Below are positions 1 to 64,000 of a stretch of DNA of 64,000 bases, one piece after another. This DNA is from an uncultured bacterium. Its GTDB lineage: Bacteria; Desulfobacterota_D; UBA1144; Nemesobacterales; UBA2774. Below the pieces are notes generated by a model. It had not been told where the DNA came from. It saw only the letters and a program-made list of their open reading frames with translations, and made no database searches. The number at the start of each line of letters is the position of its first letter. Positions within the stretch are counted from its first letter, which is position 1. The stretch covers positions 512,001 to 576,000 of the forward strand of contig CAVPJU010000006.1 of the NCBI GenBank assembly GCA_963705505.1, written 5' to 3'. Both the position numbers and the translations under genes were made by a program.

Positions 1-2
1 AG

Positions 3-875
3 CTCGCCGCCGACAGGGAAAAATGCATAAACGAGCTGAGGACTCTATTAGAAGAGTGCGACCGTAAGCCCGGAATAAAGAGGGGCGAGAGGGACCTTCT
101 CAGAAGACTCGTTTTGCTCCTCGAAGCGTATATAAAGGCCGAAGCCCGTATAAAAAACCGCTTTATAAAAGCCAACCTGAGACTCGTCGCGAGCCTGGCT
201 AAGAAATATGTCGGCAGGGGCATCCCCTTTCTCGATTTAATACAGGAAGGGAACATGGGTCTTATAAAAGCAGTTGAAAGGTTCGATCATACGAGAGGCT
301 ACAGATTTTCGACCTACGCCTGCTGGTGGATTAATCAGGCGATGATAAGGGGTATCTTCAACCAGACGAGGACTGTGAAGATACCCGCCTACGTTCTGGA
401 GAAGGCGGGGAAGGTCTGGACGGAGCGCGCGAGGTTCGTGGAGGAGAGTGGAAGGGAGCCTTATCCTCACGAGATCGCGGGTACGGTCGATATGAGCGTT
501 GAGAACGTAAGGCAGATCCTTGAATCCGGAAACGGGGCAAATATGGTGAGGCTCGATTCTCCGGTCTGGGCCGGGGAAAGAGCTACTTATATGGATTATA
601 TCCCCGATGCGGATAGCATGCCTGTGGATTCATTGATCGCCGAGGTCTCGATCCCCGAAAGCGTCGGGCAGGCATTGGATATGCTGGATATGAGGGAAAG
701 GGAGATTGTAAGGATGAGGTTCGGGATCGGATACCAGAGCTCGTTCACACTCGACGAGATAGGGAAGAGGTTCAACCTCACGAGGGAGAGAATAAGGCAG
801 ATTGAAAAGAAGGCCCTTTCGACCATAAGGCATTCCGAGTCCGCTCCTGCGCTCAAGAGCCTGATCGAACATTGA
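3..875 (+). CDS. Sigma-70 factor, RpoD/RpoS-type (5' truncated by window edge)
   Basis: Frame open from base 3; region 2 motifs [41 protein letters not shown] and region 4 [16 protein letters not shown]. Confidence 0.9.
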
Positions 876-1055
876 TGATCGCCCGATATTAGTTGACCAA
901 AATCAATCGGCCGGAGCTCAATCCGCATATTCCGGCTCCGGGCGGTCAATTTGATCCTTTCTACCAAAATCGGATAATATGTTGGGATAACCGGGTATTA
1001 CGTGATTTTTATCGTCGTTGCCGGTTACTTTCGCTCGTAATTTTATTAAAACCTC

Positions 1056-1099
1056 TTGACAATATCGTTTGGGGCGTTAATATTTTACCAACTGGTCAA
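1056..1099 (+). promoter_or_regulatory. Sigma-70 promoter with adjacent putative TetR operator
   Basis: TTGACA (1056-1061), 16 bp, TAATAT (1078-1083), then imperfect palindrome TTTACC-AACT-GGTCAA (1084-1099) resembling a NemR-type TAGACC-N4-GGTCTA box. Confidence 0.6.
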
Positions 1100-1118
1100 C
1101 TAATAGGTGATGTGATAA

Positions 1119-1748
1119 ATGGGACGTACGAGTGACACAAAAGAAAATCTCATAAACAGCGCAATAGAGCTCATCGGGAATCGCAGCTATAACGCCGTCG
1201 GGGTTCAGGAGCTTTGCGAGCACGCGGGCGTCAAGAAGGGGAGCTTCTATCATTTCTTCCCTTCGAAACGAGATCTCACATTGGAAGCGCTGGACCTGAT
1301 ATGGAAGAAATTCAAAGAAGAGACTCTCGACCCCGTTTTTAATTCCGATGCATCGGCACTCGAGAAGTTTGAGACACTGCTCAGGAGGTCTTATGAATAC
1401 CAGTCCGGCAGAAAAGACTGCGTCGGATGCATGACCGGCTGCGGGTTCGGGAATCTGGCCCTGGAATTGAGCACACAGGATGAAGCGATAAGGAAGAAAA
1501 TCGAGGAGATATTCTGCGAATGGACCAGGTATTTAGAGGGAGTAATCGTTCAAGCCGTCAATGAGGGGGTCTTGCCCCCTGAAACGGACCCCCCGGCCAC
1601 ATCCCAGGCAATGGTTGCCTATATCGAAGGGGTGTTCTTATTGGGTAAGACTTTTAACGACCCGTGCATGATAAACCGGCTTGGCGAGGGGGTATTGCAG
1701 CTGTGTATAGCAAAAAAAGAGACGGCTGATACATGTTCTGCAAATTAG
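1119..1748 (+). CDS. TetR/AcrR family regulator, NemR-like, Cys-rich
   Basis: HTH GVQELCEHAGVKKGSFYHFFPSK; C-terminal GCGFGNLALE motif. Confidence 0.9.
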   Translation: MGRTSDTKENLINSAIELIGNRSYNAVGVQELCEHAGVKKGSFYHFFPSKRDLTLEALDLIWKKFKEETLDPVFNSDASALEKFETLLRRSYEYQSGRKDCVGCMTGCGFGNLALELSTQDEAIRKKIEEIFCEWTRYLEGVIVQAVNEGVLPPETDPPATSQAMVAYIEGVFLLGKTFNDPCMINRLGEGVLQLCIAKKETADTCSAN

Positions 1749-1821
1749 GGGGTCTTTAATATATTTTTGTTTAATCGTAAATAGACCGGTCAACTATACT
1801 TTTAGTCAGGAGGTATCAATT

Positions 1822-2511
1822 ATGAAAACCGCTGGATTAGTTGATGAAAGGATGCTCTCGGTGTTAAGTCCGGCGAAAAACGCCCGATCGGGGGTTAAAC
1901 ATGAGATAAACAGCCTGTTCGATGAAGAGCTTGTGGGCATGTTCGTAAACGGCAGGGACGAGGACGCATTTAACGAACTTGTAAACAGGTACAGCGACAA
2001 GGTTTACAGGCTTGCTTACAGGATCACGAATAACCAGAATGACGCGGAGGAGGTCCTTCAGGAGGTGTTCCTGATCCTTATAGAAAAGCTCTCCACGTTC
2101 AGAAAGGAGTCCAGGTTCTCGACATGGCTTTACAGGGTTGCCTCGAACGCGAGCTTCATGTATCTGAGAAACCAGAAGAGGAGCAGGGAGAAGGAGACGA
2201 GTCTCGACGACTATAAGCCTTATAACGATTACGGTGTGCTCGAAGGGGTCGAGGAGAGGGATTGGAGCGGCAGGCCCGATTCGCAGCTCCTGAGCGCGGA
2301 AGGGACGCAGTTGATAGAAAAAGCGATAAGCGAGCTGCCCGAGGAATACAGAGTCGTTTTTCACATGAAGGATATAGAGCGTCTTACGAGTAAAGAGATC
2401 GCAGAGGCATTGGGGCTTTCGATTCCCGCGGTTAAATCGAGGGTGCTGAGGTCAAGGCTCTTTTTGAGGGATAAGCTGTCTGAGTATTATTCCGAGCTCG
2501 GTAACGGGTGA
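1822..2511 (+). CDS. ECF sigma-70 factor (RpoE/SigW-like)
   Basis: AFNELVNRY, DAEEVLQEVF, SRFSTWLYRVA, EIAEALGLSIPAVKSRVLRSR; AGGAGG RBS upstream. Confidence 0.9.
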   Translation: MKTAGLVDERMLSVLSPAKNARSGVKHEINSLFDEELVGMFVNGRDEDAFNELVNRYSDKVYRLAYRITNNQNDAEEVLQEVFLILIEKLSTFRKESRFSTWLYRVASNASFMYLRNQKRSREKETSLDDYKPYNDYGVLEGVEERDWSGRPDSQLLSAEGTQLIEKAISELPEEYRVVFHMKDIERLTSKEIAEALGLSIPAVKSRVLRSRLFLRDKLSEYYSELGNG

Positions 2512-2512
2512 A

Positions 2513-2833
2513 TTATTCCCGCACTGCGTCGACGAGTATGGACTCCAATTCCCCGCTTTGGTCCATTTCGACGCATATATCGCAGCCGCCTACGAATTTC
2601 CCGCCGACATAGAGCTGGGGGATAGTGGGCCAGCTCGAGTACTCTTTGATCCCCTGCCTGATCTCGGGGTCCGCAAGCACGTCCACAGTCTCGTAATCGA
2701 CGCCGTAAGAGTTCAATATCTGCACGACTTTTGCGGAAAACCCGCACTGCGGCATTTCCTTGTTCCCTTTCATGTATAAGACTACTTTGTTCTTGGCGAT
2801 CTGCGATTCTATTTTCTTCATTGTGTCTTCCAT
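2513..2833 (-). CDS. grxD: Monothiol glutaredoxin, Grx4 family
   Basis: PQCGFS active site, [13 protein letters not shown]. Confidence 0.95.
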
Positions 2834-2904
2834 TTATTCTGTCTCCCTATTCAGATGCAAAAAAATACGATTCCGCGAGCCTTCGTCCGGTCCGCCTTCC
2901 GGGA

Positions 2905-3141
2905 CTATTTAATCTTTTCCCACTGCTCGGGCGTAAAGGTTTTAAGAGAAAGAGCATGAATCCTCTCTTTCATGGCTTCACCTAACACCCCGTATACTAA
3001 CTTATGACGCTCGAGGAGCGTCTTTCCGATAAAGGTGTCGGAGACGATTACGGCTTCGAAGTGTGTGCCGTCGCCGTCTACCTCGACCGATGCCCCCGGC
3101 ATTCCTGTTTCTATTATTGCTTTGATTTCGTCGGGTTCCAT
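2905..3141 (-). CDS. bolA: BolA/IbaG family Fe-S metabolism protein
   Basis: GDGTHFEAVIVS, RHKLVY, IHALSLKTFTPE; adjacent to grxD. Confidence 0.9.
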   Translation of the reverse strand: MEPDEIKAIIETGMPGASVEVDGDGTHFEAVIVSDTFIGKTLLERHKLVYGVLGEAMKERIHALSLKTFTPEQWEKIK

Positions 3142-3234
3142 TACGGTTAGTATAAATGTTTTTAGGCCCCTTTCAAGAAACGGGAGCGGCAGGGGGCTAT
3201 TGAAACGGGGGGTATATAAACCTATAATTCGAGC

Positions 3235-3444
3235 ATGAGCTTGAGGACCGTTATCACGATAATCGTACTTATACTGCTCGTCTTCGGGGTATCGAAATTT
3301 TTAGGGTATCTCGGGGAAAAGCATGATCCGTCAAATTCTTATCTGGGAGAGATGGTTCATACGACAAAAAAAGTCAGGCAGATGAAGGAAGAGAGGTCTG
3401 AGCTCATAAAGAAGCAGGAAAAAACCCTCCTCGATCAGGAATAA
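3235..3444 (+). CDS. Small hypothetical protein with N-terminal transmembrane helix
   Basis: Hydrophobic N-terminus and charged tail; fills the gap between genes. Confidence 0.55.
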   Translation: MSLRTVITIIVLILLVFGVSKFLGYLGEKHDPSNSYLGEMVHTTKKVRQMKEERSELIKKQEKTLLDQE

Positions 3445-3520
3445 ACACCGGTCGTACGATACCTTTCCTTCGCCCGCGCTATATCGATTAATCAGCACGG
3501 ATAATATATAGTTTGGAGGG

Positions 3521-3922
3521 ATGCCCCGGCTTGAGAAAGTCGAAGCGTCGAATCGAGCGATGAGCAAGTACGGAGTAAGCCCGGGGAAGGAAAGAGCCCT
3601 CGTCGAGAAGATGACGGAACTCGGAATTCATGAAGATGACCTCGAGGAGACGTTCGTAAGGTCGGGGGGACCCGGCGGGCAGAATGTCAATAAGGTTTCT
3701 ACGTGTGTTCGATTGAAGCATATTCCAACGGGTATCATCGTCAGAGCGGAAAAAGACCGTTCTCAGGGGCTCAACCGCTTTCTTGCGCGGAGGATACTGG
3801 TATCGAGGATCGAGGAGAGGCTATACGGCAAGGCGTCCACGGAGGAGCTCAGGAGGGAGAAGATAAGAAAACAGAAAAAGCGGAGGGAGAGGAGGGCAAA
3901 AGCCAAATCAGCGCCGGAGTAA
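3521..3922 (+). CDS. Peptide chain release factor-like ribosome-rescue protein (GGQ domain plus basic tail)
   Basis: [37 protein letters not shown]-rich C-terminus. Confidence 0.85.
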
Positions 3923-3955
3923 ATACGTTCCTTCGCTCCGGCGAATCATGACCGT

Positions 3956-5473
3956 TTAATTTTTCACCTTGTAAAATTTGTAACCGTCGATCTCCTTCTC
4001 GAATACGTAATTTTCGTCTATAAACTTATCGAGATAATCGAAGTGGTTGATTTCTTCCTTGTGTTTCCCGTCATAAAAAACTACGTATTCAGGTTTGTTG
4101 TTGGTTAATTCCTGTGGGACGGAGTCTTTAAGATTTAAAATTTCCTGCATAATTGCCTGATGCTTCGGCCACCAGAAGTGTTTTATCGGCGCCCTTCTGT
4201 CAGCGAGGAAATAGATAATGGGCTGACCGCCGATCAATAAAACAGTATCGTCTTTAGATGTATTATTCTTTATATATTCGGCGACTTCATAGGAAGCGCC
4301 TGATTCAAACCACTCTTCATCCGTGCTCTTCATGTCTTTGACGGCCTGCGTTACCGGTGACTGGATCATGAACGCAACAAAAATAACGATAATGAATGCT
4401 TCTACGTATCTCCGGTTTAATCCGAGCTTCGATATACCGAGAGCGATCAAGAGCGAATAGGGTAAGCTCATCTGGAGGTAGTAATGGGGGTACATACGCC
4501 TGCCCCACAATACGCCGACGAAGGACAAGACCGCCAGAGCTATAAGGAATAAAAGTTTATCTTTTTCCTCTTTCCCGAATTTCTTTCTAACGAGAAATAT
4601 GAGAATCAATATCGTGAACGCGATAGCCAGCAGGGTAATCAGGTCGTGATTCACGAGAATTGTGCCGTAAAGAAAATAGTACAGGTAAAAGAGAACATCT
4701 TTGACTGGAACTATGCTTGTGTATTTGTTGTTGACGACAAAATATGTGTAATAGAAATCGTGAATAGCGCCGTGAATCCCGAAGTAAAGGGTGAGAGCTA
4801 TAATCACGGCAAAGAAACCCAGGGAGAAACAGATCGTCTCTTTGATAAACGATTTAATATCGAACGAGCCGGGCTTCAGATTTCTATAGATTATGAATAA
4901 CGGGACGACCATGATTGAAAATACGGCCGTGGCTTTCATAAAAAAAGCGGCCGCAGAAAGGATTCCGCTTAACACCAGCATCAGCGCGCCGCCTTTATCT
5001 TCATAATTTAGAAAACATAAAATGGCCAGAATTACAGGCAGCATCATAAAGAGCTCGCCGTTTGAGGCATACCCCCCGAATACAGGCGTAATGAAAAACA
5101 AACCGTAGATTAAAGGCGGTATGAGGGTGGTAAAACCGCGAAAAAACTTTCTGGCCAGTAAATAGACGAAAAACACGGACAGCAGTAAATACAGTGTGGT
5201 ATAAATCCGGAGAGCGGGAATGCTGTCGTCGAAAAGAAGGATTACGGGTACGAATATAAAGAATAGTAACGGTCCCTTGGTATCCCAGGAAGTCTGATAC
5301 GGCACACCGCCGTGAACTATATCCTGGGCTATCTTAAAATAAACCGACTCGTCCCAGTCTATCACTAATATGTGAATGATTGTCAGCCTGAGTGCGAAAA
5401 TAATAAGCAGAATGAAAAATAACCAGACATATTCACGGGTTATCGAGTTATCTGCCTGCAATTTGTTGAGCAT
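3956..5473 (-). CDS. GT-C membrane glycosyltransferase, ArnT/PMT-like
   Basis: DWDESVY, PYQTSWDTKGP after the first TM helix; many TM segments; YPHYY motif; soluble C-terminal domain. Confidence 0.8.
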   Translation of the reverse strand: MLNKLQADNSITREYVWLFFILLIIFALRLTIIHILVIDWDESVYFKIAQDIVHGGVPYQTSWDTKGPLLFFIFVPVILLFDDSIPALRIYTTLYLLLSVFFVYLLARKFFRGFTTLIPPLIYGLFFITPVFGGYASNGELFMMLPVILAILCFLNYEDKGGALMLVLSGILSAAAFFMKATAVFSIMVVPLFIIYRNLKPGSFDIKSFIKETICFSLGFFAVIIALTLYFGIHGAIHDFYYTYFVVNNKYTSIVPVKDVLFYLYYFLYGTILVNHDLITLLAIAFTILILIFLVRKKFGKEEKDKLLFLIALAVLSFVGVLWGRRMYPHYYLQMSLPYSLLIALGISKLGLNRRYVEAFIIVIFVAFMIQSPVTQAVKDMKSTDEEWFESGASYEVAEYIKNNTSKDDTVLLIGGQPIIYFLADRRAPIKHFWWPKHQAIMQEILNLKDSVPQELTNNKPEYVVFYDGKHKEEINHFDYLDKFIDENYVFEKEIDGYKFYKVKN

Positions 5474-5857
5474 GAGTTTCCGGGTTCGTATTATTCGTTC
5501 GAAGCCTATTCATCATACACCTTATACTCATTAGTGGGAAATCCTCGGCTTTTTATCCCATCAGATTGTTTAATGCTCTCCCGGTTGAAATGTAAGCTAT
5601 TTTACGTTCGCCGGGAGCCTGCCGGGCACCAGACTATATTAATATAGGAGTCGATATTTTTGAAGTCCTATAATCGGTTTATTAAAAAATTCGGATTTCC
5701 GTCATCGAGAACCGATCTGACAGCAAACAGACGCGCTTACGTGCCGGGGCGGACTAGTTGAATAGATATATCGGCTCCGGCGTGCCCAATTAACCGATCA
5801 TACCCCTTACCGGCGCACGGTCAGAGATTCGCGGTTATAATTATCATATTAATTTTT

Positions 5858-5887
5858 TTGACAATTTACTCTTGTAGGCTTTAAAAT
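5858..5887 (+). promoter_or_regulatory. Putative sigma-70 promoter of the G8 gene
   Basis: TTGACA (5858-5863), 18 bp, TAAAAT (5882-5887); AAGGAGGA RBS at 5933-5940. Confidence 0.55.
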
Positions 5888-5949
5888 TAGTTTCTGTAAA
5901 GGGTTCCTGAGCCACCTGACAGAGCTCTAATGAAGGAGGATATTCAACC

Positions 5950-8900
5950 GTGACGAGATTCAGGAGCTATATCCCGCTTGTTATTTTAGTGATTTTTTTA
6001 TTAACGATCTTATTAGTGTTAGGACCTTCAAGGTTCATCAACACAGTTAAAGGCGATTCGAAGCGATTCTTTGGGGGTGCGCACTGAGAATGACTTCGCG
6101 AACGACTCTAGTTTATTCGCCATCCCCGATGAGGATATAGTAGCGGTCTTCCTAGAGACCGCGGACTGCAACGTTCTGCAAAGCGATACGGGCGGACGGG
6201 GGTACGACATAATCCCGTACAGGTACACGTCTTCGATGGAGCAGACGTTCTGCTGGGAGGACGGTAACAAAGCTGCGGGGCATTACATGGTGCTCGTGAA
6301 CGACGAAGGGGTCGAGATGCTTCAGGTCCATGCAAACGGGGACTGCGTAACTAAGGTAATAGAACCCGGCGATTATGAGATGAGGGTTTACCACGACGAC
6401 GAGTCTCAGAAGAATATAGCGGTATTCATAGCGCCCGAAGACGGGAAATCGATGCTCAGCACCGCGCCGGGTGAGGCATTGAAGAATATCTCGACAATTC
6501 TGGATACGGACAAGTGTGAAGGATGCGATCTGAGCGGGGCTAATTTTTTCGGGGCGGACCTGAGCGGAGTGGACCTGAGCGGGGCTAAGCTCAACGATGC
6601 GATCTTTGCGAATGCGAATCTGAGCGGGGCTAACCTGAAGGGGGCTAAGCTTAAGAATGCCGACCTCACACGCGCGAACCTGAAGGGGGCAAATTTAACG
6701 GGTGCGGATTTGACAGGCGCGATTTTAATCAGCGCCGATTTATCCGATGCCGATTTATCCGATGCCAACCTGGCAAACGCGGATACGACTGACGCCAATT
6801 TCGGCGGTACGGGCACGACCGGAACATTCACCGCAAACACGGGACGTAATGAAGTAGTTACGGGGGATGAAAGCGAGCCGGGTGTCGATCTCAACGCCGA
6901 GCCTGATTCGTGTCCGGGCGGAAAGCTGACGCCCGGTGACGGGACCAAAGACCTTTTGATATCCACTACGTGCACGGTCAGTGGAGGAGTTTACCTATAT
7001 CAGAACGTAAACGTCATAAAGAACGGGAAGCTGAGCTTCACCGACGACGGCTCGGAGATACACTTCTGGGCCAAGTCGATACTCGTCGAGAACGACGGGG
7101 AAATATCCGCAGGAACTACGACAACACCTTTCGGGAAAAACAAGGGCGTCCTCACTATCCACCTTTACGGAATGGATAGCGACAAGACCGGTATCACATG
7201 CAAAAGCCCCCAGCAAACCTCCGCGGCTCCTCCCTGCGGTATAGACAAGACCGCGTGGGAATCGAAAGGAGCATCACCAGTTCCGCTCCCGGGCAGCGTA
7301 ACGGATCGTTTCTACCAGTATGTGCAGCACGATAACACGATGGGCGAAACGGGTTTCTTCGGAAGGAAGGTGCTTGCGGTTTCCTTCGGCGGGACGTTGA
7401 AGCTATACGGCAATAAGGGGGCTAAATACGGGGACGGCATTCCGAATTACGACTCGGGGACGAGCTGGGTAAGGCTCAAGAACGATAAAGACGCATCCAA
7501 GACTCTAATCTTTCTCGACCGTGACGTGGATTGGGAAGCAGGGGACCGAATAGTTGTCACTACGACGGATTACCTCCCCGGACATTCCGAGGAGCTCCAG
7601 ATTGTAAAGAAAGAGGGTCCGAGAAAGCTCAGGGTCACAATCGTAGACCCCGCAACGAATATGCCGCCTGCCGGTTGTGTTGCTGATATGCCCGACATCA
7701 TCGAAGTGCGGACTCAAGTGGGTGCACAACGGGGACCTGTACCCGGACGATAATTTCAACTTCAATAGCGGCGATCTCGCGAGGCTTCAGCTGAATGTAA
7801 AGATCGCCAACGGCGGTGTTGACAACGGGAAGGCGCTCGCCGAGACGCGCGCGGCGGTCGCTCTCCTCTCCCGCAGCATACGCGTAGTGTCGGCTGGGGA
7901 CAGCATCCCTGCCGGAGCGGGGAGGATGTGCAAATTCGACTGCTTCCCGACGGGTTATTACGGCGGTCAGACGATGTTCAGACAAGGTATCAAGCTCGTT
8001 CAGGTACAGGGCGTCGAGTTCTACCAGCTGGGGCAGGGCGGACGGAAGGGACGCTATCCGGTTCATTTTCACCTTCTTCGTAAAGCCCCCGCTACAACCT
8101 TCGTGAAGGACTCATCGGTCAACGAGTCCATGACGCGCTGGTTTACACTCCACGGCACACAGGGCGTAACCCTCGCCAGGAACGTGGGCTGGAAGTCCAT
8201 AGGGCACGGGTATTACCTTGAGGACGGGACGGAGACAGACAATAAGCTATATTCGAACATCGGGATATTCGCCCGGGCTGCTATAGACAACACACAGAAC
8301 CCCCGCAAGGTCCCGGGGATCCTGGCATATACCGCGAACAAGGAAGTTACCACGGACGTCCCTTACCATTCCGATTACGCGCAGCCGGCTGTGTTCTGGA
8401 TAATGAACGGCTGGAACGATATCGAGTACAACATGGCCGCCGGTGCGAACGCGTGCGGAATATGCTACTGGTGGCTGCCGGGGGCGATAAGCGGCATGTC
8501 ACAGGACCAGAAGTGGGAATCCTATGCATCGCAGCAGAGTAATCTGGGCAGGGCGGGCCTTACGCCGCTTAAGGACTTTAAGGGGAATTACTGCTCGTCG
8601 GCGATGAACGCATTTAATTCCATACAAGATATCAGCAGTTGTAACGGCGTCGGCGGTCCCGGCGGGACGTTCCCGATCTTCGAGCCTGTAACCGTGGGGA
8701 ACCTATCACCAGCGCCTAAACGGGGGGAGGAGGCGGAGAAATATTATCCCAAGGTGTCCGGCGGGCATAATCCGACGAGGTGCGACCAGACGGACTGCAG
8801 TAATGCACCCGTCTGCACCCCGGGCGACCGAAAGAATTGCATCGTCGCGGTTCTCGACAGGTTTACGACAGCGTTTAACTGGGCCGAGACGAATTTCTCC

Positions 8901-10835
8901 GCTATATGGCTACGCCCGCGGTGGTATCTTGTTATTAACAGCGTGATCTCGGACGTGCAAAACGCGGGCCTGACATTCGTGACAGGCGGCGACTATACGG
9001 AGTCTAATTTCTTCCCCGGACAGTGGCAGCTTGCGAGACAGAGCGTCTTTATAGGGCAAACGCAGCCCAATAACCCCCTGGCGTCGGCCGCAGGACCAGT
9101 CAATAAGGGTACGAGTCTTAAATGCGAGGACCAGACCAACGGCGTCGTGGTCAATAATTACTGTTTATTGAGGGACGAGGGGATTAGCATACCGTTATCA
9201 AATTACGCGAACAACCAGAGGATGTTCAATATATACGACGGCCCCAGCTTTGAAGACTCGAACGCCTTTTTAGATATCAAAAAGTCGGTTATAGACGATT
9301 GCACAGTCGGACAGGGGAGCTGTTCGTCGAATAAGTCGATGTACGGAAGGGTTCCGCTCATGCCCTATGACAAAAAGAAGAATCAGTGTTATCTACCGAA
9401 CGCGGCAATCGCCTGGAAACAACCAAACGGGTTTTACTATCCCCCCGCGTTCCACTCGTCGAACCTCTATTTCCGCGATAACGTCGATATCCGGCACTTC
9501 GTAATAGAACCGTTGTTCGTACCGGACGGCAAGTTCGCGTTTCAGAGCGACGACGCCCGCGTCAAGACGAACTACTGTACCTTCGCGCTTAACAACCCCG
9601 AGGGTGTCGGGGGATCGTTCGGTAATTTCTCGGCTATAGACAGGCAGACCATACTCAACGACGACGACGGCTCGCTCACCGGACTCAAGAACACGATATC
9701 TGTAAACGAGGACCCGTTTTTTAACGCTCCCACGGAAACACTCGAGTGCCGGTCCGAGGAAACGGCCAGAACGAGTCCTTACGACTACGTGACGACCGTG
9801 GTGTATCCGGGCTGCGTGGAGAAAGGGGACTGCGGGGGACACTGCCGCATAGACGGCAAAATCTGCGCAATCGATGACAACTGCGCCAAGATACCGGACA
9901 AGGACAACTCGTGCAATCTGGAAGGCGCGTTCTGGGGCGGCGATTGCGGAAGCTCTTTCTGTTACGGCGTCCCGCTTTATAGACAGCTCCTTACCCAAAA
10001 TGAAGTAGGCAACAAATCGGGCGCGCAAATCCGCATGATGGGGATGAACTTCTTCCAGCGGAGCAACCTGACGGCAAATCACGGAGTTTATTACATCGAT
10101 ACGACCGTTTCACAAGCGAACCAGCTGGCAGGACTGCAGCTTCCGGGAGGCCAAAAGCCCACTTTTAATGTCTTTAAGGGTAATGAGACGTATTATGTAC
10201 TCCTCATATTCGCCAAGGACACTACGAAGCAGACGTATCTTATACCCGTCGGGAACGGGTTCGACCCTGAAAAGGACGTAAACGGAATAAGCTCGCCTCT
10301 TAAAAAGAGCCGTCCGCTTGACGTTAACTCCATAGCCTGGCCGGGTAAATGGGTCAGAAAATGGTATAAAGACGACCCCTCGACAGGAATTGTGGAAGTA
10401 ACGGTGGATCTGGCCGATTTCAAAACGAAGTTCGATAACGCCAGAATGGATAGATGTAAGCCGGAGAGCTTCTGTACGTGGACCGGATCGGCAGCGACGG
10501 GTTCATGCGGATGCTCGGATCAGCTTAAGGCAAGTAATCCGGATCTCTACGCAGAATGTACGAAAACGCTCGGCGACAATAAGAATACGGTTTGCAGCTG
10601 GGCTGTCAGGGCTGTCGATTGCCCCGAGGGCGGCTGTGTCGGATTTTCTTTCAAGCTGCCGACAGATCCACCGGCAGAGCCATTGCCTCCTCCGGCCCCG
10701 TGCTGCTTCCCGGATAATTCCGACTGGAACGTGAACTTCAGTCCGGTGGGACAGAACATTGCCGGAAACTGTCAGGACAGCAATCCGCCTAAGCCTGTAT
10801 TCTGCACTGCACCGGTTTGTCCGGTGGGGTTATGA
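5950..10835 (+). CDS. Large secreted or anchored protein: pentapeptide repeats + G8 domain + TMEM2/CEMIP-like beta-helix + Cys-rich C-terminus (two frameshifts, ~1,627 aa corrected)
   Basis: GTG at 5950 after a strong RBS gives a hydrophobic leader; +1 shifts near 6022 and 7691-7693 join ORFs 6071-7753 and 7677-10835. Motifs: A(D/N)LxG repeats, WEAGDRIVVTTTDY, RAAVALLSRSIRV, GRYPVHFH, GHGYYLEDGTE. Confidence 0.8.
6523..6808 (+). repeat. Pentapeptide repeat array within the CDS
   Basis: Translation CDLSG-ANFFG-ADLSG-VDLSG-AKLND-AIFAN-ANLSG-ANLKG..., with 15-bp DNA periodicity. Confidence 0.9.
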
Positions 10836-10867
10836 AGCGAAAACCGTTCTAAGTAAAGCAATTAAAC

Positions 10868-10895
10868 GGCTGCCGGCCATATTCGGCCGGCAGCC
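10868..10895. terminator. GC-rich hairpin between convergent genes
   Basis: Perfect 11-bp stem GGCTGCCGGCC-ATATTC-GGCCGGCAGCC; U tracts are weak. Confidence 0.55.
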
Positions 10896-10976
10896 TTCAT
10901 TGGGATGTAAATCCTCTCTCAAATTATCTCTATGCGGTACCGGGTTAATTTCATCTGCAACACATAAAAAATTAAT

Positions 10977-12155
10977 TCAGGCAGATTCGGTCTGTTTCGT
11001 CTTATATGAGCGGTAGATAAGAAAAATAAGCATTGAGATCCAGATAATAGGCTGGCCGGTCCTGAAGAGAGTGCCGATGGGGAACGGGAGCTGGAGAAAG
11101 AATCCGGGGATAAGAAAACCGAGACCGGAAGTTAAAAGCAATACATCGGCCGCGATTCCCTCTCTCCGGGATAGCTGCCGGGATTTTATTATCCTGAAGA
11201 TCGCAATTATCGGGACCAGGATCAGTAAATCGTCATAGAGGCCGTGATAGGTCCACAGGCGGGCGACGATAGCCGCAACGCCGAGCTGAATCCAAATATC
11301 CGTTTTCCGAAAACCATATAGATATAAACCCAGTGCGATAAACGAGCCGAGTGACGAGGGGAGTATTAAATTATTCAAACCTAGCTTGCCGAGCCAGATA
11401 TGAAGATGGGAGTATCCCCCGGTTGCTGCCAGCTGTGAGCTATTCTCTACCCACACCCGCAGTGTCTCAATAAGACCCGAGTCGCGGTATGAAATTGCGA
11501 CATATGTCAGTATGATGTAGCCGGAAGCCGCAATAATTAAAGGCCGGAATGCTCTTTGCGATATGAGTAAAATTAAGAAAAACGGAGCCGTAACGGTGAT
11601 CTTGAGCAAGGAAAAAAGGAGGAGTAACGAGACGACTGTGTCCCTGCCAAGACTGCGCTCTCTTTTCCTTTCCAGCAGGACAGCGGTTAAAATAGCCGGA
11701 AGGAGAAAGAGAATGACCTGGCCGTTGCCGATAGTGATTCCGGTCGGGTAGATCGACAAAATAAAGAGAACGGAGAATAATATCTCCTCTCTTTTTTTTA
11801 TTCCGGTTTCACCGATAACTATGCGTAATAGCCATGCGACTGAAATGATATACAAAATCGCCCAGAGCCATCTCGCAGATTCAAATGAAAGCCACCCTGT
11901 AAACGGCCAGAGCATTGTGTAAGTTGCGGGAAGAAGGACGACTTTATCAAGAGGTTTTCCTCCAAACCATAGGTTGACCCATTGATGCGCGATTCTGAGA
12001 TCGATTGCGCCGTTCCGGTTCTGGTCCATCAGAAGTCGCCAGAACTGATACGCCAATCTTGAAACTGCGAGGAAAGACATCAGCACAATGGCAATCTTAA
12101 ATAGAGACTTGCTCCTGTTGAGATACCATTCGTTAATGTCCGATATTTGTTTCAT
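10977..12155 (-). CDS. GT87/DUF2029-like GT-C membrane glycosyltransferase
   Basis: GAIDL, LLWPF-like segment, ITIGNGQVIL, LLK, YHGLYDDL; multi-TM. Confidence 0.7.
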   Translation of the reverse strand: MKQISDINEWYLNRSKSLFKIAIVLMSFLAVSRLAYQFWRLLMDQNRNGAIDLRIAHQWVNLWFGGKPLDKVVLLPATYTMLWPFTGWLSFESARWLWAILYIISVAWLLRIVIGETGIKKREEILFSVLFILSIYPTGITIGNGQVILFLLPAILTAVLLERKRERSLGRDTVVSLLLLFSLLKITVTAPFFLILLISQRAFRPLIIAASGYIILTYVAISYRDSGLIETLRVWVENSSQLAATGGYSHLHIWLGKLGLNNLILPSSLGSFIALGLYLYGFRKTDIWIQLGVAAIVARLWTYHGLYDDLLILVPIIAIFRIIKSRQLSRREGIAADVLLLTSGLGFLIPGFFLQLPFPIGTLFRTGQPIIWISMLIFLIYRSYKTKQTESA

Positions 12156-12306
12156 GCACGAATTACCGCAGAGAAATTCTTGTGAATTTGCTTGCGGAGC
12201 TTAACAAAAATTAATGTCCTATTGTATTATTTACGGGTAAACATAGCATTATGTATAAATGGTGCAAGCTCAATACGGGAAAAATAAATTTTGAACGATC
12301 GGTATC

Positions 12307-12996
12307 ATGAAAATATCCTGTTTCGGTTGTAATTCCGTATTCAACGAGGAGGCCGTTATGGAAAAGACTATACGCGGTTATCATAACGTAATCCTCAGTC
12401 AGTTGCTTGGGTCTGAAATGATAGTTGTACATGATTGTTCGACGGACAGCACACCGCTGATTTTGAAGAAGCTTGCGGAAGAATTAAGCGGTGTCAGGTT
12501 TTTAAGATCCTTTAGAAATATCGATTATGTTAAAGCGCTTCGACTTGCATTTGAGAATGTTGACCACGATATCATGTTTCATACAAATAGTGATTATCAG
12601 TTTGATCCGAGAGATTTCAGAAAGCTCTTTCTCGAAGCGGCGGAGAACGATCTCGTAATCGGTTATAGGGTTGTTAGACGAGACTCGGTTCACCGAATAA
12701 TAATTTCTCATATAGTAAGATTACTAAGCTTTATATTGTTCGGCATAAAATTTCGTGATGCCAATTCCCCAGTTAAGATTGTAAGAATAAACTGTCTCAA
12801 TAAATGGCTAATGTATTTGGATTCTGATGCGCTAGCACCGTCTATTATGCTTTCTATTACGGCCCAGCATAAGCGCTTAAGGGTAAAAGAAGTTCCCGTA
12901 ACACATTATCCGGGGAAGTCCGGCAAAACTTCAATTGAGAAGCGTAGGCTTGTAAAAATATTAGCTCGCCCGATGAGTATGCGGGTATTTAATTGA
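12307..12996 (+). pseudogene. Degenerate GT2 glycosyltransferase (polyprenol-phosphate sugar synthase-like)
   Basis: GT2 skeleton (FNEE, VVHDCSTD, QFDP, EVPVTH) with DxD changed to NSD, N-G-Y-G changed to NIDYV, and N-terminal VSVVIP present only in a shifted frame. Confidence 0.55.
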
Positions 12997-13069
12997 GTAC
13001 TCATGATCTCGATAGGTAGCATTTGGTTAAGCTTAACTGAGGTAAAATTTATAAAATGAGTATATATAG

Positions 13070-14500
13070 ATGAAGGTCGGAGTCATCGGGGCGGGTCCCG
13101 CGGGGCTTGCTTGCGCGTATCAGCTTGCGAAGGCGGGAATTACAACAGACGTGTTCGAAGCGAGCGGTTCCGTAGGCGGGCTCGCCAGATCGTTTAACCT
13201 CTGGAACCAGAGGGTCGATCTCGGTCCCCACCGCTTTTTCAGCAGGGACCCGCGTGTGAATAGGCTGTGGCTCGAGGTCGTGGGAAGGGACTATTTAATG
13301 GTCGACCGTCTGACGAGGATTCTTTACAATAACCGGCTCTTCCAGTATCCGCTCCAGGCTGCGGACGTTATCTCCAAACTCGGCCCGGCCGAGATGTCAT
13401 TGTGCTTATTAAGCTACCTTCGCCAGAAAGTAGCCCCGGAGGACCGTGGACAGGGCGAAGAGACATTCGAGAGCTGGGTGGTCAAGAGGTTCGGTCGGAG
13501 ACTTTTCGAGATATTTTTTAAGACTTACAGCGAGAAACTGTGGGGCATTCCCTGCAGCGAGCTCGACGCCGACTTCGCCATCCAGAGGATAAAGAAGTTC
13601 TCATTGTTCGAGGCTCTGAAGGCCGCTTTTTCGACTGATAAAGGGGGGAAGCACAAGACGCTTGTCGACAGGTTCGCCTACCCTGTCGAAGGCACGGGGA
13701 TGGTTTACGAGCGGATGGCTTCTTATGTCTCGGAGAGGGGCGGGAATATTTACCTGAGGACGCCTGTCAAAAGGGTTATCAATACGGGCCGCGAGGTGAA
13801 AGGAATCGAGCTTGCTGACGGCAGGACGGAGAATTATGACCATGTCGTGTCTACAATGCCTCTTACACTGCTTGTTTTGAGTCTCGAGGGAGTGGATGAC
13901 GATGTAATTGCCTCCGCGAAGTCTCTTAAGTTTCGGAATACGATCCTGGTCTATCTCAATGTTCCGGATGAAAATTTATTCCCCGACAACTGGATTTATA
14001 TACATTCCCCGCAATTGAGGGTGGGGAGAATAACCAATTTCAGAAACTGGTCGCCGAAGCTGCACGGTGAGGAAAGGAGCTCGATATTAGCTCTGGAGTA
14101 CTGGTGCAATGAAGCCGACGAATTCTGGTCATGGGACGATCAAAAGCTGATTGAGTTGGGCAAAAAAGAGCTGTCGGACGCGGGACTCGCACGGGGAGAG
14201 GATACATCGGACGGTTATGTACACCGTATAAATAAATGCTATCCGGTTTACGGTATGGGGTATAAAAAGCTGTTAATGCCTATCGAGAATTATCTCGACG
14301 GAATAAAGGGTTTGACCGTGATCGGACGGTACGGGGCCTTTAAATATAACAATCAGGACCATAGCATATTGATGGGTCTTCTGGCTGCGGAGAACATTGT
14401 CAGCGGCGCTGAAAACAATCTGTGGGCTATAAACACAGACTATGAATATCAGGAGTCTGCGTTAATCACCGAGACCGGGCTCGTCGAGCTGAATGCTTGA
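13070..14500 (+). CDS. FAD-dependent oxidoreductase (protoporphyrinogen oxidase / UDP-galactopyranose mutase-like fold)
   Basis: VIGAGPAGL, VGGLARS, DLGPHRFFS, YSEKLWG, GRYGAFKYNNQDHS. Confidence 0.8.
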   Translation: MKVGVIGAGPAGLACAYQLAKAGITTDVFEASGSVGGLARSFNLWNQRVDLGPHRFFSRDPRVNRLWLEVVGRDYLMVDRLTRILYNNRLFQYPLQAADVISKLGPAEMSLCLLSYLRQKVAPEDRGQGEETFESWVVKRFGRRLFEIFFKTYSEKLWGIPCSELDADFAIQRIKKFSLFEALKAAFSTDKGGKHKTLVDRFAYPVEGTGMVYERMASYVSERGGNIYLRTPVKRVINTGREVKGIELADGRTENYDHVVSTMPLTLLVLSLEGVDDDVIASAKSLKFRNTILVYLNVPDENLFPDNWIYIHSPQLRVGRITNFRNWSPKLHGEERSSILALEYWCNEADEFWSWDDQKLIELGKKELSDAGLARGEDTSDGYVHRINKCYPVYGMGYKKLLMPIENYLDGIKGLTVIGRYGAFKYNNQDHSILMGLLAAENIVSGAENNLWAINTDYEYQESALITETGLVELNA

Positions 14501-14579
14501 GCGGGGCAGATGTTTTACATTATTATCATGTTCGGATGTGCGGTCGCAGAATGATATACAACATCATCCGGAAATTTGA

Positions 14580-15974
14580 ATGAATAAATCATTTAAGAAT
14601 ATACTCTGGCCGGTCGTATTATGGGGAATATTCGCGGGAATCCTAGTCTCGATTTTTTTCTATTCATATAACCGGGGCTTTGATCCCGATGAGTTCGAGC
14701 ATATGCACACGGCGTGGAAAATCTCTCGGGGGCAGGAAATTTTTATCGAATTCTTCCAGCATCATCACCCGTTTTTTGATTACATGATTACGCCAGTTGT
14801 CGATACGTATGGGGACACTATCGAGTCTATATTCGTCAGTCGTTATATGATGTTATTGCTCGTGGCGGGTATTCTGGCCGGAACTTATTTGTTATCCGTC
14901 AGAATATTCAAAAATTCCGAGATCGGCGTACTGAGTCTCATAATGACCTCCACCGTTGTGACATTTTATATGAAATCAATCGAAATCAGGCCGGATGTCC
15001 CTCAGACGCTTGCGGGACTCTTGTCGGTATATTTTTTATTTGTCTATTACGATAAAAAGTCTCTAAAAAGTCTTGTAGCCAGCGCGGTATTCCTCGGGGT
15101 TTCTTATCTCTTTTTGCAAAAAAGCATCGTTTTAATTATCGCTATCGCCGTACTGCTCCTGTACGACTTGTTAAAAAAACGGATTCAGTACAAGCATGCG
15201 GTGTTATATGCCGCGATATTTCTAATATCGGTCCTTCCGTACTACATCTATCTTGTATTGAGCGGGACATTCGAGCGGTATTTTGTGACGAACTGGTTAG
15301 TCAATTATTACCTGGCGCAGGCTTTCAGCAGGCTCGATAGCTACGCCGCAATTTCAAGAGAAAATACCATAACGTGCGTACTTTACCTGATAGGAATTAT
15401 AACGATGATCAGATCGGGCAAGGAGAATAGATTTGCGGTTTTGTCGATCTTACTGATGATCCTCCCTGTAATTTTGTTTACAAACCTCTGGAGACAATAT
15501 CTGATGCTCACGATACCCCCGTTCGCAATAGTTGCGAGCTATGCCCTTTATTCGGCTTTCAACAGCAGGTTGATCAGGTTTGTCGTTCTTATAGGAGCCG
15601 TATATGTACCCCTCGCCTTCATGCATAATCATGGTTTTTTCAAAATGGACAATAAACAACAAAGAGCTCAGCTGGCTAAAATTGAATATGTACTGTCGAT
15701 AACCGACCAGGACGACAAGGTTTACGACGGCAATGTAGTATTTAATGTTTTTCGTGACGATATCGATTATTTCTGGTTTTGTATGGAATATCCGTCCTGT
15801 CTCGATGCCTATAAGAAGATAACGGATCATAAATATAACATTTACGATTTGATCGCCGCTCAGAAACCCAAAGTCATATCGACTTACGGTATAAGTAGTT
15901 TCAATGATATAAGGATTAAGAATAAATACAGGGTTTCGGATAAATATCCGGACCTCTATATTAGAGTGGATTGA
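14580..15974 (+). CDS. GT-C membrane glycosyltransferase, ArnT/PMT-like
   Basis: DPDEFEHMHTAW, FFQHHHP, EIRPD; multi-TM. Confidence 0.8.
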   Translation: MNKSFKNILWPVVLWGIFAGILVSIFFYSYNRGFDPDEFEHMHTAWKISRGQEIFIEFFQHHHPFFDYMITPVVDTYGDTIESIFVSRYMMLLLVAGILAGTYLLSVRIFKNSEIGVLSLIMTSTVVTFYMKSIEIRPDVPQTLAGLLSVYFLFVYYDKKSLKSLVASAVFLGVSYLFLQKSIVLIIAIAVLLLYDLLKKRIQYKHAVLYAAIFLISVLPYYIYLVLSGTFERYFVTNWLVNYYLAQAFSRLDSYAAISRENTITCVLYLIGIITMIRSGKENRFAVLSILLMILPVILFTNLWRQYLMLTIPPFAIVASYALYSAFNSRLIRFVVLIGAVYVPLAFMHNHGFFKMDNKQQRAQLAKIEYVLSITDQDDKVYDGNVVFNVFRDDIDYFWFCMEYPSCLDAYKKITDHKYNIYDLIAAQKPKVISTYGISSFNDIRIKNKYRVSDKYPDLYIRVD

Positions 15975-16002
15975 CGACGACCAATGACGGGGAGGTCATA
16001 TT

Positions 16003-16560
16003 GTGCTTTTAAACGATCTTGCTTTGTTTTTTTCTCTCTTTCTGTTTCAAATATTTTTTTTCCTTCTTCTTCATTTCGTAATTCTAAGAATTTTTGCGAA
16101 AAGCAACCTTCTTTACTCCTCGGTATTCACGAGCATTCTCAGTGTTGTTTTAGTTGCCTTATTGAGCTATTTTCTTGTTTCCGACCTGTTTTCCACGCCT
16201 GAATCATACGCTGTATCGGCTGCGGGGAGCGGGATAGCCGCAATTTTCGCCTGCGGCCTTTATACGTTTTTAGGGCCTGCTACCGCGGACCGGTCATTAG
16301 CATGCCAGCTGCTGGTATTCCTTTCCAACAAGGCCGGGGCCGAATGCCGCCGGGAGGAACTCTATCATCGTTTTGACCCCGTGGGTTTTATCGAGAAACG
16401 AATAGACGAGTGCAGGAAGGAAAATATTATCGAAGATTGTGATGAAACCATAGTATTGACGGACAAAGGAAAAAGGATCGCGAGGGTTTATATATTTCTT
16501 CTCCGCTCTCTCGGATTGCGTGAGAGGAATGATTACAAGGAATATTTCCCGAATGATTAG
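16003..16560 (+). CDS. Hypothetical membrane protein (about 3 TM) with winged-helix-like C-terminus
   Basis: GGAGG RBS before GTG; hydrophobic N-terminal half; C-terminal RSLACQLL...EEL...KRIDE...IVLTDKGKRIA. Confidence 0.7.
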   Translation: MLLNDLALFFSLFLFQIFFFLLLHFVILRIFAKSNLLYSSVFTSILSVVLVALLSYFLVSDLFSTPESYAVSAAGSGIAAIFACGLYTFLGPATADRSLACQLLVFLSNKAGAECRREELYHRFDPVGFIEKRIDECRKENIIEDCDETIVLTDKGKRIARVYIFLLRSLGLRERNDYKEYFPND

Positions 16561-16568
16561 CTAGCATT

Positions 16569-18193
16569 ATGAATGAGGAAAATGAAACTCTATACCCCGG
16601 ACTATTAAAATACATTCAGGGCATCGATAAGCTCTTCTGGCTGCTGATAATCGTTTTTGCCGGTATCCCCTTATTGCATTATTCATACGTCCCGCTATGG
16701 GACGGATGGCAGTTCTCCCGCTGTTATATGAAATCGGTATCCACGGGGTCGCTGGACTGTTACAATCACAGCGCATTTCTGCATACATTTCTTTTCAGCC
16801 TCACGCAAAGAATAGATTTAGGAAATTTTCAGCTGATCTATACATTAAATTTACTACTGGGAATTTTAGGATTGCTAAGTTTCAGATCGCTCTTACAATA
16901 CCTCTTCGGCGGCCGTTTGTCCCCTGCTAACCTCACGTTACTTACATTTTGTTTCGGATTGAACCCGGTGTTTTTGGCCCAGGTAATCCAGCCTTCGCTC
17001 GATTTCACACTCCCGATTTATTTAGTGATGATGCTCCTTTGTTTATTTAAAAACCGGTTTGTTTATGCGGCGGCGGCGGGGATAATGATGGTCTTCACCA
17101 AAGAATCCGGATTCATGCTTTACGGAGTCGGTGTATTTCTTTTTATAGCTCTTATGATATTCAGCGATCCCTTGTTGACCAGAGATAAAATAAAGTTCGT
17201 CAAGAAAATATGGGTATTGATTATACCGATCCTGCTCTTTGCATTTTATATGATCCTTGTCCCTAATACTCAAATCGGTCATTCCTGGACTGAGGGTATT
17301 ATGAAGATGTTTCGATTTTATTTACTGAGTAAGATGATTTTGGCTCAGCTCATAGCTCTGCTGGTTATTAATTTTAATTGGCTGATTACCGCCTTCGTAC
17401 TAATTAACATTTTGATTATAAGCGCCGGGTTTGTGAAGTCGCTAAAACATAAGGTCAACGTAAGAACGGTCTTTAACAGCAAGTATGAAGGGGATCTATT
17501 TTTATATCTTGTTTTTCGCTATTATTTATTTTCTCACCCGCATCCCCTTTGTAAATAACCCCCGATACATGCTGCCGGCTCTTCCCGTCTTAATAATACT
17601 GCTCGGGGCTTCACTTGTGAGGGTATTGAGAAATCAGCCGCTTATTACGATTGCATTGGCCGTATTGCTTGTACTGTTAACTGTATCGTCATTCAGAACT
17701 ATCGATCCGGTATCGAAAAAAATCATGGGGACATTTAAATTCGGCTCTCACGAATTACTACAGATGGCCAAATTTGACGGACCCAAACACGGGTACGGAA
17801 GGGACCATCTCGTATATAACTTCGAATTTACTCAATTCCATTACGTAACGGAAAAGATATTCAGGAGAGTGGGGTGGGCAAGAGATTTCGTTATCCCGCT
17901 GGGAAGTGACCTGGCTTCCGGACTTCGGCGCTTTTGATACCGAAACCGGACATCGGGCTATATACGGGGACAGGGTCAGATCTCTTTCGTTAAAGTATTC
18001 CGATGAAGTTATGTCGAGTAATAACGCCCCTCAGGAAATTTATTATATTTCATATCCTAATTACGATCGAGATAACATGAACGCTATCAATAGAGCACGA
18101 TTATCGCGTATGTACGACCTTAAGGAAATTATCACTGTGGAAAACGATGGCTACAGCATAGACGTGTATCACTACATAAAAAAGAATGATTGA
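16569..18193 (+). CDS. GT-C-like multi-TM glycosyltransferase (two frameshifts, ~540 aa corrected)
   Basis: ORFs 16569-17558, 17485-17937 and 17906-18193 join by +1 shifts (GGGG at 17490-17493; near 17903); motifs PLWDG, FTKESG, NPRYMLP. Confidence 0.7.
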
Positions 18194-18388
18194 CAGTTTG
18201 GAGCGAAGACACATTAGGCAGACAGCGGATACCAGGATTGTAGGGACTTGCATTCCATTAACTGCCGCAAGGGAATAACTACATAGATGATGAAATGCCG
18301 AAGTATTACTGTGTATAATACCTATTCACGCACCTTCGCAAAGGCAGCGGCATGAGCAAAATGTGGAGTCGTAAAGGATGTTTCTTAA

Positions 18389-19915
18389 ATGCTATTAGTA
18401 AATCATCTGAAGAGAATCGCGCATCAAACTCCGGATAAATATCAACTTATATTCTGTAACCGCAAATTTACATTCAAAGACCTCGACGAGCTTACGGACC
18501 GTATCGCAATGTCTCTTCTGAAGGCCGGTGTTAAACGCGGAGATCGTATTGCGTTGTTTCTAAAAAACTGTCCCGAGCTCGTTTTTTGTTACTACGCGTG
18601 TTTTAAGATCGGCGCCATTGCCGTACCGATTAATTACCGCTATAAAGGTCCGGAGCTTGCATACGCCGTAACACACTGCGAAGCCAAGATGCTTATTATC
18701 CATGACGAACTTTTTCATGAGTATGCGAATGTGCGAAATAATTTAAAAAGCATCGGGAAGTGCTACTTGGTCGCCGGTAGTGATACACCTGCCGATATAA
18801 GCAGCTTTTCCGACCTGACGGCAGAAACAGTTCACGATATCCGTTTGCCGATTATTGAAGGAAATGACCCTGCCGTAATTCTCTATACCTCAGGCACAAC
18901 TGCCAAACCCAAAGGCGTTATACACACTCACTATAGTTTGCTTCACACGGCAATTAACCTGGGAGCGACTCAACACCTGAATTCCGGCGACATAAGCCTT
19001 ATACCTTTGCCGATTTGTCACATCTTCGGTTTTACGGGAGTTATAGCTACAGTATTTGTCGGGGGAACTGTGATTTTAATGCCTGCGTTCGAGCCCGAAA
19101 GCTTCCTGGATTCCGTCGATAAATACCATCCGACTACAACAACTCTCTTACCTTCGGAGCTGGCGGACATAGTTAATCACCAAAGGGCACTAACGTGTGA
19201 TTTCAGCTCATTGAAGCACTGCTTTGCGGGAGGAGATAAAGTCCCTATCGAGATACACAGGCGATTCCGTGATCTCACCGGAGTAGAGATTACCGAAGGC
19301 TGCGGTATGACCGAGTGCTGTCCCTACGCGGTGAATCCCCCATCCGGGCCAAAGCAGCTCGGCTCTATAGGAATACCGGTCCATGCGGCAAGCCTGCGCC
19401 TCGTCGATGATAGCGGCAAAGATGTTCCAAAGGGTGATGTCGGGGAAGTTATCGTAAAAAGCGAAGCTAACATGGCCGGGTATTGGAACAATAAAGAAGA
19501 AACAGCGAAAGCCTTGAAGGACGGTTGGCTATATACGGGGGACCTGGCGCGAGTAGATCGGGATGGGTACTACTGGTTTGTTTGCCGTAAAAAGGATATC
19601 ATCATTCGAGGCGGCTCCAATATCTCCCCGCTTGAGGTCGAGGAGGTATTTTATGAGCACCCTGCCGTGAAAGCCGTCGGTGTAATCGGGCTTCCCGATA
19701 AATACCTGGGAGAAACCGTCAAAGCTTACGTATCTTTGAAAAATGATGTTACGCCGTTGCCGACCGCAAACGAGTTAAAAACATTTGTTGGCTCACGAAT
19801 AGCATCATATAAGGTGCCGGAGAGGATAGAATTTCTGCCGGATTTGCCGTTAAGCCCGATCGGAAAAGTCGATCGGAAGAGATTGAAAAGTCTTGGGGAT
19901 ACTCTGCGGGACTAA
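18389..19915 (+). CDS. AMP-binding enzyme (long-chain acyl-CoA ligase-like)
   Basis: YTSGTTAKPKG, EGCGMTE, GWLYTGDL, RKKDIIIRGGSNISP, GKVDRK. Confidence 0.9.
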   Translation: MLLVNHLKRIAHQTPDKYQLIFCNRKFTFKDLDELTDRIAMSLLKAGVKRGDRIALFLKNCPELVFCYYACFKIGAIAVPINYRYKGPELAYAVTHCEAKMLIIHDELFHEYANVRNNLKSIGKCYLVAGSDTPADISSFSDLTAETVHDIRLPIIEGNDPAVILYTSGTTAKPKGVIHTHYSLLHTAINLGATQHLNSGDISLIPLPICHIFGFTGVIATVFVGGTVILMPAFEPESFLDSVDKYHPTTTTLLPSELADIVNHQRALTCDFSSLKHCFAGGDKVPIEIHRRFRDLTGVEITEGCGMTECCPYAVNPPSGPKQLGSIGIPVHAASLRLVDDSGKDVPKGDVGEVIVKSEANMAGYWNNKEETAKALKDGWLYTGDLARVDRDGYYWFVCRKKDIIIRGGSNISPLEVEEVFYEHPAVKAVGVIGLPDKYLGETVKAYVSLKNDVTPLPTANELKTFVGSRIASYKVPERIEFLPDLPLSPIGKVDRKRLKSLGDTLRD

Positions 19916-20028
19916 ATTAAATATTTCAGGAAATCTTATAGATGTCTATCGGTATATTAACAAGAATCATTGACAACGCGTGGCCGAAGACACGCTCGGG
20001 ATTTCCGACATCGGCTGCGGGAATAAGG

Positions 20029-20355
20029 TCAGAAATCTCTGAGGTCGGCTACTGCGGCATTACCCTTAAAGAGCTCGTTGAACCTGGCCTTGTCGATAGA
20101 TAGAGAGACTATACGCGAGTTGTCCCCCGGATGAGCCCTGTTCATATCCGCAGCTTCCATGGTCGTAAAGAGCTTATTGGCGTTGTGACTCTTTGCGGCA
20201 TTTGATCCCCTCCGTCCCCTGAGGGATAATTTGAAAACGGTCACGGTTCCGTCAGGATTTGAACCGCCGTCGCACCTGACGGTAACGAGAGCCGTGGCTG
20301 TAACGGCGCCGCTCAATATTAGAAACTGTCTTCTTGTGATATCTGACTTACGCAT
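20029..20355 (-). CDS. Small Tat-exported hypothetical protein
   Basis: ITRRQFL twin-arginine motif followed by a hydrophobic stretch. Confidence 0.75.
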   Translation of the reverse strand: MRKSDITRRQFLILSGAVTATALVTVRCDGGSNPDGTVTVFKLSLRGRRGSNAAKSHNANKLFTTMEAADMNRAHPGDNSRIVSLSIDKARFNELFKGNAAVADLRDF

Positions 20356-20543
20356 AATATGTATTAGTGCGGGCAGGGGGAAGAGCCGAATTCCCCGCCG
20401 GTTCGATTAAACAATCGGCCCAGACTTTGCGACAGAACTCAATTTCCCGGAATCGGCCGCGCCCGCCGGACTCCCCGACGCGCGTTGCGGGGTTTCACGC
20501 CCACCTTTCTCGCCGACCGCCTTCTATCCTTTCTGCAATTCGA

Positions 20544-20572
20544 AATGTAATGCCGTTTGTTTTTCATGTCAA
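20544..20572 (-). promoter_or_regulatory. Sigma-70 promoter upstream of a ~180-nt GC-rich leader
   Basis: Minus strand TTGACA (20572-20567), 17 bp, TACATT (20549-20544). Confidence 0.65.
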
Positions 20573-20725
20573 TTCATCGGTATAAGCTGCTGCGACAGGG
20601 CATTTGGAATTCAGGCTCTGTAACCGCCTGTTAAGGTTTACAATTATTCGTGTTAATGGAGGAAAATTCTGGCAGCCTCTGCGGGATTCGAACCAGTCTC
20701 TTGATAATTGTGCGTATTGTTCAAG

Positions 20726-22321
20726 TTATTTCCCACTAGCCAGCACGGACAATTGGACGTGCTCCGTTATCCTTTCAATGTGCTTGCTGACGCGTCTTAA
20801 CCATCTGATCGCTTCAAGCTTGCCGGTGCCAAGATATACATCGAACGTGCCGCCTGCAATCCCGGCCATCACACTCCTTCTGTAAGGTCTGACTTTGATG
20901 TGTATTTTTGCGGCGGTATCCTTCGCTTTCTCTGCGGCCTTGAGCCAGTTACTGGCTTCAATATCAATAATGATACTACCTATGCTATTTATAAGCAGAC
21001 TGCATTCTTCTGCAAGCTCCTCCGTCTCTCTCGCGGTTATGGCCCGCTCCTCATCCTCTTCACACCTTTCATGAAGCCGCTGCAGGTGGTCCAATGTGTG
21101 AAACATATTTAATAACCTTTCCCAATCAGCTCCCTCTGTCGATTTGGGTTTTATACGATCGACGTAGGAATGAGTTTCATTAAGCGCGGATTGAAGCTCG
21201 TCAAGATCGGCCCTTGCGCCCCTTTCCGTATCGCCCAGGATTGCATTCACATGCGAGAACAGTGCCGTCGATAACGTGCTTATAGTGGATTGCACGGCAT
21301 TCAGCGCGAGATCCGTATCTTCCAATAAAACAACATCCAGTTTTCGCGTATAAACAGAAACTTTTTCGGGAATTAATTTTTCCATGAAACGGGCGAATTG
21401 GTTGGTGAAAGGCAGTATCATGATTACACCTAAAGTATTAAAGCATGTGTGGAATCCGACCAGCGCAATCTCTGCGTTTTTGATCAGCTCACCGGGCGAG
21501 AAATAATTCCAAACCCAGGTGTATGGATTTATTATTAAAAGCGCCAATAGTGCTGTTAAGAGATTGAATATAACATGGGAAAAACCTGTCCTTCTCACTC
21601 CTACAGAGCCGCCGATTGTCGCTATAGCCGCCGTAGAGGTTGTGCCCAAATCCATTCCGATTACAAGGGCAGCAGCCTGATTGAAATTGATTATATCCGC
21701 ATATAATGCAGTCAAGGCTGCCGCAACACCCGCGCTCGATGATTGTGTCAGGACGGTAAATATTATTCCCAGAGCGACTAATAACAACCGCCCCGAAAGC
21801 GTGTCGGCGGGTAAATTTTGAAAAGTAACAAAACCGTGCAGTTCACTCATCGATTCCTGCATGAATGTAAGACCTACGAAAACGAGACCGAAGCCCGCAA
21901 TCGAATATCCGACAGTCGCCAGGCGCCCTTTTGAAATAAGGCGGAGAATGGCTCCTATGAATACGATAGGCAAAAATACATTCCCGAGGCTCAGTTTGAA
22001 TCCCAAGAGTGCAATAATCCACCCTTTAAATGTAGTGCCGATATTGGCCCCGAATATAATTCCGAGAGATTCCGGGAAGGTTATTAATCCTGCGCCTACG
22101 AAGCCTATCGCCGCAAGCGTAGTAATGCCTGATGCCTGAAGGATTGCGGTGCTTATAGCACCGGTCAAAGCGCCGGTTAGAGGGCTCTTCGTAAAACGCA
22201 TCAATACGGCGCGCATTGCATGACCTGCCAGGGCGCGGAGCCCGTCCGTCATTACGATCATGCCCAATAGAAAAAGACCGATGCCGCCTGCGACCTGAAC
22301 TATAACCAGGATTTTGTCCAT
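20726..22321 (-). CDS. Na+/Pi cotransporter family protein
   Basis: GGIGLFLLGM, ILQASG / LTQSSSA repeats, GANIGTT / GMDLGTT, helical C-terminal domain. Confidence 0.9.
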   Translation of the reverse strand: MDKILVIVQVAGGIGLFLLGMIVMTDGLRALAGHAMRAVLMRFTKSPLTGALTGAISTAILQASGITTLAAIGFVGAGLITFPESLGIIFGANIGTTFKGWIIALLGFKLSLGNVFLPIVFIGAILRLISKGRLATVGYSIAGFGLVFVGLTFMQESMSELHGFVTFQNLPADTLSGRLLLVALGIIFTVLTQSSSAGVAAALTALYADIINFNQAAALVIGMDLGTTSTAAIATIGGSVGVRRTGFSHVIFNLLTALLALLIINPYTWVWNYFSPGELIKNAEIALVGFHTCFNTLGVIMILPFTNQFARFMEKLIPEKVSVYTRKLDVVLLEDTDLALNAVQSTISTLSTALFSHVNAILGDTERGARADLDELQSALNETHSYVDRIKPKSTEGADWERLLNMFHTLDHLQRLHERCEEDEERAITARETEELAEECSLLINSIGSIIIDIEASNWLKAAEKAKDTAAKIHIKVRPYRRSVMAGIAGGTFDVYLGTGKLEAIRWLRRVSKHIERITEHVQLSVLASGK

Positions 22322-22497
22322 GAGCTTATAGACCCTGATTTATTTATAGATTCAATGCCGTATGAATGTCAATCCGCTATGTTCAAGATTCGGATGTAGA
22401 AATAACATTTTTACACAAAAATTATGAATTTTTAAACGAGGGGAAGGGTAATAGACTAATTGGCCGCCCGTTTAATATCGTCTTTCAAGCGGCACCG

Positions 22498-23106
22498 TCA
22501 AAATGTAAAACCGGTCGCGAATACGATATGCTCAAAATCACTTGTTCCTAAAGAAATGTTAAATTTTCCTAAATTGACGACGTCGGCGCCTACCATGTTT
22601 TGCTGCTCGTTATATTTGATGATTTGGTTCTTCATAAGATCGTCGATATTATTATCTGTCACAATTACCAACGTATCATCCCCTTCACCGCCGATGGCGT
22701 AATCTTGATATCCTTTATTGTTATCGAGGTAATAGACCAGGGTGTCATTGCCTTTACCCAGGTTTATGAAATCGTTGCCGGGCCCGTCGTCGACAATGTC
22801 ATTACCTTCGTTGCCGATTATGTAGTCATCGCCCGGCCCGCCCTGTATTTTATCGTCGCCCTTGCCGCCTGAAACGAGATCGTCGCCCGGGCCCGCCTCG
22901 ATGAGATCATTTCCGCTCTTTCCCGATATATTGTCGTTACCATCACCCGTATTTATCGTGTCATTTCCTTCCTTGCCGGTAACGACATCGTCACTGGTAT
23001 TCACCGCTTCCAAATTCGTTTGATTCTGGGAATCGGCCTTGAATGGTATTAAAAGGGCCGACAGGAACATAAGAGCAACGATCAGGAATAAAAGGTTATA
23101 TTTCAT
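22498..23106 (-). CDS. Calcium-binding RTX/hemolysin-type repeat protein with signal peptide
   Basis: About ten GGxGxDxxx-type nonapeptides; N-terminal hydrophobic leader. Confidence 0.85.
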   Translation of the reverse strand: MKYNLLFLIVALMFLSALLIPFKADSQNQTNLEAVNTSDDVVTGKEGNDTINTGDGNDNISGKSGNDLIEAGPGDDLVSGGKGDDKIQGGPGDDYIIGNEGNDIVDDGPGNDFINLGKGNDTLVYYLDNNKGYQDYAIGGEGDDTLVIVTDNNIDDLMKNQIIKYNEQQNMVGADVVNLGKFNISLGTSDFEHIVFATGFTF

Positions 23107-23195
23107 GGCTCATCCTCACATTTTGCGATGTCCTAACTATACATCAAGTGAGCCGTGCGAGTCTATCGGGGTGTGTTTTAAATAAATGCAGGCAG

Positions 23196-23237
23196 TTGGT
23201 AGCCCCTACGGGATTCGAACCCGTGTTTTAGCCTTGA
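23196..23237 (-). repeat. 42-bp duplication of the tRNA-Glu 3' half (att-like site)
   Basis: Identical to 23884-23925 (TTGGTAGCCCCTACGGGATTCGAACCCGTGTTTTAGCCTTGA). Confidence 0.95.
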
Positions 23238-23280
23238 TCCAATTTGGTGTACGACGGCGGGAAACCATACCAGCCGCTCG

Positions 23281-23757
23281 CTACTTAATAGGCGGGGGCG
23301 CGGCCACTGTCATGCCATGACGCCGGAAGACGTCCAACATCTTCGCGCGGTCTGGCGGCCCGCCGCCGGCGGCACCGATTACTTCGGCAGCTTCGCGGAA
23401 GTACGCGGGGCTCATTATCGCGGGGGTTATGACGGCGAGCTGTTTCACATCCTCGCTGCTGAGGTTATCGAAGCGATGCACTGCGCCTCTTGGGATGCAC
23501 AGCGCCTGCCCGGGACCAACCTCGATGGGCGTGCCGTCAACCGTCCAGGTAAGGACGCCCTCGATACCGTAGAGGATTTCCTCGAAGGCGTCGTTCTTGT
23601 GGGCTGGCGCCGCCAGCTTCTGCCCGGCGGGGACGAGAACCTCGAACACTGACACGCCGCCGTTGGAATCATCGCCTGTGAGGAGGAACCGGATTCCTAG
23701 CGGACCAATCTTGATGGTCTCTTCTGAAGGATTGACTCTAGTTGTACGCTGATACAT
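23281..23757 (-). CDS. Cupin domain protein
   Basis: APAHKNDAFEEILYGIEG and GPGQALCIPRGAVHRFDN cupin motifs. Confidence 0.9.
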   Translation of the reverse strand: MYQRTTRVNPSEETIKIGPLGIRFLLTGDDSNGGVSVFEVLVPAGQKLAAPAHKNDAFEEILYGIEGVLTWTVDGTPIEVGPGQALCIPRGAVHRFDNLSSEDVKQLAVITPAIMSPAYFREAAEVIGAAGGGPPDRAKMLDVFRRHGMTVAAPPPIK

Positions 23758-23884
23758 ACTTGCTCCCTCTTTGAGTAAAGTTATCCGAAATTTCCGATTT
23801 GGTTACCAGAGAGACTAACCGACAAGTCCACTGACATACAAATTCGCGCAAGTATAAATTGTTTTGTAACTTGCCGTAATTATT

Positions 23885-23962
23885 TGGTAGCCCCTACGGG
23901 ATTCGAACCCGTGTTTTAGCCTTGAGAGGGCTACGTCCTAGGCCAGGCTAGACGAAGGGGCC
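23885..23962 (-). tRNA. tRNA-Glu (anticodon CTC)
   Basis: GGCCCCT...AGGGGCT-A-CCA acceptor; TAGCC-CTCTCAA-GGCTA anticodon arm; GGTTCGAATCC T-loop. Confidence 0.97.
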
Positions 23963-24150
23963 ATGTTCTTAGAGCAGGCTTGTAATTTATCATAAGAATA
24001 CATAAAAGCAACGAAACGGGCTATTGCGCTTTGTCTTAAAAAGACAAGACAAGGGGCTTATGAGGGGTATAATTAGGTGTGCCGCATCGTGTTTTTCCAC
24101 ATTTCTAAAGGGAAAGGATGGAAGGGATAGATTTCTCACACGCAAGATGG

Positions 24151-24310
24151 CATCCTTCGACAAGCTCAGGATGAACGGGTTTGGATAGGGTATCCCCCTC
24201 ACCCTTACCCTCTCCCACGCTGGGGAGAGGGAAGTTTTATGTTGGAGAGGCTGAGGAGCTTAGGAGAAATCGTGTATGGGCGCAGATTCTGCGCCTCAGG
24301 ATGAACGGGT
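24151..24310. repeat. Cluster of REP-like / BoxC-like short palindromic elements
   Basis: CATCCTTCGACAAGCTCAGGATG hairpin; CCCTCACCCTTACCCTCTCCC-ACGCTG-GGGAGAGGG; GGCGCAGA-T-TCTGCGCC; 16-bp direct repeat CTCAGGATGAACGGGT at 24165 and 24295. Confidence 0.7.
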
Positions 24311-24327
24311 GTTAAAAAACAGGAGAT

Positions 24328-24919
24328 ATGGAGGATGCTTCGATTAAAAAGTTACTGACTGTAAACGCGATACTGATCGTTTTACTACTGGTTTTCGCTG
24401 CATGCGACAGCGGGCAGGACGGGGGCGACTCCACGCCGGGCCCGACTAATCCGCCTCCGACGAGCCCGCCTCCTACGAATCCCCCACCTTCCGACGATTT
24501 CGAGACCACGACGCTCGAGCTCATCAACAATGCGAGGGCGGAGGGAAGGAACTGCGGCGACACGTTTTTCCCGGCAGCGCCTCCTCTTGTATGGGACGAC
24601 AGGGTGGCGGCAGCCGCTCTCGGTCACTCGGACGGATATGGCCGAGAATCAGTTTTTCGGCCACGAGGGCTCGGACGGCTCGGACACAGGGGACAGGCTC
24701 ATGAACGAAGGCTATGATCCGAGTACTTGGGGCGAGGATATTCTCGTAGGTCTCGAGGACGAAGCCAATGTCATAGAGAGCTTTTTAGAGTCCCCCGGCC
24801 ACTGCGAAATATTGATGAATCCCTCCTTTGAGGATGTCGGCGCAGGCGCTGCCGAGGGTAACTTTCAGGGACATTCGACACTCTACTGGACAGTCGATCT
24901 CGCGACTGAGAACGATTAG
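24328..24919 (+). CDS. CAP/SCP domain lipoprotein with Pro-rich linker (one frameshift near 24630)
   Basis: Lipobox FAAC; LINNARAEGRNCG, AALGHS|TDMAENQFFGHEGSDG, ESPGHCEILMNP, YWTVDL. Confidence 0.85.
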
Positions 24920-24982
24920 CGATGCGCCCTGCCGGATTTCTTGCTAAAGCGCGCTTACTTGGCTATTCTGAATTCTAATAAC

Positions 24983-26596
24983 ATGGCTGATGATGTAAAG
25001 GAACTCGGTCTCATTACGAGCGGCTCGCTCGTCGAAGGGCTTCAGATGAAACTCGGCCCGGAGAGGAGCGTTGAGGAGATAAAGGCAGGAAAGTTCGTCG
25101 TCGTTCACGGACTTTACCATCAGTTCTTCTCCCTTATTACCGATGTAATGCTCGACGCTTCGTCCCCCAATATACTTATCAATCCCCCCTCCAGGGAAGA
25201 GGAGCTTTTAAGGAGCGTGCTCTCCGGCACGAGCGCTTACGCCACGATCGAGCTGAGGCCCATGCTGATGCTCGCGCACGGGGAGGAGGAGCTCCGGCCG
25301 GTGAAGACCATACCCGCCCATTTTGCTCCGGTATCGGAAGCGACTCACGAGGACGTGGGCACGGTATTCGGAAGGGAGGACAGGAAGGGGAAGTTCTTCA
25401 ATATAGGCACTCCGCTCGATATGGACATACCCGTCTGCATAAACCTCGACAGGTTCGTCGAGAGGAGTAACGGTATATTCGGAAAGAGCGGCACAGGCAA
25501 GACATTCCTCACGAGGGTGATGCTCGCGGGCGTAATCAGGTACGGGAAAGCCGTGAACCTCATATTCGATATGCACAACGAATACGGATGGGAGACGGAG
25601 AGCGAGGGCTCGAAGGGATTCGTAAAGGGGCTCAAGCAGCTATTCCCCGAGAAGGTCGCCATATTCTCCCTCGATCCGGAATCGACGAGAAAGAGGGGAA
25701 GGAAACCTGACATCGAGGCCTACATATCGCTTGACCAGATTGATATAGAAGACATAGCGCTCCTTCAGGACGAGCTTCAGCTGAATACGACGGCGATAGA
25801 ATCCGCGTTCGCGATTTACAGGCGGTACGGGAACAGGTGGCTCTCGGAGCTTCTCTCGTGGGAGGAGGATGAGCTGGCGGATGTGTCGAAGGAGCTCGGC
25901 ACGCACATGCAGTCTCTTTCCGCAATGAGGAGGAAACTCAACAGGATAAGGGCGCTCCCGTTCATAGTCGACGACAGCGTTCAAAGCGAGGGGACGATAA
26001 AGAAGATAATGGACCATCTCGGGCGCGGGATTAACATCGTGCTCGAGTTCGGAAGGAGCAACAGCACGCTCGCATACCTTCTCGCGGCGAATATCATTTC
26101 GAGAAGAATCCATGACACCTATATAGACAGGACCGAGAGATATCACGCGACGAAAGACTTATCCGACAAACCGAGGCAGCTCATGATCACTATCGAGGAG
26201 GCGCATAAATTTCTGAATTCCCAGGCGGCGAAGCAGACAATATTCGGGACGATCGCGAGAGAGCTGAGGAAGTACTCCGTCACGATGCTGATAGTCGACC
26301 AGAGACCCTCCGGGATAGACGATGAGGTGATTTCGCAGGTGGGGACGAGGATCACGGCGCTCCTTAACGACGAGAAGGACATACAGTCGGTGCTTACGGG
26401 TGTGAGCAATACGTCGGGGCTGAGGTCAGTTCTCGCGAGCCTCGATACGAAGCAGCAGGCGCTCATTTTGGGGCATGCGGTCCCGATGCCCGTCGTCGTA
26501 AGGACTAGGGAGTACGGGGAGGATTTCTACAGGGAGATCTCTACCGCTCCCGAAGAGGGGAAGGGGGACGAGTACATAGAAGAGCTTTACGGCTGA
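24983..26596 (+). CDS. HerA-like / DUF87 ATPase with N-terminal HAS-barrel-like region
   Basis: Walker A GKSGTGKT, IFDMHNEY, IEEAHKF, ARELRKY, DQRPS; ATG at 24983 is in frame with the listed ORF. Confidence 0.85.
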   Translation: MADDVKELGLITSGSLVEGLQMKLGPERSVEEIKAGKFVVVHGLYHQFFSLITDVMLDASSPNILINPPSREEELLRSVLSGTSAYATIELRPMLMLAHGEEELRPVKTIPAHFAPVSEATHEDVGTVFGREDRKGKFFNIGTPLDMDIPVCINLDRFVERSNGIFGKSGTGKTFLTRVMLAGVIRYGKAVNLIFDMHNEYGWETESEGSKGFVKGLKQLFPEKVAIFSLDPESTRKRGRKPDIEAYISLDQIDIEDIALLQDELQLNTTAIESAFAIYRRYGNRWLSELLSWEEDELADVSKELGTHMQSLSAMRRKLNRIRALPFIVDDSVQSEGTIKKIMDHLGRGINIVLEFGRSNSTLAYLLAANIISRRIHDTYIDRTERYHATKDLSDKPRQLMITIEEAHKFLNSQAAKQTIFGTIARELRKYSVTMLIVDQRPSGIDDEVISQVGTRITALLNDEKDIQSVLTGVSNTSGLRSVLASLDTKQQALILGHAVPMPVVVRTREYGEDFYREISTAPEEGKGDEYIEELYG

Positions 26597-26621
26597 AAAT
26601 CCAATATTGATATTCAGTTTG

Positions 26622-27146
26622 CTAATCCCGTTGCTTAAGCTCCTTTTTAAACAGCTTGAAATTTTTTACATAATGCTCGGCCGACGATTTCAAATCCTCT
26701 ATCTCGGCGGGCGTGACTTCCCTTACAACCTTTCCGGGAGAGCCAAGGACCATGGAATTGTCCGGTATGACCTTGCCCTGCGTTACGAGACAGTTAGCGC
26801 CGATGATGCAGTTCTTTCCGATCCGGGAGTTGTTTAAGAGCACGGCGTTTATTCCGATAAGACTGTTATCGCCTATCGTGCATCCGTGGAGCATGGCCTG
26901 GTGACCCACTGTTACGCCTCTGCCGATCGTGGTGGGGATTCCGGCGTCCGTGTGTATGACAACGCCGTCCTGAATATTCGTATCCTCGAGGATCGTGATG
27001 GGTTCGTAGTCCCCCCTGATGACGGCGTTATACCAGATGCTTACGTTGTTGTGGATTATTACGGAGCCGATTACGACAGCGTTCTGCGCGATATAGTAAT
27101 CGTCCCCTTTGATTTCGACCCTCCGGTCGCCTAATGAATATATCAA
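26622..27146 (-). CDS. Gamma carbonic anhydrase family protein
   Basis: VIRGD, TNIQDGVVIH, VTVGHQAMLHGC hexapeptide repeats. Confidence 0.92.
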   Translation of the reverse strand: MIYSLGDRRVEIKGDDYYIAQNAVVIGSVIIHNNVSIWYNAVIRGDYEPITILEDTNIQDGVVIHTDAGIPTTIGRGVTVGHQAMLHGCTIGDNSLIGINAVLLNNSRIGKNCIIGANCLVTQGKVIPDNSMVLGSPGKVVREVTPAEIEDLKSSAEHYVKNFKLFKKELKQRD

Positions 27147-27245
27147 GTCAGTCCTCCGGTCGCCGCAATTAAAATTCAGGAATAAATATTTTACACAAGC
27201 TCAATAATTATAGCCGAGTGCTTATTTCATGCTCATCTGTAAATC

Positions 27246-28127
27246 TCAGATCAGTCTGTGCCAGCCCCTGATGCCCCTGGCGAAGAAGACCTGAAATGTG
27301 GGGCTGGTTTTTAAATATTCGTATATCGCAAGCGCTTCGAGCTCGTCCCTGAACGCTGCGAAGACAGCCGAGCCGCTGCCCGTCATGAGGACGTTCCCGG
27401 GGCCTAGGGATGCAAGTATCTGCTTGAACGCCTTAATCTCCGGATGAAGCTCGCATGCGGGCCCTTCGAGGTCATTAAAGAGCCGGAAATCGCCGGTTTC
27501 TTCCTTGATTTGTCCGATCGCTTCATTTGTATCGCCCCCCGGCTTATTCCCGCCCTTTTTTTTGTTTAATTCGTCCCATTTTCTGTAAACCTCCGCGGTC
27601 GACACATGGAGGTTAGGACAAAGGATGACGTAGTAGAGCAAAGGGAAGTCCTTGACTATGGTGATCCGTTCCCCTATCCCCTCAGCGACCGAAGCGACCG
27701 AGCGCAGGAAGAAGGCCACATCCGCTCCGAGCCTTGGGGCTATACCGAAGAGTTTTTCTTCGGGCAGCGCGTTTGTGATCCTGTTTAGTCCCATAAGCAC
27801 CGCCGCCGCGTTGCTGCTGCCGCCGCCGAGACCCGAGCCCAGGGGAATTTTTTTCCTTATCGTGATTGTCACGCCTGAATCGAGACGGCTTTCATTGAGG
27901 AACATATCGGCCGCCTTCCAGGCGAGGTTTTCCTTTCCGGCGGGGGTATCGATCCCGCTCGAGCTGACGTCTATTCCGCTTCCCTCAAGCGTTTCTATCC
28001 TTACCTCGTCGAATAGGTCCACGGGCTGGATCAGGGACCTGATTTCGTGGTACCCGTCGGGCCTAATCCCGAGGACCTCGAGAGTTAAATTGACCTTTGC
28101 GGGAGAGAGGAGTGTTATCGAGCTCAT
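27246..28127 (-). CDS. ispE: 4-diphosphocytidyl-2-C-methyl-D-erythritol kinase
   Basis: SPAKVNLTL, RPDGYHE, IPLGSGLGGGSSNAAA, LGADV, MTGSGS. Confidence 0.95.
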   Translation of the reverse strand: MSSITLLSPAKVNLTLEVLGIRPDGYHEIRSLIQPVDLFDEVRIETLEGSGIDVSSSGIDTPAGKENLAWKAADMFLNESRLDSGVTITIRKKIPLGSGLGGGSSNAAAVLMGLNRITNALPEEKLFGIAPRLGADVAFFLRSVASVAEGIGERITIVKDFPLLYYVILCPNLHVSTAEVYRKWDELNKKKGGNKPGGDTNEAIGQIKEETGDFRLFNDLEGPACELHPEIKAFKQILASLGPGNVLMTGSGSAVFAAFRDELEALAIYEYLKTSPTFQVFFARGIRGWHRLI

Positions 28128-28421
28128 AGCGGATCGACCGTGCTACAATGTAATGGAAATCCGTAATTTTTCAATAAAAACTTGCTCCTCCCTTTTACTG
28201 CCCCCATCTTGCAGACAAACCCGGAATTTACATTCATTTTCTATGGATGATTTTTATTTGTTTTTTCATGCGATATAGAGAATAAAGACGATGTCCGGCG
28301 GAACGAAACTATTTAATGTTGACGGCATGTTATGAAGACTCCGAACAATTTTTTTATCGGTTGGTCAATATGGGGAAAATAATCTCTTGACATTTAAAGT
28401 ATCGTACTTTATTTTTATATA

Positions 28422-28510
28422 TAAAGTTAAACGGAATACTTAAAAATCATCCTCCATCCTCCTTTAAGAGAACGGGAGTACTTCTTGACTGAGAAGTACT
28501 CCCGTTTTTG
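28422..28510 (+). ncRNA. Candidate small RNA (~90 nt) with tandem anti-SD motifs
   Basis: TTGACA (28387-28392)-N17-TATTTT; body with CATCCTC x2; intrinsic terminator; no plus-strand ORF. 5' end is estimated. Confidence 0.5.
28471..28509 (+). terminator. Intrinsic terminator
   Basis: Perfect 15-bp stem AACGGGAGTACTTCT / AGAAGTACTCCCGTT followed by a T run. Confidence 0.8.
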
Positions 28511-28635
28511 CTTTATAAGCCATTTGAACAGTGCGAGACAAGCCCGCATTTGTAAGCCTATGGCATAATCGAGTAAGGTTAATATGACTTACTTCCGGGC
28601 TATACTTTCTTCTTTTGCTCATGGAGTAAAATCCG

Positions 28636-29358
28636 ATGAATCCGAAACGATTATTAGTCCGCGCAGCTCTGCTGGCTTTCATATTGCTTACCGTGAGCTG
28701 TGTGTACCTGAGGCTGTACAAGGTTCAAAACCAGCTTGGCGATTTCGAGAACAACTTCGAGCTCACCGACAAAGGTGGGCTGGGTCTTATATTTTTGAAC
28801 CCGGTCCTCGAGTCGGGCGACATGGTATGGCTAATGAAAAACGCTCCCTTGACGAAAGAGAAGAACGGCGATGGAGAGGAATGGACTTATGTATTCGAGA
28901 AGCAGTACCTGTCTGACAACGACGAGGGACACGAATACGATATACCGATTTTGATGGTTATGCAGAACGATATGCTTAAGGAAATAATCTTTCCCGAGCG
29001 GTTTTTGAAAGATGTCTCAATACCGCTTATAAAAAAGATGTTCTCGTCAATGGGGGAAGCAAATGTGGACAAATTATCTAAAAGCGCGAATTCGACATTC
29101 AGGGGGAGCAGTCCGGACGAGATACCCAAGATGGAGAATATCGTCGATACACTCGGAAAGCCCTATTCCGTCGAGGAATCGGGGGAGACATCTAAATTCA
29201 CGTATCTATATTATTTGAAAAATAATGCATCGGATCCGGCTCCTGATGTCTTTGAGTTCGAGGCGGAGTTCATATTCAATAAAGAAAACAAATCGCTCGA
29301 GAAGGCGAAGCATACTATTCGCGGTATGACCATGTCGTTCGATTTCACATCGAATTAG
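28636..29358 (+). CDS. Hypothetical lipoprotein
   Basis: Signal peptide ending TVS-C; 240-aa ORF with GGAG RBS. Confidence 0.7.
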   Translation: MNPKRLLVRAALLAFILLTVSCVYLRLYKVQNQLGDFENNFELTDKGGLGLIFLNPVLESGDMVWLMKNAPLTKEKNGDGEEWTYVFEKQYLSDNDEGHEYDIPILMVMQNDMLKEIIFPERFLKDVSIPLIKKMFSSMGEANVDKLSKSANSTFRGSSPDEIPKMENIVDTLGKPYSVEESGETSKFTYLYYLKNNASDPAPDVFEFEAEFIFNKENKSLEKAKHTIRGMTMSFDFTSN

Positions 29359-29398
29359 CCCTGTCTGGTAATTCTGACCCGATTATGTGTGTGACGGG

Positions 29399-30898
29399 TC
29401 AATCCTTGATCCTCAGTCCCGCGGGAACAAACAGCCGCTCGGACAAACCGAAAAGCCACTGCACCAGGAGCGCAAGCAGGGCCGCGGGTATAGCGCCTTC
29501 CAGAATGAGACCTACGTTGTTGAGCCTTATACCCGTTAAAATAGGCTGACCGTATCCGCCGGCCCCGATGAGCGCGCCGAGCGTTGCTGTCCCGACGTTG
29601 ATAACGGCGGAGGTCTTTATGCCGGAGAGTATGGACCTCGAGGCAAGCGGTATCTCTATGAGACGGAGCCGGGCAAAAGGGCCGAGTCCGAGCGCTTCTC
29701 CCGATTCCCTTATGTTGGGGGATATCTCCTCCAGCCCCGAATATGTGTTTCTTACTATGGGCAGCAGGCTATATAGAAAGAGCGCAACAATGGCCGGCAC
29801 CGTTCCGATGCCGAAAAACGGGATCATGAACACTAGCAGGGCGAGAGAGGGTATGGTCTGTATTACCCCGGCTGCGCTCAGTATAACATGACCGGTTTTT
29901 TGGTTCCTGAAAGCGGCTACTCCGAGAGGGATTGAAATTATGATCGCGGCTGAGAGCGATACCGCTACAAGAAAGAGATGCTGAAGGGTGTTGCGATAAA
30001 GCCTCGACAGGAACGTGTCTCTTTCGGGTTTTAAATCTATGGAAAGGTTTTTTTTGAGGAATTCGGATGCAGCGAGGCCCGCGCTCTCACCGTCTATCTG
30101 AACCGATTCATTCATCTCCCTCATGTCCTGCTCGGAGAGCTTTCCCTCAAGCTTTAAAACGGCATCGACTGCCTTTGGATTCTCCGATTCAAGCTCTTTC
30201 CGGTAAAGGAGGACAGCCTGATATTCGGGGAAATATTTAAGGTCGTCTTTCAGTACCCTGAGGTCGTAATATTCGATTTCGGCGTCGGTCGAATATAGAT
30301 CCGTAACATCGATGCTCCCCTCCTCAAGCGCACGGTATACCACGTCGTGATCGAGACCCGTTACGTTTTGCTGGGGAAGTCCGTATGTCTTTTGAAGCCC
30401 CGGCCATCCGTCTCCACGGTCCATAAACTCGTTGCTAAAACCGAGTCTGAGACCGGGATGCCTCCTCAAATCCGATATAGTCCCAATTCCGAGCCTGTCC
30501 GCCAAATCCTTTTTCATGCCGAGCGCGTATGTGTTGTTGAATCCGAGGGGGGCGCTCATCCCGATGCCGTATTCCGCGAGCTCCTTCCTGAGCTCTTCCG
30601 TAGTAGAGATATTCTTACCCGACATTATCTCCTCGATAATCGTTCCCGTGTACTCGGGATATATATCGATATCGTCATTAATGAGCGCATCCCACAGTAT
30701 CCTCGTGCCGCCGAGCTCTTTTTTATACTCGACGCTTTCGCCGCTGCTCTCCGCGAGCAGGCCGACGATTTCGCCCAGAATGACGGACTCGGTGAATTTC
30801 TTGGAACCTACTCTGAGAGTGCTCCCGTGTGAGGAATGGCCGTTACAGCCGAGGAATGACAGCGCTATTAGAATGAGACACAGTCTCCTCACTTTCAT
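29399..30898 (-). CDS. Fused substrate-binding + permease subunit, betaine/ergothioneine (Opu/EgtU-like) ABC transporter
   Basis: Lipobox FLGC; VGSKKFTES, YPEYTGT, FNNTYAL, then QTIPSLAL, LLPIVRNTY, IGAGGYG. Confidence 0.9.
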   Translation of the reverse strand: MKVRRLCLILIALSFLGCNGHSSHGSTLRVGSKKFTESVILGEIVGLLAESSGESVEYKKELGGTRILWDALINDDIDIYPEYTGTIIEEIMSGKNISTTEELRKELAEYGIGMSAPLGFNNTYALGMKKDLADRLGIGTISDLRRHPGLRLGFSNEFMDRGDGWPGLQKTYGLPQQNVTGLDHDVVYRALEEGSIDVTDLYSTDAEIEYYDLRVLKDDLKYFPEYQAVLLYRKELESENPKAVDAVLKLEGKLSEQDMREMNESVQIDGESAGLAASEFLKKNLSIDLKPERDTFLSRLYRNTLQHLFLVAVSLSAAIIISIPLGVAAFRNQKTGHVILSAAGVIQTIPSLALLVFMIPFFGIGTVPAIVALFLYSLLPIVRNTYSGLEEISPNIRESGEALGLGPFARLRLIEIPLASRSILSGIKTSAVINVGTATLGALIGAGGYGQPILTGIRLNNVGLILEGAIPAALLALLVQWLFGLSERLFVPAGLRIKD

Positions 30899-31647
30899 TC
30901 CGCCTCCGCTTCTCTCGGTTCTAACGGACTCCGCTGGGCGTTGATAAACCGTGTGACGAATGGGTCTGCCGGTCTTTTAACGAGGTCGTCGATGTTACCC
31001 CTCTGAACGATTTTTCCCTCTCTCAGAAAAACGATCGTGTCTCCGAAGTACCCGGCTTCGCCGATATCGTGGGTTACCATAACGACGGTTTTACCGAGGG
31101 ACCGGAATATATCTTTGAGGTCATCCTGGAGATCTCTCCGGATCAAGGGATCGAGCGAGCCTAACGGTTCGTCGAGCAGAAGTATGTCCGGGTCGAGCAT
31201 CAATGCCCTCATCAAGCCGACACGCTGCCTCTGCCCCCCTGAAATCTGACGCGGGTAACGGTGAAGCGCGTCTTCGGGGAAATTCGTTAATTTGCAGAGG
31301 CCGCTTATACGCTCTCCGATTTTTTCTGCTCCCCAGCCGAGATACCGGGCCATGAGGGACACATTTCTCTCGGCTGTCAGGTGCGGGAACAAGCCCCCTT
31401 CCTGTATGACGTATCCCATCTTCCTTCTGAGCGATATTAAATTCGCCGAGGACAGGGTTTCGCCGTCTATGATGATTTCTCCGCTGTCGGGCGCGATTAA
31501 GCCGATGATTATCCTGAGGAGTGTGGATTTCCCGCTCCCGCTCTGCCCGATCAGGACGGTTGTTTTACCCGTGTCCATAGTCAGGTCGATAGAGCCGAGT
31601 GCGGTTTTTCCTCCGTAGGATTTGGATATGCTTTTAAGTCCTATCAT
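30895..31647 (-). CDS. ABC transporter ATP-binding subunit (OpuBA/EgtV-like)
   Basis: GQSGSGKST, GYVIQEGGLFPH, ISGGQRQR, LLLDEP. Confidence 0.92.
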   Translation of the reverse strand: MIGLKSISKSYGGKTALGSIDLTMDTGKTTVLIGQSGSGKSTLLRIIIGLIAPDSGEIIIDGETLSSANLISLRRKMGYVIQEGGLFPHLTAERNVSLMARYLGWGAEKIGERISGLCKLTNFPEDALHRYPRQISGGQRQRVGLMRALMLDPDILLLDEPLGSLDPLIRRDLQDDLKDIFRSLGKTVVMVTHDIGEAGYFGDTIVFLREGKIVQRGNIDDLVKRPADPFVTRFINAQRSPLEPREAEAE

Positions 31648-31810
31648 GGAATCCCCTTTTGCAATTTTAAACCATGTTTAGTTATATAAACATAGTCAAA
31701 CGGGGTATTTGTTAGGACTTCTCGAATTCAGACGGTCCGGGAAATCTGTTTCAGGCTGCTTCTTTCTATCGAGGAGTTCATATACTCCGGAGGTTCCTGT
31801 CCGCCTGGCG

Positions 31811-32305
31811 TTACCAGCCCTCGGTGCCGGGCTCGCCCTTGAACGGACCCACGATGTCCTTGGTAATCCACCCGCCGTAGAACCTTCCGGACTGAGCCTT
31901 TACGAGCTCCCCGTCGACGAAGCAGGCGTCCATCATCTGTGGGTAAAAGGCTACATAATCCTTAATGGATTCGTATCCGGGCACAGGGTCGGGGTAGTAC
32001 CAGGCGGCGTTCTCAGCAACTCTGCCATGGACTGAAATGGAATAATAGGACGCCGCTCCTTTCCACTCGCATACCGTCATTTTGGCGCTCGGTATGAGAT
32101 ATTTCATTTCGATATCCTGCCGCGGGATGTAATACACAGGCGGGCTGCTCGTCTCGAGCACCCTTTTGGCGTCGGTCGAATCTGCGATCAGGATGTTATT
32201 GAAAAAGACCTCGACGTGCTTATCGGTATCCTCGACACGAGGGGGTCTCGGGTAATCCCAGACGGATTCCTGCCCCGGCGCGGGCTCTATGCGTTTACGG
32301 TTCAT
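31811..32305 (-). CDS. DUF427 domain protein
   Basis: ESVWDYPRPP, RVLETSSPPVYYIP, CEWKGAASYY, AAWYYPDP, FYGGWIT. Confidence 0.9.
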   Translation of the reverse strand: MNRKRIEPAPGQESVWDYPRPPRVEDTDKHVEVFFNNILIADSTDAKRVLETSSPPVYYIPRQDIEMKYLIPSAKMTVCEWKGAASYYSISVHGRVAENAAWYYPDPVPGYESIKDYVAFYPQMMDACFVDGELVKAQSGRFYGGWITKDIVGPFKGEPGTEGW

Positions 32306-32347
32306 TCCAATATCGGTTTATCTTGTATATGCAAATAAGAAATAAGT

Positions 32348-33310
32348 CTAAATAACCTTTAAGTACTGAACGCTGAATTTTTTGCCCCTGTCTGTCCAGA
32401 CCCTCTCAACGCTGAAAGAGTCCGAAACGAGCTCCCGGAAAGCTTCGAGCGTATACTTGTATGAGTATTCCGTCAATATTGTTTCGTCCTTTCTGAAACG
32501 GAAGCTTGTGCCGTCGACTTTAACCCTCTGATTAATCCTGCTTTCGAGATGCATTTCTATCCTGCTTTCCGGAACATTGAAGAAGGCTTTGTGACTCCAC
32601 CTGTCTACATCGAAATCAGTTCCGATTTCACGGTTTAATCTTTTTAAAATGTTGAGGTTAAATTCTGCCGTCACGCCCCTCACGTCGTTATACGCGTCTT
32701 CGAGTGTCTTTATGTCTTTTACGAGGTCGACGCCTATAAGGAGGCCGCTTCCGCGCCCCGCCCGCTTTGCAATCCTCTTGAGGAAGCCGGATGCGGAATC
32801 GGGAGAGAAGTTGCCGATAGTAGAGCCGGGGTAGAAAAAAACGGTCCGAGAGAAGGGGAAATCGAATCGGGGGAGGCTAAAGGGTTGAGTGTAGTCGGCA
32901 TAAACGGGCATTATTCTCAATTTAGGATAGTCCTTTGCCAGCGTTTTTACGGACTCCATTAAATGCTCTTCGGAGATATCGATCGGTACGTAGCCCGAAG
33001 GGCTTCTGAGGTTATCGAGAAGTAATCTTATTTTTATACTGCTCCCGCTTCCCAGCTCCACTAGCAGGCAGTGCTTTCCCAGAAAGGAGCAGATCTCATC
33101 GATGTTCTCTTTCATTATTCCGATTTCGGTACGCGTCGGATAATACTCTTCCAGCTCGCAGATCTCATCGAATAGCGCGGAGCCCCTCTTGTCGTAGAAC
33201 AACTTGCAGGGGAGCTGTCTCTGCGGTTTTGCGAATCCCGCGAGCACCTCGTTTAAAAGGTTTTCTCTCTCGGGTTCGAATTTCTCTATTCTTAAGAGGT
33301 TCTTCTTCAT
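32348..33310 (-). CDS. egtD: L-histidine N-alpha-methyltransferase
   Basis: FYDKRGSALFDEICELEEYYPTRTE, ELGSGS, GSTIGNF, AYNDVRGVTAEFNLN, TEYSYKY. Confidence 0.95.
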   Translation of the reverse strand: MKKNLLRIEKFEPERENLLNEVLAGFAKPQRQLPCKLFYDKRGSALFDEICELEEYYPTRTEIGIMKENIDEICSFLGKHCLLVELGSGSSIKIRLLLDNLRSPSGYVPIDISEEHLMESVKTLAKDYPKLRIMPVYADYTQPFSLPRFDFPFSRTVFFYPGSTIGNFSPDSASGFLKRIAKRAGRGSGLLIGVDLVKDIKTLEDAYNDVRGVTAEFNLNILKRLNREIGTDFDVDRWSHKAFFNVPESRIEMHLESRINQRVKVDGTSFRFRKDETILTEYSYKYTLEAFRELVSDSFSVERVWTDRGKKFSVQYLKVI

Positions 33311-33357
33311 TCGATTATATATTAGATGATCGAGCAGGCTCTTTGGATTTGCTAAAT

Positions 33358-34704
33358 TTATGGTCGGATGAAATCTTTAGCCAGCCTTATTCCCATAAAC
33401 TGCCATCTCGCATCGGGAGGGAAGAAATTTCTGTATGTTTTTCTGATATGTGATTTCGACGTGGCACAGGAGCCCCCTCTCAGTACGAACTGGTTGCACA
33501 TGAATTTGCCGTTGTACTCACCGAGCGCCCCCGGGAGCGTTTTGAAACCGGGGTAGGATGTGTAGGGGCTCTGGGTCCATTCCCAGACGTCGCCGTATAT
33601 CTGACGGGGAGAGTTATCACCCTTAACCCCGGACCGGGCCTCGGGATGGAAGGTTTTGTCATCGGCGAAGTTCCCTTCTATAGGCAATTCGGCTGCGGCG
33701 ACCTCCCACTCGGCCTCGGTAGGCAGTCTTGCGCCCGCCCAGCGCGCATAAGCGTCGGCCTCGAAATATGAGACGTGACAGACGGGCTCTTCGGGATTTA
33801 CATTACGCATGCCGGATAACGTAAAATACACCCATTTTCCGTTCTTTCGTTCCCAATAAAAGGGCGCTTCCCAATTATTTGTTTCGACCGTGGCCCACCC
33901 CGCCGAGAGCCATAGCTCCGGAGTGCGGTAGCCCCCGTCTTCGATGAAGTCCATGTATTCGCCGTTCGTGATGAGCCGCGACTGAAGACGGAACGGCTCC
34001 AGATATACTTTGTGGAGAGGGAATTCGTTGTCATAGCCGAAACCTTTGCCATCGTGTCCTATGGAATAAATGCCTCCGGCGAAATCCAGCCATTTCGCGG
34101 GAGGAGTGTTTCCGGCGCTCTTTCCGTTCCCCGCTTTATCGCTCATGTAAGCCGGGCGGAGCGGATTCTCGGAAAATACGTGCTTTATATCTGTTACCAT
34201 CAGCTCCTGATGCTGCTGCTCGTGGTGAATGCCTATCTCTATCACGGGGGAGAATTCTTTCCATTCCTTTTCATCGGCATTGTCCATGAACGCGATCATA
34301 TGCTCATCTACGAAATTACGGTAATTATACGTCTCTTCGACGGTCGGTCTCGAGATAAGCCCGCGCTTGGGCCTGAGGTGCCTTTCGCCCGCCTGAACGT
34401 AGTATGAATTGAAGAGATAAGCGTACTGCGGGCTCGGCGACTTGTAACCTTTAACGGCTTTGGAAAGTACGAATGTTTCGAAGAACCAGCTCGTATGTGC
34501 AAGGTGCCATTTGGTCGGACTTACATCCGGCATCGACTGTATGACGTAATCCTCTATTTCAAGCGGCTCCGCGAGCGCGCCTGAAAAATCCCTTACTGTT
34601 TTATAGCTTTCCGTTAAAAATTCCCTCGACGGATTATTAATGCTGTTAAGCTCCGTATCGATTTGCGCATCATTTTTATCTCGGGATTTAATCTTGGTCG
34701 CCAT
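33358..34704 (-). CDS. egtB: Ergothioneine sulfoxide synthase (type II-like)
   Basis: QSMPDVSPTKWHLAHTSWFFE, LFNSYY, HHEQQHQEL, FGE-sulfatase-like C-terminal domain. Confidence 0.93.
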   Translation of the reverse strand: MATKIKSRDKNDAQIDTELNSINNPSREFLTESYKTVRDFSGALAEPLEIEDYVIQSMPDVSPTKWHLAHTSWFFETFVLSKAVKGYKSPSPQYAYLFNSYYVQAGERHLRPKRGLISRPTVEETYNYRNFVDEHMIAFMDNADEKEWKEFSPVIEIGIHHEQQHQELMVTDIKHVFSENPLRPAYMSDKAGNGKSAGNTPPAKWLDFAGGIYSIGHDGKGFGYDNEFPLHKVYLEPFRLQSRLITNGEYMDFIEDGGYRTPELWLSAGWATVETNNWEAPFYWERKNGKWVYFTLSGMRNVNPEEPVCHVSYFEADAYARWAGARLPTEAEWEVAAAELPIEGNFADDKTFHPEARSGVKGDNSPRQIYGDVWEWTQSPYTSYPGFKTLPGALGEYNGKFMCNQFVLRGGSCATSKSHIRKTYRNFFPPDARWQFMGIRLAKDFIRP

Positions 34705-34941
34705 ATCGGTTCTCCCGGGGATTATGCCCCTTCCGTTTTTGGACGGGCAGGACTTTTAAATCTGGAACCCTGTATATGCACAAATGTTAATTGTAACAAA
34801 TAGTCATGTTTATTAAAAGCATGTAATTATTAAGATAGTGTTAAAGGCGGCTTAAAAATAAATGGACAATAAAATCAGTTAAGCGGGGAGCGGGTCAGGA
34901 TACTTGCATAGCCGATTAACGACGGGCGGACGAAGAGTTAA

Positions 34942-35565
34942 TTAATTCTCTCTCACTTCCTTGAGCTTCCGGATGAGCCCCTTAATCTCCTCGGATTTGA
35001 CCTTCATGCTCACCCTGTTTACCACCAGTCGCGCGGAAATATCCGCTATAGTTTCGAACTCTATGAGGTTGTTTTTCTTAAGCGTTTCCCCCGTCGCGGT
35101 CAAGTCCACAATCACGTCCGAGAGTCCCACTATAGGCGCAAGCTCGACGGAGCCGTAGAGCTTGACGATTTCGGCTCCCACTCCCTTTCCCGAGAAGTGC
35201 TCGTGGGATATTCTCGGGTATTTAGTAGCAATTCTAAGGGACCTCGTCGAGGAGTATTCAAAACCCTTGGGCGCCGCGACTACGAGCTTGCATTTTCCTA
35301 TGCCGAGGTCGAGGGGCTCGTAGAGGTCGTGTTTTTCTTCCATGAGTGTATCCACGCCGACTATGCCGCAATCGGCTGCCCCGTATTCGACATAGGGGGG
35401 TATATCAGTCGGGCGTATTATCAGTATCTTCAGCTTTAGCGAAGGGTATTCGAAGATCAGCTTCCTCGAATCCTTTAATATGTTGTCCACGGGATAACCC
35501 GCCTTTTTCAAAAGAGTCACTTCCTCGTCGAGCAGCCTTCCCCTTGCTATCGCAAGCGTTATCAT
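34942..35565 (-). CDS. hisG: ATP phosphoribosyltransferase, short form
   Basis: DIPPYVEYGAADCGIVG, IATKYP, KLYGSVELAP, ATGETLKKN. Confidence 0.95.
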   Translation of the reverse strand: MITLAIARGRLLDEEVTLLKKAGYPVDNILKDSRKLIFEYPSLKLKILIIRPTDIPPYVEYGAADCGIVGVDTLMEEKHDLYEPLDLGIGKCKLVVAAPKGFEYSSTRSLRIATKYPRISHEHFSGKGVGAEIVKLYGSVELAPIVGLSDVIVDLTATGETLKKNNLIEFETIADISARLVVNRVSMKVKSEEIKGLIRKLKEVREN

Positions 35566-36818
35566 TCTTTCTCCCTCCAGATACTGGCTCCTAAAGATTC
35601 GAGTTTGCTGTCTAGTTTTTCGTAGCCCCTGTCCAGGTGATACACCCTTGATATCTCGGTTTTTCCGACCGCGGCGAGTCCCGCCAGAACGAGAGAGGCG
35701 CTCGCTCTCAGATCGCTCGCCATCGTGGGCGCGCCGCTCAGGTGCCTGACGCCCCTCACGACAGCGCTGTTCCCGACGAGCTTTATGTCCGCGCCCATCC
35801 TCCTCAGCTCGCCCGCGTGGAGGAACCGCTGCGGGAATATGGTTTCGGTGAGCACGCTGAGCCCGTCCGCGGTGCTCATGAGCGTCATCATCTGCGCCTG
35901 CATGTCAGTCGGGAAGCCGGGGTAGGGCAGGGTGGTGATATCGGTACTTTTTAATTCTCCGTCAGACTTCACCCTTATACCGCCGTCCTCACGGGTAATT
36001 TGTGTGCCTATTTCGATAAGCTTCCCGATGAGGGCGCCCATGTTCTCAAAGCGGCAGTTCTTAATCAGCAGGTCCCCTTTGGTCAGCACTGAGGCTATCA
36101 TGTATGTTCCAGCCTCAATCCTGTCGGGCATTACTTCGTAGTCTTTGAGGGGTGAAAGCGTTCTTACGCCTCTTATCGTGATTATGTCCGTCCCAATGCC
36201 TTTTATATCGGCGCCCATTTTGTTGAGCGAAGTAGCGAGGTCGGTAACCTCGGGCTCGCATGCCGCGTTAAGCAGTATTGTTTCTCCCTCCGCGAGCACC
36301 GAAGAGAGGATGAGGTTTTCGGTCCCCGTCACTGTCGACACGTCAAACGGTATGATGCCGCCCGTGAGCTTGGGCGCATTCGTTTCGACATAGCCTTCCT
36401 CGATCTGGATTTTTGATCCCAGGATGCTGAGACCTTTTAGGTGCTGGTCTATGGGCCTCTCGCCTATCGCGCAGCCGCCGGGAAGCGATACGCGGGCTTT
36501 GCCGAACCGGGCAGTGAGGGGCCCGAGCACGAGGACCGAAGCGCGCATCGTTTTAACGAGGTCGTAAGGTGCCTCCCAGCTATTTAAGTTCGTCGTGTCT
36601 ATGGAAAGAGTTCCCTTGTCGTATTCGACATCGGCTCCCAGTATCTGGAGAAGCTTTGCCATAGTCCTCACGTCGGCGAGGTCGGGGACATTGGTAAGGA
36701 TATGCTCACCCTCAGCCAGAATGCACGCGGCCATCAAGGGTAAAACTGCGTTTTTGGCCCCGCTGACTATGACTTCGCCTGCAAGCCTCTTTCCGCCTTC
36801 GACTATTATTTTTTCCAT
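35562..36818 (-). CDS. murA: UDP-N-acetylglucosamine 1-carboxyvinyltransferase
   Basis: SGAKNAVLP, MRAS, LPGGCAIGERP, PGFPTDMQAQ, DLRASA. Confidence 0.97.
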   Translation of the reverse strand: MEKIIVEGGKRLAGEVIVSGAKNAVLPLMAACILAEGEHILTNVPDLADVRTMAKLLQILGADVEYDKGTLSIDTTNLNSWEAPYDLVKTMRASVLVLGPLTARFGKARVSLPGGCAIGERPIDQHLKGLSILGSKIQIEEGYVETNAPKLTGGIIPFDVSTVTGTENLILSSVLAEGETILLNAACEPEVTDLATSLNKMGADIKGIGTDIITIRGVRTLSPLKDYEVMPDRIEAGTYMIASVLTKGDLLIKNCRFENMGALIGKLIEIGTQITREDGGIRVKSDGELKSTDITTLPYPGFPTDMQAQMMTLMSTADGLSVLTETIFPQRFLHAGELRRMGADIKLVGNSAVVRGVRHLSGAPTMASDLRASASLVLAGLAAVGKTEISRVYHLDRGYEKLDSKLESLGASIWREKE

Positions 36819-37670
36819 CTGGCTCTCACAACCCTCTCTATATCGTTAATGTCTCTTGAGGAGGAAATCTCCGTGAATCCGGCCTCTCGGAAAAGCGTTT
36901 CTACCGCGGATAACTGTCCCGCGCCTATTTCCAGCAGGCACCATCCGCCGTTTTTCAGAATATATGCCGCACCCGGGATTATCTGCCTGATAAAATATAG
37001 ACCGTCCTCTCCTGCAATCAGGGACGAGCGCGGCTCAAAGTCCTTTATTTCGGGAGGCAGGGCTTTAAACTCCCGCTCGGAGATATAGGGCGGATTAGAT
37101 GCGACTATGTCGAATGCGTCTTTTTTAAACGGGTCCGTCAGGTTGCCGCGGACAAATAATATTTTATCGCGGGAACCGTGCCTCCGGGCGTTTTTTGCGG
37201 CTAATGCGAGGGCTTCGGGCGAAATGTCGGCACCGTATATTTTTGCATCTTTCAATTCACATGCCAGGGTTACCGCGACGCACCCGCTCCCCGTGCCTAT
37301 ATCCAGTATCGCGGGTCTCTCCATGCCGTCCGCCGCTCTCAGCGTCTCTTCGACGAGGAGCTCCGTTTCCGGCTCTCGGAATCAATACGCTTCTCTCAAT
37401 CGAAAATGTCCTCGAGTAAAATTCCTTTTCGCCCGTTATATAGGCCATGGGCTCGTTTTTGATTCTTCTTTCCATAAGCCGGTTGAATACGTCGACTTTT
37501 ACCTGATCAAGCTCCTTTTCGGGATGGGCATAGATTTCCGAAATATCCTTGATGGCGCTCGACTTTGAAAGCAGGATAGACGTTTCGAGGGCGGGATTCT
37601 CTATGAGATGCCGCTTCATGTTTTCCTTGCCGTATTGATAGAGGTCCTTCAAGTGCATGTTTTTACTCAT
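36806..37670 (-). CDS. prmC: Release factor glutamine methyltransferase (one frameshift near 37373)
   Basis: EPMAYITGEKEFY, VLIPR|PETELLV broken by one extra base, LDIGTGSG, SNPPY. Confidence 0.92.
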
Positions 37671-37860
37671 TTACCTTCAAAAAGCTAAGAGTTTATACGT
37701 ATACCGTATCTTTTCAAGGAAATTATACTATACTCGCGAAAGCATCTCCTTATTGAAGGCGATTTGAGGTTTGCCTGTTGGGACTGAGAGCGTCCGGAAG
37801 GGACAAAATCATGATAATGTTTCTGGAATTTCCGCCTTTTAGCGGTTCGGATAATGCGGG

Positions 37861-38523
37861 CTACTCTCTTTGAAACGAGTGGTGTTTCAGGGTTTTTCCG
37901 CTCGCAATATAGTACGTATCCTCGGCTATATTCGTAGCGAGGTCGGCGACCCGCTCTATCTCCCTGGCTATGAGAATAATGGTCAGGGATCTGTCTATTG
38001 TCTGAGGGTCGGCGATCATATATGTAACGAGCTCCCTCACTATCTGGGGCTCGAGCGCATCGACTTCGTCGTCTCTCTTGCATACATCTATCGCCAGCTG
38101 GGCGTCTTTATTGACGAAGGCGTCCAGGCTTTCCTGAAGCATCTGTATGGCCTTGTCAGCCATCTTGGGGATGTCTATCAGCGGCTTTACGGGGGGTTTG
38201 TCGGCGAGGTAGATCGTTTTTTCCGCGATGTTGACGGCGTGGTCCCCGATCCTTTCGAGGTCGTTGTTTATCTTCATGATCATGGAGACCGTTCTTAAAT
38301 CCTCCGCTTCGGGGTGATAGAGGGCGAGTATCTTTATGCACTGGTTATCTATATCGATTTCCATTTCATTGATCTTGGCGTCGCTCTTTATTACTTCCTC
38401 GGCCATAATCATGTTACGGTCTTTCAAAGCTTTGATGCTTTTAGCGATCATCTCTTCGACCGAGGTTGCCATTTCGAATAGCATTTTTTTTAATTTGCTG
38501 ATCTCTTCTTCGAGTCTAACCAT
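37861..38523 (-). CDS. phoU: Phosphate signalling protein PhoU
   Basis: DLERIGDHAVNIA and EIERVADLATNIAE repeats. Confidence 0.95.
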   Translation of the reverse strand: MVRLEEEISKLKKMLFEMATSVEEMIAKSIKALKDRNMIMAEEVIKSDAKINEMEIDIDNQCIKILALYHPEAEDLRTVSMIMKINNDLERIGDHAVNIAEKTIYLADKPPVKPLIDIPKMADKAIQMLQESLDAFVNKDAQLAIDVCKRDDEVDALEPQIVRELVTYMIADPQTIDRSLTIILIAREIERVADLATNIAEDTYYIASGKTLKHHSFQRE

Positions 38524-38565
38524 TTTTTCCCCGGCTGGTTTTTCCGAGCATCGATTTGAGGGCGG

Positions 38566-38991
38566 TTAATTCCCGTCAAACTCGGACTGTATCCAGCACT
38601 TTATTTCATCCCTTACCGTTCTGAAGCCGGCCAGTATCTCCTCGTCCTTGCCTCTGAATCTGGTGGGGTCTGCGAAACCCCTGTGGATATGCTTGTTTCC
38701 CCCCGCGAAAAAAGGGCAGGCCTCATTTGCCTGATCGCATACCGTGACGACATAATCGAAATTCATGTCCGCGAACCTGTCGAGGTTTTTGGAAGTGTGC
38801 TCCGTGATGTCAATCCCGATTTCCTCCATGGTCCGGATGGCATAGGGATTCACACGGGATGGCTCCGTGCCTGCACTGTAGACGTCGAACTTGTCGCCGT
38901 ATAAACTTCTCAATATTCCTTCCGCCATTTGCGACCGTGCGGAATTGTGTGTACAGATGAAAATTACTTTTATCTTATCTTCATTGGACAT
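38566..38991 (-). CDS. arsC: Arsenate reductase, thioredoxin-coupled (LMW-PTP fold)
   Basis: P-loop CTHNSARSQMAE plus resolving pair VTVCDQANEACP. Confidence 0.88.
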   Translation of the reverse strand: MSNEDKIKVIFICTHNSARSQMAEGILRSLYGDKFDVYSAGTEPSRVNPYAIRTMEEIGIDITEHTSKNLDRFADMNFDYVVTVCDQANEACPFFAGGNKHIHRGFADPTRFRGKDEEILAGFRTVRDEIKCWIQSEFDGN

Positions 38992-39057
38992 TTATTCCCT
39001 TCCGATAAAAAAGATAATTTCACAGAGAGGAGCTAATTGTCGGATGAAGGTCTGTTA

Positions 39058-39930
39058 TTATCCGAATTTGCCGGAGACGTAGTCTTCTGTCTGTTTAAGT
39101 TTGGGATTGAGGAATATCGTCTCGGTCGTGTCGTACTCAATAAGCTCTCCCAGGTACATAAAAGCTGTGTAATCGGATACGCGGGAAGCCTGCTGCATGT
39201 TGTGAGTGACGATAACTATCGTGTAATTCGATTTCAGCTCCGTAATGAGGTCTTCGATTTTTCCGGTCGCTATGGGGTCAAGTGCCGAGCAGGGTTCGTC
39301 CATGAGGAGCACCTCGGGCTCGACCGCTATGGCTCTTGCGATGCACAGTCTCTGCATCTGGCCCCCGGATATCCCTAATGCGCTTTCGTGCAGCCTGTCA
39401 TGCACTTCGTCCCAGAGCGCCGCACCCTTCAAGCTCTTCTCGACTATTTCGTCCAAAACTGATTTTCTATTTTCACCTGCTATTCTCGCTCCGTATGCGA
39501 CGTTTTCGTAGATGGATTTAGGAAAGGGGTTTGATTTTTGAAAGACCATTCCCACGTTTTTTCTAAGCTCGGTTATATCCACGCTGGGGTCGTGTATGTC
39601 TTCGCCGTCTATCAGTATTTCTCCCTCGACCCGGGCTGCGTCAACGAGGTCGTTCAGGCGGTTAAAGCAGCGGAGCAGCGTTGACTTGCCGCACCCTGAC
39701 GGTCCTATGAACGCCGTAGCCTTATTTTTCGGTATGTCCATGTAGATATTCTTTAATGCCTGTTTTCCCCCGTAGTACAGGTTCACATCGTTAACCTGTA
39801 CGATGGGGTCAGGCACCTTGAATTTGCTCGATTTGGGATCCCCGTGCACCTTAATCTGATCCGGGGTTCGGCTTTCGGGCGCTTCCTTTACATTCTCCGT
39901 AATCACTTTTGTTTCGACCTCCTCAGTCAC
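39058..39930 (-). CDS. pstB: Phosphate ABC transporter ATPase
   Basis: [38 protein letters not shown]. Confidence 0.96.
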
Positions 39931-39962
39931 ATACCGCGGAGCAAATTATAATATAACATCTA

Positions 39963-41585
39963 TTAGACTGCCGAGGTAGTATATTTTTTTCTCAGACGGT
40001 TTCTGACAAGAATAGCAGTCATGTTTAAAGCAACGACAATTAATATTAAGAGAAGGGCGGTTGTAAATACCATGGGTTTTGCTGCCTCGACGTTGGGGGA
40101 CTGAAAACCCACATCATATATATGAAACCCGAGATGCATGAACTTTCTTTCGAGGTGCACGTAAGGGAAATAGCCGTCTATAGGCAGCTGTGGGGCAAGC
40201 TTGACGACCCCGGTGATCATAAGCGGCGCGACCTCACCCGTCGCCCTCGCGATCGCCAGTATAAGGCCCGTCAGTATGGCCGGCATCGCGCTGGGTATGA
40301 CGATTTTCCAAGTGGTTTCGAATTTAGTCGCACCCAGGGCAAGGGAGCCGTCCCGTATCTCCTTGGGCACCGCCGCGAGGCCCTCTTCGGTCGCGACAAT
40401 GACTACGGGAACGGTAAGGAGTGCGAGTGTCAGAGACGCCCAGAGTATGCCTCCGGTCCCGAACGTGGGGTTGGGCAGGGCTTCTTTGAAGAAAATCTGG
40501 TCTATCGTACTTCCCATGCCGTATATGAAGAACCCTACGGCGAAAACTCCGAACACGATGGAGGGGACGCCCGCAAGGTTATTAACGCATATCCTGACAA
40601 GCCTCACGAGTACGCCCTGCTTTGCATACTCCCTCAGGTATAAAGCCGCGAGAACTCCGAAGGGCAGCACCACTATGCTCATCAAGAACACCATCATTAC
40701 CGTGCCGAATATCGCCGGGAAGACGCCGCCTTCGGTGTTCGCCTCCCTGGGTTCTTCGGAGACGAATTCCCATACATTTGCTATATATAGGGAAAGCTTT
40801 TGAAACCAATTCATTGCGTTCGGTCTGTAAGCGTTTACAATAGTCCCGACCGGCATTTCTTTCTCTCTTCCGTCAATGGACGTCATTACAAACTTTTCTT
40901 TATTAAACTCCTGATAAAGTGAAGTGAGTCTATTTTCCTGTTCCTTGTATTTAATCTCCTGTTCTTTTACCTCGGCCTCGAGTTTGTTGATTTTTTCCTG
41001 ATTATTTCCCCCTTTGAGCTGAAGCCCTTTGAGATGGAGCCTGAGGTCTTCCATTTTCATGTTAATTCCGCCGATTGCACCCTTTTCAATCGACCTTATT
41101 TCATTATATATTTTTTTGTATTTAGGGATTTGGGCTTCGAGCACCGGCCAGCATTCCTCATTGCCGCTGCAGACAACGTTTCCGCTCTCGGTGACTTCTT
41201 TTATGAATCCGTACATGTTGCCCCACTCTCTGCGTTCGAGAACCACGGCGTATTTGGGATGGGTTGTATTCTCTATCTGGTCGTCGTCCACCCATTTGAA
41301 ATCGAGGCCGTATAGATCCCTGTTCCCGATCTTGAGCTGTGTCCTGTATATTTGAGGAGCCTCGGGTCCGGCATTATAACCCTTTACGTTTTCGTGGCCG
41401 GTGATTACACCCATAAGCTTTGTGCCGTCCTTAAGGTCGAGCTGAGCAAGACCGGAAGGCCAGAAGAACCCGAGACCCTTGGCGGCTATGAGGTAAAGGA
41501 GGCCAGCAATCATCAGGAGTGAAAACATCAGGGCAACGCCCGAAAGCCATACGAAAGGATCACCGCTTTTCCAGAATTTATGCAT
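39963..41585 (-). CDS. pstA: Phosphate ABC transporter permease, long form
   Basis: PREANTEGGVFPAIFGT, NLAGVPSIVFG, ARATGEVAPL. Confidence 0.95.
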   Translation of the reverse strand: MHKFWKSGDPFVWLSGVALMFSLLMIAGLLYLIAAKGLGFFWPSGLAQLDLKDGTKLMGVITGHENVKGYNAGPEAPQIYRTQLKIGNRDLYGLDFKWVDDDQIENTTHPKYAVVLERREWGNMYGFIKEVTESGNVVCSGNEECWPVLEAQIPKYKKIYNEIRSIEKGAIGGINMKMEDLRLHLKGLQLKGGNNQEKINKLEAEVKEQEIKYKEQENRLTSLYQEFNKEKFVMTSIDGREKEMPVGTIVNAYRPNAMNWFQKLSLYIANVWEFVSEEPREANTEGGVFPAIFGTVMMVFLMSIVVLPFGVLAALYLREYAKQGVLVRLVRICVNNLAGVPSIVFGVFAVGFFIYGMGSTIDQIFFKEALPNPTFGTGGILWASLTLALLTVPVVIVATEEGLAAVPKEIRDGSLALGATKFETTWKIVIPSAMPAILTGLILAIARATGEVAPLMITGVVKLAPQLPIDGYFPYVHLERKFMHLGFHIYDVGFQSPNVEAAKPMVFTTALLLILIVVALNMTAILVRNRLRKKYTTSAV

Positions 41586-41632
41586 TTGCTCTGCCTCTAT
41601 TTATTCAGTCGCATTAATCTGATCAATATTAT

Positions 41633-43927
41633 TTATAACTGACCGTACTTCTTTCTGAGCCTCTGTCTTACCAGCTCTGCAGCCGTATTAATAATGAAAG
41701 TAAAGAAGAAGAGTAGAAGCGCAGCCAGGAATAGTATCCTGTAAAGCGTCCCTCCCTGCGGGGCTTCGGGTATTTCCACTGCTATGTTCGCTGACAGTGC
41801 ACGGAAGCCGTTGAATATGCTCCAGTCCATTATGGGCGTGTTCCCGGTCGCCATAAGCACTATCATCGTCTCTCCTATCGCTCTTCCCAAGCCTATCATG
41901 ACGGCGGAGAATATCCCCGGGCTCGCAGTCGGAAGCACTACCCGTATGGCTGTTTGCCAGCGGTTTGCTCCGAGGGCGAGAGAGCCCGCCGCGAGATGAT
42001 TGGGTACGCTCGACAGAGCGTCCTCGGAGATGGTGAATATTATAGGTATGACCGCAAACCCCATTGCGAATCCGACGATTAAAGAGTTTCTCTGGTCGTA
42101 TTGGAGACCCAGTACATTATAGAACCACGCCTTATAATCCCCGCCGAAAATAAAATGCTCTACCGGGGAGTTTATCCAGAGAGTCACTATGACTCCAAGC
42201 AAAATCACGGGGATGAGGAAAAAGAGCTCTGTCCCTTCCTTGAATCTGCCCTTTATTCTTCTCGGCAGATACCCCCAGATGAAAACGGCTATTAATGTGA
42301 ATATCGTGAGGACGATGGGCATAGTAAAAATTGCGGGGATAATTTTTTCGATGACGGGCGCAAGCCAGAGGCCCGCAAAGAATCCCAGTACGACGCTTGG
42401 AAGGGCCGCCATGACTTCTATTACGGGCTTAATCGTGTTCCTGAGCGACGGGTGCATGAATTGTGAGACGCATAGAGCCGCGAAAATGGAAAGAGGTATT
42501 GCGAAGAAGAGGGCGTAGATGGCTCCTTTCAATGTTCCAAAAGCCAGAGGTGTTAAGCTGAACTTCGGCTCAAAGTCATCTGTACCCCCTGTCGACTGCC
42601 ATACGTATTCCGGTTTGCTGTATCCCTCGTACCAGACTTTTCCGAAGAGGGTTGTTAAGCTCGTCTCGGGGTGAGGGTTCTTTACATCCCAGTCGTATAA
42701 TTTTCCCTTTTGATCGACAGCGATTATTCCGTCCGCTTTGGGGGGATAGGCGAGAGTTTTCACAGCCCCGTCCGTTTTGAACGATGCGAGTTGTCGATTT
42801 GATGTAGCGTGATAAAGGTTTATATGGCCCCCGTTGTCCGCGGCTATAAATCCGCGGTCCCGAGTGGATGCAATAATATTCGTCACCGGAAGCTCCATCG
42901 GAGGGAGCTCATGAATCTTTTTTAAAATCTTTCCCCGCGGGGAATCCGGCTCTGCCACTTCGAACCAGACGGACACGTCCCCCGCGCCGTCGCCCACTAT
43001 GAGAGAGCGGTCTCCCAGAAGGAATGCGAGCGCTGTAACCGGGGTATTCGAGTTGGGAGCGGCGGTCAGGACATCTAAAAGTGCAGGGTTCTCTTTATCA
43101 CTCACATCCCAGTGGTATAGCTTGCCGATATTCGTCCCGACATACAGGTTGCCAAGGGACCGGTCGATCTCCAAAGCGGTCACCTTGCTGCCTTCGAGCT
43201 TCTCCGTCAGATCGCGAGTGACCTGCGTTTTTTCTCCTCCGCCTAGTAATCCACCCGATTCGACCATCGCGGAGAAAATAAGGTGTCCGTCGGACGTATA
43301 AGCGGCTGCCGTATCGTTCCCGTCATCGTCTTCTTCATACGCAATTGTGAGGAGCGGGGAGGAGCCGATATTCACGGCATCCTCTTCTTTGACATCCGGG
43401 GTAATGATTCTTTTATCGCCCTGGAAGTCCGCTGCGTAACTCATGCTGACAGGCAGAATCTTGCCGTTTTCGGTACCGAAACTATATAATTTATTGTTAT
43501 CGGACACATAGCTCGAAATTATCTTTGTGCCCTCGAGCCCCGGAAGCTGCACTTTTTTTATGGTGCGCCCGTCTTTAAGAGATAAAAAGACGACCGTCCC
43601 GTCGTTTGCGACTATGAAACCTATTTCCTTATATTGTTCGGTCCCTGCCGCAAGGAACGGGAATTGCCTTTCGTCGGGACTGTCAAGAGAGTAAGAGGCG
43701 AGGTCGGGGGATTCCTTCAGAATAAAAGAACTTGTAAGCTCGGATTTTACTCCCTGCCAGAGGGGAAGGGTCTCGATCCCTATGAATACGAGAATCGCGA
43801 TGATGCATAAAATAATCGCTATTCCGCCGATTGTGACTATAACGGTCGCGATACGGTCGACAAGTTTCCTCCGCTTAACTCCGGAGGAAACCTGTCTTGG
43901 TTCTTTCAGTTTGGTTTTGGGTGCCAC
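41633..43927 (-). CDS. pstC: Phosphate ABC transporter permease with beta-propeller-like periplasmic insert
   Basis: LPSVVLGF, GRAIGETMIVLMATGN; WD40-like repeats in the N-terminal half. Confidence 0.93.
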   Translation of the reverse strand: MAPKTKLKEPRQVSSGVKRRKLVDRIATVIVTIGGIAIILCIIAILVFIGIETLPLWQGVKSELTSSFILKESPDLASYSLDSPDERQFPFLAAGTEQYKEIGFIVANDGTVVFLSLKDGRTIKKVQLPGLEGTKIISSYVSDNNKLYSFGTENGKILPVSMSYAADFQGDKRIITPDVKEEDAVNIGSSPLLTIAYEEDDDGNDTAAAYTSDGHLIFSAMVESGGLLGGGEKTQVTRDLTEKLEGSKVTALEIDRSLGNLYVGTNIGKLYHWDVSDKENPALLDVLTAAPNSNTPVTALAFLLGDRSLIVGDGAGDVSVWFEVAEPDSPRGKILKKIHELPPMELPVTNIIASTRDRGFIAADNGGHINLYHATSNRQLASFKTDGAVKTLAYPPKADGIIAVDQKGKLYDWDVKNPHPETSLTTLFGKVWYEGYSKPEYVWQSTGGTDDFEPKFSLTPLAFGTLKGAIYALFFAIPLSIFAALCVSQFMHPSLRNTIKPVIEVMAALPSVVLGFFAGLWLAPVIEKIIPAIFTMPIVLTIFTLIAVFIWGYLPRRIKGRFKEGTELFFLIPVILLGVIVTLWINSPVEHFIFGGDYKAWFYNVLGLQYDQRNSLIVGFAMGFAVIPIIFTISEDALSSVPNHLAAGSLALGANRWQTAIRVVLPTASPGIFSAVMIGLGRAIGETMIVLMATGNTPIMDWSIFNGFRALSANIAVEIPEAPQGGTLYRILFLAALLLFFFTFIINTAAELVRQRLRKKYGQL

Positions 43928-43996
43928 GAGTAAGATTTCCTGTCCAGACCGTATTTATAAAATCTATATTATTATCTGATAGCTTCGGAAGAATAA

Positions 43997-44992
43997 TCAG
44001 TTTCCGATCACTTTCCACTGCTCTGCGTCGATGTTTGCAGGTAACGGGTCATAACCGTCTTTAATTACGACCTGCTGACCCTCCTGGCTGAGCACATACT
44101 TTAAGAACTCGAGACGAAGCGGGTCAAGAGCTTCGTTCGGTTTCTTGTTGACATAGATATAAAGATACCTGCCTAGAGGATATGTTTTGTTAAGAACATT
44201 CGCGAGATTCGGTTCTGCGCATTCGCCCGGCTTTTTGCCAAGCTTGAGCGCCTTAACGCCGGAGGTTACATACCCGATTCCGCTGTATCCGATGGCGCCT
44301 TTATCTTCGGTGACGCCCTGAACGACGGATGCAGAGCCGGGCTGCTCCTTGACGGAGTCCTTGTAATCTCCCTTACAGAGCGTATGCTCCTTGAAATATC
44401 CGTATGTGCCTGAGGCCGAATTTCTGCCGTACATGCTTATCGGCATGTTGGCCCAATCGCCCGTCAGTCCGAGCTGCCCCCAGGTAGTAATGTCCTGAGC
44501 CCCGCCGCAAGCCCTGTTCTTCGAGAAAATTGCGTCTAACTGATCCATGGTCACACAATCGAGCGGATTATCTTTGCTAACGAATACCGCGAGTGTGTCT
44601 ATCGAGGTTGAAACCGCAGTCGGCTTGTAACCGAATTTCTTTTCGAAATCGTCAACTTCTTTATCCTTCATCGTACGGGACATGGGACCGAACTGAGCCG
44701 TCCCCTCGATGAGAGCCGGAGGGGCGGTGCTTGAGCCTTTACCCTCGATCTGGCATTTTACGTTCGGGTAATTCTTTGTGAACCCCTCGCACCAGAGGGT
44801 CATGAGGTTATTCATAGTGTCCGAGCCGATGCTGTTGATGTTCCCGGTGACACCGCTTGTTTTGGTGTACATGGGGATAGCCGTATCGACCGTTACGGTC
44901 TCCGCGGCAATACCTATAATTCCCGCCAGTGCCAAGACAAATGCAGCAAGGCCGGCAATTATGCTACCCTTGATAAGTTTTCCTCTAAGCAT
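43997..44992 (-). CDS. pstS: Phosphate ABC transporter substrate-binding protein
   Basis: [40 protein letters not shown]. Confidence 0.95.
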
Positions 44993-45045
44993 TTTTCAAT
45001 ACCTCCATAAGAGTTTTAATCTGGCAAGCATTAAAACCGAGTAAT

Positions 45046-45083
45046 GTTAAGGATGTGTTAAGAGAACATTAAACCCTAGTTAA
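45046..45083 (-). promoter_or_regulatory. Pho-box-like array of four repeats with 11-bp period
   Basis: Plus-strand RTTAA at 45046, 45057, 45068 and 45079 (TTAAY on the minus strand), directly upstream of pstS. Confidence 0.8.
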
Positions 45084-45408
45084 CGGTATTCCGAGCCCGC
45101 TGGTCTTCGTATATTAATATTTTAAATTAAAATCGGCAAGTTGAATAATATCCCCATAGCCGGGAGCACCCTCAAGATTTCAACCTAACCTCGCCTCTAT
45201 CAAAAATGTATACAACTGATATATGACTTAAGTTAGCCGGTTTGAGGGGACGGGGTTGCGGAGCCGGTTAACGGGGGATTAATACGCAATTAATCTTATC
45301 TTCATTATCCGGCATTATCGTGTGGGAGGTGTTTATAACGGGCCCGGTAATTGAGTCTCAGGTTATTCATAGTAAAAACGGAATTGGATTCGGAGAATAA
45401 TAACTAAA

Positions 45409-45990
45409 ATGGAAATACGATCCGTACATCAGATAGCCAAAAGAGAGTGGGAAAACATCTCGGTATCCCTGGAGCTATGCGGGGACATAGGGAAATTCGA
45501 TCTCGCGCGTTACATCGAAAGAGAGCCCGAATTAATCCGCAATCTTATCGGAATGGAGAAGAAGATTCATCAACATGACTATCTCACAAGGGAAGCCGCC
45601 TATGTGTTTACCGAATTGGGGAAGGAAGCGGGAGGGAGACTCGGGCTGAAAGCGGAGCTGGCTAAAGCTTTCGGGGGCGGCTACAGCTGGGTGAGGACGG
45701 GATGGTTCGATCTTATAAACCTTGAGTTCGATGACCTTGATATTCTGGAGGGACACCTGACCCGTAAGATCTTCTTTTTCAGGCTTTTTTTCCCGCTGAA
45801 AGAGGATTTCAGCTGGCTTTTCGATTCCCCGGCCGTTACTTCGAATTTTAAATCCATATTCGAAAGGTTTTTATCCTGGCAAAGGGACCCCGTTGGCTAT
45901 GACAGGGATTTAGAGTCTTACAAGACCGAGATCGATCCGATCAGGGAGGGACTCGCGTCCGCTCTCGATATACAATCCGGACGCTGCTAG
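45409..45990 (+). CDS. Hypothetical protein
   Basis: 193-aa ORF with protein-like composition; no motif recognised. Confidence 0.65.
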   Translation: MEIRSVHQIAKREWENISVSLELCGDIGKFDLARYIEREPELIRNLIGMEKKIHQHDYLTREAAYVFTELGKEAGGRLGLKAELAKAFGGGYSWVRTGWFDLINLEFDDLDILEGHLTRKIFFFRLFFPLKEDFSWLFDSPAVTSNFKSIFERFLSWQRDPVGYDRDLESYKTEIDPIREGLASALDIQSGRC

Positions 45991-46113
45991 CATTGTATAC
46001 CCTCGAATATCCTCCTAACGATTTTCAGGCTGTAAATTCAGGTTTCAAAATCTGATAATACGAGTATAATTTCATTAAGCTTTATGAATATCTGTCTGTC
46101 CAAGGATTGAAAT

Positions 46114-46191
46114 ATGCGCACATATCTTGTTGTGATTTCGATACTTTTGGCGGCCGTATTCATTACCGCCTGCAAGTGCAATCTCGGTTAA
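46114..46191 (+). CDS. Micro-lipoprotein 1 (25 aa, MRTYLVVISILLAAVFITA-CKCNLG)
   Basis: TATAAT at 46065, AAGGA RBS 7 nt before ATG, lipobox ITA-C; paralogue at 46409. Confidence 0.75.
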   Translation: MRTYLVVISILLAAVFITACKCNLG

Positions 46192-46408
46192 ATATGTCCC
46201 TGCGGGACAAAGGTAATCCACTATACGCTTAAGCTCCGGGATATGTCATTTCAATATGCCCGCTGTATCGGCAGTGGAGCGGATTTTCTTCACATGCAAG
46301 TTATGAGAATAAGGCGGAAGCCGATTTGAAGGAAACATTTTGAGAGGCACATTTTAATTGTATAATTCTTTCCTGGTATTAAAATAATTCTCGAAAAAGG
46401 ATATAAGA

Positions 46409-46486
46409 ATGCGCATATACCTGACTTTGTTTTCGATTCTCCTTGTTACGCTTCTCGTTACGGCCTGTCAGTGCGGTATCGGTTAG
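46409..46486 (+). CDS. Micro-lipoprotein 2 (25 aa, MRIYLTLFSILLVTLLVTA-CQCGIG)
   Basis: TATAAT at 46361, AAGGA RBS 7 nt before ATG, lipobox VTA-C; 13/25 identical to the ORF at 46114. Confidence 0.75.
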   Translation: MRIYLTLFSILLVTLLVTACQCGIG

Positions 46487-46540
46487 ACGCAGCGGAGAAC
46501 GAATCCGAACCTTAAAACAATCCTTTTAATTCCCGAACGC

Positions 46541-47022
46541 ATGATTCTGATAATAATGGGTGTAACGGGAGCGGGTAAGACTACAGTCGGGAAGCTCCTT
46601 GCCAGGAAGCTCGGCTGGAGGTTTTATGACGCCGACGAGTTCCACCCGAAAGAAAATATCGAGAAGATGGTTAAGGGCATCTCTCTGACCGACGAGGACA
46701 GACTCCCCTGGCTGAGATCGGTTCGTGATTTTATTAAGGGACGAAATGAGCCTGCCGTCATTGCCTGCTCGGCGCTGAAGAAGTCCTACAGGGATATACT
46801 GGAAGGAAGGCTGCGGTCGATATAAAGTTTATTTATCTCAAAGGGAACGCGGGATTGATAAGGGAGAGGCTCGAAGAGAGGAAGGGGCACTTCGCGGGAG
46901 CTCAGATACTCGAAGGTCAGTTCGATGCGCTCGAAGAGCCGGAAAATGTACTGACTGAAGATATTTCGAACGGCGCTGAATCGATCGCGGAAGATATAAT
47001 ACGTGAGCTTAATTTGAGTTAA
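46541..47022 (+). CDS. gntK: Gluconokinase (one frameshift near 46810)
   Basis: [37 protein letters not shown]; second frame FIYLKG...RKGHF...QFDALEEP. Confidence 0.88.
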
Positions 47023-47041
47023 GCGGAAGGCGCAAATCCGT

Positions 47042-47908
47042 TTACTTCACCTTTTTCCTTCTGGCATCGGAGGCTTTTGAGAGTATTTCCATAAGCGCGT
47101 CCCGGTCTCCGTCCGCAATCGCTTTTTCTATTTTGCCGAGAGAAATCTTAAGCTGTCCGATAGCCAAGAGGATGTTTTCTTTATTGGCATCTAGGATATC
47201 AACCCACATTTCCGGAGAGCTTGCCGCGACCCTCGTATAATCATTGAGACCCCCTCCGGCAAAGTTGAAGAGCATATCCGGATCGTCTGTCGAGAGTAAA
47301 GCATCGACGAGAGAGTAAGCGAGTACGTGAGGGAGGTGGCTTACGAAACCGAAAACACGGTCGTGCACGTCGATGTCCATCTCGTGCACCTCGCTCCCGA
47401 CCAGCTCCCATAGCGTCGCGACTCTGCTTTTTACGACGAGAGGGGTTTTTTCGGTGGGGGTCAGAATGAACCTTCTTCCCTTAAAGAGCTTGGGATCGGC
47501 ATACTTGATTCCCGAATTCTCTGTTCCGGCTATGGGGTGCCCTCCGACAAAGTGCAGATTAGGGGGCATGATCTCCTCTATCCCTCTCACGATTTTTCCC
47601 TTTACGCTCCCGACGTCGGTGATGATCGTCCCCTGGGTCACTGCGGGGATTAAGGACTTTGCGGTTTTTACAATAGCTCCGACGTGAGTGGCAATTACTA
47701 TTATCTCGGCTCCGGAGACTCCTTCTGCTATGTCCCGCGATCCTTCATCGATTATTTCGTTCCTGAGTGCGTATTCGATCGTCTCTTCATCTGTATCTAC
47801 ACCGAGCACGTTTTTTACCTGCTTTGAGCGTTTGAGCGCCCGGGCAAGAGAGCCGCCTATGAGTCCGAGACCGATTATCGCAACCTTTTTGAATTCCTTC
47901 TTCTTCAT
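47042..47908 (-). CDS. tyrA: Prephenate/arogenate dehydrogenase
   Basis: IGLGLIGGSLA, DVGSVK, FVGGHPIAGTE, HD...SHLPH, TRVAAS. Confidence 0.93.
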   Translation of the reverse strand: MKKKEFKKVAIIGLGLIGGSLARALKRSKQVKNVLGVDTDEETIEYALRNEIIDEGSRDIAEGVSGAEIIVIATHVGAIVKTAKSLIPAVTQGTIITDVGSVKGKIVRGIEEIMPPNLHFVGGHPIAGTENSGIKYADPKLFKGRRFILTPTEKTPLVVKSRVATLWELVGSEVHEMDIDVHDRVFGFVSHLPHVLAYSLVDALLSTDDPDMLFNFAGGGLNDYTRVAASSPEMWVDILDANKENILLAIGQLKISLGKIEKAIADGDRDALMEILSKASDARRKKVK

Positions 47909-49017
47909 TTATTCAGGACCTTCTTCATCGCTTTTACGAACCTCTCGTTTTCTTCCGGAAGTCCTATGGTTACGCGGAGCTGTGTTTTTAACCCGTAGCC
48001 CCCGAGGGGCCTCACTATCACCCCTTCTCTCAGGAGAGCGTTATAGACCGGCATGGGGTCTTTTCCGAGGTCGATGAGGATAAAGTTCGTATAAGTGGGC
48101 GCGTGAGGGATATGGAGCTTCCCGAGCTCGTCCTTTAGGTATCCGAGCCCTTCCCTGTTGACCTCCCTTGATCTTCTCACATGGTCGTGGTCGTCGAGCG
48201 CCGCGAGCGCCGCAGCCTGTGCTATGGAGCTCGTATTGAAAGGATGCCTCGCCCTCTGCATTGCCGATACCATTTCCTCCTCCGCGACGCCGTACCCGAG
48301 CCTGAGTCCCGCAAGGCCGTATATCTTGGAGAACGTCCTCACCGTGAGTACAGATTTGCCTCTATTTTGATAAACCAGCGAATCGGGGTAGCCGGGGTCT
48401 TCGACGTACTCGAAGTAGGCTTCATCTATCACGACGAGGATGTCCTCGTTGACCTTATCCAGAAACCACTCGAGCTCATCCCTTTTCACCATCGTGCCTG
48501 TCGGATTATTGGGGTTCGCTATGAATACCGCCTTCGTTCTGGGAGTAATGCGTGAATACATATCCTTCAGATTATGGGTGAGGTCGGGCATGGGGGAGAT
48601 CACCGCTTTAGCCCCCACAGCCTGAGTCACTATCGGATATACGATGAACGCGAATTCGCCCATAACGGCCTCGTCGCCAGGCGACAGAAATGTCCTGGCC
48701 GCGATATCGAGAACATCGTTCGATCCGTTCCCGAATATAAGCCTTTCGGGTTTTACGTCTAAAGCTTGTGCGAGCTTGCCTTTAAGGTAGAACGCGTCCC
48801 CGTCCGGATAGCGGTGTATATCGTGTAATGCATTTTTTGCCGCGATTAACGCAAGGGGCGAAGGGCCGAGCGGGTTTTCATTAGACGCGATCTTTATTGC
48901 GCCTTTTATACCGAGCTCCCTTTCAAGCTCCTCTACGGGCTTTCCGGGAACATAAGGTATCAAATCCCTGACAAAAGGATTGGGCTTTATCAATTTTGTC
49001 CCCTCGGGAACGGCCAA
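47905..49017 (-). CDS. hisC: Histidinol-phosphate aminotransferase
   Basis: KIASNENPLGPS, ANPNNPTG, DEAYFEY, RTFSKIYGLAGLRLGY. Confidence 0.95.
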   Translation of the reverse strand: MAVPEGTKLIKPNPFVRDLIPYVPGKPVEELERELGIKGAIKIASNENPLGPSPLALIAAKNALHDIHRYPDGDAFYLKGKLAQALDVKPERLIFGNGSNDVLDIAARTFLSPGDEAVMGEFAFIVYPIVTQAVGAKAVISPMPDLTHNLKDMYSRITPRTKAVFIANPNNPTGTMVKRDELEWFLDKVNEDILVVIDEAYFEYVEDPGYPDSLVYQNRGKSVLTVRTFSKIYGLAGLRLGYGVAEEEMVSAMQRARHPFNTSSIAQAAALAALDDHDHVRRSREVNREGLGYLKDELGKLHIPHAPTYTNFILIDLGKDPMPVYNALLREGVIVRPLGGYGLKTQLRVTIGLPEENERFVKAMKKVLNK

Positions 49018-49229
49018 GACTCTCGGATCCCCGAATGAAAGGCATTAATCTATCACCGGCGCGCGGAGGAGGCAAGCATCGGTATTGAAATAATCCGGGA
49101 TTTCTTAAAGGATCACGGGTGAATATATATCTTCTGCCATATATTATCGTATTACGCATGGAGGGGCCCTTCAAGGTTATTTTGCCCGAATTGAGAGTTA
49201 GACTCCCAGTTGATATAATCTACTGATCC

Positions 49230-51833
49230 ATGTCCACCGACACCCCCATGCTAAAACAATATCTGGCGATTAAGAAAGAATATCCGGACTCTATCCTATT
49301 TTTCAGGCTCGGGGACTTTTACGAAATGTTTTATGAAGACGCGAAGGTCGCCTCAAAGGTCCTCGGCATCGCTCTCACATCGAGAAATAAATCCGACAAG
49401 AAGAACAGTGTCCCGCTCTGCGGAGTCCCGCATCACAGCGCGGAGCCCTATTTAACGAAGCTCCTCAAGAGCGGGCATAAGGTCGCGATCTGCGAGCAGG
49501 TGGAGGACCCGAAATCGGCGAAGGGCGTAGTAAAACGGAAGGTCGTCAGGGTGCTCACGCCAGGCGCAGTCCTCGATTCCGAGAATCTCGATTCCAAATC
49601 GAATAACTATCTTGCGAGCGTTTATGCCGGGAACGGCTCATACGGATTCGCTTATACGGATATTTCGACGGGGCTATTCAGGACGACCGTTTTTAATTCC
49701 ATCGACGACCTCATGGACGAGATCTATCAGATAGAGCCCAAGGAGATACTCCTGCAGGAGGTAACTGGAGAGAACGGGTCGCTCGGCTCATTGAGAAAGG
49801 CCTCGAACCCCCTGATTACGCTCCTTGATTCCTGGATTTGGGATACCGACCGCGCGAGGGAGCTCCTTCTCGACCACCTGTCCTCAAAAACACTCGAACC
49901 TTTCGGCCTCGAAAATAAACCCGAGGCGATAACCGCATCGGGTGCACTGATTCAGTATTTAAGAGACACGCAGATGGAGGATATGCCCCCACTCGATGAG
50001 CCTGAGTTCTACGAGAAATCGGAGTTTCTGCTTATAGACGATTCGTCGAAGAAGAATCTGGAGCTCCTGAAGTCGGCGGGCGGCGATACCCGGGGGTCCC
50101 TGCTCTGGGTATTGGATGAAACGATGACCGCAATGGGGGGGAGGCTTCTCAAGCAGCGGATAAATTACCCGCTTTTGGATATGGGCAAGATAGAAAAGAG
50201 GCTTGATGCGGTGGAGGAGCTAAAGAGGAGGGCGGGTATAAGGGGCGAGATTAGGAACACGCTTAAAGAGATAAGCGATATCGAAAGGCTCATCGGCAGG
50301 ATTGCGACATCATCGGCAAGGCCCAGGGACCTCGGGTCGTTAAGAGATTCCTCTCAATATATAACGGGGATCAAGACCGCATTATATGGAGCTGATACGG
50401 AAATTCTAAAAAATATCGGTGAGAATCTCGATGACCTGAGTGATCTGAAGGAGGTTCTCGGGAGGACACTCGTCGACGAGCCTCCCGTATCGGCGCGGGA
50501 CGGGGGGATGATAAAGGAAGGGGTGAGCACTGAGCTCGACGAGCTCAGATCGCTCAGGCGCGACGGAAGAAAGTGGATCGCCGAGCTTGAGATCAGGGAG
50601 AGAAGCGCATCCGGAATTAACTCACTCAAAGTGAGCTACAACAGGGTGTTCGGTTATTACATAGAGGTCTCGAAGGCAAACCTGGCTCTCGTTCCCGAGG
50701 GATACATAAGAAAGCAGACGCTTGCCAATGCGGAGAGATATATCACGGAAGAGCTAAAGGAGTATGAGGAAAAAATTCTCGGCGCCGAGGACACGATACT
50801 CCGGATCGAACAGGAGCTTTTTGAAGAACTGCGCAAACGCATCGCCCTGGAGTCGGAGAGAATAAGGCTCACTTCGTCTCATATTGCGGAGATAGACGTC
50901 CTGTGCTCTCTATCGGAAGCCGCGGAGAAATACTCGTATGTCAGACCGCAGATAACCGAATCCGGGTTAATAGAGCTAAAGCACAACAGGCACCCGGTCG
51001 TTGAGAGAATGGACCTGGGGGAGCGCTTCGTTCCGAACGATATAAGGCTCGATGCCGATGAGAACCAGTTCCTCATCATAACGGGCCCGAACATGGCCGG
51101 TAAATCGACTCTCATCCGGCAGGTGGCTCTCACAGTAATCATGGCGCAGATGGGGAGTTTCGTTCCCGCAACACATGCGAGGATCGGAATTACGGACAGG
51201 ATATTCACCAGGGTGGGGGCCTCGGACAATCTGGCGAAGGGGCAGTCGACCTTCATGGTGGAGATGGTCGAGACCGCATACATACTGAGACACGCCACTG
51301 ACAAAAGCCTCGTCATACTGGACGAGATCGGCAGGGGGACGAGCACATTCGACGGGATGAGCATCGCGTGGGCGGTTGCAGAATACCTTCACGACAGGGG
51401 GGCGATGACCCTTTTTGCGACCCATTACCACGAGCTTGCCGGACTCGCGATGTCGAAGCGCAGGACCAAGAACTACAACATCTATGTAAAAGACACGGGA
51501 GACAAGATCGTATTTCTGAGGAAGCTCATCCCGGGGGCGGCGAGCCACAGCTACGGTATCCAGGTGGCAAAGCTTGCAGGTGTGCCCGATGCGGTTATTA
51601 AAAACGCGCAAAAGGTACTGTCCAAACTGGAGAAGACGCAATCGGGGCTTAGGAGCTCCATAATCGGGGGGCAGATATCCCTGTTCGGGGATGAGGATGT
51701 CAAAGAGACGGGCGAGGAAAATCCCGTTATCGGGGAAATAAGGGCGCTCGATACGAACTCCATGACGCCGCTCGATGCGCTCGCAAAGCTCGCCGAATTG
51801 AAAAGCAAACTCGAAAACGACCCGGATCAATGA
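49230..51833 (+). CDS. mutS: DNA mismatch repair protein MutS
   Basis: TPMLKQY, GDFYEMF, TGPNMAGKST, STFMVEM, DEIGRGTST, FATHYHEL. Confidence 0.97.
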   Translation: MSTDTPMLKQYLAIKKEYPDSILFFRLGDFYEMFYEDAKVASKVLGIALTSRNKSDKKNSVPLCGVPHHSAEPYLTKLLKSGHKVAICEQVEDPKSAKGVVKRKVVRVLTPGAVLDSENLDSKSNNYLASVYAGNGSYGFAYTDISTGLFRTTVFNSIDDLMDEIYQIEPKEILLQEVTGENGSLGSLRKASNPLITLLDSWIWDTDRARELLLDHLSSKTLEPFGLENKPEAITASGALIQYLRDTQMEDMPPLDEPEFYEKSEFLLIDDSSKKNLELLKSAGGDTRGSLLWVLDETMTAMGGRLLKQRINYPLLDMGKIEKRLDAVEELKRRAGIRGEIRNTLKEISDIERLIGRIATSSARPRDLGSLRDSSQYITGIKTALYGADTEILKNIGENLDDLSDLKEVLGRTLVDEPPVSARDGGMIKEGVSTELDELRSLRRDGRKWIAELEIRERSASGINSLKVSYNRVFGYYIEVSKANLALVPEGYIRKQTLANAERYITEELKEYEEKILGAEDTILRIEQELFEELRKRIALESERIRLTSSHIAEIDVLCSLSEAAEKYSYVRPQITESGLIELKHNRHPVVERMDLGERFVPNDIRLDADENQFLIITGPNMAGKSTLIRQVALTVIMAQMGSFVPATHARIGITDRIFTRVGASDNLAKGQSTFMVEMVETAYILRHATDKSLVILDEIGRGTSTFDGMSIAWAVAEYLHDRGAMTLFATHYHELAGLAMSKRRTKNYNIYVKDTGDKIVFLRKLIPGAASHSYGIQVAKLAGVPDAVIKNAQKVLSKLEKTQSGLRSSIIGGQISLFGDEDVKETGEENPVIGEIRALDTNSMTPLDALAKLAELKSKLENDPDQ

Positions 51834-51861
51834 TTGAAAGGCATTTTCACTTCACATTACC

Positions 51862-52224
51862 ATGACTGATAGCAAATCACTCGGACAAATAGGAGAGGAT
51901 ATAGCCTGCAAAGCCCTTAAGAAGGACAGGTATAAAATCCTCGAGAAGAATTACAGGTGCAGGCAGGGGGAGATCGACCTCATTGCGGAAGACAGGGGCA
52001 AGGTGCTCTGCTTTGTCGAGGTAAAGGCCAAGTCGTCCTTCGACTTCGGCCTTCCCGAGGAAGCTGTTACTCATAGAAAACAAAAGAAGCTCCAGGCTGC
52101 CGCGTTCAGTTACATAGAGTCGAAAGGGCTTAAATCACGGCCTATGCGCTTCGATGTCGTTTCGGTCAACCTCGTCAGTAATGAGAGCAGGATAATAAAG
52201 AACGCTTTCGAAGCGGATATGTGA
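51862..52224 (+). CDS. YraN family (UPF0102) endonuclease-like protein
   Basis: LGQIGEDIA, GEIDLIA, FVEVK, RFDVV. Confidence 0.9.
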   Translation: MTDSKSLGQIGEDIACKALKKDRYKILEKNYRCRQGEIDLIAEDRGKVLCFVEVKAKSSFDFGLPEEAVTHRKQKKLQAAAFSYIESKGLKSRPMRFDVVSVNLVSNESRIIKNAFEADM

Positions 52225-52446
52225 TCTCTCCCACATTTATATTGAACAAAATAAACGCCTCTCTCCCCTATATAATGATGAATTATTTAAAATTTATGGG
52301 GATATATGCTATACATAGCGATAAAGATGTTTTTTGACCCCGGCTCTTGACACAGAAAAATTCGTGCCTATTTTATACCTAGTTTTTCAACTGAGTAAGT
52401 TAGTTAACCCTAAACTATTATATTTCTATCCAGGAGGTTTTTTAAG

Positions 52447-52737
52447 ATGGGTGTAAGACCGCTTAACGATAAGGTTTTGATCAAGAGAGTGGATGCGCCG
52501 GAAAAGACTAAAGGCGGCATCATCATCCCCGATACGGCAACCGAAAAACCGCAGGAGGGAGAGGTGGTTGCGGTGGGTAAGGGAAAAGTGCTCGAGAACG
52601 GCACGACGAGGAAGCTTGATGTTAAAAAGGGCGACAAGGTGCTGTTCGGGAAGTACGGGGGTACGGAGATAAATTTTAAGGGCGATGACTTTGTCATCCT
52701 CGATGAAAGTGAAATTTTGGCAATAATCGAATCATAA
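52447..52737 (+). CDS. groES: Co-chaperonin GroES
   Basis: [34 protein letters not shown]. Confidence 0.97.
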
Positions 52738-52761
52738 AATAAACCGGAGGTATTACAAGAC

Positions 52762-54415
52762 ATGGCAGCGAAGGAAATAAAATTTGAGAGGGCAGCGCAG
52801 GACGCGATATTGAAAGGAGTGAACACGCTAGCGAACGCGGTAAAGGCGACGTTAGGTCCGAGAGGCAGGAACGTGCTTATAGAGAAGACGTTCGGAGCGC
52901 CCGTAGTGACAAAGGACGGCGTGACTGTAGCAAAGGAAATAGAGCTTGAGGACAAGTTCGAGAACATGGGGGCACAGATGGTGAAGGAAGTGGCCTCCAG
53001 GACGAGCGACGTGGCGGGAGACGGCACGACTACTGCTACGATACTGGCGCAGGCAATAATCCGCGAAGGGATAAAGCTCGTAGCCGCAGGGCACGACCCG
53101 ATGAAGTTAAAGAGGGGAATAGACAAGGCAGTGGAAGTGGTAGTGGAGAGCATAAGGAAGCAGAGTAAGCAGGTAAAGGGGCGCACGGAGATAGCGCAGG
53201 TGGCCACGGTATCCGCAAACGGGGACGCAACGATAGGGAACATAATAGCGGACGCGATGGAGAAGGTGGGGAAGGACGGAGTAATAACGGTGGAAGAGGG
53301 CAAGAGCTTAGAGACAGAGCTCGACGTTGTGGAGGGTATGCAGTTTGACAGAGGGTACCTGAGCCCGTACTTCATAACGGACGCCGGAGAAGATGCAGAT
53401 AGAGCTTGAGGACCCGGTGATACTGATGTTCGACAAGAAGATATCGAATATGAAGGACATGGTTCCGTTGCTCGAAGAAGTGGCAAGGAGCACAAAGCCG
53501 CTATTAGTAATGGCGGAGGATATAGAAGGGGAGGCGCTTGCAACGCTCGTTGTGAATAAGCTGAGAGGGACGTTAAAGGCCGCGGCCGTAAAGGCGCCCG
53601 GGTTCGGAGACAGGCGTAAGTCGATGCTAGAGGACATAGCCGTGCTCACAGGGGGCAAGGTTATAGCCGAAGAAGCGGGGATGAAGCTCGAGAACACGAA
53701 GCTTCAGGACCTTGGAAGGGCAAAGAAGATAGTAATAGATAAGGATAATACGACGATAATAGGGGGAGCGGGGAAGAAAGGGGAGATAGAGGGGAGAATA
53801 AAACAGATAAAGGCGCAGGTGGATGAGGCGAGCGGGGAGTACGACAGGGAGAAGCTCCAGGAAAGACTAGCCAAGCTCGCGGGCGGAGTCGCGGTGATCC
53901 GCGTAGGGGCGGCCACGGAGGCCGAGATGAAGGAGAAGAAGGCCAGAGTGGAGGACGCGCTCAACGCAACGAGGGCGGCCGTAGAGGAAGGGATAGTGCC
54001 CGGAGGTGGAGTGGCGCTCATAAGGGCGATAAAGGCAGTGGACGGGTTCCAGGGGGCGGACGACGAGGAGAAGGCGGGGGTGAGCATAGTGAGGAGAGCG
54101 CTCGAGGAGCCTCTCAGAGGGATAGCGACGAACGCCGGATGGGACGGATCGATAGTAGTGGGTAAGGTAAGCGAGGAGAAGGGCTCAAACGGGTTTGACG
54201 CCGCGAAGCTCGAGTACTGCGATATGATAGAGGCCGGTATAGTGGACCCGGCTAAGGTTACGAGGACCGCGATGCAGAATGCATCGAGTGTAGCGGGACT
54301 GCTCCTTACCACAGAAGCCCTGATTGCCGAGAAGCCGCAGTCTAAGGAAGAGATGGGCGGAGGCGGCGGAGGCGGAATGGGGGGCATGCACCCGGGAATG
54401 GGCGGCATGATGTAA
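52762..54415 (+). CDS. groEL: Chaperonin GroEL (one frameshift near 53385; ~550 aa corrected)
   Basis: [35 protein letters not shown] tail; ...FITDA|EKMQIE broken by one extra base. Confidence 0.96.
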
Positions 54416-54446
54416 TTTAAAAAAAGAATAAAAGAGTATAAAACTC

Positions 54447-54487
54447 AAAGGCGGACTGTCCCTCCGGGGACTGCCCGCCTTTTTTTT
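54447..54487 (+). terminator. Intrinsic terminator of groESL
   Basis: AAAGGCGG..GTCCC-TCCG-GGGAC..CCGCC followed by T8. Confidence 0.85.
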
Positions 54488-54601
54488 GGCTGAAACAGAA
54501 TGAGCGGGATTTTTTTAAAGCTGCCGCCCGGCCGCGAATGATAGCGAACGCTCCCTTTTTAAAACATACCGTTTGTGGTTAAAATTTAACCCACGATCAC
54601 T

Positions 54602-55297
54602 ATGCCGGACGCACCTCATTATATAAATCACAGGAAGAGGTTGAGGGAGCGGTTTCAGAAGACGGGAGCCGACGGGATGCACGACTACGAGCTTCTCGAG
54701 CTCCTGCTGACTTTTTCCATTCCCCGGAGGGACGTCAAACCCGTGGCCAAAATGCTTATAAGCAGGTTCGGGGGCCTTTCCGGAGTACTCGATGCGGATC
54801 AAAAAAAGCTCGAAGAATTAACCGGCGTGGGCGCCATGTCGGCTACCCTCATACGTCTCGTAAAAGAGCTGTATAACACATACCTTGCCGAGAACATGAA
54901 GAAGGGAGACGCCCTTTCCTCGCCCGATGCCGTATTGAAGTTCGTCAGGGTCAGGCTTTCCGGTATGTCGAATGAGGCCTTCATGGTGATATTCATGAAT
55001 GTTAAGAACGAGGTGATCGACTACACTATCCTTCATGAAGGAACGGTCGACAACGTGGCCGTTTATCCCAGGCGAATTGTTGAGTCTGCCCTGTCGCGGC
55101 ACGCTGCGGGAATCATTCTAGTCCATAACCATCCGAGCGGGAACCCGGCGCCCTCGAGGGAGGACAAGGCACTCACCAAAGACATCGCGGATGCCGCGAC
55201 TACGCTCGATATAAGGGTATTGGATCACATAATCGTCGGAAAAGACGGCTACTTCAGTTTTATGGAAAATAATCTGCTGTCTATCGTAAAAACGTAA
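54602..55297 (+). CDS. radC: RadC/JAB domain protein
   Basis: HRKRLRERF, YELLELLL, VYPR, LVHNHPSG, SREDK, VLDHIIVG. Confidence 0.93.
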   Translation: MPDAPHYINHRKRLRERFQKTGADGMHDYELLELLLTFSIPRRDVKPVAKMLISRFGGLSGVLDADQKKLEELTGVGAMSATLIRLVKELYNTYLAENMKKGDALSSPDAVLKFVRVRLSGMSNEAFMVIFMNVKNEVIDYTILHEGTVDNVAVYPRRIVESALSRHAAGIILVHNHPSGNPAPSREDKALTKDIADAATTLDIRVLDHIIVGKDGYFSFMENNLLSIVKT

Positions 55298-55379
55298 TCC
55301 CTATCCTGACAGCAGCACACGCACGCGGGGAATATCTCGCAATTATGGTAATCTCGGTTAAACTCCAATTGATCGTGAT

Positions 55380-56021
55380 ATGGATAGCTTGAACCGGGAT
55401 ACCTGCTGCGATAATAAGAAACCCCACCAAAGAGCGTTTTATCTGTCTGTTTTTACCGTCGTATACAATTTTTTCGAGGGAGTTATATCTGTTTTTGCCG
55501 GAACGGTTTCCGGAAGCGTTGCACTTGTCGGATTCGGTCTCGACAGTTTTGTGGAATCGCTTTCGGGGGGAATAATGATCTGGCGCTTCCGGGGGCTTGG
55601 AACGATTTCGCACGAGGAAGAAGAAAGGATAGAGGCAAAAGCGGCAAAATTCGTAGCTTACACGTTTTTTGTACTGGGAGCTTATGTTCTGTATGAGTCC
55701 CTGAAGAAGCTTATTTTACGCGAGCTGCCGGAGCCGAGCCTCCTCGGAATCATAATAGCGATAGTCTCGCTTGTGGTCATGCCGGTATTGTTCTTTATGA
55801 AATATAGAGTAGGGAAGTCGATCGGGAGCAGGAGCCTGGTTGCGGATTCAAAGCAGACGCTCGTCTGTTGTTACTTATCCGTAGCGCTTCTCGCGGGTCT
55901 CGGGCTTAATTACCTGTTCGGGATATGGTGGGCTGACCCTGCGGCCGGAATTATTATAGTGGTATTTCTTATAAGGGAGGGTTATGTGACCCTGAGGGAA
56001 GAAAAAATTTGCGGATGTTGA
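55380..56021 (+). CDS. Cation transporter, CDF/TMEM163-like
   Basis: YNFFEG, SVALVGFGLDSFVE, SLVADSKQT, WWADP. Confidence 0.85.
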   Translation: MDSLNRDTCCDNKKPHQRAFYLSVFTVVYNFFEGVISVFAGTVSGSVALVGFGLDSFVESLSGGIMIWRFRGLGTISHEEEERIEAKAAKFVAYTFFVLGAYVLYESLKKLILRELPEPSLLGIIIAIVSLVVMPVLFFMKYRVGKSIGSRSLVADSKQTLVCCYLSVALLAGLGLNYLFGIWWADPAAGIIIVVFLIREGYVTLREEKICGC

Positions 56022-56117
56022 ACATTGGGAATAAATGAGCGCTCCGCTGTTTGATAACGGACGACGTGTTTACGGATAAGAAAGAAATCTCCCTTCCGGA
56101 CTAATGCTATACGCGAT

Positions 56118-57125
56118 TCAAATAATACGTTCCGCGCTCAAGCTTGATGCAAGTGTGACCATGAAGTAGTACAACGAAGATAAGAAAGACATAAGCGATT
56201 TAATACTCAACAATTTATATCTGTTGTAGAGGGACGACCAAACATCTTTAAGACGGCTTAAAATGGAATTATTGCGAACACTATTAATATCGGGAAGGAT
56301 CCAGTAATTGCCTAATATCGTATCGTACGACTCGGGGTCGAATTCCCCTATGCCGGCTGACGGATAATGAGTGAACTCGCCGAAATATATTTTGCCTGCA
56401 ATGCTGTAGAGGTCCACACGCACGAAATCAAAGGGTTCGGCAAGCGTTTCGGCAACCCGGACCAATTCATCGAGATTTGATGGTCTTTTAACAGGTTTCC
56501 TTGAAGGCAGCCCCTTTTTCCCGGGCCAATCGGACCACGTGAAATTTAAAATATTCCATTTATTATCGTAAAAGTTATCCGAATAATCTTCGAACCTGTC
56601 CTCTACTACCTCGATAATTTTTACTTTGCCTCCGAAGCACAGGAACTTATAGTCAACCGGGGGTAATCCGTTCTCATCGGCGAGAAACTCTTCGACAATG
56701 ATCACGGGCTTTATCCCCTGGTATGACCATTCGTTGATTTCATTCCAGTAGCGGTGACGCAGATAATGACCGCATTTAGCGATTATATCTTCCCTTGTAA
56801 GCCTGGTTTTTGTAACCAGATCCATGCCCCTATCAATTACTATTAAGTCGCCCGAGGTATGGTTTGCTTTTATTACAAACCGGTCGGGAAGGTCATCAAA
56901 AGGAATTTCACTCGGATTATCCGTAACGAAATAGATCTTCTTTAAAATATCTCCGAACCCTTGCTCTTTGAGATAATCGGTCACCCTGTACTTGTCTGCG
57001 GTCATGGTGAGGAGGGGCCTCCGGTCGTACCTCATCTTCCATCTGGTTTTTTCGTTGAAAGTCCGGGGCTCTTCCGGAAGCCTTTCATTGTATAATGACT
57101 TAGCTATGAGATAAGCAGTCTTCAT
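56118..57125 (-). CDS. TupA-like ATP-grasp amidoligase
   Basis: PRTFNEK, ADKYRV, FVIKANHTSG, IIVEEFL, DYKFLCFGG, FVRVDLY, YFGEFTHYP. Confidence 0.88.
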   Translation of the reverse strand: MKTAYLIAKSLYNERLPEEPRTFNEKTRWKMRYDRRPLLTMTADKYRVTDYLKEQGFGDILKKIYFVTDNPSEIPFDDLPDRFVIKANHTSGDLIVIDRGMDLVTKTRLTREDIIAKCGHYLRHRYWNEINEWSYQGIKPVIIVEEFLADENGLPPVDYKFLCFGGKVKIIEVVEDRFEDYSDNFYDNKWNILNFTWSDWPGKKGLPSRKPVKRPSNLDELVRVAETLAEPFDFVRVDLYSIAGKIYFGEFTHYPSAGIGEFDPESYDTILGNYWILPDINSVRNNSILSRLKDVWSSLYNRYKLLSIKSLMSFLSSLYYFMVTLASSLSAERII

Positions 57126-57443
57126 ATCGCCGTAAAAGAGATCGAATAATCCCGGTCTTTGAATTGATATTATACCGCTCTTTTTTGCTGACGGACCGGG
57201 GGATGATAGTCATTTCCTGCAATATGAATATAATGGCCTCCCCCCGGCATAAATCGTATTTATCAGAAACGATTAACTATGTCAATACACTGATCACCCT
57301 ATTAATCCAAATGGTAAATTCAGGCGTTATATGTGAAATTCACTGCTTTGAAAATCTCCCAATCACGATGTATAGTAAAAAATCTCGTATGTGCTACCAT
57401 TTTAATTCCGTAAAATCTTTGATACCCGCCTGTAGAGGATTTA

Positions 57444-57998
57444 ATGAAAGACAGAAAGGATTCTTCTGAGAAAGGGCGCTCAAGCTCGGTCAGCATACTG
57501 AGGTTCGTATTGACTTACGTGCTGCTTATGGGGGCATTTTTCCTATTGCTCGGGTTGAAGCCCATACAAAACATAGTCGATATAAACGGCGGGTATTCCA
57601 ACGCCATAGTATATATGACCGCGAAGATTCTGGGTCTGATAGGTGTTTCGTCCACATTCCAGGGCTCCGTGATACACCTCCCTTCAATCTCCCTCGACGT
57701 CGAGTTCGGCTGCAACGGGCTTGAGGCGGTCATGATATACGCTGTTGCGGTTTTGACCTTCCCGGCTTCGTGGAGGAACAGAATCATAGGCATTGTCGCC
57801 GGTTTTCTCGTCATCCAGGTTCTGAACCTGATAAGGATCGTGGCGCTTGCCTATGCGGGTGTTTATCACAAGGATCTGTTCGATCTAATACACCTCTACG
57901 TAGCGCAGGGTGTGATGATAGCGGTCGCTCTGGCGACTTTCGTGCTTTACCTAACTTACCTGAGCCATGAACAAGGAAAACAAGAAGCCCTTATTTAG
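57444..57998 (+). CDS. Exosortase/archaeosortase family protein, exosortase H-like
   Basis: Cys-Arg-His triad context GCNGLEA, LNLIRI, LIHLYVAQ. Confidence 0.8.
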   Translation: MKDRKDSSEKGRSSSVSILRFVLTYVLLMGAFFLLLGLKPIQNIVDINGGYSNAIVYMTAKILGLIGVSSTFQGSVIHLPSISLDVEFGCNGLEAVMIYAVAVLTFPASWRNRIIGIVAGFLVIQVLNLIRIVALAYAGVYHKDLFDLIHLYVAQGVMIAVALATFVLYLTYLSHEQGKQEALI

Positions 57999-58578
57999 GT
58001 CCGTCCTACTTAAGGCTTCACTTATATTCGTCGTTTCTTATCTTATTTTTCTGGTCGTCTGGCTGGGTGTTAAGGGCTATTACGGAATGGCGATAACGAC
58101 TATCGCCTCACATGCCATTTCACTATTCAAAGACGTGGATATCGTCTCGATAATAAGAAACAAGGATATAGTGGCCGTTGGCTTTATCCCCCAGAAGTAC
58201 GGCGTAACTCTATTAAAGACCACGATCGACGTGCCGATTTCCAACTACACGTTCAACGCCCCGCTGACACTTGCGATAATGGCCGCTTTCTTTCCTTTTT
58301 TAAAAAGAAAGTGGATATATCTGGAGGCTCTTTTGATCCTGGTCTTCGTTCATTTTCTTTTCGTGTTCTCGCTCGAAGGGGAAAAGCTCTCGTCAGCGCT
58401 CCAGACACAGGGCTATGAGAAATCCGGAGCCGTGTCTCAGATATTCTGGGAATTCCTCTGGGGTTTTATAAATAATATGGTCGTAAGGTTCGAGCCGTTT
58501 TTAATAGGCGCATACCTGTACTTTTTCAGGGACCGTAAATCGCCCGTAAAAGAGGCACCGAAGAAAGCCAAGAAATAA
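57967..58578 (+). CDS. Membrane protein, probable exosortase H-associated partner
   Basis: Overlaps the exosortase gene; multi-TM; NYTFNAPLTLAI segment. Confidence 0.6.
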   Translation: MNKENKKPLFRSVLLKASLIFVVSYLIFLVVWLGVKGYYGMAITTIASHAISLFKDVDIVSIIRNKDIVAVGFIPQKYGVTLLKTTIDVPISNYTFNAPLTLAIMAAFFPFLKRKWIYLEALLILVFVHFLFVFSLEGEKLSSALQTQGYEKSGAVSQIFWEFLWGFINNMVVRFEPFLIGAYLYFFRDRKSPVKEAPKKAKK

Positions 58579-58589
58579 AATCGGTTTAG

Positions 58590-59327
58590 TTAGGAAGCCC
58601 GAGTGTCATCGACGTTGAATAAGATCCCGCTCCACAGCACTCCCAGAAGATAAGTTGAATAAATAAGCGCAATCCCCAGAACGAAAGAAACAGCAACCCC
58701 CGCGATATCGCCTGCTCCGTATCGGCCGCCTGAAAAGAAGAGCTCGTCCGAGAGCTTGAACAGGTCGTCGCTCCTCCACCGTTCGATATCGAGGGAGGGA
58801 GAAAACAACGCCGCCAGGCGTGAGATCACTATAGAGCCCATCTCGTAATAATCTCCGCTGAAGGACATGAAAGGGGCAAACGCTATCGGGAGAGAAAAGC
58901 CGAGTTTGATGCTTGCTGCCCGGGGGGATGAGCGCGGTACCGATCTCAGAAGCGGGACGCCAATGAATATAGTCAGAAGAAAAGGGAAGAATACGGTCAG
59001 TAAATACGTAAGGTCGCTGCCTCCGGTGTCGAATCCTGTGAGCTGCCCCGCATAGTCGGAGCCTGAGGAGACGAAGGGGAAGATTTTCTCTAAAAACGCT
59101 CCGCCGTATCTGGGGCTTATTTCGAGCGCTGTTACGGTTCCGCCGCCCAACATGCAGCCGAATGCATGGCATAGCTCGTGAACCGGAACATATATCCACC
59201 ATGATATAATGAAGATAACTACGACCAGAAGTATGTTGCTCGGAGCTGATTTTGCGAGACATCTGTCGAGGCCCGATAAAAAGTCCTCAAAGGGCAGCAG
59301 TAATATGTGCTTTATTTTCTTTAGCAT
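58590..59327 (-). CDS. Membrane protein with HExxH motif (putative intramembrane metalloprotease)
   Basis: YVPVHELCHAFGC..GG at the end of a TM helix; later SGDYY; multi-TM. Confidence 0.65.
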   Translation of the reverse strand: MLKKIKHILLLPFEDFLSGLDRCLAKSAPSNILLVVVIFIISWWIYVPVHELCHAFGCMLGGGTVTALEISPRYGGAFLEKIFPFVSSGSDYAGQLTGFDTGGSDLTYLLTVFFPFLLTIFIGVPLLRSVPRSSPRAASIKLGFSLPIAFAPFMSFSGDYYEMGSIVISRLAALFSPSLDIERWRSDDLFKLSDELFFSGGRYGAGDIAGVAVSFVLGIALIYSTYLLGVLWSGILFNVDDTRAS

Positions 59328-59448
59328 ATGACAGCCGTTTCATCTTATACAAAAATGTCAATATTGTAAACGGGTTCCACATCTTCGTGCATTATCTTAA
59401 GTTAAATGCCGCAGTACATTAATTAATATGCCTAACCTTTAAAAGTCA

Positions 59449-59477
59449 TTGACAAATATGGATCCGCATTATACAAT
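59449..59477 (+). promoter_or_regulatory. Near-consensus sigma-70 promoter
   Basis: TTGACA (59449-59454), 17 bp, TACAAT (59472-59477). Confidence 0.8.
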
Positions 59478-59504
59478 TAGTTCGGAGTTTGGAGAAAGGA
59501 TGTT

Positions 59505-59595
59505 CTGATCGAAAGGGCAAACTATTCGAAAGAATAGGGCGCAAAGCCGACGGCCTAAGGGCGAAGTCAGCCTATGGCGGCGGGTTGCCGAAGAG
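59505..59595 (+). ncRNA. Cyclic di-GMP-I (GEMM) riboswitch
   Basis: GGGCAAAC-TATTC-GAAA-GAATAG-GGCGCAAAGCC...GGCCTAA...TATGGCGGCGGGTTGCCG follows the GEMM consensus, with GNRA tetraloop and receptor. Confidence 0.92.
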
Positions 59596-59655
59596 ATGGA
59601 GGATGGGTCGCTATTAAATTCCGCTCTTCTATTTAGATATTGAGGCAGTCCCTCT

Positions 59656-60840
59656 ATGCCCTTTTTGAGAATGTGCTGTCCGGAGTCTCGCATGAGAAGA
59701 GCCGACTGCCGAATACTCAATATCAGCAAACGCATGATTTGGGTTTTTTTAACCCTGCCCGTATTTATTTTTTCGTTATCGGAAAATACCTCCGCAAATT
59801 CATATTATTATAAAAAAGAAGTTAACGGGGTCGTGTATTACACAAATATCGACCCAAAAAGCAGCGGATACAAGAAGATCGGAAGTCCCTGGGGGACGTT
59901 CCGCGGCACTCCCAAGAGCCAGAGGGGGTACCTCGATAAATACAATTACTCCGATGAATTCGATCAGCATATAAACAGCACCGCAAAGTGGTACGGCGTC
60001 GACCCGCTTCTCATAAAAGCGATGATAAAGGTAGAGTCAAATTTCAACCCCGATGCGGTTTCTCCCCAGGGGGCCATGGGCATAATGCAGCTGATGCCGG
60101 GAACGGCAGAGCGGATCGGGGTATCGGATCCGTTCGACCCCGTCGAGAATATCGAAGGCGGAGTCAAGTATTTCAATATGCTTATGGGTATGTTCAACAA
60201 TAACATGACGCTTGCGATAGCCGGGTATAACGCCGGGGAGAATGCCGTTATAAAGTACGGTTATAAAATTCCTCCGTACGATGAAACCATAGAATACGTG
60301 AACAGGGTTTATGCCCATTACGATTATCTGAAAAAAACTCCAGCCGAAAGAAATATCGCCTCTATGATCGCTAAGGAAACGGACAGAACCAATTCATCCG
60401 CCGGCAATAAAAAATCGTTTATATATGTCGAGACTCTCGCCGATAAAGGGGTGAGCAGTCAGGTAAACGCCAAACCGGCTCTCCCGAAACAACCTGCATT
60501 GACGGTCAAAGCGGAAAAAGTCGAAAGGAAAGCCGATAAAACCGCGGCAAGCGGAGATTCCGATACGGTAGCGGGTTCTCTGATTACGAATGACACCGAA
60601 GGGCAGTACGCGGTACAGCTGGCCTCGTTCCCCGACCTTCAGTTAGCAAAGGAGATGGAGGAGTCACTCAAGTCCAAGACCTATCAGGCTTACATAGAGA
60701 AAGTGGATTTGCCGGGCAAGGGGACCTGGTACAGGGTGAAAGTCGGCAAGTTTACTACTGAAGACGAGGCCAAGAGGTTCGGCGACGATATGATAAGCGT
60801 CGAGCCCGATGTTAAGTCCGTTCTGGTCACATTGAACTGA
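59656..60840 (+). CDS. Lytic transglycosylase (SLT) with C-terminal SPOR domain
   Basis: IKVESNFNPDAVSPQGAMGIMQLMP, AGYNAGE, PPYDETIEYV; YAVQLASF...GTWYRVKVGKF. The true start may be a later ATG (59734). Confidence 0.9.
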   Translation: MPFLRMCCPESRMRRADCRILNISKRMIWVFLTLPVFIFSLSENTSANSYYYKKEVNGVVYYTNIDPKSSGYKKIGSPWGTFRGTPKSQRGYLDKYNYSDEFDQHINSTAKWYGVDPLLIKAMIKVESNFNPDAVSPQGAMGIMQLMPGTAERIGVSDPFDPVENIEGGVKYFNMLMGMFNNNMTLAIAGYNAGENAVIKYGYKIPPYDETIEYVNRVYAHYDYLKKTPAERNIASMIAKETDRTNSSAGNKKSFIYVETLADKGVSSQVNAKPALPKQPALTVKAEKVERKADKTAASGDSDTVAGSLITNDTEGQYAVQLASFPDLQLAKEMEESLKSKTYQAYIEKVDLPGKGTWYRVKVGKFTTEDEAKRFGDDMISVEPDVKSVLVTLN

Positions 60841-61069
60841 TCCGTTCCAAAACCACAGGGCCGGTTGCTACTCCATGTTCGGCGGCGGGGTTGCTTAAGG
60901 GGATGGTGTTGTTTCACACCTCCGTTTACATTCCGAAACCGGTCTCTAATGTATATTATTTATAGCCCATATATATAATATTCATTATTTGTCCGGGCAC
61001 TCGAATTTATTCCCCTATTGTTATTATTAAAATTAATTTATCACGCCGGACTTAAAAGCCCGTTTTTCC

Positions 61070-61098
61070 TTGACTATCATAGCGCTTTTTTTTAAGAT
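61070..61098 (+). promoter_or_regulatory. Putative sigma-70 promoter
   Basis: TTGACT, 17 bp, TAAGAT. Confidence 0.6.
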
Positions 61099-61149
61099 AC
61101 TTAGAGCCGGTCTGGTAATTCGGTCGCCCGCTTATTAAGGAGACAATTT

Positions 61150-63150
61150 ATGAAGCCGATCATAATGGCAATTTTGATAATAGCCGCCTTCGGGTTTTTC
61201 TTCTACAACATTTATAACCTTGTGAAGATTCTTCGTCTGGGTAAATACGAACCCAGGTTCGATAATATCGGTGAAAGAATAAAAAGGGTGCTGATATACG
61301 TGTTCGGCCAGAAGAGGCTTGTAACAAATTATAAATTCGCCGGCGTAGAGCATTTCATGATTTTCTGGGGCTTCGTAATAATTACGATCGGAACTATCGA
61401 GATACTCATCGGCGGGGTATTCCCGGGCTTCAAACTGATCCCCGGCTCGGCGCATAAAGTCTATGAATTCGTACTGGATATAGTGCAGACACTGGTCGTC
61501 ATAGCCATTATAATGGGGATAATAAACAGGACCACTATCGCTAAGAGAAGGGAAGTAAACGGGCTCGATGCGGTCGTGATACTGGGGCTCATATTCGGGC
61601 TCATGGTTACCGCTCTCGGGGCTATGGCTACAAATGTAGCTATGGGCGCGGCGGAACCCGGATGGCTGCCTGTTTCGAGCACATTGTCAGGAGTTTTCTT
61701 TTCGGGCATGAGCGATTCCGGTCTTATGTATTCCCATGAATTTTTCTGGTGGTTCCATGTCCTCATAGTCATGGGATTCTTGAATTATCTGCCATATTCG
61801 AAGCACAGCCACGTATTTACAGCCATACCCAACGTGTTTTTCCAGAACCTTCAGCCGCGGGGGGCGCTTAAGCCCATTGACTTCGAAAATGTCCCCGAGG
61901 ACGTAGACCACTTCGGAGCGGGCAAAATACAGGATTTCACATGGAAGGACATACTTGACGCGTACACATGCACGGAGTGCGGAAGGTGTACGGATAACTG
62001 TCCCGCATGGCATACGGAGAAGCCGCTCTCGCCTCGAGAAATAGTTGTCAAGCTCAGGCACTATGCCTCGAGCGAAGGGAAAGAGCTTTTGAACGGGAAT
62101 TCCTCAAACGGCAAAGAGGCCCAAACCATACCCGGACCCGAATGGGTGACCGAGGAAGAGCTCTGGGCATGCACAAGCTGTAACGCCTGTGTCGAGCAGT
62201 GCCCGCTCTTTATAGACCAGATGGGGAAGATCATGGAAATGAGGCGATATCTTACGCTCGAGGGCAGGCTGACCGGGACGGCGGTCAAAACCCTGCAGAA
62301 GCTCCAGACCCAGGGGAATCCGTGGGGGTTCAGCGAGGGCGACCGCGCCAAATGGATCTCCGGATATGAAGGCGTAAACGTGATTGGTGAAAACGGAATC
62401 GAGGACGCAAGCGCATTTGAATATATTTACTGGATGGGGTGCTACGGGGGCTACGATCCGAGGGGACAGAAGATCGCGCAGTCGATAGTAAGCCTTCTGA
62501 CTCAGGCCGGGGTTAACTTCGCAGTCCTCGGACCCATGGAGAGCTGTACGGGCGACCCGGCGAGGAGGCTCGGGGAAGAGGCGTTATATCAGATGCTCGC
62601 CACACAGAACATCGAAACCTTAAACGGGCTCAAGGTCAAAAAAGTCATAGCCAACTGTCCTCATTGTTTCAACACTATCAAGAACGAATACCCGCAGTTC
62701 GGAGGCAACTACGAGGTCATAAACCATACACAGCTCCTGAACGATCTCGTGAAGCAGGGGAGATTAAAACCGACGAAGGAAATAAACAAGGATGTCGCCT
62801 ATCACGACCCGTGTTATCTCGGCAGGTATAACAGGGTCTTCGATGAACCGAGAGAGCTGCTTCAATCGATACCCGGACTCAGGCTTATCGAGCTTGACAG
62901 GAGGCGCGAGAAGAGCTTCTGCTGCGGGGCGGGCGGGGGAAAGATTTGGATGGAGGAAGACGCGCCGAGGGTCAACTGGAACAGGTTCGAGGAAGTGGAA
63001 TCTAAAAACCCCGACACGCTGGCTGTGGCATGTTATTTCTGCGATACGATGTTTGAGGATGCATCCAAACACGCCGGCAACGATAAGATAGAAATCAAGG
63101 ACATATCTGTGATTCTGAGGGAGTCTGTCGAGTCCGAGACCAAGGCCTGA
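61150..63150 (+). CDS. Membrane-bound Fe-S oxidoreductase, FadF / heterodisulfide reductase-like
   Basis: TM N-terminal domain, CTECGRCTDNCP and CTSCNACVEQCP ferredoxin motifs, CCG domains (CTGD, CPHC, HDPCYLGR, FCCGAGGG). Confidence 0.9.
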   Translation: MKPIIMAILIIAAFGFFFYNIYNLVKILRLGKYEPRFDNIGERIKRVLIYVFGQKRLVTNYKFAGVEHFMIFWGFVIITIGTIEILIGGVFPGFKLIPGSAHKVYEFVLDIVQTLVVIAIIMGIINRTTIAKRREVNGLDAVVILGLIFGLMVTALGAMATNVAMGAAEPGWLPVSSTLSGVFFSGMSDSGLMYSHEFFWWFHVLIVMGFLNYLPYSKHSHVFTAIPNVFFQNLQPRGALKPIDFENVPEDVDHFGAGKIQDFTWKDILDAYTCTECGRCTDNCPAWHTEKPLSPREIVVKLRHYASSEGKELLNGNSSNGKEAQTIPGPEWVTEEELWACTSCNACVEQCPLFIDQMGKIMEMRRYLTLEGRLTGTAVKTLQKLQTQGNPWGFSEGDRAKWISGYEGVNVIGENGIEDASAFEYIYWMGCYGGYDPRGQKIAQSIVSLLTQAGVNFAVLGPMESCTGDPARRLGEEALYQMLATQNIETLNGLKVKKVIANCPHCFNTIKNEYPQFGGNYEVINHTQLLNDLVKQGRLKPTKEINKDVAYHDPCYLGRYNRVFDEPRELLQSIPGLRLIELDRRREKSFCCGAGGGKIWMEEDAPRVNWNRFEEVESKNPDTLAVACYFCDTMFEDASKHAGNDKIEIKDISVILRESVESETKA

Positions 63151-63316
63151 TCCGGAAAGATTTAATGCGTGCTCAGGACTTTTTCACAATAATCCCGGGG
63201 CGGCGACTTCTGCTTATAGATATAACGTAGTAGTAATTTATTGATTTTGCTAAATCCTATATTAACATCTGCCTTCCGGTTTGTAAGTTTATTTAATATA
63301 GTTAAGATTTATAACC

Positions 63317-64000
63317 ATGAACTATCTGGATCCGTGTTCATGTCTCTTTATAGACTCAGGCGGCGGCTGGTCGGGGTCCGGCGGCGGGAAGGGCACCTTC
63401 ATTCATTTCGGAGAACCCAGAGGGTCATTTTATTCCGAGGGGGGCTTAGTGACCGTAAGAACGGAAAACGGCTCGTCACAAACAAGCCGCGACCCTTTAT
63501 TGATCCTTGAGGGTTACCTGAGCGAGGGGTACACAGCCGCGGGATACATCGGGTATGAATACTCCGCTTACACTGACACGGGCTTCATCCCTGCACGAAT
63601 TAAAGAAGGCGACAGATTCCCGGATATGAATTTTCTTCTTTTCCGGGACGAGGATATCTCAACCGGGGATTCCGCGAAACTAAAATTTGAGCCCGGCGGA
63701 CAGAGGCATGTCCCCGACAATTTAAAACATCGCCAAGAAGCCGTCCATGAATTAAAATCGAATCTGAGCAGGGACGAATACGTAAGGATGGTCGGGCTTG
63801 CAAAAAGATACATAAAATACGGGGACATATATCAGGTTAATCTTTCACAGAGGTATACAGTCGAATACCGGCTGCCCGCCATTGAATGCTTTTTGCGGAT
63901 GTTTCACGTGCAACAAGTGCCTTTCGGCTGCTATCTGGATTTCGGTGATTTTCAGTTGGCGAGCGGGTCGATGGAGCTTTTTTTGCGCAAAAATGGAGAT
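63317..64000 (+). CDS. Chorismate-binding component I (PabB/TrpE family), 3' truncated by window edge
   Basis: Not in the ORF track; frame from ATG 63317 is open to the end with AAGYIGYEY, GDIYQVNLSQR, PFGCYLD, SGSMELFL. Confidence 0.85.
   Translation, partial: MNYLDPCSCLFIDSGGGWSGSGGGKGTFIHFGEPRGSFYSEGGLVTVRTENGSSQTSRDPLLILEGYLSEGYTAAGYIGYEYSAYTDTGFIPARIKEGDRFPDMNFLLFRDEDISTGDSAKLKFEPGGQRHVPDNLKHRQEAVHELKSNLSRDEYVRMVGLAKRYIKYGDIYQVNLSQRYTVEYRLPAIECFLRMFHVQQVPFGCYLDFGDFQLASGSMELFLRKNGD

Follow-up and report, generated by a model that had tools for sequence, protein, structure and literature searches.

Can a gene of 25 codons encode a complete lipoprotein? The question is raised by two tiny unannotated genes of an uncultured Dadabacteria-type bacterium, which lie in tandem in the window, the 64,000-nucleotide stretch of DNA that we analysed. 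The original prediction held that the two open reading frames, here called micro-ORFs 1 and 2, encode precursors that mature into lipidated hexapeptides with two cysteines each. The features of the locus are listed below, with tails classed as Gly-type (CxCG[IV]G) or polar-type (CxC followed by D, N, E or Q).

43997..44992, minus strand: pstS, divergent; a conserved upstream neighbour, given for context only
45409..45990, plus strand: gene for a 193-residue orphan protein, between pstS and the micro-ORFs, in some genera only; context only
46065..46070, plus strand: -10 box TATAAT of micro-ORF 1, 43 nt before the ATG, inside the conserved block GAGTATAATTT
46102..46106, plus strand: Shine-Dalgarno sequence AAGGA of micro-ORF 1, 7 nt before the ATG
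46114..46191, plus strand: micro-ORF 1, 25 codons and TAA, polar-type tail
46114-46170, plus strand: predicted signal peptide of micro-ORF 1, codons 1-19
46162-46173, plus strand: lipobox ITAC of micro-ORF 1, codons 17-20
46171-46188, plus strand: predicted mature hexapeptide CKCNLG of micro-ORF 1, codons 20-25
46361..46366, plus strand: -10 box TATAAT of micro-ORF 2, 42 nt before the ATG, inside the block TTTAATTGTATAATT
46397..46401, plus strand: Shine-Dalgarno sequence AAGGA of micro-ORF 2, 7 nt before the ATG
46409..46486, plus strand: micro-ORF 2, 25 codons and TAG, Gly-type tail
46409-46465, plus strand: predicted signal peptide of micro-ORF 2
codons 17-20 of micro-ORF 2, plus strand: lipobox VTAC
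46466-46483, plus strand: predicted mature hexapeptide CQCGIG of micro-ORF 2
46541..47022, plus strand: gntK-family kinase gene (TIGR01313), a conserved downstream neighbour and not a functional part

Both reading frames have the length and translation given in the original prediction, and their start codons lie 295 nt apart. The two peptides agree at 13 of 25 positions (52%; alignment and count by eye), and as predicted several shared residues are written with different synonymous codons in copies 1 and 2: Y4 (TAT/TAC), L5 (CTT/CTG), I10 (ATA/ATT), L11 (CTT/CTC), T18 (ACC/ACG) and C20 (TGC/TGT). The source genome holds these two family copies only, and micro-ORF 2 matches the family profile at E 1.3e-14. 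That the peptides belong to no recognised family was also borne out: Pfam and NCBIfam gave no above-threshold match for either, and none for the 193-residue orphan protein. A collection of ~15 billion proteins contains none of eight exact family sequences, among them the two window peptides. An Rfam scan of 44900-47300 produced nothing but a meaningless lncRNA match below threshold (17.6 bits; gathering score 70). The downstream gntK is split into two frames in the source assembly (46541-46825 and 46855-47022); contigs of related strains without two single bases near 46804-46814 restore a single frame.

The micro-ORFs are real genes rather than chance reading frames. Searched in six frames with the family profile, 29 of the 32 other genomes in this bacterial family, spanning five of its seven genera, proved to have one to three copies in tandem, and 87 genomes from the phylum's other eight families had none. 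When a degenerate DNA pattern was run against one genome per species (185,579 species), 25 loci matched; 24 of them represent this syntenic locus in a single lineage, and the remaining one is an unrelated chance sequence with an internal stop. Homologues in related genomes share the length and the stop position, and synteny with gntK, as well as with the 193-residue gene where present, is conserved, both as anticipated. The copies always adjoin pstS, gntK or tyrA, and sit just upstream of gntK where gntK exists. Across 20 loci the neighbours comprise only pstS, pstC, the 193-residue orphan, gntK, tyrA and hisC, the orphan being present in the loci of genera g1 and g4 and absent from those of g2, g5 and g6. 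In one genus the copies are merely 45-85 nt apart, and in one genome (G007) both have decayed together. Two genera of the family gave no match, and a diverged version in them was considered and ruled out by gene order: in G011 and G015 pstS directly adjoins tyrA, and no gntK and no small ORF resembling the family occurs there. The miss in G018 (82% complete) is uninformative, because that genome has no pstS match either.

Variation among the copies has the form expected of a protein under constraint. The original prediction called for purifying selection on the amino-acid sequence, and pooled pN/pS over 50 unique coding sequences, the set used for all selection and residue counts, is 0.41. Variability is three-periodic (entropy by codon position 1.03/0.35/1.60), with a nearly invariant second position. 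Conserved residues are spelled freely: Cys20 is TGC in 33 sequences and TGT in 17, Cys22 is TGC in 36 and TGT in 14, and Ala19, Thr18 and Gly25 each use four codons. The stop stands at the same position and all three stop codons are in use. Two 24-residue variants have lost a residue from the hydrophobic core, with lipobox and tail untouched. The stop-to-stop frames of the homologues run from 26 to 76 residues, except one of 133.

Could the micro-ORFs nonetheless be non-functional, as chance frames, remnants of a truncated lipoprotein gene, or leader ORFs that merely regulate gntK? Their size below the reach of gene calling, their constant place upstream of gntK and the frameshifts in the assembly would all fit. 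Against this, purifying selection acts on them and the length and stop are kept over five genera; none of the homologues reads through into a longer protein, the outcome that the original prediction had named as fatal to it. The dependence on gntK fails in both directions. Three genomes, G010 (97% completeness), G093 and G096, keep micro-ORFs without a detected gntK, and a sister family has gntK in 11 of 15 genomes and no micro-ORFs (9 loci inspected). Leader-peptide control of gntK is rejected on these grounds, and the non-functional explanation as a whole is effectively refuted.

The genes also carry clear expression signals. The TATAAT and AAGGA elements were read from the sequence at the distances that had been claimed, and both blocks align: GAGTATAATTT is invariant or nearly so in 10 genomes of the genus, and TTTAATTGTATAATT is invariant in 10 of 10. 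Of the 56 unique family copies used for these counts, 33 have an exact TATAAT at 28-50 nt before the start and 53 have a strict Shine-Dalgarno motif at 5-16 nt; among 2,736 control ATGs the corresponding shares are 2.5% and 14.5%. Four 11-bp-phased TTAACA-like repeats adjoin pstS (45045-45083) and are kept in relatives. We considered Pho control, or a role as a phosphorus-free lipid surrogate, and found both unsupported, since these repeats sit at a distance (140-290 nt from micro-ORF start codons), none occurs at the micro-ORF promoters, and one genome (locus L022) has a micro-ORF without the pstS-proximal repeat region.

What do the genes encode? The PROSITE pattern for lipoprotein attachment sites asks for Lys or Arg within the first seven residues and a lipobox [LVI][ASTVI][GAS]C with its Cys at position 15-35. 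Applied as a regular expression, this pattern fits both window peptides as putative lipoprotein precursors, with the lipobox Cys as residue 20. Of the 50 unique sequences 46 have Arg2, as do both window peptides, and residues 3-16, the h-region, are free of Asp, Glu, Lys and Arg (31-peptide alignment and 50-sequence counts). The lipobox that had been pointed out is upheld across the family: position -3 is V, I or L in 49 of 50 sequences, -2 is T or A and -1 is A or S in all 50, and Cys20 is invariant. Substitutions stay within the permitted residues, giving the consensus [VIL][TA][AS]C. The most conserved parts of the peptide are the lipobox, a second Cys two residues on, and the five-residue tail that follows the lipobox Cys. 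Weak matches to models of lipoprotein signal peptides, all sub-threshold, involve the LptM signal region and LPAM_1 (E 0.77). The source genome encodes the whole pathway above cut-off: lgt (TIGR00544, 138.9 bits), lspA (TIGR00077, 124.7 bits), lnt (TIGR00546, 262.7 bits), lolCE and lolA. A VKOR-type disulfide-forming enzyme is also encoded.

The two tail types occur together with striking regularity. In each of the 25 genomes with at least two intact copies, a single Gly-type copy is accompanied by one or more of the polar type, a count that overstates independent support because these genomes are related. In G000 and G006, positionally orthologous genes, whose flanks align, carry types opposite to those of the rest of the genus, and the one-plus-one rule still holds. 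It is kept even where hydrophobic cores have been swapped between types. Since both tail types are kept side by side, the Gly-type and polar-type products probably act as a pair.

On balance we lean, by somewhat better than even chances, towards the peptides being true substrates of signal peptidase II that mature to lipidated CxCxΦG hexapeptides and so form a lineage-restricted family of micro-lipoproteins. The 25-residue product would be essentially a type II signal peptide: Met-Arg, about 15 hydrophobic residues, the lipobox and five further residues. On this model the peptide would leave the ribosome and insert post-translationally, N-terminus in and C-terminus out. Lgt would add diacylglycerol to Cys20, LspA would cleave ahead of it, and Lnt would N-acylate the new amino terminus. 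The predicted product is a triacylated hexapeptide, Cys-x-Cys-x-(I/L/V/F)-(G/F/L), which would stay anchored in the periplasmic leaflet or be moved by LolCDE/LolA to the outer membrane. Cys22 would be its one remaining free thiol, placed right at the membrane surface, and a pair of products could form a Cys22-Cys22 disulfide or a common thiol or metal site at the membrane. The sequences themselves show that the genes are real and conserved, that their motifs are constrained, that the tail types are paired and that the pathway enzymes are encoded; translation, insertion, lipidation, cleavage, localisation and any role of the thiol are inferred, and what the tail does is purely our suggestion. 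Two observations count against a plain lipoprotein. A 25-residue peptide cannot use co-translational targeting, and conservation extends into the supposed signal peptide, where position 4 is Tyr or His in 50 of 50 sequences, position 6 is Thr in 40 of 50 and position 9 is Ser or Ala in 50 of 50. Such conservation is unusual for a mere export signal and suggests a role for the entire peptide, or for the signal peptide once released.

The same positions lend weight to a different picture, in which the peptides stay uncleaved as single helices of the inner membrane, N-terminus in, each chain exposing two Cys on the periplasmic side, and the lipobox resemblance is incidental or secondary. A Gly-type/polar-type heterodimer would then bring together four thiols that could serve a metal or redox site, or the helices might act as modulators of some larger complex in the membrane, a role that many bacterial proteins of fewer than 50 residues have. 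Residues 3-25, the hydrophobic stretch and tail, provide sufficient length for a helix, the pairing of tail types suggests a hetero-oligomer, and there is weak sub-threshold similarity to CcoS/FixS (E 0.07-0.18, with FixS at 0.18 in Pfam), which is likely compositional. Yet the three lipobox positions and the Cys vary only within what lipid modification permits, Lgt and LspA are encoded and should process a sequence of this kind, provided that it is exposed at the outer face, and no known family of small membrane proteins is matched above threshold. We consider an uncleaved helix somewhat unlikely, though it is the main rival to lipidation. It is improbable, in our judgement, that the function lies in the released signal peptide, with the six-residue tail there only to secure LspA cleavage. 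Gram-positive peptide pheromones do derive from lipoprotein signal peptides or from precursors of signal-peptide size, pheromone-inhibitor precursors of 21-23 residues resemble the micro-peptides in overall size, and the conserved Tyr4, Thr6 and Ser9 lie in the N-terminal part. But the tail (Cys22, the hydrophobic residue 24, Gly25 and the fixed length) shows no less conservation than that part, the one-plus-one rule concerns the tail and survives core exchange between types, and no gene for a dedicated exporter or receptor lies nearby.

A further possibility is a type I toxin or lysis peptide, encoded in tandem and repressed by an antisense RNA or by mRNA structure. In E. coli, the Ibs/Sib and Ldr/Rdl type I toxin systems occur in tandem repeats, and like the micro-ORFs they are tiny hydrophobic reading frames, duplicated in tandem in intergenic DNA; the strong promoters would fit as well. 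One consensus-level, antisense promoter-like site does lie downstream of copy 1 (46249..46220, minus strand), but it is not conserved even within the genus, and promoter-like matches occur at chance level (2 found, 2.4 expected). The 45-85 nt spacing in one genus leaves little space for an antitoxin RNA with a gene of its own, the predicted transcripts show no unusual degree of structure (fold z -1.39 and +0.81), and no Pfam toxin family was matched at E up to 10. The micro-ORFs are thus set apart from these systems by having neither a conserved antisense promoter, nor a structured mRNA, nor a family match. To our knowledge, known type I toxins have no conserved lipobox, and strict conservation of a lipobox together with a six-residue tail is not a feature of theirs. 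We rate a toxin as improbable.

How, then, would lipidated hexapeptides compare with lipoproteins already described? Braun's lipoprotein has 78 residues. Its synthetic 24-residue N-terminal peptide is the classical in-vitro substrate of Lgt (Sankaran and Wu 1994, via PMC8048626), and Lgt accepts it without a folded mature domain (PMC8048626). Like the micro-ORF products, this peptide consists of a lipobox signal peptide and a few mature residues, some 24-25 in total; it is a laboratory fragment, whereas the micro-ORFs are natural, conserved, stand-alone genes. Among the smallest characterised bacterial lipoproteins are the entericidins EcnA/EcnB (PF08085), with precursors of 41-48 residues and a mature part of some 20-odd. 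The entericidins are membrane-active; they resemble the micro-ORF products in being small lipoproteins from two tandem paralogous genes. The micro-ORF family differs from them in leaving six residues and in having a second invariant Cys, and PF08085 gave no match in a Pfam scan at E up to 10, which listed FixS and LPAM_1 only. The micro-peptides score 13.5 and 15.8 bits against LptM (NF047847; cut-off 27.7), in alignments that cover residues 1-20 only, the signal peptide.

Two recent preprints describe small lipoproteins with some of the same traits. In Leptotrichia, the lineage-restricted micro-lipoproteins of the PEP3458 family are encoded in tandem arrays; they have conserved Cys and Gly residues, ORFs of 48-81 residues, a folded helix-plus-sheet mature part and the defining positions Cys17, Gly31, Cys34, Gly40 and Cys45 (bioRxiv 10.64898/2026.08.11.744246). 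By that description the micro-ORF family is set apart, since products of 24-25 residues have no positions 31-45, and the two come from other organisms and other habitats. The same preprint reports a lipobox in ~74% of a library of signal-peptide-bearing microproteins (2-50 residues; bioRxiv 10.64898/2026.08.11.744246), evidence that catalogues commonly contain predicted lipoproteins of very small size. PflE of Campylobacter jejuni has 57 residues with a 41-residue mature part and an essential lipobox Cys, and appears to act in trans as a lipid anchor for FlgP (bioRxiv 10.1101/2025.04.02.646747). By analogy it may be a model for what a minimal lipopeptide could do, unlike the micro-ORFs though it is in its flagellar context and lack of a CxC motif.

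The nearest likeness to the predicted product is chemical. Pam3CSK4 is a synthetic triacylated hexapeptide. FSL-1, a diacylated lipopeptide, is named as an Lnt substrate in one source (PMC8048626). Both are chemical mimics of lipoprotein N-termini with the size and architecture of the predicted mature product, a lipidated Cys and five residues, and we found no description in the literature of a genome-encoded hexapeptide version of either. Our literature searches yielded bulk predictions only and no characterised natural lipoprotein with a six-residue mature part, nor any description of the micro-ORF family.

If the peptides are indeed processed in this way, the lipoprotein pathway would be able to make a lipopeptide of six residues from a gene of 25 codons. 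The lower size limit of a lipoprotein would be redrawn, and ribosomally made lipopeptides could arise without dedicated enzymes. Genes for RiPP maturases (radical SAM, YcaO, lanthipeptide synthetase and the like) are absent from among the neighbours in 20 loci. The strict pairing of one Gly-type with one polar-type product leads to a concrete two-component lipopeptide hypothesis. In its boldest form, which we regard as distinctly unlikely, these would be the smallest natural bacterial lipoproteins yet proposed, a triacylated hexapeptide pair made by Lgt, LspA and Lnt. The two might be joined through the free Cys (+3) as a disulfide heterodimer, or its thiol might serve as a covalent attachment point by which a partner protein or a metal is held at the membrane; the pstSCA, gntK, tyrA and hisC neighbourhood holds no evident partner gene. 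The pathway would then be making a small ribosomal lipopeptide, not a protein anchor.

The scope of these ideas is a single family of an uncultured phylum, and small-ORF catalogues already hold very short predicted lipoproteins in bulk. Whatever the products do, the family shows that conserved genes under purifying selection can be wholly missed by gene callers. ITAC and LTAC boxes also occur in longer candidate lipoproteins of the source genome, which speaks for the lipoprotein reading. A loose regular expression picked out 13 further short lipobox-ending ORFs there, which may be chance ORFs or frameshifted gene starts.

The window carries two 25-codon micro-ORFs on the forward strand, whose starts are separated by 295 nt and whose peptides are identical at 13 of 25 residues. 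Their coordinates and translations agree with the original prediction, which was made from sequence alone.

Micro-ORFs and promoter motifs in the window
46065-46070, + strand: TATAAT of micro-ORF 1, 43 nt before its ATG
46114-46191, + strand: micro-ORF 1, 25 codons, encodes MRTYLVVISILLAAVFITACKCNLG
46361-46366, + strand: TATAAT of micro-ORF 2, 42 nt before its ATG
46409-46486, + strand: micro-ORF 2, 25 codons, encodes MRIYLTLFSILLVTLLVTACQCGIG

Both TATAAT hexamers, and an AAGGA exactly 7 nt before each ATG, can be read directly in the window, and several residues common to the two copies are encoded by different synonymous codons, as had been described. Pairwise DNA alignment limits the similarity between the copies to GTATAATT, AAGGAT and the coding part. 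All sequence details agree, and the original observation is thus correct throughout. No additional family copy occurs elsewhere in the window's own genome (2.88 Mb, 10 contigs, 51% G+C). A loose regular expression retrieved 13 other ORFs of 20–32 aa from this genome (contigs C6, C7, C8 and C10) that stop shortly after a lipobox-like motif; none is similar to the micro-ORF family, and some may be the starts of frameshifted lipoprotein genes.

A search for homologues in related genomes had been proposed as a check, and they are common there. Of 24 further genomes in the host's taxonomic family, 22 gave matches in a single-peptide six-frame search, mostly two or three in tandem, and a profile built from 31 distinct peptides (alignment A2) found the micro-ORF family in 29 of 32, covering five of seven genera. 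None of 87 genomes from the phylum's eight other families matched the profile. One genome from each of 185,579 species was scanned with a strict degenerate DNA pattern, which returned 25 loci: 24 (including one decayed copy) lie at the same syntenic locus, and the 25th, interrupted by a stop, is unrelated and matches by chance. Matching loci come from records titled Candidatus Dadabacteria, Thermodesulfobacteriota or "delta proteobacterium" metagenome-assembled genomes. Two loci titled "uncultured Spirochaetia" (L061 and L065) share the locus and its flanking genes, and their peptides match those found in one Dadabacteria-type genus residue for residue; these labels probably misstate the origin of the locus-bearing contig.

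The original prediction held that a genuine family would keep its length and stop position, show dN/dS below 1 and include no homologue that extends into a longer protein. Each expectation was borne out. The 37 retrieved loci contain 71 micro-ORF instances (56 distinct), all of 25 residues except two 24-residue variants, both missing one residue from the hydrophobic core, and one truncated copy. The place of the stop is constant while its codon varies (TAA/TAG/TGA, 40/25/6), and among the open frames in genome searches no longer read-through protein appeared. Across 50 distinct coding sequences, pooled pN/pS is 0.41 and codon usage is mixed even at the invariant cysteines (33/17 at Cys20, 36/14 at Cys22), with four codons in use at each of Thr18, Ala19 and Gly25. 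Variability by codon position (1.03/0.35/1.60 bits) is, at the level of sequence, the pattern that marks a translated hydrophobic peptide.

Expression signals accompany these frames. A Shine-Dalgarno motif precedes 53 of the 56 distinct copies versus 14.5% of 2,736 control ATGs from the same loci, and an exact TATAAT lies 28–50 nt upstream of 33 of 56 versus 2.5% of controls. No other non-coding sequence in the entire intergenic region is as well conserved within the genus as the promoter blocks. Because the predicted transcripts are not unusually structured (fold z -1.39 and +0.81) and the micro-ORF region has no Rfam match, an RNA-only explanation is unnecessary.

Gene order around the micro-ORFs is fixed: divergent pstS (43997-44992, - strand), the micro-ORFs, gntK in the same direction, then convergent tyrA and hisC. 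Only some genera have a 193-aa orphan gene between pstS and the micro-ORFs (45409-45990, + strand); it is 84–88% identical within the genus and about 60% in one other genus, it matches no Pfam or NCBIfam model, and other genera lack it at this locus. The proposed synteny thus holds with gntK, and with the orphan in genera possessing it. The micro-ORFs are independent of gntK. Three carrier genomes (G010, G093 and G096) contain no gntK anywhere by TIGR01313, and in G010 the micro-ORF peptides abut tyrA. In a sister family, 11 of 15 genomes have gntK, with no micro-ORF upstream of it at nine loci inspected, and in two genera of the taxonomic family that lack matches (G011, G015) pstS directly adjoins tyrA. 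The micro-ORF neighbourhood offers no candidate modification enzyme, exporter or receptor.

Conservation by peptide position (50 unique coding sequences and the alignment of 31 peptides)
Position 1: Met
Position 2: Arg, 46/50
Position 4: Tyr/His
Position 6: Thr, 40/50
Position 9: Ser/Ala
Position 17: Val/Ile/Leu, 49/50
Position 18: Thr/Ala, 50/50
Position 19: Ala/Ser, 50/50
Position 20: Cys, 50/50
Position 22: Cys, 50/50
Position 24: aliphatic or Phe
Position 25: Gly, 41/50, else Phe or Leu

Positions 17–20 form the canonical lipobox that had been called in the window pair, every substitution there being a lipobox-allowed residue, and the second Cys and terminal Gly singled out with it recur across the family. 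Cys at position 20 is typical of lipoprotein signals, and both window peptides fit the classical lipoprotein pattern of PROSITE. Longer candidate lipoproteins from the window's genome also have ITAC and LTAC boxes. In this genome lspA, lgt, lnt, lolCE and lolA all score above curated cut-offs, and a VKOR-type disulfide oxidoreductase is present, with no DsbB. Database similarities are sub-threshold only, to the signal-peptide parts of lipoprotein models. Judged by sequence, the family has every feature of a lipoprotein precursor. Position 21 is Ser in 21 of 50 unique sequences (for example L018 1233-1307), creating a second, overlapping lipobox-like motif, A-C-S-C, that ends at Cys22; such copies may undergo alternative processing to a four-residue product.

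The tails, residues 20–25 after the predicted cleavage, come in two types, polar (CKCNLG, micro-ORF 1) and Gly-type (CQCGIG, micro-ORF 2), which we tabulated over 30 carrier genomes. All 25 genomes with at least two intact copies carry exactly one Gly-type tail, CxCG[IV]G, with Gly at the fourth mature position, and at least one polar tail, in which that position is Asp, Asn, Glu or Gln. The polar type is the one retained by the four single-copy genomes, two of which are on fragmentary assemblies, and in G007 both copies have decayed together, one with TGA after CRC and the other to a start-less remnant. Which type comes first varies from genus to genus. The window's genome and G006, its closest relative, carry tail types opposite to those of their positional orthologues in the other genomes of the genus; the flanks align, as do the hydrophobic cores, and the one-plus-one composition is still kept. 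Since the carrier genomes are related, the pairing represents few independent events. The patterns nonetheless suggest that selection acts on the six-residue tail and that the two tail types work together.

At the G007 locus (L017, about 1400-1600), the TGA of copy 1 falls two codons past the lipobox Cys and the original stop is lost; the remnant of copy 2 spans about 55 nt, and gntK is intact. A third micro-ORF, ending in CKCEFL, is present in two species (L018 of G004, 1636-1893; L037 of G003, about 1700-2060), preceded by a partial duplicate of the gntK 5' end (38 aa, 50% identity), which indicates that this copy arose by segmental duplication of a micro-ORF and the gntK start.

The finding is real, and the interpretation first proposed for it is the best available: we put it at somewhat better than even that the products are lipoproteins processed to the predicted lipidated hexapeptides. 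Synthesis of a 25-residue peptide is complete before it exits the ribosome tunnel, so insertion must be post-translational. The Met-Arg end would stay inside while the tail, short and almost without charge, passes through the membrane; Lgt would add diacylglycerol to Cys20, LspA would cut off residues 1–19, and Lnt would acylate the new amino group. Short peptides are described as adequate substrates in vitro. This would yield a triacylated hexapeptide whose only free thiol, Cys22, lies two residues away from the lipid. Gly-type and polar-type products might act jointly at the membrane surface through this thiol, by disulfide, metal or covalent partner capture, a specific role in which we have much lower confidence than in the lipoprotein reading.

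An uncleaved single-helix membrane peptide would account for the conserved Tyr4, Thr6 and Ser9, but the perfectly kept lipobox would then be a coincidence in a cell with Lgt and LspA; we consider this possible though unlikely. Type I toxins are improbable, given no conserved antisense promoter, no structured mRNA and no family match. That the signal peptide itself is the product is at odds with the tail-centred pairing rule and improbable. Non-functional ORFs, or a gntK leader, have next to no probability: distribution, coding constraint and expression signals, together with the gntK-independent context, exclude both.

The micro-ORFs belong to no Pfam or NCBIfam family, nor to entericidins, LptM or PEP3458, in keeping with the original failure to recognise them, and a collection of about 15 billion proteins contains none of eight exact sequences looked up, both window peptides among them. 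Entericidins are tandem small lipoproteins and in this a close concept, as are synthetic lipohexapeptides, which serve as lipoprotein mimics, to the predicted mature hexapeptides. Micro-lipoprotein arrays described from Leptotrichia also resemble the tandem micro-ORFs; that study's library is described as having a lipobox in about 74% of 3,552 signal-peptide-bearing microproteins of 2–50 aa (bioRxiv 10.64898/2026.08.11.744246), so very short predicted lipoproteins are already known in catalogues. PflE, described as a lipoprotein that anchors another protein, is close in concept, with a mature part of 41 residues versus the predicted six here (bioRxiv 10.1101/2025.04.02.646747). Literature searches turned up neither this family nor any other conserved one described with a mature part of six residues; the supplements of the Leptotrichia and PflE preprints may list comparable predictions. 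We regard the family as new and lineage-restricted, a predicted extreme micro-lipoprotein with a paired design.

Just upstream of pstS, in minus-strand sense, four 11-bp-phased, Pho-box-like repeats of TTAACA type (45045-45083; TGTTAA, TGTTAA, CATTAA and AGTTAA on the + strand, the first two conserved in relatives) resemble a response-regulator site of the Pho-box type serving the pst operon. They adjoin pstS and are absent at the micro-ORF promoters, and phosphate control of the micro-ORFs was therefore dropped. This assembly divides the gntK-family kinase gene (46541-47022, + strand) between two frames, with the break near 46804-46825. Both halves are in one frame in relatives, as they are in related-strain contigs from two public runs that lack two single bases (46804; 46812 or 46814); the split reflects an error of assembly or else a pseudogene specific to the strain.
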